Below are positions 1 through 64,000 of a DNA stretch of 64,000 bases, one piece after another (position 1 is the first letter of the stretch; each line of letters opens with the position of its first letter). The position numbers and the translations under genes were made by a program. Origin of the DNA: Fimbriosthenelais zetlandica (Eukaryota); contig OZ365114.1 in assembly GCA_977030845.1 (NCBI GenBank), positions 23,250,001 to 23,314,000 on the forward strand, given 5' to 3'. A model generated the notes under the pieces. The model searched no databases. It worked only from the letters and a program-made list of their open reading frames with translations, and was not told the origin of the DNA.

Positions 1-184
1 GATTTAAAATATCCCTGGAAGTGTAAGCTGGTTTTCACGGGCTTCAGGGCCAAATATTACACACGTGAGTTTTCTCTTACAAGAAATATATATTTTGAGA
101 TAATGGAATGAATTAGTATAATTAATCTTTGTCCACATAAAAGGTCATGACATTGCTGAAGCAAACTGCATCTTGATTTTACAG

Positions 185-1486
185 AATCCTGCGGCGGATG
201 TGGAAATTATCACGGCAGTGAGCAGCCGGCCTGTGTGCGCCGTATATCATATCCCTGCGCACACAGCTGGCAGGAGAAGGTAAAGGGACCATGTGCCCCC
301 TCCTGGTGGTACCCCGACAACTGTGGACCCAGGTATGTCTACAGTCCTTATCTCAAATTGGGTCCAATATTCCAACCCCTTGTGTACCAATACTAATTGT
401 TCTAAAGTAAAACAGGTCATATCCTATCCATTTCCATGTATAAACATGCAACCGTTGGTGATCATCTAAAAAGTATAATTATTGTTGATGCAATATAATT
501 ACTTTCATTAAATGAAGATTGCCTCTGGGCCTGGGGTATCAGCTGCTATAATAGCACCTAGTGTTAATTGGTAGCAGCTTGAGAGAGTACCAGCTGATGG
601 GAAATTAAAATAAGAAATTAGAAAAGTTTTCTCCTTTCCGTAATTTTCAAATTTGGTACTTTGCAGATTGGTCACGAGGGTACGATATGCTACATGCTTC
701 AGAGATGAATATTATTGCTGTGATCATTTCTTATTAAGCGACAAAACATGCAAAAGTAAGCCTTCCATTAATTTGATGTGACAATTATCTCCCAAAATTA
801 CTAATACCTATTTTGATCCTTTATCTTTAAGCAGAATGATTATAATGATTTCTTCTCTTCGCCCACAGGTTCCAGCGCCCAAAAGCGATCGTCGAATAAC
901 GAAGCTTCCGTTTCCGGTGACCAACTGGTGGTGGTGCCCCCACCCGTCACCATCATGAACGACAACAACCTGACGCATGCGTGGTTGACGTGGTCAGACT
1001 GGGGGCGCTGCAGTCGTTCATGTGGCGGTGGCGTGCGAGCGCGCACGCGCAGATGTAGGGAGCATGGCGCATGCGGGTTAGAGTTAATTTTGATCAGATT
1101 TTGGCGTGACCTTATCCAATGAAAATAAAACTGGATCAAAAGACTGAATAAATAATGTAATTAAAAATCTACTGGGAGTTACGATGGCCCTTGTGTTAGA
1201 GGGGCATCAGTCGAGTTATCAAGTAAAATATTAACGCCCTATATAGTTTACCCCTTGCATTAACTATGTTCAAAAGCACTTCTATCAGATGAATAACATG
1301 AAATTTGGGGATGGCATTTCAATATTTTAAAGCTTATCCTGGAATCTATCTATAGCACCATTGTTTTCTTTTTGTTAGTGACCGTGATCTGGAGATCGAC
1401 CGTGAGCCATGTGGACAATCTGTATGTTACCGAGTTTGTCAGTCGACACGGGAGGAGCTCTGTGACTTTTGGTATTCATGTAAAAA
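185..1486 (+). CDS. Partial multi-exon extracellular protein: Cys-rich EMI-like region followed by a thrombospondin type-1 (TSP1) repeat; 5' end lies outside the window, 3' end unresolved
   Basis: Phase-consistent GT-AG exons 185-332, 667-755, 869-1076, 1379-1486. They translate to SCGGCGNYHG...RLVTRVRYATCFRDEYYCCDHFLLSDKTCK (EMI-like Y..CC...C ending) and [49 protein letters not shown] (WxxWxxW, CSxSCG, RxRxRxC = TSP1). Confidence 0.85.
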
Positions 1487-2319
1487 GTATGTTACAGTCT
1501 TTCAACTTGATGATAATTTTGGCTTAATATATGCCGATATCAATAATATTTTAAATATTCAACTTATATAATTCATTTTGTATTATCTCATTTGCTTCCA
1601 GAACGTTTTACCATATATGTGAAGTTTATTGTGCTGCTGGATTCCGTCAAATGGGAGACCGTTGCCAATCCATTGCTGCATAAAAAGTGAATCAAAAAAG
1701 TTTGTCTTATTGATTGGTAGACATACATGCAAGTGGAGCATATTGGTATTGGTGGAAGGAAAATTAGTGATGCTCTTTACAAGACTGTACCACTCATGTG
1801 ATAACATAAAGAATTTCACAAATTGGAACCCCTTCAGAACCATGGAACAGCATCAGATGAGAATTAGGCTAACCTCTTCCCCTCAGATGCTTTGAACAGT
1901 ATACATGTAGGCCCTAATACAATTCAAATCAAAAAGCCATATGTAGCTCAAATGTGTAGCCTTTCGTGGCAGAATGATTCATTCCCCTTCCAGAATATAT
2001 ACGCTGGAACATTGGAAACCTGGCAGAAAACCTAGCTATCCCATTTGGGATTTATTGAACTAGTAGTGTCGTGATTTAAGCAATCGCTGGATCCTCCATT
2101 TTTGATACTTCAGGAAGATAAAGGAAAGACAATTCTAACTACTACAGTGTCTCATTACTACATTATAATGTCTTATTTATAAATATTGAGTTATTACAAG
2201 CATCGATCTTGTGTGTGCGTTATTTTAGTAGCAAATGGTTCATGATAGACTCGTGTGGGAGTGCTTCTATATTATTATATTCAATGTTTTTACTACATGT
2301 ATCTTTTTACACCTGCTAA

Positions 2320-5300
2320 GTGGTGGATTTTCATCTGAACCGAACAGCTACTTGCATGGTATTTATCAGAAGCAGGGATCGATATTGTTAAGAAATAATA
2401 CGGATGTAATGTCTATCATAAAGTGCTGAGGTAATGTGAGAAGATGGACAGTACATTAGGCCTACTTCCCGGCAGTATATAAGGACTTTCCATGATTATG
2501 ACCTGTGTCATACCCCTGAGTGGAATTGCTCATGCAGGGATGCTGCTCTATCAGGTGTAATTGTTGTTTTTCATGTCTGAATCGAAGGCGTTCAATGTGC
2601 GTTCAATGAGTTGAAATAACAGACATGCGCCCATTCCAGGGTTCGATATAAAAGCTATGTTAATATCATGATTTGAACACTTCGACAAAATCCATTGATT
2701 CAATTCAAATCCATGACGAATCCTCAAACTCGCGGAACTTACAAATCACGAGTAGATTCGGTTTGAATATTGTTGCATAATATTGATGCGCTAATGTAAA
2801 TTTTATATTGAATCAAAATAATTATATCGCCAAGAAATTAATAGGCCTATTTACTATAGGCCCAGTAGATTGTTATGAACATTCCATATAATCTATGATT
2901 GATATAATTTTGATAAAGATAACTGTGAATTTTTTGTGTAAATAATTCTTCTAGATAGCCTATCTGTTATTCGTCTGAAACAATAAAGAAGTTACAAGAC
3001 AAACACATTTACTCCATTAAACATATATTTTTCTCTGAGTCGAGTCCATGCATCATTCTTAGCAACCATTGCTTCAAAGAAAATGTATTAGGGCTGTGAG
3101 ATTTGCCTTCTGAGAGAGACAACAGGTGTCTCTCATGAGCAAGGAGGCCTATATCCACGCATGGCATATTCATTGAGGTGCTATCGGTATCGATCATACT
3201 CTGAAACTCTCAACAAACACTAATAACTTGATAATAAATTTCAATAATTGATTTTGCCATTATCATTTATACAGTGTCATGTACCGACATGCCAGATGAC
3301 ACAGGCGGCATATTAGGCCAGCGGTAGGCTGAGGACGCTGTCTGTTTGCTGGAGATGTCTGGTCAGAATGTGAAATCACCCACGTCTCGTTGTTGGTAGT
3401 TTATCATGGTACCAGCGGCGCATGTCGGTGACTCAGTCAGTCTGCTCGTGTGTTGCATGAGGTTTTTGCAGATTTATTTCAATTATAGATTGACATGATG
3501 CTTGCTTGTAGGCGCCCCGTTTTCTAATATCTATGAGTGAATGTCTGATGAATTGTCCTATATGACTATTAGGCCAATAGGCCTACGTATAGGCAGTATA
3601 CAGCAGACGCGTCTATCATAGGGAATCAGACGCGTCTACCATAGGGAAACTATAGGGAATCTGACGCGTCTACCATAGGGAATCTGACGCGTCTACCATA
3701 AGGAAACTAGAGGGAATCAGACGCGTCTACCATAGGGAAACTATAGGGAATCTGACGCGTCTACCATAGGGAATCTGACGCGTCTACCATAAGGAAACTA
3801 GAGGGAATCAGACGCGTCTACCATAGGTAATCTATAGGGAATCAGATCTATATTCTTTGGTTCTTTAAAGTTCTTGTTAGTACTAGAATATTTATCTAAA
3901 CTTAGAAATATTCAGGAAGGTAATATTTAGAGGTTTAGAGAATACAGACCTCTATTTCTATGTGCTTTTAATGAGAGACTGAAAGCCTTTGGAATAATTG
4001 CTGGCTTTTTAGTTTTTTTTCCGCATCAATTATTCAGAAAAAAAAGTTTCAGTGTATGGGGGCTGCAAACGATTATGGTGCGCACCAAAGGGAGAAAAAC
4101 AACAGAAAAAGAATTTCAAAAGGTTCTTTTGAAGCAGACAGTACCATATGGAAATTTGACAACAGAAACCAATTAAAAAGCAAACAATTCCTCTATATTT
4201 AGCCAAGTAAAAAGGCACCAGTGCTTCCTTCATAAAAAGGAAGCAGATGTGTACATGATTTTGTTCTAATAATAAATGCTGCACCTTTCATTTGTCACAA
4301 AGTATCGTTTCCAGGGTATTTCGGTGACTACTCGAGGTCAACAAACACAGAAAGTAGACAATCAGTGTTTGTAGAGAAACAGCAAGCATTTATATTTGTC
4401 AATGTCCCCAGACCACTGACGACTGACGATAGAAAGTCCACAAACCAACCACACATTAATCATTTCTATATTTTTTCCATTGGGTCCACTCAGAGTCAAA
4501 AATGCTTGTGGTGCATTCAATACTATATGATAATATATGAGATTTTGAGTTTACAGTTACTGTAACCTATTAATTATGATAATTGATATGTCTTGGACTA
4601 ATGGGTAATACTCACAAAACGATTGATCTATTTCTTGGGGTAATTAGTCCACAATTAACATATCAAAGACGAAGATTATACATGGAGGGTGTAATAATGT
4701 GGCACATTTTAAGTTCACATGTCCAAAGAAGTGAGACGAGATTTTAACTAGGTTATGTTCATGAAGCAAAGAGTAAGGTGGGGAGGCGGGAGAGGTGTTG
4801 GTAGTGGGGGATGGATGGAAGGAGACCATGCATGTATAAACACAGACAGTCAGTGACGCTTGGACCAGAGCACGAGGGAGGCAGTTGGAGGGTGAGACAG
4901 ACGGTCAAGGTATTTCCCATAGGTGTTCCCTTTTCTATTCATCCACTATTGTGGTCTCCTATACAGCAGACCTGAGGTCCAAGTGCTGAAGCCTGAATAT
5001 GGGCCCAGAGACTGCATGAGAGAGGGTGACACTTTATTGGTACAATACATAAGAACAAGGGGTAAATATAAATACACACCTGAGCAGGGCAAACTTCTTG
5101 CCCTCCTCCTCCCCTTCTCGTTGCGTATTCTGAACCATCAGTCTGTGTATGCACCTGCATCTACTTCGTCAACATTGCAAGGCTCAGTGATGTATTGGAC
5201 CTGGTACTATGAGATTTCTACTGGATTTAGACTCGATTACCTAACTATAAAATCTACCCAGCACCACCCAGCAGATGACAAACATGATTGAGGGAGAATA

Positions 5301-6659
5301 TTAGCATTTGCTGCTGTATAAAGGGAAGGAGTTTGGGTCGAGTTCTTCATCCGTGAAGCTGGATTAACACAGAACATGCCAGATAGGGGTTTCATATTCC
5401 TTCTTCTCAGCATTGGTTTTGCAAGGAGCACAGAAACAACCCTCGATGACTCAGGTAATTGGTCTTCCATTTTTTGGTCTATTATCCTTTATCTGACTTG
5501 TACTTTTGTGTTTCAGAGGGAGTAAAATTGTATGTGGAGTACTGTATATATGACATGTTATTTGCTCTGATTTAGGCAACAGTAGTTTGGGGTCATATGA
5601 ATATGTGCAGCAACAGCAATTTCTACATATAGATTAGGCTGGATTGGAAAGAGTTCTATGGACCTATATATAGAATCCATATGGTCAGGCACGCCCAGTA
5701 AAATCAATCACAGTGAATGATGGTCATGATGGAAACATTCTATTGAAAGAATGCCAAGTACTTTGAACAAATGGTTTCCAAACATAGATCCCTCAAACTG
5801 TATGGGGACAGCTGAATTTGAGGCAAGGTAGTTGGACTGTGGTGTCATTTAATACATGTGATATAGATCTATGCATTTAGTATTCCGAAATACATTTTTC
5901 ACACATCAATTTTATCATGAAGAAATCTCAAGATGGTATCCCAAGATAAGGGTAATGTGAATTGAAAGATTGAATATGAGTTTAAGCTTGGTTGAATCTT
6001 AGATTTTACTCTAAGGTTGAATGGAAGATATATCGGGGTCAGGGGTATGGATAATGCTGCACGAAATGCACATCTCTCACGTGGTGTTGATGACATATGA
6101 TATATCTACTGCACAAAAAAACATGCACAGGAATATACTTTTACATCCTCCTAAATCATCCACGATTTCCACAGGAAGCAATTGGGATAACTGTAGCCTT
6201 TTTGCGTAAAAAACTAATTACATAATAAAAAGAGATTTGAATAGATCGAGCTACTTGATACATACTAATACAGCTCCTTCATTGTCGTGCCCCTGCTGGG
6301 AATATATTCTCCCACCTAAATAACATGGACTGTTTTCCCATGCAGTCGTGGAAAAAAACTTATTTGTTTGTTGAGATATCCACCCACAAATACCCATCAA
6401 TAATCTCTTTGTCCTGGCGTCTCAGACAGTGGGCATTGAGCTACATAGCATACAATAGACCTTCCCATCCCGTCCTCACTGTCACAGGTATGGTGTCGTA
6501 TAGTTTTACTACAATCTCTTGGCAATGATATCACCTTTTATACTATCCCCTTTGTCTCTTTTCCTTTCTCCTCAAATACATGAACATGGCCATGCATGGA
6601 TGGTTCCTGGTCTGAGAGCGAATCCATAATCCATGGGAACCATCATTTTGCTCTCATAG
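2320..6659 (+). pseudogene. Decayed exon-like copies of the ~100-aa module found at the N-terminus of the downstream protease
   Basis: Stop- and frameshift-ridden segments resemble the intact modules at 9514-10305. ~2320-2555 gives SYLHGIYQKQG (vs PYVEGVYQLQN). ~4960-5455 gives NHQSVY...YWTWYYE. ~6320-6659 gives YLFVEISTHKYPSI and QVWCRIVLLQSLGND (vs NVWFLGTSLGSD) and ends ATA G|GT like the intact exon. Similarity judged by eye only. Confidence 0.35.
3604..3845. repeat. Minisatellite with 23/34-bp units around a palindromic (A/T)GACGCGTCT core, with a 91-bp higher-order period
   Basis: GACGCGTC starts at 3606, 3629, 3663, 3686, 3720, 3754, 3777, 3811 (spacings 23,34,23,34,34,23,34). The 34-bp unit is the 23-bp unit plus an 11-bp AACTA(T/G)AGGGA-type insert. 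Confidence 0.95.
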
Positions 6660-9513
6660 GTATTATTACCAGTATAAAAATCGTTTGTGATGCCTTCTTT
6701 TTGTATTTATCAGTGGTATTTACATGTATATAGGAGATATATAATACGCAATATACAATTAATTGAAGAATTGCTGGTCCCGTTTGCGAAGGACTAGGTC
6801 ATAGTAAATTTGCTAATAACATAGTACATTGCACCTCAAAACAAAGATCAACAATGTGTGAAAGGGACCCAGATGAGAATGTCGCTAAAAGCGTCATTTA
6901 CACTCCAGCATCGCTGGATATTTTCCAGCTAAGATTTCTATTATACAGGTTAAGCTAACACGGTAGTGTCTTTCTCATGACTTAGCCCCCTTTAACCTCT
7001 AATGTGAAGCAGTGAAGTACAGATAATAACAGATCATTGTACGTGAACTGACTCCTGAGAGGCCTAATGCATCACTTCAGAGACAATTCTGAAAACATGT
7101 TTTTCCCAAAATAAATCGACTCCACCACATAGTGATAAATGCTTTTAATGGGTATTTTGGAAGGGGATCGCAGACCTATTAGTTTACTGAGATGGCCTTT
7201 GAATGAAACCAATAGATCCCTGGAGCAGGAATGAAGTTATTGATAACTATATGAATTTATTTCAGAATTTAGTATCAATGTGAACAAAATTGCTAAAATA
7301 ATTCATCGTCGAGGTATCTTAGATGGTATGACTATATATCTTAGATGGTATTTCCTGAAAGAATAAGAGGTTTTTGTAAGGCATGGGAAAGATATTGAGT
7401 CAATCTGATCCCAAGGGGAGTTGTATAAGAATTGAAAAGAAAGTAAGGAACCAGTATATACAGGAAATGGTTTGGTGAACTTCGTTTATAACCTTTTTAA
7501 GCTTGTACTCCTGAATTAAGCAATGAATACATCGCACGTACGTGTGTGCTGCTTGACCGGACATCCATTCAGTACAAACCAATTACCGTTTGCACCCGCG
7601 AGCGTTCAGGTATCAAGACTTTGATTTTATCCAACGGCACGAGAACTGGGGAGACTAAACCAACTACCATGGGAAAAAATATAATATCTATTTATGCAAT
7701 TTGAAAGGTGTCAATGCATTTTTTTCCCCTGACCACAGTGCTCTAGAATATTCTTCTATTGAAGGTGACTATTTGAATTTGGGTTTTCCTCGCTGCTTGA
7801 GGTAGCGCAATACGCACTGCTAACCTATCGACCAAGTCATCTCTGCTGCCGAGATAAGAGTCGTTTGTCTTTCATGTGTAAAGCACGTATACACCCACCA
7901 ATTTTATAGTCATTGAACCTTTTGTAGTCTCGCCTTTCAAAAACTGATCTCAATCAACAGTCTATCTGTTATCTATCGGTGGTGACAGGAAGCAGAATGA
8001 CATAATTAATAGGTCAAAGAACCAGAGAAAAACGTTGTTCAAGTAAGGAAGTGGGAGCTGTATTTGATGTTAGATGTGGGTATTTGTCTGTGATATGAAT
8101 GATTTATGGTTTGGTTTTGTGCCTGACAGACCATCTGTCAAAATAAATTTGAACTCACACTTCACTCGTTTAATTTTCCCATCCGAGAACTGCTCTAATT
8201 AAAGCCTGGGTATGAAGGTTCCTGGGAATATTAGTGGTCTTAAGATCAGTGATGTGTGCATTATGATAATGGGATAATTGACAGTGTTATGCATGTTGGT
8301 TAAATCAATATTGACTTTCGTTAATGGCTCTGATATAAGTGATTGTTCAATAGAATGCTGTAGTCGGGACTTATCTATACAGCGTTTAGGAATATAACAA
8401 ATAGAGTCGGGAATTTTTATCTTGAATTGCTATATTCAGGTCCCATCCATCAACCCTTTACTTCCCTTTGAAGTTCACCAGATTGCATAAGGACATGGGT
8501 TGTACCGTAATTAATCACATTTAATAGTTGAGGGAATGAGGTGACAGAGGATACAATGTTCTGAGAGCTACTGTCTGTGCATTCCTCCCTTTGAAAGTCA
8601 ATCTACCTTGAAGGTTCTGTATGCCTCTATGGCCTTTAAAGCTTACCCCCAATGGTCTACCTCAAGATTCTACCAGCAAACCATGCTAGGTACACCGAGT
8701 CTAACCTTTGACAACCCACCAAAACCGTGAAAGCTTACACTCATGGTAGAAAAGGGTTAGAAGGCCACATCAAGCACAAAGGTTTCCAAATGCAAATATG
8801 TCATCTCAGCTTCAGTGAAAGTGTCAAGTTTCCTCGAATTTAATGTGTTAACTACTGTATGCTCGAGTATTGATCACATGATAGACCTTTATAAAGAGTG
8901 ACCAAGATTTGGTTCAAAATCCAAAGGTACATAATACATAACAAATTGATTTGTAACGAGACAATTATGGGTAATCTTTGGGTTATGAAGAAAAAACTGA
9001 GGATCCATTTTTCTTTTAAAGGCGGTATTCCACTGCCGCAATTTTGCTGCCGATGTATTTGTGTACATGGCTGATCGTAAGCAAAATCGCAGCTGTGGAG
9101 TACCAACTTAAAGTCATTCTCATGGCTGTATGAGGAAGTATCACGTACTGACCTTACACAGTTTAAGGTAAGCCAACAAAATAATGTGACAAGCAGTAAT
9201 AAAACCAGTATAGAAACATGACTGTTGACAGGTGCACCACAACTTACCTCACCACAGGCCCATTTAATGCTACAGATTTATCCCCTTTTTATCATGCCCC
9301 TATCACCCTGCTTTTGTAAAGACTAAGCGTTCAATATCTTGGTAATCACATTTCCTTAGATATATTTGACAAGAGGTTAACCAAGAAGGTTGAAAGCTGG
9401 TGTACCTTGACTTTTTGTATTTTATTTGCATGCTGCTTTTGTCAAGAATGTTCTTGCTGCTCATGAGTGCTTTGGATGATGAAATTCTATGCTCATTTTC
9501 TCTTGTTTTCTAG

Positions 9514-12189
9514 CCTGTCCCCATCTCCTCTTTGTTGCTGGTAATCGGGATTACCCCTATGTGGAAGGAGTCTACCAGCTACAGAACACCACCAATGGGA
9601 GCCATGCCATCTACAAACATTCCTGTCATGAGATATTCCTCTATCATGAGGAGGACACTGCCACCTGGTGGATAGGACCAGAAATAGGTGGTGCGACAGG
9701 TTATGCTCTTCTCTATTCTGCTGATAAGACGCCTGTTACCAAAGGTAACAAGGATAGCTGGCGTTACTGGAAGCACTCAGAACGTGTCTGGCTCTATGAC
9801 AATGATGCTAGAATGATATGTTTAGGTAAACCTTATTTTCTGTCATGGTCTATTTTCTGGACCTCAAATCTGGTTATCATACTTCCTTTGACGAAATGGA
9901 ATTTTGCTATTGCTATTGTCTTGCTATTGAAGGAAATAAAGCGAAGTCATATTTTATTTGGTTTTTTAGATTTGACCTGCCAGAGGCTGCAGTTGGAAGG
10001 AGAAGACCTTCCCAACACTACCAGAGTGACCTACCACCTGACAGACATGGTCCACCAGGACAGACCTGTCTACCAGAGCCAAGATGGCGGCCTCTATATC
10101 TACCATGGCCAACTCTCTGTGGCCTGCAATGTTTGGTTCCTTGGCACGTCTCTGGGTTCTGACGAGGCCCTCATGTTTGTCTATGACAGAGCTAGGGCTC
10201 CTCACAACATCCAAGCTCTGTGGACACTCAGTGACAGAATTACTTATTATGGAGACCATGGGGTGACATACAGGGAAGGTCTAAATGTGTCTATAGAATG
10301 TATAGGTAATATTCCCCTTATTTTACTCTCCTGAAGTGTTTTGTCTTTATAGTAGGCCTATTTCCTTTCCGATTGCTACTGAACACAATCTGATGATTTA
10401 CATTGCTGAGAACAGCATTCAAACAGTGATTGATTACCACCTCTGCTTTCAACACTTTTTAAAAAAGGATATGCACTTATCTTTCCAGAAGATTCCATGT
10501 TTGGGAAGGTAAAACCCAGGGTTTCTCAGGATCCCAACTCGAGTGTACAATCTGAGAATGATACACTCAATTCTACGTCTGCTTCCTCTCCTGTAACTAT
10601 AGGTAAGTACTTAAACTCGTGTGAGGTGCATGAAACTCTTCTTAATACAGAGGACCGAAATGAACTTCTTTAAGTTACAATTTCTTTTTTTCCTTTCCAA
10701 ATTTCAGACTGTGGTAGAGTCGTTGCTACAAAACCAACAGGACCCGTATTGCAACTAATTTCTGGACGGGATTCCAGTTTTCAAGGAAAATGGCCCTGGA
10801 TGGTAATTATGTCACTTTGATACAAACTGAGAACACCTTATGATCGATTCTGGAAGAATTCACTAAGGATTTTCAAATTGTTTTTTTTCTAGGTTGCAAT
10901 ACTCAAAAGTAATAATGTAACAAAATGTGGAGCAGCTATCATCTCTAGCAAATATCTTATAACTGCAGCCCATTGCATAGATGGGTAAGTACAACATGAT
11001 CATTGCTTTAATTGCATTAAGGTAAGGTAGAATGAATATTATAAATACCTGGACGTTCTTCTGTTTTCTTGCAGGTCAAATTCTAGTCTGAGATCATATC
11101 AACTTTTAATGGGTGCGAACAATCGAGCAGTCAATGAAAACCATACTCAACACTTTAAAATTAAACGAACTGTTCTCCATGATAACTTTACCTTTTCAAC
11201 AAGACCATTCAGGTGAGCCCTTCCTTCTAGCTTCTGCTACATAACATTGGCACCGTTTACAGGAGTACTCCTTTTGGAAAACTTACTTTCATATATTTTG
11301 TTTCCCAAAATGATCATTAAAGTAAAAGTAGCTGTACATCACTTGGTCGTTCTTTTTTCCAGGTTGAAAAATGACCTGGGAATAATAGAAGTAGATGGCG
11401 AGATAGAATTCACGCCATATGTGAGGCCACTTTGCTTGCCAAACTCTTCCACATCCACCCTACCTTACCCCAATGTACGATCACTTTATGAAGAGTGCTT
11501 TGTCACTGGCTTTGGAAACTCCCGTGTTGATGGTACAACCCTCTTTTTTAATTCACTAACTGGCCTTTTACTGTGAATTTATACACTTTTATCCAATTAA
11601 AGGGATTTGAATCAAAGTAATTACTTGTAAGTTTCATCTATGTTTTTCTGGTCTCTTAGCCAGTGGAAGACACAGTGGATCAGGAGGAGTGTTACAAGAG
11701 CAGGTAGTCTCTCTACAGACAATATCCTCATGTTCTCGTCGCTATTTTTCGGCCTATGATTGGCTAACTTCTAGCAAGAATATCTGTGTTCGACCTGCAA
11801 ATTATGGCAAACTATGTCAGGTGAGTTGGTGTAATTCAGTATTAGTGATGGACTTTATATCTCGGCAGGCAGTCGACAGACTGCTTGCCCAGGTGAGATG
11901 CGCATGCGCAGCGAGAGGCACTTCCGTTTTGTTTAGCAAGTAGATGCCCATGTTTTTCTGTTCCTCCGTCGGATTCACTTATGTGTGGGAAATGATAATT
12001 TAATGTTTATTATCTTGTAACTTTCAGGGTGATAGCGGCAGTCCACTCATGTGTCGCCGTGGTGAGGAGTGGACACTAGTTGGAGTGGCAAGTTGGTCAT
12101 ATGCTGCTTGTATTAGTGGAAGTGTCCCTTCAGTTTATGTGGACATTACCAAACACTATGAGTGGATGGCTGAACATATTGCCAACTAG
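9514..12189 (+). CDS. Modular S1 (chymotrypsin-fold) serine protease: two ~105-aa aromatic-rich modules, a Ser/Thr linker and a protease domain; start/signal exon not identified
   Basis: Phase-consistent exons 9514-9825, 9970-10305, 10489-10602, 10708-10802, 10893-10984, 11075-11212, 11363-11532, 11660-11820, 12028-12189 (TAG). Motifs: DCG...QL|ISGR..GKWPWM, TAAHC (His), NDLGII (Asp), RPLCLP, CFVTGFG, KLCQGDSGSPLMC (Ser), LVGVASW, PSVYVDI. Confidence 0.93.
11899..11926. promoter_or_regulatory. NRF1-type palindrome TGCGCATGCGCA plus an ETS core (CACTTCCG) inside the last protease intron
   Basis: Exact TGCGCATGCGCA at 11899-11910, CACTTCCG about 9 bp downstream, in a locally CpG-rich patch of an otherwise AT-rich intron. 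Confidence 0.4.
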
Positions 12190-13509
12190 TCGTTCGAACA
12201 ATACATTAACTCCTTTAAATAGTACACTGATTTGGAATGTGTCCGTACATCTTCCGTTGACTATTACTTCAAATCGAGGTTGTTTATTGAGACCATAATC
12301 CACTGCAATGAAGTCAGAGCAATGACAGGGTGTACTAAAATGGTTAGACCAGTACGTAAGAAACCTCAGAAGGGGCTTTGTAAGTTTGTGTGGGCGGGTA
12401 CCGACTCTGTCGAAGGTTTTTGGGTATATAGATGTAACAAGACCATGTTCAGTATTGTGATAACTTCCCTCTAGAACACACTCCAATATATATGTAGCGT
12501 CCGCTGCATTTTTTGACACTCTTAATACGACCTTTCTTCTCTTTTTGTATCAGGGATATTATGTGATACGAGTCGAATGTTTTCCATAATCAGAAACATT
12601 ATCAAAAGAATGGCATGCAGTCACTATATTCATTCATTATGTATCTAATTTATAATAGGCCTATTGATAGTATATTTATACAAAAAATAATGCATTCTGG
12701 GTGATAAAGAGAAACACATTGTTTTTAAAGTGCCATATTCTTTTACTTTCAAGGGTATATTTATTTTTCCGTCACCATTTTGTGGTTCAATTATAATATT
12801 ATATAAAACTGGGTCATACAAATTAGGGGTAGTGCTTCAAGCAATTTGTATGAACGGTATGCCTTTGCTTATTGCTTGATATAGGACGTTTTAAAATTAT
12901 TTGCCTTGTTCATTACATTAAATTTATATCGATTACCTGCCCTAAATATTTCGCTGCGTTATGTAAATGTATATATAACTTATAGTGATAATCAATGTTG
13001 AACTCAGTGTTATAGAAATATGTGATACCATGCAGGGTATGGTACTAACTAAATATATTTAAATAAATTCCCTTGATGATCCTATGCTGAATCTCATTGA
13101 AAACTTTACTTTGAAATGTCTTTGCGCTTTACATATGTCCTAATGCCCTGAGAATGAGAAAATATCAGACAAGTTACGTGGAATGAAAGTTAGAAATGAA
13201 CCCGATTACTAAAACAGATGTTTATGTGAACCTTGTGGAATGGATTATTGTAAGGTAGTTTTAACTACTGCATATGGGGTGCCCTGAAGTTTGTGTTTCC
13301 CGAACATAAGTTAAAATTATAGAAAAATACAAATGTGAAATACAGAGATATCATTGTGGAAAATATGTGTTGTTTCACAGCCGTGTAGATCGACCTCATT
13401 TAATTTTAGCATAGGTTTTCCTGCTTTGTCCATTATTACCTAAGGGATAGACTTTGTAAAAGGCCTTTGTAAATTCATGTAGATCAATTCATTCAGCATA
13501 AACAATTGC

Positions 13510-14151
13510 TCATAAGGCAGAAACGCATTCATTTTCGTAATATGAGGCTTGTCCATATGCTGTCGTTCTTGATAAGGGCACATTCCTACATTGGGACTGG
13601 GGTGACGGAAGTGATGGGCCATTGGTGGGACTTCCGGTTGATTGAAACCAAGGCAACGTACTGTTCAAGGCCTCATTATTATGCAGAACAATACCATCAT
13701 CGTCTCTGTGCGATCGTTGCAATGTTATTACATCCGAATTGTCATAAGTCACACGACAATTAATTGGTTCCCATTCTCGATGATTTTGTAATCTCAAAGC
13801 CTGTCGATCAGTGGTTTTCTCCTGTACCTTTTCCTCCTGTACCTTTTCCTCTGCGGGTATAGAGTTCAACTTTGTTTCAACTTCAATTTCACCACTTTCT
13901 TCATCGTCCTCTCCTCTGATACCTCCTGGATAGCAAAACATGCAGCACTTTTCCTGCTCAAATGCACAGACACAACAAGACATGATCAATAGGAAGAGAC
14001 CAACAAGAAATGCACTGGGTCCCGCTAGGCGGACCCGGATCACTGTCTCTGTGATTGGTGGGGCAAACCAGCCAGCCAATGACAGCACAAACCCTGCTGT
14101 CATGACAACCAAGGCAAGAAAAACTAGTGAACCTGCTTTAGGGCAATGCAT
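13510..14151 (-). CDS. 213-aa two-transmembrane protein with a juxtamembrane Cys cluster (TMEM200/TMEM171/PIRT-like architecture)
   Basis: Single open frame MHCPKAGSLVFLALVVMTAGFVLSLAGW...RLAGPSAFLVGLFLLIMSCCVCAFEQEKCCMFC, then an acidic low-complexity tail. The GP motif at the start of TM2 is typical of that superfamily; the exact family is not assignable by eye. Confidence 0.75.
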   Translation of the reverse strand: MHCPKAGSLVFLALVVMTAGFVLSLAGWFAPPITETVIRVRLAGPSAFLVGLFLLIMSCCVCAFEQEKCCMFCYPGGIRGEDDEESGEIEVETKLNSIPAEEKVQEEKVQEKTTDRQALRLQNHREWEPINCRVTYDNSDVITLQRSHRDDDGIVLHNNEALNSTLPWFQSTGSPTNGPSLPSPQSQCRNVPLSRTTAYGQASYYENECVSAL

Positions 14152-17100
14152 GTTGAACTTTTACTGTTCTTTTATAGTTGAAGTCATTGATGTATTTCAG
14201 ATGATCCGTCCAATCGATTTTTAATCCATACGTCATATCAGGTCTTCAATGTATCCATTGTTTTCAATGAGCAATTGAAACGTCCTTTGTTCCATGGCAA
14301 CAGATGTCTGAAATGAGTAACAAAATGTAACACAAAAAGTGGTAGATGTATACTAAGTAAGCCTATCTTTTGAAATCTGTTTAAAATTGCTTATATCAGG
14401 TCAATAACTTTTGCTTAATGTTCTAGCTATAACAATGCAATTATATCCTCGACTTGAATTCAGCACTACTTAGGAGTATATGATCGAATATAATTCTAGA
14501 GCATGTATACATCTCAGGACTGCCTAAATGCTTCTATAATGACTGGGCAATGAGAGAGCATTAGGTTAATAGTACCACAGGGATATATAGTGATAGAAAG
14601 TGATCTCTATAGTGGGTGATTGCTGGACTTATAGAGTGAATGCAGATATGGCAGTACAATACAAGCCCTGGGGTGTATTCTCCAGTCAAAGGTGGGCAAT
14701 TGTATGCAAGCCAGGATAAAAAAACGACCCGTGAGTGACTATAGTACTTGATTGACAGGCGAGGTGGGCGGACAGAGACAGACCCACACTCTCTGAACTC
14801 AGTGGTACTAAGAGCAACGGCAGTCTACATGTACATGTAGATTGTACTGTATGTATCTACTAATTGTACAGTACACATTTAGGGCTATGTACACATGTTA
14901 TATGAAGTCCAAGGGAAGTGAAAGTGTGAAAAAAGAGGTAGTTCGATATATATATTGGACTATAAATACCTGTTCCTCTGTACAAAAATATGTATCCATC
15001 CACCACAGGCTTTCCAATATACTGTACAGTGTGTAAATAAAGACGAAACGGTGTATTAATCCTAATGAGTGACATCTGGGAACAGGTTGGTGAGTTTGTT
15101 TACTACTTGTAATGAGATTACTTTATATTAATCCCTGTATTAACGCTGCTGATAGAGAAGTAAACCAGTGGTGGTTTAATCTGACCGGCATGGATGAGCA
15201 GCTCGTGATTGACTCGTTACTGTAGACAATCCACGGGATTTCTCCTGTAAGTGAGAAGTGGGGAGAGATGTGTATACATGTATAACACTGCACGGGGAGG
15301 ATACTAGATAGCTGGTGGATGGTGGGGTGACCTGTTCACACCCGCCTTCAACGGGGTAACAATTATTATTATATATTGCCTGTTGAGGGAGAAGGATGGG
15401 CTGGTGAGGAATGAGCTAGATATAATACAATTTTGATGGAAAATAATAATTGGGAAGTAACATGTTGCAGGATAATATGAAGTTTCTAAACTATAAACTT
15501 TTGGAAACATCAAAAGATTTTCTTGTACAAACTTTTAGAGTTGAATGCACATTATATCTTGATGTGAGAGGTTTTGGTTCTGTGATTTATATATATTAAT
15601 CTGATCTGATGTACACCATATTTCATATAGATTTTGAAGGAATAACAAATGTACTTTGTGCACTGCTTACCTTGCTTAATTGGGCTGATAAGAGAAGTCA
15701 ATGGTAACAGATTGCTTAAGCAAGTATCCACAGATTGTTCAAGGAAGTATGTATCCACCTTCACTCATATTGCGACCGAGTCCAATCATTGCTGATCCTA
15801 CATGTGAATGATTCATTGGCTAGAAGCATTGATGTGTCCAACCAAGTACTACTCCTATTGGCGCTGGCTATTGCTCTGATGGTCCGTGGTAATGTACTCA
15901 TTGAGGTTCCATATCGCCATCGTTTATTCATAATTTTGCCTGTCAGACTCGGTGCTTTATTATCTACCATATTATTTGTTACCAATGTACACATATATCA
16001 AATCCTTCACTGTTAGACACTCCCACTGCTATTTTAATTTATCTCCTCCCTTTGTCAGACCCAGCGCGTAATATATTGATTACGAAATTGTCCCCTCAAC
16101 AATTTCCAGAAGTAATGTCAAATTTGTTTGTGTCTAACCGCTGAATCTTTGTAAACTGTTCATCCTACACAGTCGTGAGATGTATTGTTTCCTCTCTTAT
16201 TCCACCAATCAGTAAAGTAGCTGCTGGAGGTCTAAATGGTTCTGATAACTATGGTGTTCACTCTAAAACATGGTGAATTTAATCCTGGGGGTAGTGTGCA
16301 TGAAAGGCATTTGTGGAGCCTGGCTATGTACATGGGTCTTTACATGAATTGTCCATTCTACTGAATGATCATTGCTTGCCTAATGACCTCAGTCATTTCC
16401 CCAGCCACTGAACCATCATCCCCAGGGAACATCACATGTTCAATGGTCTCACAATAGATGATACTTTCTGGAATAAGTTGGTTTTTGGAAGCAAACCATA
16501 TGTTGGCAATTAGTTCAGTGATCAATTCAGTTTTGTGGTTCTGGCATGAATGTTTCAATATTGCATAAACGATTACCATATCCTATGCAGTCAGCTGGAG
16601 ATAGGTGTTACACAATGTGATAAATAATTTACCTTGTAGTGTCCCCTTTAATATCAAATCAAAACCTGTAACATTGACCAGACTGTGATATGGGGACAGA
16701 GAACCAATGCTGGTCCTGCTTCTATGAATGTTTAATCATTCTGTTTCTCTAATCTACCGTTGTATATGGGCTTATTTGATTACCCTCCATGGCATGCAGG
16801 AGAAATATCTACTTAATGAAAAATCTATACATCAATAAGTCCTTAATGAGGGCCAGCCACCCTAGGTCCCGATCAGCGGGAGAGGCAGCAGGAGCAGTTA
16901 GTTAAACTCAGTACAGACGAGCTGCTCAGGTGGGACTGCTCAATGAATCAAATCCATGCTTAATGTATGCCAGGTACTAGTGTCCAGGGACTTAGTTTGC
17001 AGCCTATAATTGCAATCTCGGCTGTAGGTCACTTGGGGCAGGAATGTAGACGGTTCCGCTGGGGATATGAGGCTTTAAACCTGTCTCAATATAATAGTCT

Positions 17101-17521
17101 TACTTTCTGATTCAATCGCTCATTAAAAGAAATGGCGAAAGCTTTAGATTTAGCAAAATAATGTGAGTGACTAAAGCTTCTCAGGTACTACACAAATTTA
17201 ATGAGCATTTACGATTGTTTACTTCACACAAATCTGCCACACCGAAAATAATGTTATTTAATATTTTATTCCCTGAAGTTTACTTTGAATATTTCTCTAA
17301 ATATTTTTTAATTTGCTAGATGTACATAATGGTGATTGTCAATATTCACAAGGTGCGTCCACTGACACTTGATCATGTGTTATTCTCAATTCTGATGAAG
17401 TGTTCGTCCACTGAGCTTATTGCCTGAGTTGTTAATTGTCTCTTTATAATTTAAACCTGACCACCTTAGGTTTGATATAGAACTACTCATTGATGTCTAA
17501 CATTTTCCCCATTTTATATTT

Positions 17522-20500
17522 TCACACGTTTAGTATACACACCTTACATTTGCTAATTTTCTCTCTAGCTGTACGTAGATCGTAAACACCACTGGGCTGG
17601 GAGGCCATGTCTACATTAACTAACCAGAAAGATAGTTTGTCAGAGAAAAAGTGACACTCCCCTCTCCCATTACACTCAATATAGGGATTAGAACGGAAGT
17701 TCTCCAAGCAGCTTCCTGGGCTTGATAAAGATTGTCCTCCTCCCATCGCACCAATAGCATGCTGTAAAAGAAAGTACACTGAAATTACTTCAATCTCATG
17801 TGCATAACTATGGCAAAATTATTCATGATAAGGTAATTGTCCTCGTTGATATGCTCCCGCCATATACTCACCATGATGAAGCTATAACCTCGCCAGAGTT
17901 CTCGCCAACCCTGTGGGCAGACGGGAACTCTGGAGCTCTGACTGTGAACAGCCATGACAGGAGCATGAGAGAGACAGACGCGACACCTGGAGATGTAGGT
18001 GAGAAGCTCTGAGCGGTTCTCTAACGGCTTATCAATGATGGCCTTGTCACTAGAGAGCCAATACGAGGTGGAGGTGCGCTTAGAATGTGAACATGAACCA
18101 TGGATATCACACATCATGAAAGGCATTGGGCTGAACTTTTGCATACAAGACCCTGCTGCTCCTGTAAAAGCAATGGACAAACACATGACCTGACGACATT
18201 ATTGATAAGATGGTGTGGGATTTTTAGGCTATAAAAGATGTGGGAAGTTTTGAGCCATTGCCTACCTAAATCCTGCACCTGGGCCCTGCCATCGTCTTCA
18301 GTATGTAGGAGAGAGTAACCCTGCCAAAGAGGTTGATGATGCCTGCCGCAATCAGGCTCCCTCCCACTCTGACTGTGTCGCGAATAAATATACACCGCAG
18401 ACCCAGATACACTGGACAGACCTGACAATAAAAAGAAACATTAAACAGGAGAGGAAGACAAAAAAACATGGACTTGAGGAACAGTACAATAAAAGAACCT
18501 ACCCATGGGTCCCCTTCTTCCATAATCTTCTGAACCTCCTTCAGTCTCTCCTGGGGACCCGGGAGGTCCAGGTGGACCAGGGGGACCTGCTTCTCCCTGC
18601 AAATGGACATGATCATGTAAAATAATGCCACTAGATTTACCGCCAGAATATTACAGTGTGAAGTCATATTATGAAGAGAAAGATACCTTTTGACCAGAAT
18701 GTCCAGGCAGACCTGGGTGGCCAGTGGGCCCCACTCTACCCGGATGACCTCTCCCATCGCCACCACGTTCTCCTTTATCTCCCTTCTCTCCTCTATCCTG
18801 GAGGGAGACCTCTGTCTCTGCCCGGCCTTGTGGTCCCGCTGGACCAGGATCACCAGGAGTTCCAGGTCTCCCGGATGGTCCCGGAGGACCTGATCTCCCC
18901 GGTGGTCCTGTTGGACCCCGGAGACCGAAACCTGGAGGACCAGGAGGTCCAGGCTTACCCGGTACACCACTCATACCCATCTGTCCTTTTTGGCACTGTG
19001 GGAGATTTTGATTTGTAGGCCTACGATGTGATGATCCAGATCCTCTAGAATGGCCTTGAATACATCAAAATCTTCCATTAATATACAGCTCGAGTACAAC
19101 GAAACATTAAAAGAAATATGAGAAATATTTTCTTATGGGTAATCACTTACTACTATCGCCTCTCTCGCCTTTTTCACCTTTCTGTGCCTGAAATATTAGA
19201 AATGAATTCAGTGATTGGAAAGGAAAAAATTACATCTACATCAGGAATCAGGAATCAGAAGTAGGTCACCACCCATGGCGCACCAGCACAATCTGAAAGG
19301 ACCTGATGGTTGCCTCATTCTAAAATTATTCTCGTACAACATTTGGAGACTGTTCATCTTCTTGGGAAGGGACACAGTAACAGATCTTGAGATGGACACA
19401 ATATTCATGAGGTCCTTCATACCCGCATACGACCATGAAGTCTCCTCATCACGTCGTGAACCAAACGTTCATAGTCTCTACCGGAAGTGACGTCACATCC
19501 ATTGTTTCGGTTGTGGTGACTTGGCCTACAAGGCTCTCCAGGCTCTCCCTTAGGTCCTGGTATTCCTCTGTGACCCTAAACAGAAAGTTTCCAATCTTAG
19601 ATTGAGAATATAGTTCGTTTTTTTAATTATCAATGGGGGAGAATTAAAGATACGCTCAATTATGATACGATTTTAAAGGTTTTACCTTACGTTGGCATAC
19701 CATGTTACACCGACCGTCAACATGAGCATCCTCTACAGCAATGGGTCCCCAGCCTGTTCCTGGTGGGCCCGGTGGTCCTAAATAGAAAATCTTATGTTCA
19801 ACAAAGATTTTTGTTTCAATATATTGAGATTTTAAATTGTGTTTTATTAAACACAAGAAAGGCATTGTTTTCTGGCCTCACCTTTATCTCCTTTGTCGCC
19901 CTTATGCCCCTGAAAAGAGATTTAATTTTAGTTTTAAAATAGAAATGTTTCATTGAAAGAAGTTGCATTATTCAGACTTAATTCAAGAGCAAGAGACAAG
20001 CCTCCCCACTGCATGGCTGAGAATAGCAGCATGGTGTTTGGGGTCGGTTATACAGGAATGTCCATTCCATTGTTGGGATAATGTTATATCCTTGTAAGAG
20101 ATGCTATATTTTTGTTACATTATCTTACTGCTAGGTACTCACATCTCCTCCACTGTAGCCATCAGACCCACGAGAACCAGGCCTGCCTTGAGGTCCCTTA
20201 AAACAATAACACAACATATTAAGCATAACAATGAGCACAAATATCTCGGTCATACAGTGTGCTGAACATTATGGACTTTTTTCATAATTCATTTTGTTTA
20301 CCACTGCTCGAGTTTTCCTTGCCAGTATCACCCCCTTGATCTAGTGCATTTGTATTAAATCATTATGATTCTGTAGAGATTAACACATTTTCCTTGAGTC
20401 ATATTCATGGGAAAGCACGTACCGGAAGTCCATTTAATCCAGGAAGTCCCGGAGGCCCTGGCTTTCCCTGCATGCAATCAGAAGACCATTTACATTTCGA

Positions 20501-22554
20501 TTAATATATATTTATAGATCTATTTATTTTCTCTTGAATCACAATATTGAGTAACCCTTTCTCACAAAGAAATCATCATTTAAAAGATTTAATTTTAGTT
20601 TTAATTATTTGATTGATTATTATCATATACATACATGTCTATTATGATTTAATAATAATCAATATCACATACATCTTTTCCATGTATTCCTGGTGTGGCT
20701 GATCGGCCAGGTGGGCCTGGGTGACCGTCTCTCCCAGGTGTACCTGGTAAACCAGGCGTACCTGGACTTCCTGGTCGGCCCGGGTATCCTCCACCCTGAA
20801 ACCCACGAGTAGAATAGTCACTTTATAAATAGCCCTATACACATGCCATGTTGTTTCCGTCCAATAGCAGGTGGGGGCGAGAGAGGCCGCTCTATGTAGC
20901 GCAATCAGACTCAGAGAATACCCTTCCACTTCATTTAACAAACGGGCCACATGTTGACCGATTCACAGTCACTTCTCAGGCTATACGTATACCTTTGGAC
21001 TTATATACTTCACAATAGTTTCAACACTTCCATTACAACTCGGATATATATCACACCCAATATAAGATTGATAAACCCATCGCCTCAAGGCACCTATACA
21101 TCAATATTTCTGTTCACGGGAGAGAGACGAGAAGGAGTTAAAATTGGTGAATATCTGTTTAGAGTTCCAGGATTGTATGTACATTGAAACTCCACTCAGG
21201 TAATTGCCTTCACACATTTCTGGACACCACGAAACCCAGATTTATGGACCTTTCATGAACTCTTTTGTCACCCCGAGTATCGAATAACCAACAGCTGATA
21301 CTAATGGATAGTTCGGCAATGGGAGGACATATCAAGGAGATCCAATCTCACAGCTGTCAAAGGTAAGACTATTTGATTCTACTTACAATGACTGAAGAAA
21401 ACATTGTGTTTATTCAAGTCATGCATAGATCGATAATATTTTCAACTGAAGTGTGTGTTTTTAAAAAGTGATAGCGTATCAAATGTATGACAGGTTGAGT
21501 TTATTGACTTGTGAAACAATCTAGATGAAAAAATGCTTTGATTTTGTGGAATGATAAAGGAGCTTACCCCACTTTCTGGATATGTCCCGCCTCCATACCT
21601 TCCTCCTCCTGTGTCTGGGTATGGTTGTCCACCCCTCCCTCCTTTAATGTATCCTCCAGCATATCCTCCTGGTCTTCTATCCTCATCAGTATAAGGTCCT
21701 CCTCCATTATTTCCTTCCCATCCTCCCCCTTCTCCTTCACCTTCTCCCTCACCCCTTCTTCTGCCACCCTCTTCTCTTTCTCCTGGACGTTTGTAGTGCT
21801 CTTCACCCACTATTTCCGGTTCAGGTCTAAGATCCCTATCTGGACCAGTCCCTCCCCCTCTTCCATCCCAAGTACCAGTACCCACCGTTTCTGGTCCTAC
21901 TGGATATTCAGGAGAGCCATCTCCATCTGTTCCTGTCCCAGTCGACCCAGGAGGAGGCCCCACTATTAATGTTGGAATTGTGGTGGACAACCCTTGACCT
22001 TCCTCGTCATCATCTTTTGCATCTATATCACCTCTGAGAGAACGGTTTTCTTCCACCCGTTGTCTTTTTGATCTCCTCTCTCCTCTTTCAGCCTTTCTTT
22101 CACGTTTTCTGTTACGTGTGTCCTGATAAGTCCGCCTCTTTCTGAGCAGGACCTGTTCAACATTGGCTGATTTCCCGCCAGGATTGTAGAACTCAGCCGG
22201 AAGTGGGCCAATAATACGGGCTTTAATGGACACTTCCGGTGTGAGGAGACCTTCACCTGTCCTTGGCGAATCATCCGATGATTCTGGTCTTTGATTGTTT
22301 ACAGGAAGCCATGAGAGATTCTGAGTTTTTGATTTTGTGCTGCTGGGTGACAGTTGGTTAGGAGAGGCTTCCCCTGAAACTGTAGGAACCGATTTAGGTA
22401 CTAATTCATAGTGTGTATACCAAAATCTTGAAAGGCGTTGAATTAAAAAAAAGTGAAAAAACGAAAGTTTACAAGAGATATAGAACACGATCTTACCTAT
22501 AAGGATCAAGCCAGCCACTAGGGCAGCGATACGTCCAAACCACTCAGCGTCCAT
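17522..22554 (-). CDS. Short-chain collagen with a C-terminal type IV collagen NC1 (tandem C4) domain, ~847 aa
   Basis: Exons (minus strand): 22554-22497 (signal [20 protein letters not shown]), ~22373-21568, 20795-20673, 20467-20423 (45 bp), 20196-20143 (54 bp), 19909-19882, 19777-19686, 19575-19423, 19187-19151, ~19054-18687, 18596-18503, 18421-18266, 18161-17872, 17761-17522; total 2544 nt, in frame. NC1 motifs [78 protein letters not shown]; all 12 Cys present. The acceptors at 22373 and 19054 are the least certain. Confidence 0.9.
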
Positions 22555-23879
22555 ACTTGATTGACTGAACTCACATATATAACATACTCTATACTGTAAC
22601 AGTCTCATTCATTGTTTCATTATCCTGCAAAAAATCACCAGAATACTTCCTTTAGCATGTAATCCCATCTAAGATGTCAGCAAAGTGGCTAATTTACTCA
22701 CCCGGCTATCTAAATAGCTTTACCATCCATTGGCAATGCTAAACTCTCTATGATTGGAGGAAATTGCCATGGGCCGCCATTAAGAGGGGTTTTCACTCTT
22801 TCAGAAAGGCCCCCTCAATGTAAGCAATCTGAGGTCTTTATCAGAGGGTCAGGCTGTTATCACGTCTAGGGCATTGCCCTTGCCGATTGACGATGCCCTC
22901 GGGCTAATATTGCAACAGGTTGGAGACATTGGGCAGTGGAGGGTCATTTGATAAGGGCCTTATCCTACATGAGTGGCCATAGAACCACTGACTTCCTATA
23001 GTGCAATGATATGTTGATGATCTTATCTCAGACAATGCTACTGATATACTCGCCACTTAACCGCCATCTGACTTAGAGCCGAGTCATGTTTTGACTCCTT
23101 CTTTTCACACATAATGCAGATTGACATAAAGTGTTGTTGCAAATTGGGAAAAAATGAATAAAAAGTTTGTCGGGTTCTCTGTGCTTTGCATCTCTCACTA
23201 CCTATAATGGTGTCAGTTTTTTCAGGGAACAATTTGAGTTCCTGTTTCGTGCATTGTTTTGTCTGGGAGTCTGTTAGTATGGACCGCCCACGACCCTTCA
23301 CCAATTTATAGATTTATTCACGGCTTTTAAAGACATGCCTTAGTGGCATGGCCTCCGATGGTATAGGAATTTTCAGTATGGCTCTATAGTTACTTGATTG
23401 TAAAGTTAGATACGTTAGTCTAATGTTAGGTAGGTGCATATCATAAACACTCATGTTTAAGCAATACCATCCAATTAAATTCACATTTGCATGTTATGAA
23501 TTATCTCAAATGTGTCAATTGTCTCGGGTTTCAAACTATGGACATTTTGGGGATACAGATGTTAAAATATTGGTGGAAAATATCTTGATAAGAAGGGGAA
23601 AATATCTGTGATTCGACAGAGGGAAATAAGGGACTGGCAGAATGACAAGAAAGTACATAAACCTTAAGTGAAGCAGGTGAAAAGCACTTACCTTACAACT
23701 GGTTCCCCATATCTTAATCCATTACTTCCAGAACCAATCAATTCTTGCTGGTAAGCTGCTAAAGTCCGACTACCTTATATCCGCAGCGTTTGTATCTTTT
23801 GCCCAGACCTATGACTATCCCAGCGGGGTTCACTTAACTTAAGGCACCTATATATACATAAAATCTGTGTTTATATATT

Positions 23880-24400
23880 AGCAGGTCAGGCATAGGGACA
23901 AACCCCGTCGTTGGCTAACTCCCTACCTCACCTCACGCTCTCCTACGCCTGCCCCTCACTCCTCACTTGCCTTTAACAAAGAACGAATCACATCTACACG
24001 GCGTGTCTCCCATGGATGTTGGGCCTTTTTTCTTCTTCCCGCTTCTCTTTCAACATAGAACTCCTGTTTCCCTTGTGGGGGCTCGAGCTGGTCCTGAAAG
24101 TAACTGCTTTGGAGCTGAACTTTTTCGAAATTGCCATGTAATATCTTGTTCTTTTAGATGACTGCTACTATGGGAATGAACATGATTCTTTTTTGTTGGG
24201 TGAAGGGAGTAACATAGTATTATTCCGAGAGTTAAAATATGGGAAGGGGCCCTCTGTCCCCCTCCTGTCCACCTACTCTAACATTGCCCTTGTTATCTTC
24301 CCTTGCCCTTTCTGTCCTTTGTAGATTAGGATCTCATAGTAAGGGTAGCCTTAAGATCATCAACTATGACCAAAACTACACGAACCCCTGTTAAATAGAT
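23880..24400 (-). pseudogene. Possible decayed collagen-like coding relic upstream of the collagen gene
   Basis: A ~95-codon stop-free stretch reads PYYEILIYKGQKGQGEDNKGNVRVGGQEGDRGPFP..., followed after frameshifts by CRCDSFFVKGK*GVRGRR(GER). Flanking stops are present; no intact gene model. Confidence 0.3.
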
Positions 24401-25661
24401 ACTTAACCAAAGACATAGTACATTAACATTGGAATAACATTATGAAGCTTTCTTATTGCTATACTTAATTGTTAGAAGCTACTAGTACTGTAGTATGCAT
24501 CTCTTCCCACATTGTCAAGTTGATTACCTTTATTATCTTTAGTTAACTCTTTCACTGATAATAAAGGTTATATGGAAAGATGGATGAAAATAACAGTTCA
24601 GGGCCCATTCCTACACTCTGGATTTATTCCATCGCTGTAGGCGTATTTTCAGGACATGTTTCTCGATAGGAATCTGTTCTTAAGTCACGAGTATATTTTT
24701 CTTGTCAATCTGAAATAGTCTATGGTGTCAGCACTAAATCGAAAAAGTTTTTCTTTCGGCTGGTAGAACGGAATATTAGACATGTAAATCACTCTAGAAT
24801 GGGACTGACGCTGAAGTACTTACATATGTTCTATACTGGGAAATAAAGTATACTATGCTGAAGAAAGGAGTAATGGGAACATGTGAAATATTAGTTTTAT
24901 TACATATTTACTATAAAAATGATACAATATCACATGTACAACGGTTCAACTGTCCCAACACATGCACACAATCTAATTGTCAGACTATATAACTAGTCTT
25001 CGAAGCCTTTAGATTAGATTTTTAGATCAGGGGCCCATTTCAAAACACAAATTAGCCATAGACTTAGCATTGCTCATTTGTCTTTTGAGATAGGCCCCAT
25101 AACTTCCATAGAAAACATTCTAATTGACAATGTTTCCTCTGAGCGAAAATGCTGAAGTCCGATCCTCTTTCATATATTACTAGGTAGGTCTCTAGAGAAT
25201 GAACGTTCAACAAGATCTATCTTCTACATAAATGATAGGTCATCTGAAGAGAATATATCATTACTTTGATCTGTGTGAAGGTTATTTCTTGGTTGTTGAT
25301 TTAATTCTATAATTCTTCTGTTGCTAAAGTTTTCTTTCTTTCCGTGTGCGAGTCTTCCCCATTTCCGTTGTTGTCATAACCATGTATAGCTATCCTTTTC
25401 TTGGTCTTCCTTTCTCTGAACTATAGATTCCTCTAATGTTACTTTGGTTTATTCGTTTATACTTTGGCAATTCAATACTAAAAACCTTCTAGCCTACCCT
25501 ATAATGCATATATAAAGAGGAAATTATACAAATGACAAAAGAAACTCCTGGACATTATGAACACGAGCATACATTGTAATGTAAAGCAATTGTACAAGTA
25601 TATTACATAGTCAATCAGAACATATACAGCAACATCACAATGATTAGGGGTCATTCATATG

Positions 25662-26261
25662 TTATCCCGAAGTTACATACATATTTAATAAAATTAGAAT
25701 AAAAATATTTACGATAAGTGGCAAATGGCATGATAAAATTGAAGCTAAAGATTTGGATTCCCCTTCGGTTGGAGGCGTAGGTAGAATCTTCTCTTTCTCA
25801 ATTTCTTTGGATCTGTGTATATGCACATGAACTCCCTCAAATCTATATTCTTTATCATAATCCGTCCCTTTATTTGATTTAGTTGGAACATCATTTCCAT
25901 TTGGATGTTGTCGATATATCACAATACCCTTGTGTATTTTCCGATGGCGAGGTGAACCCGAATATATTGTAAACACATTTTTATCCTGGTCCAATGTATT
26001 TCCCCGTGATACACTTTGATTCCGTAATCTTTCCATCCATTCTTCCTTCAACCTTTCGAGGTAATCCTGTTTGTGTCCATTTTCCACCATCCGACACTTG
26101 GGTCTATAGATGTTGTAGGTGTAGGTCCCATAGTATGGCAGTCGCTTAGTTCCAGTTGTTGTTCTAGGGGGCGTGAGCGTGCTGGAGCTGGAGTTTAACC
26201 AGCGTGGACTTTGCGTTTCACTTTCTTCTGGTCCGCCGAACCACTCTGGGCTGAGTTGGAA
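25662..26261 (-). CDS. Orphan 600-bp terminal exon of a secreted or membrane protein with a hydrophobic C-terminal (GPI-signal or TM-like) tail
   Basis: Strong acceptor (TTTTTCTTCGCTCTTTTTTAG|) at 26261. 199 open codons FQLSPEWFGGPEES...YYGTYTYNIYRPKCRMVENG...ESKSLASILSCHLPLIVNIFILILLNMYVTSG*. Upstream exons not resolved. Confidence 0.5.
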   Translation of the reverse strand, partial: FQLSPEWFGGPEESETQSPRWLNSSSSTLTPPRTTTGTKRLPYYGTYTYNIYRPKCRMVENGHKQDYLERLKEEWMERLRNQSVSRGNTLDQDKNVFTIYSGSPRHRKIHKGIVIYRQHPNGNDVPTKSNKGTDYDKEYRFEGVHVHIHRSKEIEKEKILPTPPTEGESKSLASILSCHLPLIVNIFILILLNMYVTSG

Positions 26262-27528
26262 CTAAAAAAGAGCGAAGAAAAGTTTAAATTATATCGCTAG
26301 TACGATATCCAGTCTGATTCATTTCCTTAACATGACTGGAATACCCCTAATGTATTCTTTTAAATGACACTATTGCCACTGACAGCTTTCTTAAAGTTGC
26401 AACGTAACAACCCGAGCAATCAGTTATTAAATGTAGGCCTAATCTACCAGAAACTATATCACTAGCATAATGGTATAGTAAATCAATATACAGGGAAAAC
26501 ATCTAAGCCTTTCACGGATTTCTATTGAAAAACGATAGAAATTTATTGAATTATTAAATGAAGTCGGTCATTGAGACCACTGGATCACATTATTCTTGCG
26601 ATACACTCTGTAAACAATCCCTCTATACTTCATTAAATATTGTAATACTCCACAAAGGAACAGACCAATTCTGTGCTGGTAAAGTGAAGTAAATTGCTTT
26701 AATCAATACATGGCGGGCTTTTGGCAGTCAGATCATGTACATGTAACATGGCCAATAGCCTGGAATGTAATTCCAAACTATAAAGTTAAAATGAGACAAG
26801 ACCAGGCCACTAGATCAAGATCAAAGCGTCTGAAAAAATCGATGCCATAAATTGTCTCTCTCAATTTTTAAATTTTAGAAATCAATAGGGAATCCGAGGT
26901 GAATAGAATTTGGTTGTTTAGAAACCCCAATTGCTGTACGTGGTTCGGCTAAATCTTTGTAAGATTGAAGAGCAATTTATAAAGTGGCTTGCGATAGGCC
27001 TACATTGTTATAGATATGTATTTGCAATAGTGTGGGGAGTTCTTCCGGAATTCTGAATTGGAGATGTTTGACACCAATATACGAAAGGAGGAAGCAAAAG
27101 TCTTTAGTAGCTAGAGATTTACCCCCATTTAATATGATCAGGACGGAAGGGGAGGCTATAATAAGAAAGAAAAGTATACTATATGTTATAAATTCGGAAA
27201 TTGTCCAGTTAACATGGAAAATCGTCCAAGAACAATCCATTTATGCTTCTGGGGGTGTAGGCTATAGTTGACTAGACATTGGAGACACAAAAACTGATTT
27301 CGTTTAATGGACTCGTGTCTATGGTTCACTTTATCAGATATGACCAACTACAGAAGCTTCTACCTTGTCGACTTTGCCCCACCATCACTATCATAAAAAC
27401 ATTTGCACAGTCAGTAGCAAGAGGAAGTAATACCATTCAGACAACAGAGGGAGCACAACATTGACCCTACTATCGACCATACCCCCTTTACTTCAGCCCC
27501 AAGCCCAGATCAACAACCCCACAATTGA

Positions 27529-27590
27529 TGACGTCACCAGAACTGACGCTCTCAATTGGCCTCTCTTTCGTCCATCAATCACACTTCCGG
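27529..27590. promoter_or_regulatory. Promoter-like motif cluster: CRE, CCAAT box, ETS site
   Basis: TGACGTCA at 27529-27536, ATTGG at 27555-27559, CACTTCCGG at 27582-27590, about 1.3 kb upstream of the orphan minus-strand exon. Confidence 0.4.
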
Positions 27591-30500
27591 TTCTCTCAGG
27601 CTCCACTGTGGGAGATATCCAAACAATCGGAGCGAGTCAAGAGAGGAAAAGAGAAATGCAACTAGTAGATATTCAAATGTATTGTTTTCCTTGTTCGCAT
27701 ACCCCCTTTCCATTCAATGATCAACCAATTTTCGCCCATTGATTTTTCCCCTCAGCACTTTCAGAGAGAGTTTTTCCCCACGATTACATGAGAATGAATC
27801 GTATTGGTTGTAGCTATATATAACATATCAAGATTACCATATCCTTGATACCAACATTCATTCACTGATCATCTACTTCCTCTCTTTTTTCTGTTGAGGT
27901 TTTCAAGGCAACTTCTGCCTTATAGAACCATTTATCAGTCCATACTAATTTTTGACATCCAATACATCATTATTTTCCAATCATCTGGACATTTTGCTAA
28001 CATGTGCAAATCAGGTGCCAATTCTGGGATGAAATGCATGACAGATGTATTAATTGAGATCAATAGTGTACAGATCAGCGAGAGTAGTATTAATAAAGCA
28101 TTGGTATAAGTTGTCAGTATCCCCATCAACCAGCTTCCACTCCTCGTTTTGATTACCTATGGGCAACAGCTATCAAGTTTGTCACTAGTATTTGCCGTGG
28201 GATATTGGTTCCACTCGAACATGTGAGAGCCAAACATCAATACCAAAATGTGCGATGAACGACCGAAACAAGGCAGTCTCAATGCCTGCAGTGCTAGCTT
28301 CCATTCCATTAAGTTATTGTCAATGTAAGATATAGGCTATTCACTGCAACATTTTGTTCATCGCAGTAGATATAGTTTTGTCAATAACTGGATATCGGAG
28401 TATGCTTTGTACAACATTTAAACTATCTTCTGATGGAGCCCCCAAAATTTAAGATTTTGAATATTCGAGATCTAGGAGAATATTCGTAATCTTTCCAAGA
28501 TTTTATGTAAACTCAACAAGAGTATTTGACTCTGGAACACTTTTCAAGTGTAGGATATATGTTTAAATACTCATTTGTCGGATCATTTTTAAACTGCATG
28601 CATGTATATAATCAATGTACTTGTCTCATTGAATCATCATACTAGTTTACATCCCACATTCTGATAGGTTGGTAGAAAAGTAAATGATTCTGGTCATGAA
28701 AAGTTGTTGGTAGTTTTGTAGCGGATATTATAATACCATGATTTCTCTTATTTGCTTGGGAGAATGGGATTTCAGACCATGATTCTGTCATATCATCGCT
28801 TTACTGAGTGGTTTACTCTGGTGCGATCATTCGAAAACCTTTTTAAGAAGATGTGAAAGCCAATATGTCAATTTGCAAATGGCAAGGTACCTTAGTATTG
28901 ATTCCTCATGTTTCGACACGGACCATGCAAACCATCAGTAGGTTTGAACTCTATTGAGCCATGCAAGAGACACGTTCCAAACACGCAACAGATACCATAT
29001 ATGTACAGCATATTCGCTGGGAACACATTAGTTAAATTACCCGTGAACATGTGTCAGGTGTAAGTATATCTTGGACAGAATACTCCTGTTTATGTGTAAA
29101 GGATTTTTTGAGTTGTGAAATCTGTTATGTGCCTAAATGTTGAACGCCTGTTTTTTAGACCTACTTGCATGCTTTAAAAAATGTACGATATACTGGAAGA
29201 ATGTCTGTCAGTAAAGATATGTTTATAATAGTTTCTGTCTTGCATATATATGCTGCCAACACAAATTCCTTATATTATTTAAATGCTACATCCCAATGCA
29301 GGAAAATTAATGTGTTCCGAAGCGATTATGGACATTTACCAGCCATAGTCCACTGCCCTAAAACTATACAGAAGTCACATGATTACCAGGCATATACGTA
29401 TATACATAATGGCCCTTCTTGTAGAGAAATAAAACCTTACGATAAAAAAGAATTGGCTAGCTGAGCAATTCAAAGAGGTCTGATTGTGCATGGAATGTAT
29501 TAATTTGACCATCTCCAGCCCCGGAGCTCGCATGACAATGGAGAAACCTTTAACAAATGGGGATCACTTCGTCTCCCCAGCAGTCGAGTGCACTCAGCAG
29601 TTTCATTAAGAGAAAACACCAAAAACATGATCCATTTGTGGCATGAGAAGGGAGCTGGTGATTCATGCTAAACGCCTGCTAAAACACATGACAACAAGGA
29701 GCCGCGCAGCTTCCACACACCGCAAACCCTTCACTGGCCGAGGTAATTCTTGGTGGCCAAAAAAATACTAAAGACTATTGACTTTCAAAAACAGTATTAA
29801 CTTTGGGTCACTAGGACAAGCACTATAGGCAGATTTTGAAAGACACTATTAGAGTGAATAGCGTTAATTTACTCTGTGTCGAGGAGCGAAGAAGTTGAAG
29901 AAAGGAATTAGACATGCATCTATAAGTAATCTATATAGCTACAACTATGAGACCAATCGGTATACTTACCTCCTTACTGCATTATTGAACATGGATTTGG
30001 GAGAAAGAGAAGAATAGAATAATTAATATCATGAACGGCAATGTAGGAGGCAAACAAATATCAGTTCAATCGCTATCTGTAACTTATTTTTCCTATCTCA
30101 AATCCTACTCAAGCACATTATGTACATATACAAATCCATATTCAATATTTAAAATCTATTCTTTGTAGGGCACATTAAAATGTCACAGATATGGAGCGAA
30201 AGAAGAGAAAGTTGGTGAAGTGCATGACACAACACATTATTTCTATAGTATCTCATAGTGACAAAGTCCTATATACTCGATCCTTACGGCATTTGCAATT
30301 TCACTTAATGTGAATTTAATCTTTTTAAATTGAACCTTTGGTAGTCGTCCGCGCATATATGTGGCACAGCACCACTACCTTTGATATACTTGCGTCCTTG
30401 AATACTAATGATAGGTGCTAAGGTGGGACCATGTACATGTGTGCTTTTTATATCATATATGTAATGCACCACTTAGGAAACAAGATTTCAATTGTTTCTC

Positions 30501-32209
30501 AGATATGAAAGTTTTTCAAGCGTGGACATCTGGTGGGTTCAGTGATTGATGCCATGGTTAAGGTAATATATACCGGACCTCCAATAGAGCAGGCAGGTGT
30601 GAGCCTGAGGGCATGTAAGCCATGCTGTGAACCCTCAATCCTTCTGGTAGCTATGCCCATTCACTTACCCATTGAACCAAGCCTTGGATACCTTCCAAAT
30701 TGGCTAAATGCCATTACCAGGTATTTGACCAAAAATTACGAACTTTACAAAATATAATAGCAATTACAATTTTTCCTCACACCGTTTACTAGAAAGGCTA
30801 GTTGGAGGGAGAAAAGCCTGGCCATCAATAACGTCATTCTGCTTTTAGGGGAGGAGCGTCGCTAATATGCTGCCAGCCTCAATGACGCAGGCATCCGCTA
30901 GATGGCGGTGAATGAATGCAATAAGATTCAAATGTTTCCATCGCATGCTTTGGTCCTGCCTGAACAGATCGATCGAGTCGGGGTAGACACCACTTTGGCT
31001 GCATGATGATCTATTGGTGACTCCATGAGATGGTATTGATTGTCATAGGATAGCCACACTGCCAGATCTAGTTAGCCTCCAGCACTGCCTCCATGGCAAA
31101 GCTTCGTTACTTAAGGTGTATTTGATTTAAACTTGCATCGATAATTCGTGTAAGATTCCATTGTTTTTGGTCTCCACGCGTGGTCGCAATGAATTCTTCT
31201 CCTTTGTCGAGAGGATGTAATATGTGTGCCATCATCGATTACGCCCATGGCTCATCATCCTTGAGCTAATACAATGAAGGCTTCATCACATAAAAAAAAC
31301 TTTACAAATTTGAAGAATGAGGCCTTTTTTTTTCATACAGAGCTGACGATGGTTCGTGGATGGACCTAGTTGGCCAGACCTTGTTCAGACTACCCTCAGG
31401 TTGACTAGGTACAAATCCACTTTTTCCCCCAGGTGTATCGTATTTCCTTCCCATGGAATAAAATCATCCTAAACATTTCTTCCCATGAAATCCTTATTTT
31501 TTGCTGGGGAAAAAGAGGGTAATTTGGGGGAGTTTTAATCTGGTCTGTATGGAGAGCCCATCCATCAGTCAATGGTCTGCTTAGCCAATCGCGTGCAGAT
31601 CTCTCTGCAGCAGCGCAAACAAGATATGTATTTTATAAATCAAATATAGGGTCTCAACCAACCCAGAATGGGCATCAATCAAAAAGCTCTAACAGGGTTT
31701 ACTTATTGTTAAAATGAGCTAATTGGCTGCTCCCAACTGCTTGTTATATTTTAGCACTTGGCCCCTAAGCTTTTAGCAAAGGCCGCCATCTAACTGCCTC
31801 CCAAGGCTTTTTATCCATCACCGATTAGGGGTCGTCGGTTGCAGCATTAGGAACCACTTGCATTTCAACATGGCGTTGGATCGCCTTTGCAAAAATAGCC
31901 TTCCCTCGTCAGAGCAATTTGCCTACTCTGTTAAATGGACCAGTTTCCGCCCATGTTCAAGACGTCTGTAATTTGCCGCCAACTAACAGCAGTTTCTATG
32001 TCCCGCACCATGCCAGCCCTGATAAAAGTCAAACGTCATCCATAGTAACCCTGCCGACCTCTGCGTGTATGTCGCTGTTTCCACTTTATGACAATGCAAA
32101 CTGTTGTAAGACAAAAGGCTTAGTTTTCAACATGAACATGAGCGAGCATTAATCTCCGTCCTATAGTTACTATAGCTGCACATTTGTGGTTTTATACCTC
32201 CATGTAGGC

Positions 32210-33400
32210 CTATATGTGTATAGGAGAATCCTTCTGTATCAAAAGTTTTAGATCTGCCCGAAGGCAATTATAGATTTTGTACGCTAATTTGAAAACTGAA
32301 GTACATGACAACCATGCACTTTTTTCATGGCTGATGGAATAATTCTTAGAGAATACTTCAGCCATAAAACTTGCGTCCTTCCAATTGGTAAATGCTTGAT
32401 GAACTGATGCATACACACCATGGTATGCGAACGATTTTTTTGGCAAAGGGCGATTTCCAAAAGCAGTTCGACAAAGTGTACCTTGTCATGAAAAATGACA
32501 TGAATAATTTTCAAGGCACTACTTAGTAGTCCATGTCATGCATTTATGCTGTCCAACCTACACCCTCCCGAGCACGTGAACAGTTGCACATCGACAGCTT
32601 TTACGACATTAGAAACCACTTACGATGGAGTGCTTTGGAGGGCTACTGTCTCGGTAGATACCTACTGCAGCAGGCAGTAGCTGCGGTAGTAAATGCTTCT
32701 CGGTGTTTGATTCACAATATCACCATGATTTTATTGACATCTTAAATCCCCTGACTGTTGCAATGCTCTCTCAATAAAGATGTTTCGAAATGCTTTGATC
32801 GGTGGCACAGAAATGATCTCACAGTGTAAAAAATAGCTTGTAGATATCCTCGCTCTGCTGGCTGTATTTTTGCCACTCATTGCAGGCCTATGGAGTGATT
32901 TGACATCGAGATATTAGGATCAATATTCACTGATATGAAAGCTAAACCGTTGCCTTTCACAAATCAACTGCCAATGTTCTAGGAACAAGACCTAAAGAAA
33001 GGGGCACAAACCTACTTTCACAATGGACACTGACAGAAAGGCTTGTGCCCGATTTCGTGATTTATTGGACGATGTAATAGCAAGTTGTCGTTTGAATGCT
33101 AAGTCTATGCTTGAAACATAAGGCTTCCGTTGAGGCATTTCCTTGGTTTATACATGTAAGTCCCGGCATTATTTGCAGGACAGGTACGTATTTAACAGCA
33201 ATCTGGTTGTACTCATGATGTGCGCCAATTCCCGTTTATTCAGCCAAATCCTTTCAATTTGGCATTTTTTCCACATTGATTTGCTTTTGCTGTGCATGTT
33301 TTCACCATTCTCATGTTAGTCCAGTTGTCCATCGTCCATAAAAGACTGGAGGCAAACTGATTTAGAACCTGTTGGCATGACTTTCCTTGGGCATTATCAA
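32210..33400 (-). mobile_element. Degenerate hAT-family DNA transposase relic
   Basis: Fragments across shifting frames: RLSIQTTT...SVSVHCESRFVPLSLGLVPRTLAVDL (catalytic-core FLGL..L..A-like), HGLLSSALKIIHVIFHDKVHF, and AFTNWKDASFMAEVFSKNY (TRW/NWK-type motif). Many stops; no TIRs identified. Confidence 0.5.
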
Positions 33401-33789
33401 TGGACTGTTTGTTCAGTAAAACACTTAATATTGAAGATCGAAATATCTACTGGGGCTAAACAGGAATGCATTCCCATGAACATGGCTTCCAAATGAAAAT
33501 TGGCTTCCATGAGCCCTCAATGTTAGCCACTTGAAGCCATTATCAATACGAGTCAATGACACAAAGAGTGCAATATTTATGGATCAAGTACACAGTCACT
33601 GTGCATGGTAAAACTTGCATGTGTATAGTTCTCACTTTTCTCACGGTCCTTACGGAAAAAACAGTAAAAAGGTGAATAGGTTAAAAAAGATAACGGTGAA
33701 CCTGTATTAAAAGTGAATAGAGCATAATCATGGAATTGACTCTCAACAAGCTTTCACTATGGTGTTTTAATATGGAGGTACCGCGATGC

Positions 33790-36700
33790 TCACCTACCTA
33801 GCCGGCAGCGTTCCAAACATTTATCGTAAGGTTTCATGTCGTAGTACATGCATAGGCCGATGCAGATGCTCTGGGCTCTATCCTCAAAGGTTACACTGGG
33901 GAAATAGAAACAAGAAAGTATTATGACAATGCAGTTAAAGGTCATTATGAACCACAAACCATGAAATGTGAAGACGACTAATGGATGTCGTAAGACTAAG
34001 ATGTCGTAAGTAGATACATAGAATTTTACGATATAGTGGTTTCATGAACAAAATGTAATGAATTATTTACAAGAAATGATAACTTACTAGACGTCTCTCT
34101 TTCTGTGTCTCGAGACTAGTTTCTCATCTGGTTCATCTGCGTCTTCAAGATCCGATTCTAACTGAAAACAAAAATTAATGATTAATTTATATTACTAATT
34201 ATAGCTTGTCCCCCAAAATAGGGTTCCTAAACAAGGCTATATAATTATGAGGGGATTTCTCAGTGAACAGCGTTTATGAACCACCTCCCGTCACATTAAT
34301 TAGCTTGTACTTCTCTCCCACTCCCTCCCTTTCAAGATTATTATGAGAATCATGCATGATACATGCCCAGCACCTATGGTCCCAGGGAATAGTGCAGGGC
34401 TCATTTAAAGTTGGCTCACAAGAAGATGCATGTTAACATCAGCCTAACACCACCTCTCAAGTCCTCCCATAAAATATCAAGTTATTAAATATCAACTTTC
34501 TTACCAAAATAATGAAGAAAGTAGCGTGTGAACTCATGCAAAGGTTTTATATGCAGAAACTTATAGGTCCTGACCATTTTTTATATTAATATCTACTTAG
34601 GATGATTATTTCATATTACTTTTCATTCAATTTGGAAAATGGCTTGGGGAGAAGGTCGGGGAAAGGTTTAAATTGGAATAAATTACAAGCAGGTAAATTT
34701 TACATCATTACATTTTTACATCATTACTGCGCTAAGTACTTCCGTCAATGTTAAGTCAATGTTAATTCAGTTAAAGGATGTCCTCATATCTGCTCAGGGG
34801 TAATTAGATCTAATTTGAACTGCTCATGACAACACTAACACCTGCATTATTATTTTTAAGAATTCAAACTACTGGTTACTAGGTCACAAATTGCTCGCAT
34901 CTGTCTAGAGGTTATGAGCTGCTCATGACCACTCCAGCTCCTGCCCAGTGACTTTTCCCTTCCCTCCTCTGTCCCATTATCCCATAGGATAACGGTATAT
35001 ACCAGAATCGGGACCCGTTTCATAACAAAAGCTGATATTTATAACGCATAAATATAACATGGACATTCAATACTGAGAAACTGTCAGTTTTGAGTCAATG
35101 CTGCTTTCCAGCTAAATTACAGACATATTTCTATCAATCACACACTCAATACAAGTGTGGGACTGACTCATATCTATGATGCAGTCAAGTGCTTTGGCCT
35201 GGGGACACCATTCTTTAAGATGAATGTCTTTTTTGATGTTTGGGGGAATAGTGCCCAGTGCCAACGTGTCCAGGAAGTGGTGAATGGGTGACCAACCTTC
35301 TCATATACACAAGCCTTCGCCTGATTTGCCGCCCAAGTCAGGCGAAGTGTGGGGGCAAGTTATCATAGGTGGTGGTGGTGGAAGTGGAGGTTCTCTGCTC
35401 GGGGTTTGAGGGCGCTGCTCTGATATCAAACAGAAATACACAGTCTATGGCCCTTAAATATGAATACATTGTTGCTGCCTACAACCAGGGTGCCTTTGTT
35501 CTCTACGGCTATGGGCATTTTACAGTAGAAAAGAACGTGGTCCCTGGATAGATTTCATATCTGTATGGTTAGAAAAACACATTTTACAAAATCAACTTGG
35601 CGGCACTTTGGTTCGATATCAACAAACTGAATAAGTATCAGCACATTAAAATTATTATTTGTATCCAAATTTATTCTGCCACTTGCATTTTGCAATAAAG
35701 CTGGTGCAATGGTAAAAAACTGGAGTCGCCCCAACTTGGAAATTGCTAGAGAGGCCCTTGTATTGTACTATCCCAAAATCGTTGTAAATAGTTAAAAAAA
35801 ATAAATTGTGAATATCCTTTTAGTTTAATATCATGGTTGCAATAAGCAGGGGTTTTATTGCCACATGCTGGTCAGGAGGCGAGTTGAAAACCGGTCCTAG
35901 GCCCGTGACCTTGTATCTTGTTGCTAATAGAACATTTCTTATACATTATCTATCTACGAAAAAGCTTGTGAATTATTATCTTCGCTTAGTTATTGGTTAT
36001 TACAAGTAATTCCTCTGATAATAGAACCCCAGTGGCCAGTCAGGATGCTGTTCAATAATTAGCCTGAAGCATCTAGGAAGTGCAGACCCTCACATGAAAG
36101 GCTGAGTGTATGTATTCTGTGGGGCATATTGGAATCAGGCTGACCCCTCGACAAGTCTTGACCAAAGTCAGTCGATCCTGTCTTACAAAATATTGTCTTC
36201 ACATCTCTATCACACCTCGGGTCATGGCCTTCATCGTAGTCGTAAATGACTGACATTCTGATTAAGTAAGTTTATCACAGTAATGGGGTGATTATGATGA
36301 GATTCTGTTACCAACCAATGCCGCATGCCTTTAGCCTATTGAATGCCTCAAATTACTGATTTCTTGGTTGGTTTTGTGGCTGGGCGAATGTCTTGTATTG
36401 GGTTGGGCCGGAGATAGAATGAAAAGTATGGAGCCAATTCATATTCTCATAAAAGTAATTGCACCTTACAAATATAAACTAAGGAATTAATACTTTCACA
36501 AATGCTCAATATTTGCATTGCACATTTATTGCTTGACCTTTTCCATGAAGCTTACTCCGTGAGATTTTTTTAGTTAATACTAAAGAAAAATGTCAATTGG
36601 AAATCATCAAAATTTCTGTTTTTATGCAGATCTTAATTTACGTGCAGTGGGCAAGAGATTTTAATGCAAGCTGGAATTTAATGCTTTGTTTATGGATAGG

Positions 36701-37454
36701 GAGGAAATTAAAGTTTACTGAATGACAAGTACCCTGTCAACGATACTTTCTCGCATCCATGTCAGACACAGAATGGTACAAAATCCCAATATGACTATTA
36801 CATGATAACAAGAACCGTAACCGTTATACTTATGATACAAATTTGATCAATAATTACAGCAATAGCGAAAGGTCAGCGCATACTTTGAGGTATACAATGG
36901 AAACACTGGCCCCAAAGGTCCAACTACAGTTGGTAAGAGCGACCTCATCATCTGTGGAGACAAGACCTGTTAATTTATGGCAGTGTTTAGAAGAGAATAG
37001 ACAATAATATATTCTCATAAATGCCGAACGCATTTGACCTTTCATTGTCACTCTGCTGAATACAGCAGACTGGTTCATATGCAAGACATATATATCGCTC
37101 TGACAGTTCAAGGCCATGCGAAAATTATTATACTTTTAACACTGGATACTATAATTTAGCACAAATCCTTTCCACCTTGAATTTAATGTAATAATATAAG
37201 GATGCATTTCTAATACCATAGATAGAGGGATTTTTATAGGACAATCTTAAGGCAATAAGAGTGCTTACATTGATGCTGTGAAAATATTATCTGTGCAAAA
37301 ATAAAAAGTTTATAGAGTATTAGGAGTGGTTGGGTGTGTGTTAACTTACCATGTCAAATGGCATCCCAGCTACTGGCAAACACTGTACGAATGTGAAGAG
37401 CACCAGGGAGAAGGTCAAAACCGACAGACTACTGGGTCCAAACGACCCTTCCAT
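33790..37454 (-). CDS. 94-aa prepropeptide (neuropeptide-, hormone- or toxin-like precursor) yielding a predicted amidated 4-Cys peptide
   Basis: Exons 37454-37350, 34161-34088, 33895-33790, all GT-AG with matching phases (0, 2). Translation MEGSFGPSSLSVLTFSLVLFTFVQCLPVAGMPFDM|LESDLEDADEPDEKLVSRHRKRDV|YVTFEDRAQSICIGLCMYYDMKPYDKCLERCRLGR*: hydrophobic signal, acidic pro-region, RxKR convertase site, terminal Gly-Arg. An acceptor at 37466 implies an upstream non-coding exon. Confidence 0.8.
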
Positions 37455-40400
37455 ACTGCTCCAGCACTGCAAGAAGTGGAAACACAAACAATGAGCAGTA
37501 TTGAAAGAATCATCTTTTATGTAAATATAATAAACTATCTTAATAATTTGTGTGGATTAGCCAATCCCCACCTGAAATGTCAGTATTGTGGCGCACAAAA
37601 GGAAACTCTTCCTCAATTTAAACCAATTGCCCTATTTTGCCCTGTTTTTGTGCGGTACAAAACACCGGATGATTTCAAATATTTTCAGCCATTTTCCTTG
37701 AAGTATCAGTTTATGACCTATGTAAAGCAATAGCGGTGAATTTGAATAAATATTTCAGTAGTTACACAAATTCGATTGGAAGGCAATAACATTCTGATAT
37801 CAATCCATATTGGGATCAGCTTCGGCCCCCATTTCACTCCATGACGTTGAGCCTTTTCTTCGCCGCCACTTTTCTGACATGCGAATAACACTTTTGAAGG
37901 GTGGAGTGTTGATAAGTGCACTTAAACCTACTCAGATCTAAATGAGAAAAAGATGGGGTAATTGGAACATAAATAATGAATTTCAGGACATGTCCAATAG
38001 CTTGGCATTATGGCTCAATGCGGCTGCATGAAAAATGGACTGCCTATCACATGAGATCACAGCCGTGCCTTTGTTGCTCTTCGCCTCCTAATTTTGTGTT
38101 GTCATAAATCAGCGATACAGCAAAGCATCGCATCTTTGTGTGTGCTATGGTATGCGAGGAGGTGTAATGCAACCAGCACCAATAAAGACTTGACGTCAAT
38201 AAAATATAGTCATAGGAAATACTTTATAGTCCAACTATATGACATTTTGATCACAACTGTATGATACTATAGTAACCTATTTGATAATTCATAATTGGTG
38301 CTTTAATATTAGCAATCTAATCGGGAAGTCTCAAGGAATAGTTCCTGATATTATGGTACACGGGCTTGGCCAGGTTATGATCTGAGAGTCCATCTTTATG
38401 GCTGAATTCCCTCACAAAAGCACAAACGTGTCAATAGAAAGGGAACAAGCTTTGGTTGAAGTAGATGTCACACATCGCCAGCCTTAATGTGATGGTGAGC
38501 TAATGCAGATTGCTCCGACCTGCTCCGAGCAGGTCTAATTATCACTTAATGAGTAGTAATGTTCATGATACGTCCATATCCCCTCCTCTCAGGCTACTTA
38601 ATGTATTGATTAGGCGGACCAATGACTGGCTGACCCTATTTAAGCTATATTGGGACAAGGGGTGTCGCCTTCCTACTTATCTGAGAATTTTCTGCAATCT
38701 TCGATCAAAAACTTCACAATGAGTGCTGAACTCTCCTGAATATTGACAGGGCCTTATACTAAATGTCAATGTTACTCAATGATTAATATATTAATTACTG
38801 CATATTAACCTCAATCAACAACTAGCAGTGTATCTGTACTCGTCAGCCCTATCTGACCTCCAAACCCTAGTTTTATAATTAGCACACCCATCTATACAAA
38901 AAATAACCGCAGTCCTATTATTTGCAAATACCATTTGTACCACGGTATCGATCGATGAGAGAAAGAGAGGGCGAGAGTGGGGGAGATCCTGACCGTGATC
39001 TCTCATGCCCACCCACCTCCCACCCACCTGTCTGAATGTTCCTTGCCTGACAAAGGTAACTAATCCATTATACTACTAGCGATCCGCCACGAGTGGCGGC
39101 AGCTAAATGCTTCCACTGCTTAACTAACTGCATGTAAGGTCCCACTATATGTTCACCCATCCAAAACATGATAGCTCCACTCAAGCTATGGGCAATATCC
39201 ATGTCCTGAAAATGTCGATAAATTCCAAACAATTTTCACCAAAAATCCAAATGTTAACTCAAACTGCAAGCAGTCGAGTTTTGTTGTAGACTCGATTTAA
39301 GTTGTGATCCCCGATATAGAATTTCTTGTACTGTAATCTGTGTTAAACCTTATGCAAGCATTCCAGTATTTATCGATGCGGTTATCCATTGTTTTTATTA
39401 GCTTTTATTAAGGTCAATAGCGAGCCAGCATTGTCCCATCAGCTTGCGTTCTCCTTTCGTTGCTGACTCAGTGACACGCAAAATGAAAACCGCTTTTCAT
39501 TAAATACCCTTTTTCTTTTTAAATGAGCTTTTATGGCCCTTCCTAATAATTTCTGTGGAAATTAAGGGAAGATATGGGAATTTTTTGTTCTGTACCAAAT
39601 TATGGCATGCTTACCATGGCGTTCTATATAAAATATTTGCAGTATGTGGTAACAGATTTTATCCTGTGGTGCCTCTCCCTATTCTTCACTATAGCACATG
39701 ATAATGTACCTTACCATACAATAGTCTACCTACTATTCACGCTTGTGTAGCTAAAATCATTACTCTAAGAGAGGAAAATTGTCCTCAAGTTGATGACTGC
39801 ATTGCATTATCAGCTGGATATGGTAGATAGAAACATTTCAATCCCAAACAGCAAGGACAAAAAACAGTCGAATCGGTCTTGATATTTAGTGCTCTACAGA
39901 GGCAAATATGGTCATTAATGGAACTGACAATATAGAATGGACTGAAAATATAATGGTGCTCTCTTACAACACCAAGCCATTTGAAAGCTATTTCATGCAG
40001 GAATGATGAAGCAACACGCACCGCCAATAGGCAAAGCATAGTTGTTGATCCGAGGAAAAATTTCACCACTCCAAGCCATCCACCATTTGCTGAAGTTATT
40101 GCTCAGCAGATGTGTTTGATGAAAGTGGTCAACATTTCACTTGGGCAAAGCAGTGTGTGGTGGTCGGCATGGTACTTTGTTTTTGGGGTAGGCCTGCATG
40201 TGTAAGGCCCTTAAGCCTTTTAGCCTTCCATGGAAGGCTAAGGGGGATGCATGCACTTAATCTAAGCAGTTCTCTACTCCCCCATCATGCACGCACGCAT
40301 GTAGAAACATTGGAGGAAAGACAGATTGTATGTATAGGGGGTGAAACACATGAATGACCTCATGTCAGGATCCCTGGAGACCATAACCACGTACATACAT

Positions 40401-42600
40401 GCTGCCGAAAACTATACATCATGCTGTAAGAGAAAATAGTATTCACTGGAGAAAATAAATGTTTTCATTTTGATTAACATAAATGAGGAAGGGCCGTTTC
40501 CTTTATGGGAAATTATCGACTCTGATATAAGGTCAACGAATTCAGAAATCATTTTTTTTTTAAATATAGGAGATTAATAACTTATACATTTATGGGTGTG
40601 CAATCCAGGGCAAACTGATCATGGTATGCATATACTCCTGAGGCAAACACTGATCGCGGAAGTACTTATGGCAAGAGCTGATTGAGATGGTTAGACTTGA
40701 TCTTAATTGTTCCTTCCTCAGAACCCAATGCAGAGGAACGTATTCACACCTTCCGCTTTGTATAGTCTAAGGTTTAGTCTTTCAATTTTACTATTCTTTA
40801 ATTGAAATCCTGATTCCAAAATGCAAATAGGGCTCTTTAAGAACAATCATAAAGAAATGTTCTGTTAGTCCTTGTTTCGTATTCTAGTCGGCGAACACAG
40901 GATGCCTGAGAGTAACTCATTGTGCTTCTCACAACATCCCTGGGCAATGAGCGACTCGGCTGACTGCCTCAGTAATGGGGCGTTCTCCCCCACAATGTAA
41001 AACAATCCATGCTTCATGTGTTAATTGCTTGTATTTCACGCCATAACCATTCTTCATAGCTGCCTGTATCAATCATGTATCAATTGACTTGTGATAGTTG
41101 TATTGAGGAAGTACATCTACAAACAAAAAGCGCTACCATCTGGAACTGCATATCTTTCTCCTTGAATTTCAGAATATTAACGGTTGGATGATTTACATTT
41201 CAAACACTTTAAAGAACTATTAGAAAGGATATCCCTCGACTTTCTAGCATTGGAAACCTGAGAGCAAGGGGTACAGCCGTACTCCATCATTGAATTGAGA
41301 GTTTATGCTGACCTTGTGTGTTTAAAGCTAGTATTTCATATTTTGAATTGCATCTTAGAAGAAATATTTTGCATGTTGCTAGTGATTTGCCCTCAGAAGC
41401 ATGCGCTCTGCTGGCCAAGGCCATAACCTAGCATGGTATCTCATGCCAATAATAATGTGCTGAAAGATATAGGCTAGTCCTTCAGTTCCTCTCAGGAGCA
41501 AGCTAGGCTTGGCTATATTATGTCTGGAATCTATGGGGGCCTGTATAATACCTGCTTGGCTATTTTACAGATTTCCATTGAGGAGAGGCGCAGTAGTCGG
41601 GCCTGGGATGCAGATGGAGCTTGCATGGTTGGTTATCCTCCTATATATGCCCTGCTCTTTGCAATAATACTTGATCGCCAATGGTGGTCCACACAGCCAG
41701 TCAGTTTTACAAACCGCCTTTCTAAGATAGGCTCTAAGTGTCTGCAGTGAGGGGGAGAGCTGGAGGCTATGGGGATAAACTCTAGCACTTGTCACACGAC
41801 TGAATGGTCTCATGTCATAGGAATCAGGATATAAGTAGCTGGCTATAATTCACATAGCGCTGGCCTATTTCAAACAATTTTGCCCTGCTTATAGGAACTG
41901 ATATGTTGAAAGAAGGAGGTAAGGGCTGGTCTATATAACCTGGTGCAGTTCGCAGACATGAAGAGTCCTTATCAGTTGATAATCTCAGATTTGTTTCAAG
42001 AGCTGATAAAAATAATTGCATTTAATTCTGACCAAATCGTCATGCTGATCTCTATATTATAGTACATTTTCCATATCTACATTGATCATCATAGGTGCAC
42101 AATAATTATAGCTAGTGGCGCTACTTTTTTAGCTTGGCAAATATGGATTGTTTTCTATGACATGCATCGATTTTCATTTTGAAACCAAGCAAATATTATG
42201 GTATGCACATCTTGGAAAATGATGGAAATACAGTGTTTGAATTTAATAACATGGACTGTAGAGTCAGAATTGCCAAATATATAGTGCCGTGTGATAAAAC
42301 ACCTGGCCGAGAGCGGAGGTAGAGTAAAACAATGATCAATGACTGTGAAAATGCAGGGCAGAGATTTAGAGTGCGCCATTAATTTTCCTCTTCAGCTCGC
42401 AAATTGCTGGAGATGCATGGCTTGTGCAAAGCCAGATCTCTGCTGAGCGAGTACATGCATATGTGAGTGAATGCATTGATAAGGGACTGCATGGATATGT
42501 GAATAACATGTGTTGGGAATGCACATGGTGTGTCTGCAAAGCATTTTCAGCATGTGCATGCAACTCGACCAGAGGATGGGATGGGGGACGGTTTGGTTTG

Positions 42601-42630
42601 GGGAGGGAGAGAGAGAGAGGTGGAGGGGGA
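42601..42630 (+). repeat. Short (GA)n / G-rich microsatellite
   Basis: GGGAGGGAGAGAGAGAGAGGTGGAGGGGGA. Confidence 0.7.
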
Positions 42631-45600
42631 CACACAGGTTGGGATCTTAATGGCAGTACATGGCAATGAAATCAATTGATCACCACACACACAGTGAAAA
42701 GCTCGAGGGAGCTCGAGCCAATATGGGGAATTACTATTCAATGTACAAAAGAAGCTTCTGTGAGCTGTCCATCAGTGGGTTTGCATGGCAGGGCCACTTA
42801 GGCTGGGTGGTTCAAGCTTGTATTGGCCGGGAACATTAACAACAGTTAATCCAAACTAAAATCGGGGTAACTTAAAAAAGATTGTTATTCGTGGTCTTTG
42901 AATGAAGCCCCAGTGATTTGCAGGTGACCTTGCCTACACTATAAGCTAGAATGTTGCAGCATTGCATTAAATGAACTAGCACATTTTTTTCTCCGCAAAC
43001 CATTCACTCATCCATGTATTCTATATATTATATGCACATATATGAAGGTGTATCATACGCGTGGGTTTGCAGGAATTACAGTAGGATCGACTTAATACTT
43101 TGCCTTTTTTTCAGAATGCTACATGGCAATAATATGTTTTTAAGTATTGGAAACGGGGGATTTGTATAGATAATTTCCTCCTCCTCCCTCCACAGATTTT
43201 CCAGAGCGTGATTTAATATGAAAAATGATTTTATGTGCATGTATGAAGTGGAAAAAAATGGTCGGTGAAGCCCTTACTTGATGCCCGAGCAGATAGAGCA
43301 AAAGACATTTTCAAATAAAGTATAACTTTATTATTATATATGACTTAAATTATGTTATGGAGCGTTTGCTCACAAGAAATTGCATGAGAAGGAATGCATG
43401 CATGAGGCATACATTAACATAAGTCACTCAAGATCATCATTCGCACAACGTGCTCTCCATTGATCATAGAACGATGAAGCTAGTTTTAACACTGCTCGGG
43501 TTTCTTGCCTTGTTTGCCTATTAAGGCCATCTACTCCGTCCTTATTGTCAGTAATACCTCTTGACAGAATGGTGTCGAGCAGAACAACTCACTTTAGGCG
43601 GTCATTTGGCAGTCAGAAAACTGCCTTTTATAAAACAATGGTGAGATAAGTAACAGTTGCAGCTCATGTGAAAGACGTTTGTCCTTGAATTGTACTGAAG
43701 ATTTCTGTAGAGAAGGTTTCCAAACAACCAGTTTAAAATGTGATCGAATCGTGCCAGAAAGTAGAATAAAAGGTATTTAATTAAGGTATGTCTGCATGCA
43801 TTCCATCTTCAGCTTTTCGATGCACATCATGAACTATTTTTTACATATATGATACTATAATCCTAGAACATACGAATTGATTGGAGGTCAAGCAGAATCC
43901 TAAATTCTGCAATTATAGATTCTGCAGCCGTCCTTTGACTATATGTGCATTCTGAGGAATCAGAAAGAGAACCAATAAAGCATTCTGCAAACACATAATA
44001 TAGTGCCACCATCATCCAGAATCCACAATTTTCTGCTTTTACCCCATGAGTCCTTTTAGGGACCATCATGTCCTGGCCTCATTATCTCACGAAACACCCG
44101 AGATAATGCCCAACTTCCGGCGGGGCTATTTGCAAAATCAATGTGGTTCGGAAAAGAAGCAAAAACCAGAGGGCATCTCTGCGATTGTCGCGGGCAAATC
44201 TTTGGTCAAATAACGCCCGAAATCTTTGTCGGCCACTCTCTTTTGTGCCTCGTCTTTCTCCTCCAGCCCGCAAAAAGCCTGGCAGAGCATACATATAGGA
44301 CCTTGACTTGCCTCCGGTGGGGCTTTGGGTATTCAGGAACCTGGGGAAGCGGGGACGTGGATAGAGGGCACTGCATGTGGTTTGGTGGTTGGTGCTCCCC
44401 TCCAGGATCTAGATAATAGGTGGCTCTTGAAGGGGTCTCTTGTTGCTACATGACTGTTATTTACTACAGGAGATGAGAAGGAGCCGCTCTTTAGATAGAA
44501 GGGACATGGGCTGAAGATTTCGGGGGTGATGGACCTATTTGTGTGCTTATTGCTCTCTCTCAGCATCACTGATTCCATAGAGCAAAAAATTGCTGTTCTG
44601 CCTTTATTTATCCTCCCATCTCTCTGTCTCTCTCTGTCTATATGTCTGTCGGGGGTGTCTGTCTCTCTGTCTCTTTCTGTGTGTTAAGATTAATCAGTAT
44701 TGAAAAACTGATTAATCTGTAAGCTTCGTTTTACATTCTGTTTCTATTTCAAGTGATAGTCGACCTGCCGTGCAAGTATCAGATAAATATTAATTGGGGC
44801 GCAACAAACTTGCTCACCTCCAATCATGATTGGCCTGTTTGCATTTCATTTTTTCCAAAATAGTTTCTAATGTAAAACACATGACAATTTCCTGTTTATT
44901 TATAAATCACTGCATGCTTTCTGATTGTTGCATTTGGCACCTGAATAAACATTGATTCAATTGATTCTTCCAGTATCAAGGGCAGCAAAAGGGTGGCTTA
45001 AAACACGACAGCAGAAATCTGGCAATGACCTTAATTCTCGAATATTTCAAGGTATATATACTTTAGTTCTTTCTCAAACAATGATTATCCTATTATTTAT
45101 GAAAATGACATCTTGCTATTCACTCATGGAGAAATAGTTTTGCCTGGTTGGCAACACGGGGGGCAGTGCGCTACATGTAAATCCACTCAGCACAAGGTGA
45201 GGCCCCAGGGCTATGGCCATGGTCGCAGCCTAACTCTTTAATACAGGCTAATGCCAAATCAAATACACATCTCATAAAAACAGACCACCCAGCCTGACAC
45301 TGCCCCGACACCTCTGTAATTTTGAGACAGCAACTTAATCACAATTCATCAACAGATTAGGGGCACTAGCCCTCAAGATCCATTTCTAATGAACACTTAG
45401 TACATGGTGTTCGATTTAAGATGCACCCACGTTGCTTTTGGATACTACATAAAAATCAATCAATGGTCCTGTGACCAGATAGATATCGATTCAGATCGAT
45501 TATTCCAGTCTAATGCGATTACAAAATCCTCTTTATTCTGTGACTGATCAGCTTGAACATTGAGAGAATACCGATCGTATAGGAGTCATACCTGATACTT

Positions 45601-46379
45601 ATAAAAAGATATCGATGTCATACTAATAGTATATGAAAGTTCAGAATATGAAACGACCTACCTTGGATTTGGGTCTGATTTTGAAGTCAGTTTCCTATGA
45701 ATATCAGGTCCTATCTATGAGGCAAATGATCCCGTTCTGGCCTTACAGCTCTGGCGAACACTTGTGGTATGTAATGGTCCGGGGAGCGCCTGCCACAAAC
45801 TCCCAACTCTGTACTACTTACAGCCAATGAGCGGCGCGCCAGCAGCCGTCCGCCACTTGCACTCTAGCCTCTCCACAGACAGAGTTTAAAATGGTCAGCG
45901 GAGGAAGTGGCTGTCCTGGCGCCCACAGACTTGCTCACAGTGACTCCCGATCATCAAACAAAATGTGGAAAGCAGCTCGATGGATGATTGACAGAAGGGG
46001 AGTGGCTAAAGGTGCATGGTACTCCAGGGTATGAGATATAATGAGAAGGAGAAGAGGCTGCCATAAAAGGACAGGGGCACAAAACAGGGGGCCGAGATAG
46101 AAGAGTAAGAGTAAAGATTAGAGGACAATTCGAAGAAGGGAATATAATGGAGGGAATAAACCATGGATAAATAGAGAATTGCAAAATACAAAAGAAACTA
46201 CTAAATTCCCTTAAATTATATATCCTCCCACCCCCCACTCCCTTTACCTCCCCCATATATTACACCCTCCCACCTCAATGATTTCATGTATGTTTGCAAT
46301 ATACCATACCTCAGGTCTGTTTGCAACTTGCCATACCTAAGGTAATAATGGTACATAGGCCTATATCCCCCAGGTCTGC

Positions 46380-47435
46380 AGAGTTTATAATGGATTTAAC
46401 GTTCCTAATTTTCTGAAAAATACCTCCTTGGATGGATGGGGCCAGTCCATCATTCAAGCAATAATGAGATGTATATAATGGAGATCTAAGCTAAAGTGGC
46501 AAAGGTGGAAATATGTGTATATTTCATATGAAAGAGAAGAACATGATTTGGGAATGGGGGTCATAAGTTGCGATGTCGCTGGAGGAAGACTATATACTAG
46601 CCTTGGTTCATGGCAAAAATAAAATAATGATGTTGATCTTTTTAGCCAAGCTATATGGTATTATGTTTCAAAGTATATTCAAAACTTTTGTACAGATAGT
46701 CTGTCAACTATGTACAGGAAATCATTAGGGCCTAACATAAGTTGTAGTATGAGGTAGATAGGTGGTGAGGGGATGGGTGGGTATAGCAGGTAGGATTGGA
46801 GGATGGGAGGATAAGTGTGGGCAGGCGCAGATCTGGGGGGGGGGGCAGGGCGGTTTAAAGATGTGTTCATGTGGAGGAAACTCCAACAACTCTGGATCAT
46901 CCACTATTCACGAATCTGAAATCACGATTTATTAGCTGCTAGTAAATCATTCACTGAAATTCAAGAAAAATAATGGACCTAGAAGTGGCCTCTGAGGGAT
47001 GCCAGCATTAAAATGTTTATTGCATGGGTGTGATATGGTGTTATTACCTAAAACTCTTGACCTATAATAGATATCTTTCAGAAACAATGTAGACAAGTGT
47101 TATCAAAGCCGGTATTATACATTTTTTTTTACAAGTAAGTCATGATGGAGGGTGTCAAACCCTTTTTGGAAATCTACAAAATCAGTCCGATATCGTTTTT
47201 TTAGGCCAGGGTTGGTTTGGCGCATAGATCTATACATGTAGGTGGAAAGGGTGGTATTTGGAGGGTGTAGATGAGGGAGGTGATGGGTGGCTGGGGGGTT
47301 TCCAAAGTGTATAAGCATGCAGGAGGGACGTTGACAGGATTGACGGATGAGTGTTGAAAAAGTAGTAAGAAAACATGGAAATCGGGTCCATTTTTCATAG
47401 GAACACCAATTTTCATCATACAGATTATTTGTCAT
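46380..47435 (-). mobile_element. Degenerate non-LTR retrotransposon (LINE, CR1/L2-like) reverse transcriptase relic
   Basis: TDFVDFQKGFDTLHHDLLVKK (DFxKAFD motif), NAGIPQRPLLGPLFF (GVPQGSxLGP motif) and a VDD codon run appear in the expected order, broken by stops and frameshifts. Confidence 0.75.
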
Positions 47436-49144
47436 TTACGAATTGTAATTAACGCTACGACAATTCCATCGTGAAGATAAAATCATGTGAAGACACATGC
47501 AATACTGATTCTTTTATATTTAAAGTATAAACATTTTGTCTATGGCACATGCAAGTATTTACACACAATGTACAAGTGCGACCTGGACATTTATACAATG
47601 CACTTCAACAATATTGAGCTATTGCTTCCGGGCCAAGCACCGTGCGCTTTTGTTTAGGCTTGCGGGACGAGACACGAAAATATGGAATTATTGAATGCCA
47701 AGAGACGCCTGGAGAAAGCGGAGGTGGCCTCCAGTCGCTTTGGCCCTCTGACTTGGTGTACAAAGGCCGCACTTCACACAAATTCTTGGTCACTATAAGG
47801 GGGCGAAAATAGATCAGCCCCCGGCCGAACTTCCTGTTCCCCATTGCAGCTCAGATAACACGAAAGTAGCGTTCGATCCTTCTAGGCGGGAAACAGCAGA
47901 GGTATGGAACGCTTTCAGCGACACCAATAGATAGGCGGCGGTGGTGGGTACTAAAATGGGCCGCACCTGCGGGTTCCTCCTGCTGGGTTCCTCCTTTCTT
48001 CAAATGAAGAAAATATATATAATTTTTCTTCCTAATCTATCAACATGAAGTTTGGAGAGGTGTTGATGTAACATATTTATCCGAAAGGATATGTTGAAAT
48101 ACGTGGCGCTCTATTCAATACCGCTGCCACCTGGTGACTTTTCTGTTCACTACATATGCCTGACACCCCGAGATATAATACATGTATATAAAATAGGTCA
48201 GACTGTAAAATGAGCCTTAATTCTGTGCATCTGGGAAAATAATATACTTGCAATACCTCCAAAAATACCGCCCATAGACAACTACATGAATGGAGACTCG
48301 TATAATGACTATATTTTATAATTCCTCCATTTTGACTTCTTCCTACAACAATTTTGGATCAATATTTATTTTGTCTGTCCAAGCACTGGTCGCTAAGGTA
48401 CAAACATGTATCAAATATTCAAGACAGTATTCACCATTCTGGCTCTATTCCATTTATAGGCATACACTGCTCGATTTGTGACACCTGGGAAATTATTATA
48501 TTTTGTGACTATTTAAATTTGGAAGTCAGTATATTGAGGTTTTCTCTGAGCTGGAGTGCTACAATGAACAAAAGGTGATAAAGCTTCTAACGTAATTAAC
48601 TTCGCGTCCGTGTGACATAAGCTTTATTTTGATTCTGGGCTCACAGTGAGTTCATGCTCCTAACTGACCTACATGTATATGATATAAGTACATGTATTCC
48701 TGTATAATACATCCACTCTACTTGGACCTACATATACGGACACTTTTTATATAACAGGTAAGATCATTTTATCAATTTCCACCAGTTATGTATAATAATA
48801 AGTTTATAAGAATTTATGAAGATCGCTATGTGTGCTAATAGTGATGATTAATGCGATGCCTTCTGTCGAACAAGTATATTGATATATCCACACATGTCAT
48901 GCATGACTGACGATGGAAACATGCAGAATTTGACACACCTTATGATCATATAAGAAGTACATGTATATGCCATGTGAAAAGCTCAGCAATTTAGCTGCAC
49001 ACATGTAGGCATAGCAAGGTGTAAGCTAGCTTTAACATTATCACATACACATTATGTTTAATTGTCATTGGTGGACAGAGACATTCTGAAAATTTACAAT
49101 TTTCAGCCAATTTATAATAGAGAAGTTTTCTTTGGTTTTCAGAT

Positions 49145-50974
49145 ATGACTTCTTCCAGATGGATCAATATTTTATTTGTGTTTGTAACCGCATTCCTCCA
49201 ACAAACCGCCACTTATGAGCAAGGGGCACCACCCTCTGTCTGTACCAGTATGACTCCTGGTCATGGGACAGAGTCTTCATCCAACTCTAATCCTTATAAC
49301 ATTATTCTCAGCTCTAGTACCTATACAGAGGACGCTTTTATCACAGGTAATTTCACATATATGTATATTTTTATCATTTTAATTGAGACATGTCTATTCT
49401 GCAAATTTAAGCTGGTACACCGATAAAAAAGATCTCATGATCAAGTGCGCTTCATCAACATGTATCTAATACAATATAAATGTCTTACAAGAATCTCATT
49501 TCGAATCATATTGATATATTCATTTTATGATAGTTTTAATTATTAATATGAATTCCCATTGCCTTATTTTGTATTTTGTACATGACAGTTACAATTGATG
49601 GAGCAGAGTTTCAGGGAATAATGATGCAGGTGAGTTTGCACACATACATGCACGAAATAATGGACCCTAACCTTTGATATCTTTAATGTTGAGGCGATGG
49701 AAGTGTCATGTTCCCTGAGGACATTAATTAACCATCACTGTGTCAATATATGCTCCGGAATATTGGGAAATTGTAGACTTCGGCTAACTATTATGGTATT
49801 ATGCTGTATTTTTATTAGTCCATGGGCCAGAATGGACCAAATTTCAGTGCCAAATTGTCAAATTTTAGGGTCTCGACCATGCACTGAAATCACATCCTAT
49901 GTGAACTAACATACATGTACATAGGCCTATGTACAACATTATTTTTTTTCTCTAGGCAAGAGGGGCGGATGATTCTAAGCTTGGATTATTCACCCAGTAC
50001 CCAGAACACACACGCCTCATGACCTGTACTGTAGATGGTGATACTGTCACTCACTTTGGTATAACTAGTAAACCAGACGGTGCGGAGTTCATCTGGCAGG
50101 CTCCATCTGAGGATGTGGGCGATATAGAAATTATGTGAGTTTAAAGTTTACAAAAAGCCGAATAGAAATACTAAAATCATATTCTTGAACTTCCATGCAG
50201 TCGGCAGCTAATTGCCAAAAGATATATCATAGCTAAACTCCATGCATCGTCAAGTAGTGATATTAAATCTTTAATTATCTACAATGACAAATGTTATGTT
50301 CAACATAGCCTAATTTTAATAATACAGAAGTCAATTATAAATCTTTTCAGTGCCACCATCGCCAAGTCTCGTTTCGTATGGTGGAGGAACAACAAATCAG
50401 TAAAAATCAGATTCGGTAATGGCGCTGCTGCCCCTACCACGAGCACTAGCACTACTACGCCCTCTTCTACAACGGCCGTCGCCGGAACTAAAAGCACCAG
50501 TAAGCAGACCACCACCAGCACGTCAATAAAAATAACCGACTCTCCTATTGTTACCCCTCACGACAGGCAAGGTTCTTCATCTGGAGAGATGGGTAAATAC
50601 TATATACATGTACTAATTATTTACGTAGTGGGCATTCGCTTAAATTATACTTTAGACACCATATATATATGCCTATCATAGGCATAGGCTATAAAAAGAA
50701 AGGAACACGCAAGTCCATGTTATGGGTTAGAACTAAGAAATGAGACTGTATCAAATTTTAAGTTTCTCAAGCCATAACTTGTAAGGTTAATGATTACAAT
50801 GAGTTTTGCTTTGTTAAAGCTACTCATGCTCATGACAATACCAGCAGTCCTACTGAGATGACCAGCTCTGCAATCCTGATAACTGGATCGCCATTATGTA
50901 AATCTTTACTTCTCTTTTCACATACAATGTATTTCTGTTTGTACAGTTATAATGGCTACACACAACAAACTTAA
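49145..50974 (+). CDS. Secreted or GPI-type reeler-domain protein with a Ser/Thr mucin-like stalk (defense-protein/FRRS1-like reeler)
   Basis: Exons 49145-49346, 49589-49629, 49956-50134, 50351-50592, 50820-50974. Signal peptide, then YEQGAPPSVCTSMTPGH, FQGIMMQAR, LMTC...VTH...K...WQAP...IATIAKSRFVWW (reeler), then PTTSTSTTTPSSTT and a weakly hydrophobic tail. The last exon is less certain. Confidence 0.85.
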
Positions 50975-52249
50975 AACTAGATATACTGAAGTTGGTGATG
51001 GCCAGTAAAAAGCTATCAGACAAAACATATTTTTCTTCTTGACGTCTTACGGTCTTGACATATTTTTAATGTTTTCAGGGAATCCAGGCCATTGGATACT
51101 ATGGACGGGCCTTCTTGTCCACTTTTACATCAGATATCATCGAGGATATCTAATACTCCGAGATATTGTGTGAACTATGAAAAGATATTCCTACTGGAAA
51201 CATTTTTAAGTTTCAAAGTAATACTTAAGAATTGCTACTTATTTACAAATGTTTTATTCATATATAATATATATGTACATCCATTGTTAAATAGTTTACC
51301 AAGCGCACTCACTTCACAATTTCTTAAGATTAGATAACAATCCGTGATTGAATTTCTGTATGGAACCAAGCAGAACAATGACAATACACACAAATGTGAT
51401 CTGCTGTGTGATAGGACTGATTACGTGAAGAAAGCTCATCCACAGATGACAGTAAAAATAGTCATTCAGCTCTATCTACGTGTCATTTGCCATGATTGAA
51501 TGTGCAGTGTGGCAGAGCTATGTGTCATAGAAAACCTGTCATAATCTACGGCTCATTGTTAGAAGTATGAATGGTGATTGGTGAGAGTGAAAGCCATGAC
51601 TGGCGTGATATGAACATGTGGGGAGCGAGATAAATCATGACAAGCTCATAATGATGATCAATGCAAAGAAATCAATTAATTACTTATGTACTCTTTCAGG
51701 AATAAAGACAAAAGTAAGCTATTCCGTCCACAAAACAAGTATACTGGTAATATTCTCTAATGTTCTATTAGCAGCAGATACGAAGAATGCAATTCAGTCT
51801 GACTGAAAACAAATCAGATGGTCTTCAATGTCTAATTCTGAACTTATCACAAAGGTACTGTCTATAATTGTCATGAAATCGGACTGATGGGACATAGGAA
51901 AATGAGATGACTATTCGTCTTAAGACATTATACCTATTTCTCCATTATTAATTTATATCTGGATTAAACAGATTCACACGGGCACACATAAACCAAGTAA
52001 CACATCCATCCTTGCTTGTATACCACGGACTGTGGACCAGACGCTGATTGGGAGAATCAGCAGGTCTAAATAGACGCCCTGATTTAGCTGCGGAATCTGA
52101 AACAATATTACCTCTATCCCTTCCCCGAAAATACTTTACCCCGATTATGGAGAACATCACTTGAGCATAAAGTCCCATGAGATCACACACGAATGATGTT
52201 CTCTCACAATGCAGTCACAGCAGGAGAAAATTCATTATAAATGTTTTTT

Positions 52250-55200
52250 TTATCCGAAGTTGAATTTAAATTGGAAGCCTCCAGTACCGAAGGGGTTGAA
52301 TCCTTGGTGGAAGTGTGGCCCGCTGTTGGCCTGCTCCTCGGGGTCTAATGGGTCCTCGCCATTATCAAACTTCTGTCGTTTCTCTGTAAGTAAATTATAA
52401 GATTATAAATTAATGGTTTCATCCAAAAAACAAAATCATAAGCAATCATTTTGGCCAGTATGAGGTTTAGGTTGAGGGAGTGAAGGCTGTACATACCTGG
52501 ATCTGTGAGCACTTCTTTAGCAGCAGCTATATCAATAAACTTTTTCTCTGCTCTTTTCTTGTCCTCTCCGTCATATTTGTCAGGATGCCATTGTACTGCT
52601 AATTTCCTATAGGCTTTGATAATGTCTTTCTTAACTGCGTTTCTGAAAGTGAGACATAATCAGTTATCAATAAGGAAAATAATTAAAAACCTGTAAGGGC
52701 CAGATGTGATAGAAATGTAAAAGATAAACGAGTGGAGAATATGCTCACCTCCTAACACCAAGGATTTTATAGTAATCTCTTTTTTTAGACTGCTTCAGAA
52801 GCTTCTCTGCTCGCTGTAAACCTTCGTTAGCTCGCCTAAAATCGTTATTTATGTCTTTTGCTTTTCTGAAGTCATTCATGGCTGAAAAAAAATCATAGTA
52901 AAACGTATAATATATTTTTAAAATAGTGTCTCGATATTTACAAAGAGAACTAAATTACAACTAAATTACAAAATAATAGATTTCCAAAAAATATCGTGTG
53001 AATCATTAAGAAAGTATCAAAAGATTGATTAATTATAATATTGAGTAAGATAGGAATATTTACCTTCATCATATTGTTCGTTGAAGAGATAGGCGTCAGC
53101 CCTATCACAGAGTGCTTCTATGTCCCCCTCGTCTTGAGATAACACTTTATTACACAGCTCCAAAGCATTACTTATATCTCCTTTCTGTAAAAAATAAAAA
53201 TAATTTAATGTCCTGTCATAATTTATGTACAAGGCTTACACATTGTATATCTATCTTTTATTCAATATATGTATAATAATTATTATTATGATTAGGACAT
53301 ATAGGACTTATGTCCATTAGAGATAAAACTTAAATAAAAGTAAAAACCTACTTTAGAATAACAGTGACATCTATGGCCATCAGCTCGTAGTAAATATACA
53401 GGGTTTTGAGTTTCTGTTTGCACCATCTGGTCCACCTTGCCTAAACAGTCATCCCACCTCTCCTCCCCTATAAACGAGTGGATCATGCCCATCTGCTTGA
53501 CTAACTTCTTCACTTTCTTGTAGTGAGGGAAACATTCTTTGTGGTCAGGATCCAGTTTCAAACACTCTCGAATCTCCCTGAAAAAGGTAGGAATCCATTA
53601 TTCATTGATTATCATTAATTATGTTAATATTTTTATATTATTATAAAGAAAATGGATGGCCATGGGTGTAATCAATTTGTATTACTCACGTTAGGGACAT
53701 CTCAGCCTCGCCTAGGTCATAATTAAGTTTACTAATTTTGAAGTAGCCGGCGGTGTTATCCGGTCTGAGTTTGGTGGTAGGTCTCAGGTCTGAGATGGCT
53801 TTATAATAGTCCCCTACAGCTATATAACACTCGGCTCGCAGTTCATGTATGTTAGGGTCCCATGGACAAATCTAAAATAAAATCATCACAATTCATGATA
53901 GATATCGTAAATAACATATCCGAGAGGAATATTATAATTTAAGTAATAGGTAGGTTTGTGAGATATTTAAATTTTTAAAATAAATACACAGCTTGTATAA
54001 AGATAAGGTGAGGAAGGATTACCTCAACTCCACGTGTTAATAAGCCTATGGCTAAGTTGTAGTCTCCGGATTCAAACAACTGTCGAGCATATTCCAAGTC
54101 TCGCCTTAACGGGTCGATCATATGCAATTTCTCACTGGCTTCAGCGTTTTCTGGATCCTTTGATAACTGTATTAGAAATAGATTATAAGTAGTATACAAT
54201 GTACATAGATATTAGAAAAGTATACATGCAACATCTGTAAACAGTTATCTAAGGTTTATCAACTCAAATATCACTGCAATGAATACAGTGCTTCTAATGA
54301 AATCTTTGTTAATACGGTACTAGATTATCAGATACTCACCACTCGTTCAAAATCAATATACGCCTCGTCTAATTTCCCTAATTTTAAATATACATTTCCT
54401 CGTTGTAATCGTGCCTGAAAAATATAATGAGAAAATGTGTCATATCGTATTTGAAATTGACAATGTTCACAGATATTAATTTGTTACGGTATTTCCTTTA
54501 ACAAAAAGCCCTTTAAGATGATACTCACAGCAGTGAAATCCTCTTTGAGCTCCAGGACTTTATCTAGATCAGGCATTGCAGATTTAGATTTACCCAGTGC
54601 TAAATACACCGTGGCTCGGCTGTAGTAATTGAGATAATTTGTTGGGTCATGTTCTGAAAGAAATTAAGAAATGTTAATTGTAAGAAATAAAGTGAAATTG
54701 ATTACTTTAAATATTATTCCAACTTCTTAGACTGTGCTACTACTATTTTTCCTGTGTATTTATAACAAATATCCATGTAGATTTATTTAAATTATGGAAC
54801 TAAATACCTACCAATGGCTGCATGGTAATGGCTGAGAGCATCAGCTAGTTGGCCTTGTGCTAGATACTTTTTACCCATCTGAAGATGTCTTTCTGCTTCT
54901 TCTTTTGCAGAGGCTTCAACACCTGCACAAACCAAGTGAAGGGGTCTAATACTTAGTACCGTGCATTCAGATATAATTTTTCTGAGATTTATGTAGACCA
55001 TCTCATGATAAATAAAAATCAACCGATTGGGAAACAGAACATTACTTTGTTAAAGTATTGATGGAAATATGTTTTCCCAAAAAAATATTGAAAATATTCA
55101 GCAAAATTTACCTTCTAATAACGTGGACCAAGCAACGATGAATAAAGCCGTTAGGCTTAGGCTACCCTTGTGATTCATTGGGCCGAGTGATCCTGAAACC

Positions 55201-55668
55201 GAAAATTAATCATTTGTACATTAAATATTTTGTTTTTAAATATGCGTAGGCAGGCTATAATAGTATAGCTATAGGGCTAGGCTAGGGCCTAGGCCTACGT
55301 GTTATTAGTGTCACTGACAAGTCAATTCAACGTAGGTCTACGTGTTCATATGAATATTTTTTTAAAAGACAACAAAAATAACTGATGTAACTCAAAGGCA
55401 GGATGAGAAATACCGAGTGTCAGAGCCAGAAGTCGTATAGGAAGTGAAAGGAAATGCTTTAAAGGGCGTGGAAATATTAACCTGAATGAACAGGACGGGC
55501 TAAACTACATTACTGACCATAGTGTCAGAGATTGACTGAGTGTCACTGACCACAATCGCAGATTTCATGCTGTATTTTTATTATAGATACAAACTTACCT
55601 TTTAAGTCAGAGCGTACAGACAAAAACAATAATGGCACAAATCCCAGAACGTTTGCAAATGGCCACAT
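52250..55668 (-). CDS. DNAJC3: DnaJ homolog subfamily C member 3 (P58IPK): ER-lumenal TPR + J-domain co-chaperone
   Basis: 11 phase-consistent exons: 55668-55599, 54922-54812, 54653-54529, 54414-54340, 54166-54023, 53871-53690, 53577-53352, 53184-53064, 52881-52749, 52642-52497, 52383-52250. Motifs HLQMGKKYLAQGQLADALSHYHAAI, LKLDPDHKECFPHYKKVKKL, KRDYYKILGV, WHPD, KFIDIAAAKEVLTDPEKRQKFDNGEDPLDPE, GGFQFKFNF. Confidence 0.97.
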
Positions 55669-55728
55669 AATTCTGTGTAGCTGGCATTAGAAGTTGGTGC
55701 AGGTCTTCTGCTCGATCTCAATGTGGAG

Positions 55729-55747
55729 CGTGGGGAAATCTGATTGG
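55729..55747 (-). promoter_or_regulatory. Perfect ER stress response element (ERSE, CCAAT-N9-CCACG) upstream of DNAJC3
   Basis: The minus strand reads CCAAT-CAGATTTCC-CCACG, ending 61 bp from the DNAJC3 ATG. Adjacent are GACGTG (55750-55755), an RFX-like half-site CTAGCAAC (55763-55770) and an ETS site CACTTCCGG (55771-55779). Confidence 0.8.
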
Positions 55748-56308
55748 TCGACGTGTGATAAACTAGCAACCACTTCCGGGTCAAACCTCCAAGCTTCGCG
55801 GAGCACCCAATCCCATCATGCATTGCTGCTTCAAAACCAAGATGGAAGCCAAGTGATCAAAACTGTCATTTTTCGCCTAGTATTTTCTCCTGTTGCGACT
55901 TTGGATTACAAATGAACGCGATATTTATTAGATATTAAGGATTCCGGATGCATGTGCTAAAGGTTGGTATATAATAAGTGGGTGGAATTATTATAGGCGT
56001 CTCGAAAACAGCAGGAATGTAGTTTGTTTATGTTGGTTTCCGTGAAAGCCAAGGTGGCAAGGTGGGAAACATGTTTTGACGCGTTGGCTCGGTCATCAAC
56101 AAGGGGTGGTTGGTATGATTCATGTCCATAGTAAAGAATTGCGCTTCAAGTACAAACCACCCATGAATTGGGTAGGCTACAATTTATGTATTTTCTCTGG
56201 CATAGGCTCTATTTGTTCAGGCTGTTGTAGGTGTCAATGTGTCGACTCCCGAATCTGTGAGACTGGATTCTATGAAAAATTAATGAATGTTATTTTTTTT
56301 CAGTTTTC

Positions 56309-59300
56309 ATGATGATGTCCATGCAGTACTCTACCCCTTCTGATATTTATGCAACTGGGGGTAATTATCAGCATGGAAATATGAGTGGAAGCTACTTCAC
56401 GGGCGGAGGCATGCCGCCCGGCACAAACTACAACACTTACCCCACAATGACAGGCTCAAACGGTTTTACATTCAGGAAAAGATATGAGCGGGTGGACTGG
56501 AAAAAAATCGGTGAGTCCATTAACAAAATTATTGTTTATGTAGGAATACTTTTATTGGTATTCTTCTGAAATATTATATTATACTTTTGGGACAAAGTGG
56601 TCTAGAATTCTAAAAACATTAATTTACAGTCTATATACCGGATCTCCCCTTTAGCCTACCGTAGAAAGGGGTTACTTGAGACAGTTTTTTGAGTTTTTTA
56701 ACTTTAGCTTGAATTATGTCACTCTTGTACATCTGCATTCATAGTTATCTGAAAATACTATTGTTTTTCTCTTACCCTATGGTGGATTTTGACATTTAAT
56801 TTAATTTTTCTTTTGGGGAGGGCAATTTAAAGACTGTCTCAAGTTACCCCCACAAATGGGGTTACTTGAGACAGGCATTTTAACAAATTTTATTAAAATG
56901 TCTCTAGCAAATTATATTTTGGGTGAATAATGTTCAATTATTGAGAAAGGTCTAGAGTATAGTCAGTTAGGTGGAATAACAGTCATTCCGGTTGAATTCC
57001 AGTCAGTCGGGGCAAGTAGGAGTCGCTCAAACAAGTGACAGGTAGTGAAATCATCTACAGACAACAAAACCAATACTTATATGGAGCAAATGAGACTGTT
57101 GTGGGGTTACTTGAGACACTTGTTTAAGCTTCACCATTGTGGTCCAAATCATGACTTGAACATTTTTTCAATCTGTTTTCTACAGGTTTTTCCTTTTTTC
57201 ATGCAGGTTCAAAGCACTTATTTTTAAAATAGTATTTTTTTTGTAATAGGAAAATATTTGTATCGGTTTCCAAACAACAATTCTTTTGGAGACTGTCTCA
57301 AGTAACCCCACATCGGACTTTTTTCATTTTGTGTGTGTTTCTTGTAAACAAATATTTAATGGAATCAATATATAATATATAATTAGACTTTATACTGTAT
57401 TATGGTCATATAAAAATATAATTATATTTAAATCCATTGAAAGTGTTTGAGTGTGGAACAAAAGTTTTTAGGAAGTCATTTTTTCATGATTTTTATGATT
57501 CAAGTTCATCACTATATTATCGTACCCAACTTCTCTGTCTTGGTAATATATTCATATCAAAATTAGTGTAAAAATAGTGAATTTCCGTAAAATATTAAAA
57601 TAAAAATATATTGCCCAATATTTACACCTTGGCAGCGTATGATTTAAATAGGGTCAATTTGTCTCAAGTTACCCCACATGTCTCAAGTAACCCCATCTTA
57701 CGGTACCTTCTAAACCTTCAGTCAGAGGAATATTCTTTCTTTATTATTTAAAAAAATATATTTTTATCTGTTTTAGCTGCAGCTGACATCGATCAAATAG
57801 CTCGGGACTTAGACTTCAATACATTACAAGAGAACGTTATGAACATAACATTCTGCAATATAGAATCAGAAATGGTAAGATAGTTTAATAGATACATTAG
57901 TCAGTAAAGGTTATTGTAAATTGTTATATCATCTGAAAATTGCCTGACCATTCCATGGCTCCTTCATAACCAGTTTCAACTTAATTTAATTTCTGATTTG
58001 ACAGGACTTCGGGAAAATGGAACCCCACTTCGTGAAGTTGTTCAAGTTATCCCAACTAACTATAGAATACCTACTCCACTCACAAGATTATCTCTCTGGC
58101 CTGGTTTCTGCGATGGAAGAAAAGACTAAAAAAGTAAACGAGGTAAATAGTTTGACAATTCATTCATAGGTTTTAATTTATCACTAATTAGGACAGAAAG
58201 TGTACCGTAATATAAAAGTTGGAAGATTCTGTTGTAGATATCGCTTGCAACATATGTTCTATCTAAATTATTATTTACATCAATAAAATACTGGATTATG
58301 TTTGAAAATCTGTCAGGAACGGCAGGAAGCATTCCAGTTGGTGGAGAAACATAAGTCTGAACTGAACGAGGTGAAAAAAGAGAGTCACAAACGTAAGAAA
58401 ATGCTGATCGCTCAACAACAGATAATGAACGCAGGAATCAACAGTTATCACAAGGTGAGTCAAATCAATTGTAGAATAAATAAAACTGTCAGAAATTGGT
58501 CTATATTTCTCACCTGTGTTTTCAGATACAAATGTATCGAATTACATTGCAAAAATGTTATAGATTTTGTTGTATTTATTATATTTACCTATATTTTCTT
58601 CTTGGTTCTAGTGTCCATTCTGTGCAAAGGCCTTTGTGAACCAGACTTTCCTCCAGTCCCATCTTCAGCGCCGTCACACTGATCATGCTTCACAGCTCCT
58701 AACTGCTTCTCAGCTCCAGAAACCGCCGTCAAGTACTCCTCCACTAGACACTACACCACCAGGACAACTAGCCATGGCCCAGTCACAGGGCCAGGTGAGA
58801 AAAATACTAAACCATTCAAATTTGAAATTACTGCAGCTTCTGAAACTGAAAGATACGCTAGTTTTTTTTCTGTTTTTGAAAGTGTTACAGTTGCCCAAAC
58901 ATTTCTTAAAGGTTCAGAAAAAATAGACTCAACCGAGATTTATTTTAGAGATATTTTCCCCATTTTCAGCTTTCTGACGAACAAACTAAACTCATGGAGA
59001 AACAGTTAGATGCAATCAAGGAGCGATTGAAACTCACCGAGTCTCAACTTGTTGAAGAACGAAACGCCAGGAACTCAGATAATCAAAAGGTAGTTCATGC
59101 ACTTACTATTTAAGCCATGCTCCATCATAAAATGTCAATTTATGTCAGTTTCACTGCAGTGCTTACACCCACCCGTGATTTATTCTTTAGGAAAAGGAAG
59201 AAGCAGTGAGAAGAGAGCGAAACCTTCAGGCAGAGATGGAGGAGTGGAAGAACCAACAACTCGATTCACAAAAGGTCAGAAATATTCTTTTGAATAGAAA

Positions 59301-62300
59301 CAAATAAACTGATCTGTTAGCAATATAATGACATATTGGTTTTAAATAATTTGTATGCCTTTAAATCTTTAAAAATAATATTTGGAAATGAACGTTGGTT
59401 TTGGTTTAACAGGAGGAGCTGGAACGAGTAAGAGAGATGTTCATGAAGGAGCTGAAAGAAATGAACGGGAAGTACAACTCTGCTACACAGGCTCTCGATT
59501 CTTTACAAAGAAAAGGTAATAACAGAGATCAAATCATTCCTTCAGACAAATCATACCTTTTCTTATCGGCTTATCCAGTAATTCCATATTTTTATCATCG
59601 TGTTTTCGGTATCTGACATTTTATATCTTGACTTAAGTTTATATTTTAGAAGCATTATGTTGAATATTTAAGGTCGTTCCAATCTGGGAGGCATGCATGA
59701 TGAGGATGAGAATGATCGGGAGCAGCTAGCGAGACAGAGGGAAGAGGTGGCCATGCTAAAAGAACAGCTAGAAGCCAAGGTAAATGTCCATCACTTTACA
59801 TGATAAAACTTCTAAACTTTCTATACCTTCCCTTTCTCTGCCGAGGTTTGCTTACTCAAATGTTTTTTCGCTCCATTTTCTCTCCAGATGAATGATGTCC
59901 AGTCAGAAATGCATTCGAAATTCAAGGACCAAGATAAGAAATGGAAAGATAAAGTTAAAGATCTAAATAAGAAACACCAAGACGAATTAAACAAGGTACG
60001 GAAAAAATAATTGTACACATATGAATAAATCGGCATTAGATAGAATGTGATGAATATTACAAAAATGATAAATTAGTAATCATGTTGTATACATAAGAAA
60101 TACGTCATGAGATTACTGGAAAAAATGTTGACATTGATATTAAACCCCATTAAACAAACATCAAAAATGAATATACATTTGCTTCATATTTTCCAGGTAA
60201 ATCAAGCCTATGAAGAGAACTTACAAGACATTAAACATGATAAACATGAACGTGGAAAACTTGAATCAGAATACCAGAAGAAGATGCAGGAAATGGAGGA
60301 TGCTATTCAGGTAACGATAGAAGAATAACAGGTCCCTCCTCTTATAGTCCATGCTACTCTATGACTTTTCTCCTCCATTTATGTTCTATCGGCATACTGT
60401 TTCTATGGCAGAACTAGTTGATAACGTACGTAGTGATATTAATTAAAGTACCCCAAAGCTTTGCTAGAGATATTGATTGAAGCTTGATTTCACAATAGTC
60501 TAGATTTGATACAGTTCCAGTCTATTTTGCCGTTGTTCATACCTGTGCTTTCAGCTAGTGTCAGTAGTGTAAGGTATCATTTGGTAGCAGCCAAAAAGTA
60601 AGATTTTACTCAAGCATTGTTGTGATCTGTAAATTTAAAATTCTGCAGTTGGCCAGAGAACAAGACCATAAGTTGAGAACTCGAGAAAAAGAAGTGAAAG
60701 ATATGGCCCAAAAGGCTCAAACAGTAAGGCTTTATGTTCTGATTGAATTCACAAATCTTTTATTTAATCTGTTTCTGTTTAACAAGAATGTACTAACACA
60801 TACTTACTTTTCTCTGGATGAATGCTTGCTTAGATACAGGTTTATTGAATGCGTGTCACTATGTTTTGTGTCCTCAGGTTTTATGTCCTAATTGAATGTT
60901 TAATCTTTATCCTGGTTTAGAGCAAGTTTCAGGCGTCTCTGTTCATCTCAAACAGTCAAACTAAAGCTTTTTATTTTAAACTTTTCTTAGTTAATTAAGA
61001 CTAATTGCTACTAAATTGCGAGTGGTCAGCCTGCATGTACAAACATTGCCTGTTTATTCTACTCATATTTTATTTAATATATATCCACCGCCTTCATCTA
61101 GAAACAAATATAAAACGTTAAAATAAATTCTCTCATATAACAATATATGCTTAAAAGCATTGACTTTATAAAGTGATTCTCATGTAGATAATGCATAATA
61201 TGTCATTAATCATGAGGTTGTTATCGTTATTTCAGCCTGTGGTCGCCTCCAGGCCGCCTGTACAGAAAGATGAAGTACAAGCTTTACGACGACCCACCGC
61301 GCCTCCACGACCCATGTCTCCTGAAGTCCAGGACTCCGAGGAGTCTGAGGACGAAGATGAAACAAGTAAGTAAAGACAAAATTCCAAGTTTCCTTTTCTG
61401 TTTAATTTAATTTTGTTAAATCTGAATTAATGGAAATTCCTAAATTATTCCTTCTATTTTCAGTGGATGGTACAACGACGTTAGGTACTACTGGTTTACA
61501 GACTGGACTGTCAAACCTAGGGTGAGTTTTCCTTAGATCATTTTATCTACCATTTCAGTTCTAAATCATAGTATCAATGGGCGACATTTCCTATTGCCTG
61601 ACAACATTCACAATACATGCCCAGACATCCTTCATACATACATCTACTGCCATAAAATTATATTACCTTAATTTACCTTATTACCATTAAATTATATAAT
61701 GATATTACTTTAAACAGGATTGACACTTTGAGTCTGGGGACTGGTACTCTTAACTCAGCCGCAGTGCGCCTCCTGGCTGAAGTCAAACAAGACCCCAACC
61801 TCCTCCAAGCCATGAGAGAGGAGATCAAGAGCGTACTTGATGAAAACCTCTCCAAGCGTGGCATCCCAGCGGTTAGCCTTATTCTCTGTCATTTTCTAAA
61901 GGAGATAAATCAATGCAACCGTTACTGACCCTGCAAATATGTTATATGATAAGGTATATGATATAATGCAATGTCATAATATAATGTCCTTTCTTTTCAG
62001 ACCGCAACTGGCATCTCTTCTTCAGTGTATGCAGATAAAATGCATATGCTCAAGATCGAGAGACAAGCACATCAGAAGGTGGGTTAAATCAATATGTTCT
62101 TGGATCATTTTCATCTTCCGTACTCATTTATTCCTTCATGTTCTAACCATCTTTACATACTCCAAAAACATTCTCATTTTGTTTTTCTAATTACAGAAGC
62201 ATTCCAACTTCTACGACATCCGTCAACAGTACATAAAGCAGATAGATGACATGGCTAGAGAGAAGATGAAGAAAAGACCTCCAGGTACCAAATCCCCTCT

Positions 62301-63948
62301 CTCCTCTCTCTGTGCAGTTCATTCTCCATCCATTTTCTAGTCATTCAAACACGGAGTCTGTAATAGATATTGAATGAGTTATATATAATATCATTCCTCT
62401 TTTTGTTTTTCTTCAGGAGCTGGCACATCTAAATCTAGAGGCATGTCTCATGATGACAAGCCTCCTCGTCCTGTTTCACCTAGCCGGCCCATCTCTCCCA
62501 GCCGTCCGCTGAAATCAGTACCTAAACCCGCACCCCGGGCCATGAGTCCACAGTCAAAACTCCTGTCATCCATGACGTCTACCATGTCATCTACAGGCAC
62601 TTATGGTACGACCACAGGCTGCCAGAGCACCTGGGGGTAAGTCACTATCTGCAAAACTTTAATATATCAATAGGCAATGCAAGGGTATCTTGCTTGAACT
62701 TTTCATAGACATAGAGAGAGATTTTTTCAGTGACAGAAAACTGGAGTGTACTGGTACAATATACCAGGGATTTAGGCTAGCATTTTGGGCAGTAATTCAG
62801 ATATATTGTTTTTTTTTTCAGGACGGATGAAGCCAGTAGCAGTCACTGGGATTCAGACGCTGAATCTGGTGATGAGACAGCCCGAACTGACCGCAAAACA
62901 CCCACACCTAGACAGAGAACTACCATACAGCCATCCCGAGACGAGGACGAGGACAGTGACTGGGATGATGGCAGGTCAGATGACTATTCACTGTTAATCA
63001 TTAAATCTATTAGCAATATTTGTCCCATGAATGACTTGAATTAATGACTTGGTGTTCTTATCTCGCAGTGAGTTAGAACCGACGCCCCGTGCCGCACCAG
63101 TGAGAACCATCATGTCCAGCCCACAACCACGAGGAGCTAAAGTCACCCAACTCCGAGATCAAATAGAATCACAACTGGCTGTATGTATTCCCACATAATG
63201 TTCATAATGAGCAGTTAGATTTAAATGAAGTGGTTGCCCGCTTACACAGTTCTTTGTCTCATGTGTTTCATTCCTCATTTGTAGGGACGAGGGAAGAAAC
63301 CAGCAGGGGGTATCGATTCTGTAGGTGGAGAAGAGAAATCTGGCAAGAAGAAAAAGGTATAAAATATAAATGGTCGATTTAAAACTCAATAGCAATTTTA
63401 CAGTACACCCATCTACTTGGTGCTGAATATATTTTTCTCACAGCAGTGTGCTGAATCTAACATTGTTCTACCATCCGCTGAAAATACAACATAAAGTCTA
63501 CTCTGTTTAATTGTCGTTTGTATTTGTCCATCAATAAGTAGATGTATTGTCTTTCTGTTTGTGTAGGATGATAGCTGGGATGATGACGATGATGATGACT
63601 TCTCAGTATCATCTCTAGAAGACACGGGTTCCGCGCCCCCCAGTCGAAACAACAGCATCCAGAGGTGATTTATAAAATTTATTTAATCATTCATTAGTTC
63701 ATTACTCAATCTTTTATTAGTAATTACTCAAATATCTGGAAAAGATTTGTAATGACCCGATATATAATTCATGTTTTGAATAGTTGAAATTCCATGTATC
63801 AAGTAAATATAATTATTATTCCTGAAAGGCAACTAGTTTTTTGGCCAAAATTATATTTCAACTTAGAATAATTTTATTTTTTACAGAAAAGCGAATACAC
63901 CAACTGATATATCTGCTGGTACGAGTGTCTGGGGTGGATCATCCAAAG
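56309..63948 (+). CDS. DZIP1: DZIP1/DZIP1L (Iguana) ciliary basal-body/transition-zone zinc-finger coiled-coil protein; runs off the 3' end of the window
   Basis: At least 23 phase-consistent exons: 56309-56510, 57777-57874, 58005-58142, 58317-58454, 58612-58794, 58970-59089, 59191-59274, 59413-59515, 59673-59779, 59888-59995, 60197-60310, 60649-60723, 61236-61365, 61464-61521, 61718-61871, 62001-62078, 62197-62284, 62417-62636, 62822-62974, 63069-63180, 63285-63356, 63567-63664, 63887-63948. N-terminal FTFRKRYERVDWKKIAAADID...LQENVMNITFCNIE...FVKLFKLSQLTIEYLLHSQDYL; C2H2 finger CPFCAKAFVNQTFLQSHLQRRH. Confidence 0.95.
56659..57703. mobile_element. 1045-bp non-autonomous TA-flanked DNA transposon (MITE, Tc1/mariner-pogo-like) in the DZIP1 intron after the first coding exon
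   Basis: TA|CCGTAGAAAGGGGTTACTTGAGACA ... TGTCTCAAGTAACCCCATCTTACGG|TA: ~25-bp imperfect TIRs with a TA duplication. The AT-rich interior has no transposase ORF and carries further copies of the GGGGT(T/A)ACTTGAGACA motif. Confidence 0.88.
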
Positions 63949-64000
63949 GTGAGCTCCTGTAACTTTACTTTCTCAGCCTCTCCTGCCCAAAAGTGCCAAA

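What the first reader, a model, noticed from the sequence alone, without database searches (positions are those of the whole stretch)
17522..22554. Miniature type IV-like collagen: canonical NC1 on only ~70-75 Gly-X-Y triplets, with no 7S domain and no head-to-head partner
Seen: about 847 aa in total. The Gly-X-Y sequence is split into short blocks by Cys-bearing interruptions ([14 protein letters not shown]...GC, PQCQK). Established: basement-membrane alpha(IV) chains have ~1400 collagenous residues and an N-terminal 7S domain, and are usually encoded as divergent gene pairs. Spongin short-chain collagen-related proteins are short, but their NC1 is divergent. Inference: this chain pairs a short helix with a near-canonical 12-Cys NC1, and no second collagen IV gene is evident on the + strand upstream, suggesting a separate short-chain class.
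Basis: partly seen in the sequence, partly recalled or inferred. Interest (0 to 1): 0.72.

Follow-up and report, generated by a model that had tools for sequence, protein, structure and literature searches.

The report
Miniature collagen IV-like gene, annelid
This worm genome has an intact gene for a collagen with the normal end-knob of basement-membrane collagen IV on a rod about one sixth the usual length; it belongs to a separate, apparently undescribed branch of the collagen IV family that exists beside the normal gene pair.

Summary
On the minus strand at 17522-22554 lies a 14-15-exon gene. It encodes a signal peptide, a roughly 270-residue cysteine-free charged and Gly-rich N-terminal region, 71-73 Gly-X-Y triplets in four blocks, and a complete collagen IV NC1. 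Two of the interruptions between blocks carry cysteine pairs. The NC1 has two PF01413 halves, 12 Cys and both HSQ motifs.

No other collagen-coding exon lies in the 64-kb window, and there is no divergent partner gene.

The genome (447 Mb, probably an annelid) holds a normal head-to-head alpha1/alpha2(IV) pair 6.3 Mb away on the same chromosome. It also holds a third, mid-length NC1 gene (about 240 triplets) on another chromosome.

In an NC1 tree the window gene, that third gene, a Lamellibrachia gene, one transcript and two metagenome proteins form a clade with 100/99 support. The clade is marked by LLHTEDD, loss of Asp78 and a one-residue deletion. Complete members from an unidentified compact animal genome are also short (about 106-124 triplets).

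The window chain is not a spongin. Unlike its relatives it lacks both sulfilimine cross-link residues (Met93, Lys211), and it has no 7S-type cysteine cluster.

No RNA data could be found, so the 5' exon link and two internal splice choices remain inferred.

Verdict: a real gene and a new variant of a known kind, of moderate interest.

The parts
22497..22554 (-). Exon 1: ATG, then a signal-peptide-like [19 protein letters not shown]; ends in phase 1 at donor GTAAGA
   Evidence: A at -3 and G at +4 around the ATG. This is the only signal-like start found upstream of the collagen exons. An in-frame ATG at 22608 is also possible.
21568..22379 (-). Exon 2: about 270 codons. Cys-free, charged (RKRR, RSKR, RGD, acidic patch), then a Gly/Tyr/Pro-rich tail; donor GGG|GTAAGC in phase 0
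   Evidence: Part of a 388-codon open frame. No Pfam hit. Unique in the genome. No Atlas look-alike. Its link to exon A is inferred from phase, strand, proximity and matching composition.
20673..20795 (-). Collagen exon A (13 triplets, with one Gly-to-Ala imperfection)
20423..20467 (-). Collagen exon B (5 triplets)
20143..20196 (-). Collagen exon C (6 triplets)
19882..19909 (-). Collagen exon D (3 triplets, ends on a split Gly codon)
19686..19777 (-). Exon E: 3 triplets, then interruption 1 with a Cys pair ([10 protein letters not shown])
   Evidence: The donor AAG|GTAAAA was chosen as the best of three phase-0 candidates.
19423..19575 (-). Exon F: 5 triplets, then interruption 2 with a Cys pair ([12 protein letters not shown]). 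The donor is uncertain (19482 in phase 1, or 19423 in phase 0).
19151..19187 (-). Exon G: small 37-nt collagen exon (GEKGERGDS), possibly a cassette exon; strong acceptor and GTAAGT donor
   Evidence: It is used in model 2 only.
18687..18995 (-). Exon H: about 34 triplets with a 9-residue interruption (ETEVSLQDR). The acceptor is at 18985 (phase 1) or 18995 (phase 0).
   Evidence: (PF01391, E 6e-12)
18503..18596 (-). Exon I: last collagen block (GPP-rich) and the junction to NC1
18266..18421 (-). NC1 exon J: first HSQ, Cys1, the LLHTEDD signature; ends in phase 1 after QDL-G
   Evidence: The junction is confirmed by the intronless transcript P0274/L030.
17872..18161 (-). NC1 exon K: Cys2-7, R76 loop (KRTST), second HSQ
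   Evidence: (PF01413, E 2e-28)
17522..17761 (-). NC1 exon L: Cys8-12, E175, R179, stop codon
   Evidence: (PF01413, E 5e-20)

Best explanation
This is an intact, selectively maintained gene for a secreted miniature collagen IV-like chain. It belongs to a third collagen IV lineage (here called the 'LLHTEDD' clade) that coexists with the canonical alpha1/alpha2 pair.

Shown:
- the exon structure and its open frames;
- the canonical NC1;
- about 72 triplets;
- the absence of a 7S-type Cys cluster, Met93, Lys211 and Asp78;
- the retention of Arg76, Glu175 and Arg179;
- the clade membership.

Inferred mechanism:
- The NC1 nucleates trimer formation in the ER, and the helix zips from C to N into a segmented rod of about 60 nm.
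- The rod's short blocks are locked by inter-chain disulfides at the two Cys-pair interruptions.
- Outside the cell, NC1 trimers can still dock head to head through the conserved Arg76-Glu175/Arg179-chloride interface.
- That joint cannot be welded by peroxidasin, and there is no 7S tetramer.
- The product is therefore a non-covalent dumbbell, or a cap on other NC1 trimers, rather than a polygonal network.
- It would display a charged N-terminal arm that carries an RGD and is rich in Gly and Tyr.
For: Gene model: 14-15 exons, all AG/GT, compatible phases, complete ORF in three splice variants.

NC1: PF01413 on both halves; 12 Cys and 2 HSQ; 69 of 76 highly conserved canonical columns kept. Splice junctions inside the NC1 are confirmed by an intronless homologous transcript.

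Helix: Y-position Pro in 33 of 71 triplets.

Clade: support 100/99, with shared derived characters. The AU test rejects the window gene and the C13 gene as sisters (p = 0.007). The lineage therefore predates the split from Lamellibrachia and has stayed intact since.

Other members: complete short chains with signal peptides occur in independent assemblies.

Key residues. Their roles are taken from PMC4878091 (R76, D78, E175, R179, N187) and PMC13098435 (Met93-Hyl211).
Against: No RNA run could be listed, so expression, the exon 2-to-A junction and the F/G/H splice choices are unverified.

The N-terminal region is an orphan low-complexity sequence.

Trimer and hexamer formation were not modelled, because a spliced protein cannot be passed by reference.

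The terminal branch of the window NC1 is the longest among the annelid-like members (0.88). That could mean relaxed constraint.

No clear orthologue with the same miniature architecture was found. The nearest sequence, P0274, is 58-60% identical, carries at least 265 collagenous residues (5' incomplete) and keeps Met93 and Lys211.
Confidence: 0.66

Rival explanations
1. These are two genes, not one. The 388-codon upstream open frame (21442-22608) belongs to a separate gene for a secreted low-complexity protein. The collagen/NC1 gene starts elsewhere, giving a chain of about 540 aa.
For: The exon 2-to-A junction is only inferred. The frame runs on for about 40 codons past the proposed donor to a stop at 21442. 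Exon 2 has no homologue that links it to collagens.
Against: No signal-peptide-like start exists between 20796 and 21567 in any frame. The donor GGG|GTAAGC and the acceptor TTTCAG|GGT are both phase 0. The Gly/Tyr-rich end of exon 2 runs smoothly into the Gly-Tyr-Pro start of exon A. Both parts lie on the same strand with a 772-bp gap.
Confidence: 0.17
2. This is a decaying or non-functional truncated duplicate of a longer collagen IV-like gene, that is, a partial duplication on its way to becoming a pseudogene.
For: It has the longest terminal branch among close relatives. It has lost Met93 and Lys211, which all its relatives but one keep. No expression data exist.
Against: There is no stop or frameshift in about 2.4 kb of coding sequence across 14-15 exons, and every splice site is canonical. 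All 12 NC1 Cys and 69 of 76 conserved columns are kept. The lineage is old, not a recent copy of the C13 gene (AU p = 0.007).
Confidence: 0.08
3. It is a spongin short-chain collagen-related (SSCR) protein of the kind already known to be widespread in invertebrates.
For: It has a short helix with a C-terminal collagen IV-related domain, and it comes from a non-ecdysozoan invertebrate. Both fit the SSCR description (PMC5395295).
Against: Spongin NC1 domains lack HSQ motifs, share only 7 of the collagen IV cysteines and have 3 of their own (PMC5395295). They are not recognised by PF01413 (PMC12749355). This NC1 has both HSQ motifs, all 12 Cys and strong PF01413 matches.
Confidence: 0.02
4. It is an assembly artefact. 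A collapsed repeat of collagen exons makes a normal-length gene look short.
For: Collagen exons are repetitive and can collapse in assemblies.
Against: There are no Ns in the window. The introns are short and unique. Each collagen exon has a distinct sequence. Short chains of the same clade occur in three independent assemblies.
Confidence: 0.04

Closest known systems
Canonical basement-membrane collagen IV alpha1/alpha2 chains (COL4A1/A2, emb-9/let-2; here C21:16.91-16.99 Mb)
   Same: C-terminal NC1 made of two C4 (PF01413) halves, 12 Cys, two HSQ motifs, and Arg76/Glu175/Arg179 of the chloride-dependent hexamer interface. An interrupted Gly-X-Y helix. Two NC1 intron positions are shared: phase 1 after QDL-G and phase 0 after YSFxM.
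   Different: About 72 triplets against more than 400. No 7S-type Cys cluster. No Met93 or Lys211 (the sulfilimine residues) and no Asp78. Unpaired, 6.3 Mb from the pair. A distinct NC1 clade with a one-residue deletion and the LLHTEDD motif.
Unpaired 'COL4 single genes' of protostomes (Owenia fusiformis pair plus single gene; planarian col4-1 to -7; Schistosoma)
   Same: An extra collagen IV gene outside the head-to-head pair in a spiralian. PMC12141075 reports exactly this gene count for the annelid Owenia. Planarian chains form their own cluster outside alpha1/alpha2, and one of them (col4-3) lacks the sulfilimine residues (PMC8072372).
   Different: Those papers describe gene counts, or full-length chains with 7S domains. 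Neither of the two papers read (PMC12141075, PMC8072372) describes a miniature chain or the signature seen here. Whether the Owenia single gene or the planarian cluster belongs to the same clade was not testable here.
Spongin short-chain collagens / SSCR family (Exposito 1991; Aouacheria 2006)
   Same: A short collagenous domain with a C-terminal domain homologous to collagen IV NC1. Found in invertebrates outside Ecdysozoa.
   Different: The spongin NC1 is only remotely related. It has no HSQ, shares 7 Cys and has 3 unique ones, and gets no PF01413 hit (PMC5395295, PMC12749355). The window NC1 is canonical.
Amphioxus predicted short chain, XP_019628580.1 'collagen alpha-4(IV) chain-like' (534 aa; P0043)
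   Same: Signal peptide, about 66 triplets and a canonical NC1. It is another short collagen IV-like chain beside a normal repertoire.
   Different: It forms its own long-branched amphioxus clade (100/100) on the alpha1 side of the tree, so it is an independent shortening.
Short-chain network collagens VIII and X (functional analogy only)
   Same: A short rod with a C-terminal trimerising globular domain that mediates head-to-head assembly.
   Different: Their NC1 is a C1q domain, unrelated to C4. This comparison rests on general knowledge and was not tested here.

Membership tests
Collagen IV alpha chain (canonical, network-forming) | C-terminal NC1 made of two tandem C4 subdomains (PF01413) | tested here: met
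   E 2e-28 and 5e-20 on the two NC1 exons; four hits over the cut-off at this locus.
Collagen IV alpha chain (canonical, network-forming) | 12 conserved NC1 cysteines and two HSQ motifs | tested here: met
   12 Cys, RHSQS and VHSQS, and 69 of 76 conserved columns kept.
Collagen IV alpha chain (canonical, network-forming) | Long interrupted triple helix of about 1,300-1,400 residues | tested here: not met
   71-73 triplets and about 308 residues. No further Gly-X-Y exons lie in the 41 kb upstream.
Collagen IV alpha chain (canonical, network-forming) | N-terminal 7S domain with a Cys/Lys cross-linking cluster | tested here: not met
   no Cys between residues 23 and 396 of the model. The N-terminal region has no Pfam match.
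Collagen IV alpha chain (canonical, network-forming) | Met93 and Lys211 for the peroxidasin-made sulfilimine bond | tested here: not met
   Asp at both aligned positions, numbered from Arg76 of an alpha1 reference. Roles are from PMC13098435.
Collagen IV alpha chain (canonical, network-forming) | Chloride-switch residues Arg76, Asp78, Glu175 (plus Arg179) | tested here: inconclusive
   Arg76, Glu175 and Arg179 are kept. Asp78 is Ser, and it is lost in all six clade members. Roles are from PMC4878091. The consequence for assembly is unknown.
Collagen IV alpha chain (canonical, network-forming) | Head-to-head arrangement with a partner COL4 gene | tested here: not met
   no plus-strand collagen coding in the window. 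The pair lies at C21:16.91-16.99 Mb.
Spongin short-chain collagen-related (SSCR) | Divergent NC1: no HSQ, 7 shared plus 3 unique Cys, not matched by PF01413 | tested here: not met
   set against the descriptions in PMC5395295 and PMC12749355. No SSCR sequence was available for a direct alignment.
Spongin short-chain collagen-related (SSCR) | Short collagenous domain attached to a C-terminal NC1 | tested here: met
'LLHTEDD' collagen IV-like clade (unnamed; defined here) | Monophyly of the NC1 and shared derived characters: YIY before the first HSQ; LLHTED(D/E)GR; Asp78 lost; a one-residue deletion in H-xxG-xxGGGQ; PY(I/M)ECN | tested here: met
   (support 100/99; 100% of bootstrap trees)
'LLHTEDD' collagen IV-like clade (unnamed; defined here) | Helix shorter than canonical (about 70-250 triplets) and unpaired gene | tested here: met
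   Window gene 72 triplets. C13 gene about 240. Lamellibrachia gene at least 209 within 10 kb. Metagenome genes about 106-124, with signal peptides.

The most novel reading that the evidence does not exclude
Spiralian animals carry a third, so far unnamed class of collagen IV-like chains (the LLHTEDD clade). These chains have shortened helices and an altered chloride-switch loop, and they build a suprastructure distinct from the alpha1/alpha2 network. The window gene would be its extreme form: a rod of about 60 nm without 7S or sulfilimine sites. It would act as a non-covalent NC1 dumbbell, or as a cap or adaptor on collagen IV-type NC1 trimers, carrying an RGD-bearing, Gly/Tyr-rich arm.
Probability: 0.3. 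Interest if true: 0.65.

Novelty: new variant of a known kind. Interest (0 to 1): 0.47.

Why it matters
Collagen IV is treated as a nearly invariant scaffold: two paired genes in invertebrates, 400-nm protomers, 7S tetramers and sulfilimine-welded NC1 hexamers. A conserved side lineage keeps the NC1 recognition module almost intact while it shortens the helix six-fold and drops both network-forming ends. That is a natural experiment on what the NC1 can do alone.

It also matters for annotation. Public gene models label these chains 'alpha-2(IV)' or split them; the Lamellibrachia gene model found here, for example, covers only the 3' part of the gene. Counts of 'COL4 single genes' in protostomes may therefore hide a distinct class.

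Recombinant mini-chains of about 800 aa would be far easier to express than full collagen IV for assembly studies.

Tried and rejected
- RNA evidence: two searches for sequencing runs listed none, and one attempt met a busy server. Read laying was therefore never used.
- Physella query: a search with the Physella 556-aa 'alpha-2(IV)-like' protein returned mostly fragments of canonical chains. That protein's own NC1 sits with the gastropod alpha2 chains, so it is not a relative of the window gene.
- N-terminal exon: no Pfam family, no paralogue in the genome, no Atlas look-alike.
- 5' end of the C13 paralogue: not found within 19 kb upstream.
- L037, another assembly with a clade-type NC1 exon: only 19 triplets within 10 kb, which is inconclusive because its introns are large.
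- P0045 locus: no DNA was served.
- Source organisms: accession numbers of the transcript and metagenome sources were found in no paper, so those organisms stay unidentified.
- Aouacheria et al. 2006 is not held. The spongin criteria were taken from PMC5395295 and PMC12749355 instead.
- Structure and complex prediction of the window NC1 were left out.
- Recent duplication from C13: rejected by the AU test.
- All three homologous-protein searches see only proteins of 0.55-1.75 times the query length. Full-length mid-size members of the clade could therefore not be surveyed.
Full report
THE GENE

The window is AT-rich animal DNA (about 39% GC) without any N. On the minus strand between 17522 and 22554, six-frame translation shows a chain of short open segments. 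They encode Gly-X-Y repeats followed by a collagen IV NC1.

Reading the DNA at each border gives exons with AG acceptors, GT donors and compatible phases.
- Exon 1 (22554-22497) encodes [19 protein letters not shown]. It has a good start context and ends at a GTAAGA donor.
- Exon 2 (22379-21568) encodes about 270 residues.
- Nine small collagen exons follow (A to I, 20795-18503).
- Three NC1 exons close the gene: J 18421-18266, K 18161-17872 and L 17761-17522.

Two places are ambiguous.
- The 117-nt first intron is in frame and open, so it may be retained.
- Exon F has two usable donors, exon H has two usable acceptors, and the 37-nt exon G may be skipped.

All three combinations that I assembled are open from ATG to stop. 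They give 794, 818 and 826 aa with 71-73 triplets. Pro fills 33 of 71 Y positions, as in hydroxyproline-stabilised collagens.

The helix falls into blocks of about 30, 5, 17-21 and 19 triplets. Two of the three interruptions carry a cysteine pair (C-x3-C and C-x10-C).

THE NC1 IS CANONICAL

- PF01413 matches both halves, with E 2e-28 and 5e-20.
- The spliced domain has 12 Cys and both HSQ motifs.
- It keeps 69 of the 76 alignment columns that are at least 90% conserved among 36 canonical NC1 domains from cnidarians to vertebrates.
- The two splice junctions inside the NC1 are confirmed by an intronless homologous transcript, L030/P0274, which aligns across them without gaps.

WHAT IS MISSING

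- The model has no cysteine between residue 23 and residue 396, so there is nothing like the Cys-rich 7S cross-linking region.
- Exon 2 matches no Pfam family. It has no second copy in the genome and no look-alike in the ESM Atlas.
- Exon 2 is charged and Gly-rich (20% Gly, 11% each of Glu and Arg). It contains RKRR and RSKR, an RGD and an acidic patch, and it ends in a Gly/Tyr/Pro-rich stretch that runs into exon A.
- The only runs of four or more Gly-X-Y triplets in all 64 kb are those of this gene, a mirror artefact inside exon A and two short chance runs at 61-62 kb.
- No extra small Gly-X-Y exon hides in 17.4-24 kb.
- There is thus no divergent collagen partner, and no room for a long helix.

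THE REST OF THE GENOME

A search of the whole 447-Mb assembly with PF01413 finds four NC1 loci.

Two lie on the same chromosome as the window, 6.3 Mb away and on opposite strands.
- The minus-strand gene has its NC1 at 16.909 Mb and collagen exons up to 16.931 Mb, with at least 430 triplets.
- The plus-strand gene has collagen exons from 16.973 Mb and its NC1 at 16.989 Mb, with at least 408 triplets.
- This is the classical head-to-head pair.

The fourth locus, on contig 13, is a mid-length gene with about 240 triplets.

A SEPARATE CLADE

I spliced the four NC1 domains. I placed them in a maximum-likelihood tree with 41 NC1 domains from the database searches.
- The minus-strand gene of the pair groups with Lamellibrachia alpha2 (83% identity, support 97/87).
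- The plus-strand gene of the pair groups with alpha1-type chains (98/94).
- One clade has 100/99 support and appears in 100% of bootstrap trees. It holds the window gene, the contig-13 gene, a Lamellibrachia satsuma protein annotated 'alpha-2(IV)' (P0275), a transcript from an unidentified run (P0274) and two metagenome proteins (P0029, P0060).

All members of the clade share derived characters:
- Y-I-Y before the first HSQ;
- LLHTED(D/E)GR in place of LLY-QGNER;
- loss of Asp78;
- a one-residue deletion after the second subdomain's start;
- PY(I/M)ECN.

Within the clade, the contig-13 gene pairs with the Lamellibrachia gene (99/92). The window gene sits with P0274 and the metagenome pair (96/84). 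The AU test rejects the window and contig-13 genes as sisters (p = 0.007; the group was named after the tree was seen). The miniature lineage is therefore old, not a recent truncated copy.

The position of the clade relative to the alpha2-type chains is unresolved, and the tree is unrooted.

ARE THE RELATIVES SHORT?

- The Lamellibrachia gene has at least 209 triplets in the 10 kb upstream of its NC1. Its public model (272 aa) covers only the gene's 3' part.
- P0274's transcript is open for at least 265 collagenous residues and is 5' incomplete.
- The two metagenome proteins come from a gene-dense animal genome. Contig L033 carries three collagen genes in tandem. Two of them are complete enough to read: signal peptide, a short Cys knot, about 106-115 triplets and a clade-type NC1.
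- Contig L035 carries another with about 124 triplets.
- The clade thus spans about 72 to 240 triplets. All are well below the 400-plus of the pair, and the window gene is the shortest seen.

KEY NC1 RESIDUES

Positions were numbered from Arg76 of an alpha1 reference.
- The window chain keeps Arg76, Glu175 and Arg179. These make the chloride-dependent bridge across the trimer-trimer interface, and R76A blocks hexamer formation but not trimer formation (PMC4878091).
- It lacks Asp78, the 'off-state' partner of Arg76. All clade members lack it too.
- Unlike every other sequence in that 11-sequence alignment, it has Asp at both Met93 and Lys211, the two residues joined by the peroxidasin-made sulfilimine bond (PMC13098435). 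P0275 has Arg at 211 but keeps Met93; position 211 is missing from the truncated P0060.

HOW IT PROBABLY WORKS (INFERENCE)

- The NC1 selects and registers three chains, and a segmented rod of about 60 nm folds from C to N.
- The cysteine pairs in the interruptions tie the short blocks together.
- Secreted trimers can still meet NC1 to NC1, but the joint stays non-covalent.
- There is no 7S end to make tetramers.
- The molecule cannot build the polygonal network by itself. Dumbbell dimers, or capping of other collagen IV-type NC1 trimers while presenting the charged, RGD-bearing, Gly/Tyr-rich arm, are the most economical readings.

COMPARISON WITH WHAT IS KNOWN

Spongin short-chain collagens are the obvious comparison, but they fail on the defining NC1 features.
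- They lack HSQ.
- They share only seven cysteines and have three of their own (PMC5395295).
- PF01413 does not recognise them (PMC12749355).

Unpaired COL4 genes in protostomes are on record.
- Owenia fusiformis, an annelid, has the pair plus one single gene (PMC12141075).
- Planarians have seven chains in a cluster outside alpha1/alpha2, one of them without the sulfilimine residues, but with 7S domains (PMC8072372).

Neither of those two papers describes a miniature chain or the signature found here, and my paper searches turned up no other description. The original spongin-family paper (Aouacheria 2006) could not be read.

Amphioxus has an independently shortened chain: 534 aa, about 66 triplets, in its own clade.

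WEAKNESSES

- No RNA run could be listed.
- The exon 2-to-A link is inferred.
- The source organisms of the closest relatives are unknown.
- The length window of the homology search prevented a survey of full-length mid-size members.

VERDICT

This is a real, intact gene. It is a new variant of a known kind, of moderate interest.

Noticed in passing
Proteins P0010, P0062, P0077, P0082, P0087, P0122: Many hits in the representative library are proteins of about 400-450 aa with no collagen repeats. They have a complete two-HSQ C4/NC1 domain at the C-terminus and an N-terminus that looks like a bacterial prepilin (type IV pilin) leader, for example MKLDVRGFSLLEVIV... This suggests that collagen IV NC1 domains are fused to pilin-like anchors in bacteria.
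   Followed up: no
G000:C13:12483806-12485139 (L017:5806-7139, minus strand) and P0275: The mid-length paralogue and its Lamellibrachia orthologue both carry a short tail after the NC1 that holds an RGD motif (…RRGDVPP; …GRGDIPVNER). This is a conserved candidate integrin site. The window gene has no such tail, but it has RGD in exon 2 and in exon G.
   Followed up: partly
L033:4497-11769 (ENA ERZ27333047, k141_782274) and L035:3474-6322: A gene-dense, unidentified animal genome in a metagenome carries three collagen genes in tandem. At least two of them have a signal peptide, a small Cys knot, about 106-115 triplets and a clade-type NC1. A fourth such gene lies on another contig.
   Followed up: partly
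L031 (Lamellibrachia satsuma GCA_022478865.1, JAHXPS010003492.1): The public 272-aa model named 'Collagen alpha-2(IV) chain' covers only the 3' end of a gene whose collagen exons (at least 209 triplets) are assigned to a separate 753-aa upstream model. It is a split annotation, and the alpha2 name is misleading.
   Followed up: partly
P0043, P0017, P0363 (Branchiostoma): Amphioxus has its own long-branched clade of collagen IV-like chains. It includes a 534-aa predicted protein with a signal peptide and about 66 triplets, an independent case of a short chain with a canonical NC1.
   Followed up: partly
G000:C21:16930617-16973359: The canonical alpha1/alpha2 pair is divergent, but 43 kb without any collagen coding separates the collagen exons of the two genes. 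Their first exons and the shared promoter were not located.
   Followed up: no
window 22380-22496 (minus strand): The proposed first intron is 117 nt long, in frame and free of stops. Retaining it would turn the cleavable signal peptide into a longer hydrophobic stretch (…[13 protein letters not shown]…) that could act as a membrane anchor.
   Followed up: no

Follow-up and report, generated by a model that had tools for sequence, protein, structure and literature searches.

A small secreted prepropeptide gene of Fimbriosthenelais zetlandica as a probable divergent relative of the annelid QERAS proneuropeptides

Annelids have several 'orphan' neuropeptide precursors, QERAS among them. The QERAS precursor was described from Platynereis dumerilii (GenBank KF515937; Conzelmann et al., 2013; PMC3890597), with the Platynereis sequence and an alignment of annelid QERAS in supplements 7 and 10. 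It is also known from Alvinella, Tubifex, Sthenelais and a leech (PMC3890597), Urechis (PMC7737342) and Eisenia (PMC5688751), and the family has been described as annelid-only. In the accessible parts of the Platynereis study, QERAS transcript levels are given by developmental stage, the precursor is grouped with neuropeptide precursors, and its neuropeptide role is based on precursor features and expression (PMC3890597). Clitellate QERAS ESTs have long C-terminal tails, while polychaete ESTs end only 2–4 residues past the last Cys (PMC3890597), which makes a short C-terminus normal in the family. As far as the searchable open literature extends, it holds no receptor, structure, function or peptide detection for QERAS. 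Paired CxxxC motifs are further known from the CS-alpha/alpha peptides, among them kappa-hefutoxin-type scorpion toxins and framework XIV conotoxins, a likeness of fold class only.

The locus considered here lies in a stretch of 64,000 nucleotides of Fimbriosthenelais zetlandica DNA (assembly GCA_977030845.1, contig OZ365114.1, positions 23,250,001 to 23,314,000), called the window below and numbered from its first letter. A preliminary description had proposed that three tiny exons, absent from the track of open reading frames, encode an amidated peptide with paired CxxxC motifs that might found a new neuropeptide, hormone or toxin family. On the minus strand all three exons do splice in phase (Table 1), giving 94 codons plus a stop; the frame is intact throughout and the splice sites match the consensus. 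The resulting 94-aa precursor runs from a hydrophobic N-terminus through an acidic spacer and RHRKR to a 36-residue Cys stretch and Gly-Arg-stop. Exon 1 codes for a 35-residue putative signal-peptide region, and hydropathy places the hydrophobic core of the precursor N-terminus at residues 9–23. Exon 2 supplies the acidic pro-region and the multibasic RHRKR (K-R codons at 34101-34096), and the predicted start of the mature peptide, 34095, still falls within this exon. Exon 3, when read through, encodes the C-x3-C-x10-C-x3-C domain followed by Gly-Arg-TGA; with its terminal donor used it would span 33895-33794 (102 nt, phase 2 at both ends).

Some details of the proposal need correction. The exons are indeed tiny and spliced, but exon 3 sits in a 55-aa TTG-started ORF. 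The acidic spacer and RHRKR are both present, with three residues (LVS) between the spacer as originally quoted and the RHRKR. The putative furin or convertase site keeps its conserved KR; its P4 residue is His, and the site is therefore multibasic with KR but does not fit the strict furin motif R-x-K/R-R.

Table 1. Coordinates of the candidate gene and associated signals in the window; a slash marks the exon–intron boundary.
Feature	Position	Strand	Remarks
Exon 1, coding part	37454-37350	minus	105 nt; start codon 37454-37452; donor ATG/GTAAGT, phase 0
Intron 1	34162..37349	minus	3188 nt, phase 0; from exon bounds
Exon 2	34161-34088	minus	74 nt; acceptor TTTTCAG/, donor TA/GTAAGT; ends with TA, phase 2
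Intron 2	33896..34087	minus	192 nt, phase 2
Exon 3	33895-33790	minus	106 nt including TGA; preceded by pyrimidine tract and CAG/
Alternative first coding exon	37457..37513	minus	ATG 37513; overlaps upstream ORF
Donor-like AG/GTGAGC	33788..33795	minus	overlaps Arg codon and TGA stop (33792-33790)
ATTAAA hexamer	33766..33771	minus	19 nt past stop; possible poly(A) signal if three-exon form made

The 5' end allows two versions. Exon 1 is the sole ATG-started, hydrophobic, phase-0 candidate with a good donor less than 12 kb upstream of exon 2, and the same filter leaves six candidates over 128 kb (the window with both strands counted). The alternative first exon encodes 19 signal-peptide-like residues, has a weak phase-0 donor (GCA/GTATGG) and joins exon 2 in frame to give a 78-aa precursor. 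Between the two ATGs lies a strong acceptor-like site (a pyrimidine tract and a CAG ending at 37468), and a 5'-UTR intron ending there would remove ATG 37513 from the mRNA; the start codon may be either of the two. The interior of intron 1 gave no coding homology, either by tblastn of the tail of transcript-like locus L004 or by tblastx of all loci. The gene occurs as one copy in the window. Judged from its sequence and that of its relatives, the three-exon unit is a real, conserved and spliced gene.

Searched alone among 1.8 billion proteins, the exon-3 peptide found two relatives (E 1e-8 and 4e-5), and a profile search of 5.8 billion sequences, for which a padded version of the 34-aa alignment was used, returned protein P0009 at E 1.7e-5. 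The Cys exon was found at five further genomic or transcript loci, all from metagenomes (L001–L005), and in the database proteins P0002, P0009 and P0008, the last a Lamellibrachia satsuma hypothetical protein; P0001 is the same exon as L002 and is not counted as a separate homologue. Relatives with the four Cys and the cleavage site, which the preliminary description had pointed to as worth seeking, thus exist among metagenome loci, database proteins and Lamellibrachia. Two other loci, L006 and L010 (Pseudomonas contig), are without the Cys pattern and were set aside as chance pattern matches. A word-index search with residues 105–144 of P0002 (candidates of 79–252 aa) retrieved P0002 itself only, and a literature search for the peptide strings of this group gave no match.

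The window domain groups with L001–L005, P0002 and P0008 at 50–64% identity. Eleven columns are invariant in this branch (T2, F3, D5, C11, G13, C15, M16, K21, C26, C30 and G33), and the window has all of them. In the Cys exon pN is 0.13–0.33 while synonymous sites are saturated; the exon is under strong purifying selection. When all loci were compared by tblastx with the window and among themselves, only this exon showed conservation, and no synteny was found between Lamellibrachia and the window.

Gene structure is conserved as well. The AG acceptor of intron 2 lies exactly 1 nt ahead of a V/M/L codon in L001, L002, L003, L005 and Lamellibrachia, and an exon ending in KR plus 1–3 residues, in the same phase as exon 2, is found in L001, L002, L005 and L007. 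In the mRNA-like L004 the corresponding junction, KR-x-x-Y-V-T-F, is contiguous. The full layout of signal, KR and Cys exons is readable among L001–L005 only in L001, where the signal exon is again phase 0, and recurs in the annotated gene of Lamellibrachia. All seven sequences with a known upstream exon (window, L001, L002, L004, L005, P0008 and P0009) have KR, and L001, L004, P0008 and P0009 also have hydrophobic N-termini. The proposal of a secreted prepropeptide is borne out by the hydrophobic N-terminus, the KR site and the homologues with the same layout. The alignments indicate that the Cys exon, the positions and phases of its flanking introns, the KR site and the four Cys have been kept across very old divergences.

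The described family closest to the gene is QERAS. The window domain is 41% identical to the Platynereis QERAS domain over 29 residues (pairwise BLASTP, E 7e-10). P0009 is itself of QERAS type (76% identity, E 8e-20), and a profile of the window group aligns with it at 97.9% by hhalign (E 4e-13). As in QERAS, a signal peptide and a pro-region are followed by KR directly ahead of the C-terminal domain, the C-x3-C-x10-C-x3-C spacing is identical, and the window branch and QERAS have Q-D/E-R-A, C-x-G-x-C-M-Y and K-x-Y in common. The cleavage site is RQKR in Platynereis QERAS and, in the window, RHRKR followed by three residues. QERAS proper has a near-invariant N-terminal domain half, with a 22-residue stretch that is invariant in five distant annelids, whereas the window sequence departs from it at most of these positions. 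The window branch is marked by V/M-T-F-Q/E-D/E-R-A-Q ahead of the first Cys and by Cys-basic-aliphatic-Gly after the last, the latter with a splice donor over the stop, while QERAS proper is without a terminal Gly.

On these comparisons the gene is homologous to QERAS and is a divergent relative, not the founder of a new family; the match to a described family (PMC3890597) removes the novelty first claimed and leaves the gene standing. It is a relative and not an orthologue of QERAS proper, placed in a divergent and so far unnamed QERAS branch that is also present in the annelid Lamellibrachia. Because Lamellibrachia carries a gene of the window type, the two QERAS types look like paralogues.

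We consider it likely that the gene at this locus is intact and that its product, a small secreted prepropeptide, belongs to the QERAS proneuropeptide superfamily. In the mechanism that we propose, the precursor would enter the secretory pathway via its signal peptide, and a prohormone convertase would cleave after KR to release a peptide of about 35 residues and roughly 4.2 kDa. The fold of this peptide would be an antiparallel pair of helices, held together by two nested disulfides, one between Cys1 and Cys4 and one between Cys2 and Cys3, and the peptide may act as an extracellular signal, a neuropeptide or hormone, on some receptor. The main transcript is probably spliced at the donor over the stop and continues into a further exon downstream that is poorly conserved; only an unspliced version would yield the amidated form with Gly-Arg-stop.

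The preliminary description took Gly-Arg-stop as an amidation signal and cautioned that a donor at AG/GTGAGC could extend the protein; the caution was correct and turns out to be important. A GT donor lies over the stop in all six genomic copies, in phase 2; the last codon ends in G, and position +2 is the T of the stop. The last codons are AGG, CGG, GGG and GAG, and G stands at +5 in five of the six copies. Our estimate of the chance of this arrangement in six of six, made from codon counts and not a tool output, is roughly 1e-5. Read through, Lamellibrachia has Gly-Glu-stop, a sequence that does not signal amidation; its gene model, LSAT2_021816, uses the donor and goes on to an annotated fourth exon. 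The mRNA-like L004 and L011 have a 66-codon tail past the domain, and their 3' ends, from two assemblies, are identical. A phase-2 GTRAG donor automatically creates an in-frame stop, and such a stop after a Gly codon mimics an amidation signal. The GT over the stop is best read as a genuine, conserved splice donor, and the amidated end of the window peptide appears doubtful. The fourth exon was located in the window neither by homology nor by synteny: the L004 tail, searched by tblastn in the window and the other loci, gave nothing above noise, and the acceptor candidates 32978 and 31503 from an acceptor scan were unconvincing.

The original model, in which the three-exon gene ends at Gly-Arg-stop and yields a 35-residue amidated peptide with two disulfides that founds an unknown family, has several observations on its side and is possible, if rather doubtful. 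Over eight window-branch sequences, the C-terminus reads Gly-Arg/Lys-stop in five (window, L001, L002, L003 and P0002), Gly-stop in one (L005), Gly-Glu-stop in one and read-through in one. Gly33 is invariant, polychaete QERAS transcripts end near the last Cys, and the ATTAAA hexamer follows the stop, though AT-rich sequence often contains such hexamers, and this makes it weak poly(A) evidence. The kept basic residue after Gly is also what a genuine signal for Gly-Arg processing and amidation would show. Against this stand the coincidence of stop and donor in every genomic copy through four different codons ending in G, the stop that such a donor makes by itself, the Gly-Glu of Lamellibrachia, the long tail of L004 and L011, and QERAS proper without a terminal Gly; homology to QERAS contradicts the new-family part outright.

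A further reading is that both forms are made, the donor over the stop switching between a short, amidation-competent product and a C-terminally extended one. It would explain why the donor features and the basic residue after Gly are both kept: the basic residue occurs in five of the eight sequences, encoded by AGG as well as CGG, and CGG in L001 and L002 keeps Arg whatever follows splicing. Short and long C-termini also both occur among QERAS relatives. The basic residue has been lost in Lamellibrachia and L004, however, and we regard such a switch as unlikely. Equally speculative, in our view, is the fuller proposal of a second QERAS branch whose unspliced form is the amidated 35-residue Gly-Arg-stop hairpin and whose spliced form is tailed and non-amidated, conserved in old lineages and possibly beyond annelids.

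The proposed helical hairpin itself fared well. AlphaFold predicts a confident helix-loop-helix for the window peptide (pLDDT 89.8, about 90), with helices at residues 3–19 and 23–30 that each bear two Cys, and the same arrangement around the Cys residues of the QERAS-type P0009 (pLDDT 91–94). The nested Cys1-Cys4 and Cys2-Cys3 pairing is inferred from the helix positions and not from coordinates. The paired CxxxC motifs, the predicted two-helix hairpin and possibly the two nested disulfides are shared with the CS-alpha/alpha peptides, and the preliminary description had suggested a toxin-like fold. If the gene encoded a defence peptide or toxin of the cysteine-stabilised alpha/alpha type, secreted but no endogenous signal, this would agree with the hairpin and with weak, non-significant fold or motif matches to a cystine-dense peptide, conotoxin Mu8.1 and a vicilin-buried peptide. 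No solved structure matches significantly by sequence or fold: PDB sequence searches reached E 0.5 with the single sequence and 5.1 with the profile, Foldseek against PDB reached E 4.9, and no toxin was among the PDB matches. Toxin genes are fast-evolving and expanded, whereas this gene is a single copy in the window under strong purifying selection over saturated synonymous divergence, and its nearest named relative is a neuropeptide precursor expressed through Platynereis development. A toxin or defence role is therefore very unlikely.

Plant alpha-hairpinins and vicilin-buried peptides have a CxxxC...CxxxC hairpin in common with the window peptide, but come from another precursor type (vicilin) and another kingdom. 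The Jug r 2 peptide (PDB 7lve) is the only PDB sequence match of the family profile, and, with E 5.1 across 17 residues, this match is a coincidence of motif. The small Tim proteins of the mitochondrial intermembrane space likewise have twin CX3C motifs and a disulfide-pinned helical hairpin, but Pfam scans gave no family for the window peptide (Tim10/DDP zinc finger not matched), and the putative signal peptide and KR site point to a secretory route. In favour of ORFs arranged by chance, or of a dead gene copy, one might cite that protein searches returned no annotated protein from the source genome; both are highly improbable given all 11 invariant residues, an intact frame over three exons with consensus splice sites and significant homologues among 1.8 billion proteins.

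The second, divergent QERAS branch has mostly been missed by annotation, with one hypothetical protein among 5.8 billion sequences, and the exon structure of this QERAS-type branch is now described and appears conserved. For an endogenous neuropeptide candidate, the confidently predicted hairpin of disulfide-pinned helices is an unusual fold. A phase-2 GTRAG donor after Gly, which looks like an amidation signal, is a general annotation trap. These results should be of use in annotating spiralian peptide genes; they do not change the field.

Rfam and tRNA scans of the window were empty. A neighbour of the gene in the window encodes a collagen IV NC1 domain, for which the search gave fragments at 58% identity or less.

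The minus-strand prepropeptide gene in the window, so far unannotated, is a new member of the annelid QERAS proneuropeptides (Conzelmann et al., 2013; PMC3890597), a family already known though still uncharacterised, and not of a new peptide family as the preliminary description had proposed. The window peptide matched no Pfam family. All QERAS comparisons used the 35-residue Platynereis domain from the supplement of PMC3890597, to which the window peptide is 41% identical over 29 residues (E 7e-10) and P0009, a QERAS-type database protein, 76% identical (E 8e-20). Further, a profile of the window's branch, the divergent relatives that include the window gene, was aligned to P0009 with an hhalign probability of 97.9%. 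QERAS is among the proneuropeptides with recognisable orthologues in annelids only; its Platynereis precursor (GenBank KF515937) is laid out as signal peptide, pro-region, RQKR and Cys domain, and the supplement aligns sequences from Alvinella, Tubifex, Sthenelais and a leech (PMC3890597). QERAS is also present in Urechis (PMC7737342) and Eisenia (PMC5688751). The two domains share the C-x3-C-x10-C-x3-C spacing and core residues, whereas an invariant 22-residue stretch of QERAS proper, common to five distant annelids, is absent from the window. Judged by sequence, the window gene is a relative of the described QERAS family and not an orthologue of QERAS proper. Because the window lacks this stretch, yet Lamellibrachia, also an annelid, carries the window type, the two types look like paralogues. 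No description of the window-type branch was found in the literature searched.

Homologues show that the gene is real; the original observation is confirmed, and its interpretation is partly supported. A single-query search of 1.8 billion proteins with the 34-residue exon-3 peptide returned P0001, the protein of the L002 exon (E 1e-8, 59% identity), and P0002 (E 4e-5, 50% identity). Five true loci (L001–L005) were recovered by a pattern scan of metagenome contigs, in which L006 was a chance match, and a profile search added P0008 (a hypothetical protein at NCBI from the annelid Lamellibrachia satsuma), P0009 and P0010, which is an L004 protein fragment. The window's branch has eleven invariant columns (T2, F3, D5, C11, G13, C15, M16, K21, C26, C30 and G33); the initial M in some alignment rows is a GTG read by table 11. 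Conservation drops abruptly at both ends of exon 3 in all pairwise comparisons, and non-synonymous differences in this exon amount to 0.13–0.33 per site against saturated synonymous sites, which shows purifying selection of long standing on the Cys exon. Metagenome JAAUYG01 contains two clearly distinct members of the window's branch, L001 and L005, with Cys domains about 62% identical; they represent either two host species or paralogues within one species.

As previously read, three minus-strand exons (Table) join in frame, giving 94 codons and TGA. The precursor has a hydrophobic N-terminus (core at residues 9–23 by hydropathy), followed by an acidic spacer, the multibasic RHRKR and a 36-residue stretch that carries the C-x3-C-x10-C-x3-C motif and terminates in Leu-Gly-Arg-stop. 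The spacer had been placed directly before RHRKR, but three residues (LVS) intervene; RHRKR itself qualifies as a KR convertase site but not as a strict furin site (R-x-K/R-R), because P4 is His. An AG acceptor lies exactly 1 base before the first full Cys-exon codon in the window, L001, L002, L003, L005 and the Lamellibrachia satsuma locus L007, while L001, L002, L005 and L007 have exons of the same phase ending in KR, one to three residues and TA or GA. L004 contains the whole coding sequence uninterrupted, with KR-E-I-Y-V-T-F at the expected exon 2/3 junction; L011 (1–1816), which comes from another JGI assembly, matches L004 (1–2132) with 99.9% identity and shares its last nucleotide, pointing to a transcript and not to genomic DNA. 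The relatives' acceptor positions, KR exons and uninterrupted junction thus support the predicted splicing of exons 2 and 3.

Support for the exon 1 model comes by analogy. Exon 1 is the sole ATG-started, hydrophobic, phase-0 candidate with a good donor in the 12 kb preceding exon 2 (background, six such candidates in the whole window, both strands counted), and a short phase-0 signal-peptide exon is also seen in L001. Alternatively, translation could begin at ATG 37513, in an upstream ORF that, in a different frame, runs across the predicted start codon; a weak donor (GTATGG at 37456) ends 19 signal-like codons in phase 0 and in frame with exon 2. The acceptor-like site between both ATGs favours the start at 37454 and leaves ATG 37513 the weaker possibility. 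The same site also suggests that the 5' UTR contains an intron, with a first, untranslated exon lying farther upstream. In Lamellibrachia, the annotated first exon of LSAT2_021816 (L007 10001–10060) halts after 10 codons, where the genomic reading continues hydrophobic and signal-like; the 5' end of the published model, and perhaps its last exon as well, may be inaccurate.

Table. Features of the peptide gene and its surroundings, in window positions
Feature	Position	Strand	Details
Exon 1	37454-37350	minus	start ATG at 37454; donor GTAAGT
Exon 2	34161-34088	minus	acceptor CAG after pyrimidine tract; donor GTAAGT
Exon 3	33895-33790	minus	acceptor CAG after pyrimidine tract
Upstream ORF with possible alternative first coding exon	37415-37513	minus	32 codons, ATG at 37513, first 19 residues signal-like
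Strong acceptor-like site	37468-37492	minus	long pyrimidine tract and CAG, 13 nt upstream of ATG 37454
ATTAAA hexamer	19 nt after window stop	minus	
Type IV collagen gene, 3' part	17788-20790	minus	downstream of peptide gene, same strand
Collagen NC1 (C4) domain ORF	17788-18186	minus	Pfam PF01413, E 1.6e-29
388-codon ORF	21442-22608	minus	hydrophobic segment near start; long Gly/Arg/Glu-rich low-complexity region
ORF	9489-10334	plus	ATG-started, 281 codons, no Pfam match
ORF	13510-14151	minus	ATG-started, 213 codons, no Pfam match

C-terminal amidation had been proposed with the caveat of a possible donor at the stop. Gly-Arg-stop is indeed read in the window, but as a signal it is doubtful, since the end of the gene (GGT AGG TGA GC) is also a good donor, AG|GTGAGC, and the same overlap exists in each of the six genomic copies. 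Their pre-stop codon and donor-like sequence are AGG and GTGAGC in the window, CGG and GTAGGG in L001, CGG and GTGAGA in L002, AGG and GTGAAT in L003, GGG and GTAAGA in L005, and GAG and GTAGGT in L007. The pre-stop codon thus ends in G in 6/6 copies, and G directly follows the stop in 5/6; from codon counts, we estimate the chance of this overlap pattern at about 1e-5. A phase-2 GTRAG donor forces an in-frame stop, with AG|G an Arg codon, so that a donor alone can mimic Gly-Arg-stop. A real donor is favoured by Lamellibrachia, where the unspliced reading is Gly-Glu-stop without an amidation signal and the gene model splices here to add a 15-residue exon, by the transcript-like L004, which departs exactly after AG and runs for 66 further codons, and by clitellate QERAS ESTs with long tails from two to three residues past the last Cys (PMC3890597). 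Pointing the other way are a basic residue after Gly in 5/8 sequences, including CGG codons off the donor consensus, polychaete QERAS ESTs that stop two to four residues past the last Cys (PMC3890597), and the ATTAAA hexamer. No fourth exon was found in the window by tblastn with the L004 tail, tblastx between loci or an acceptor scan. We consider the donor probably functional, and it is somewhat doubtful whether any amidated peptide is made. In the 66-residue L004/L011 tail, an eight-residue Pro/Ala-rich unit is duplicated in tandem.

The helical hairpin of the preliminary description is supported as a prediction: AlphaFold, with two homologues in the alignment, modelled the window peptide at a mean pLDDT of 89.8 with helices at residues 3–19 and 23–30, each carrying two Cys, and gave P0009 the same helix-loop-helix around its Cys (pLDDT 91–94 there). 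The helix register would place nested disulfides at 1–4 and 2–3. Assignment to toxin or plant hairpin families was not borne out, as the window peptide had no match in PDB sequence searches or in a fold search of its model (best E 4.9). On the reading with most support, the secretory precursor would be cut at KR, and the ~35-residue helical-hairpin peptide so released would act outside the cell. Very strong conservation, a single copy in the window and a named relative that is classed as a proneuropeptide and expressed throughout Platynereis development (PMC3890597, supplement 11) favour signalling as its role, rather than a toxin or antimicrobial function. No QERAS receptor, function or peptide detection was found in the searchable literature.

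Synteny with the Lamellibrachia locus was not found, and Rfam and tRNA scans found no RNA genes in the window. In the collagen gene, unusually large Gly-X-Y exons extend up to about 20790, and the best database fragments are only 53–58% identical to the NC1 domain. The 388-codon ORF just upstream of these exons, which has no Pfam match, could belong to the collagen gene or form a gene of its own. P0004, a JGI protein, bears the source name 'integrin beta 8' although it has the C4 domain of collagen IV, apparently a mis-annotation.
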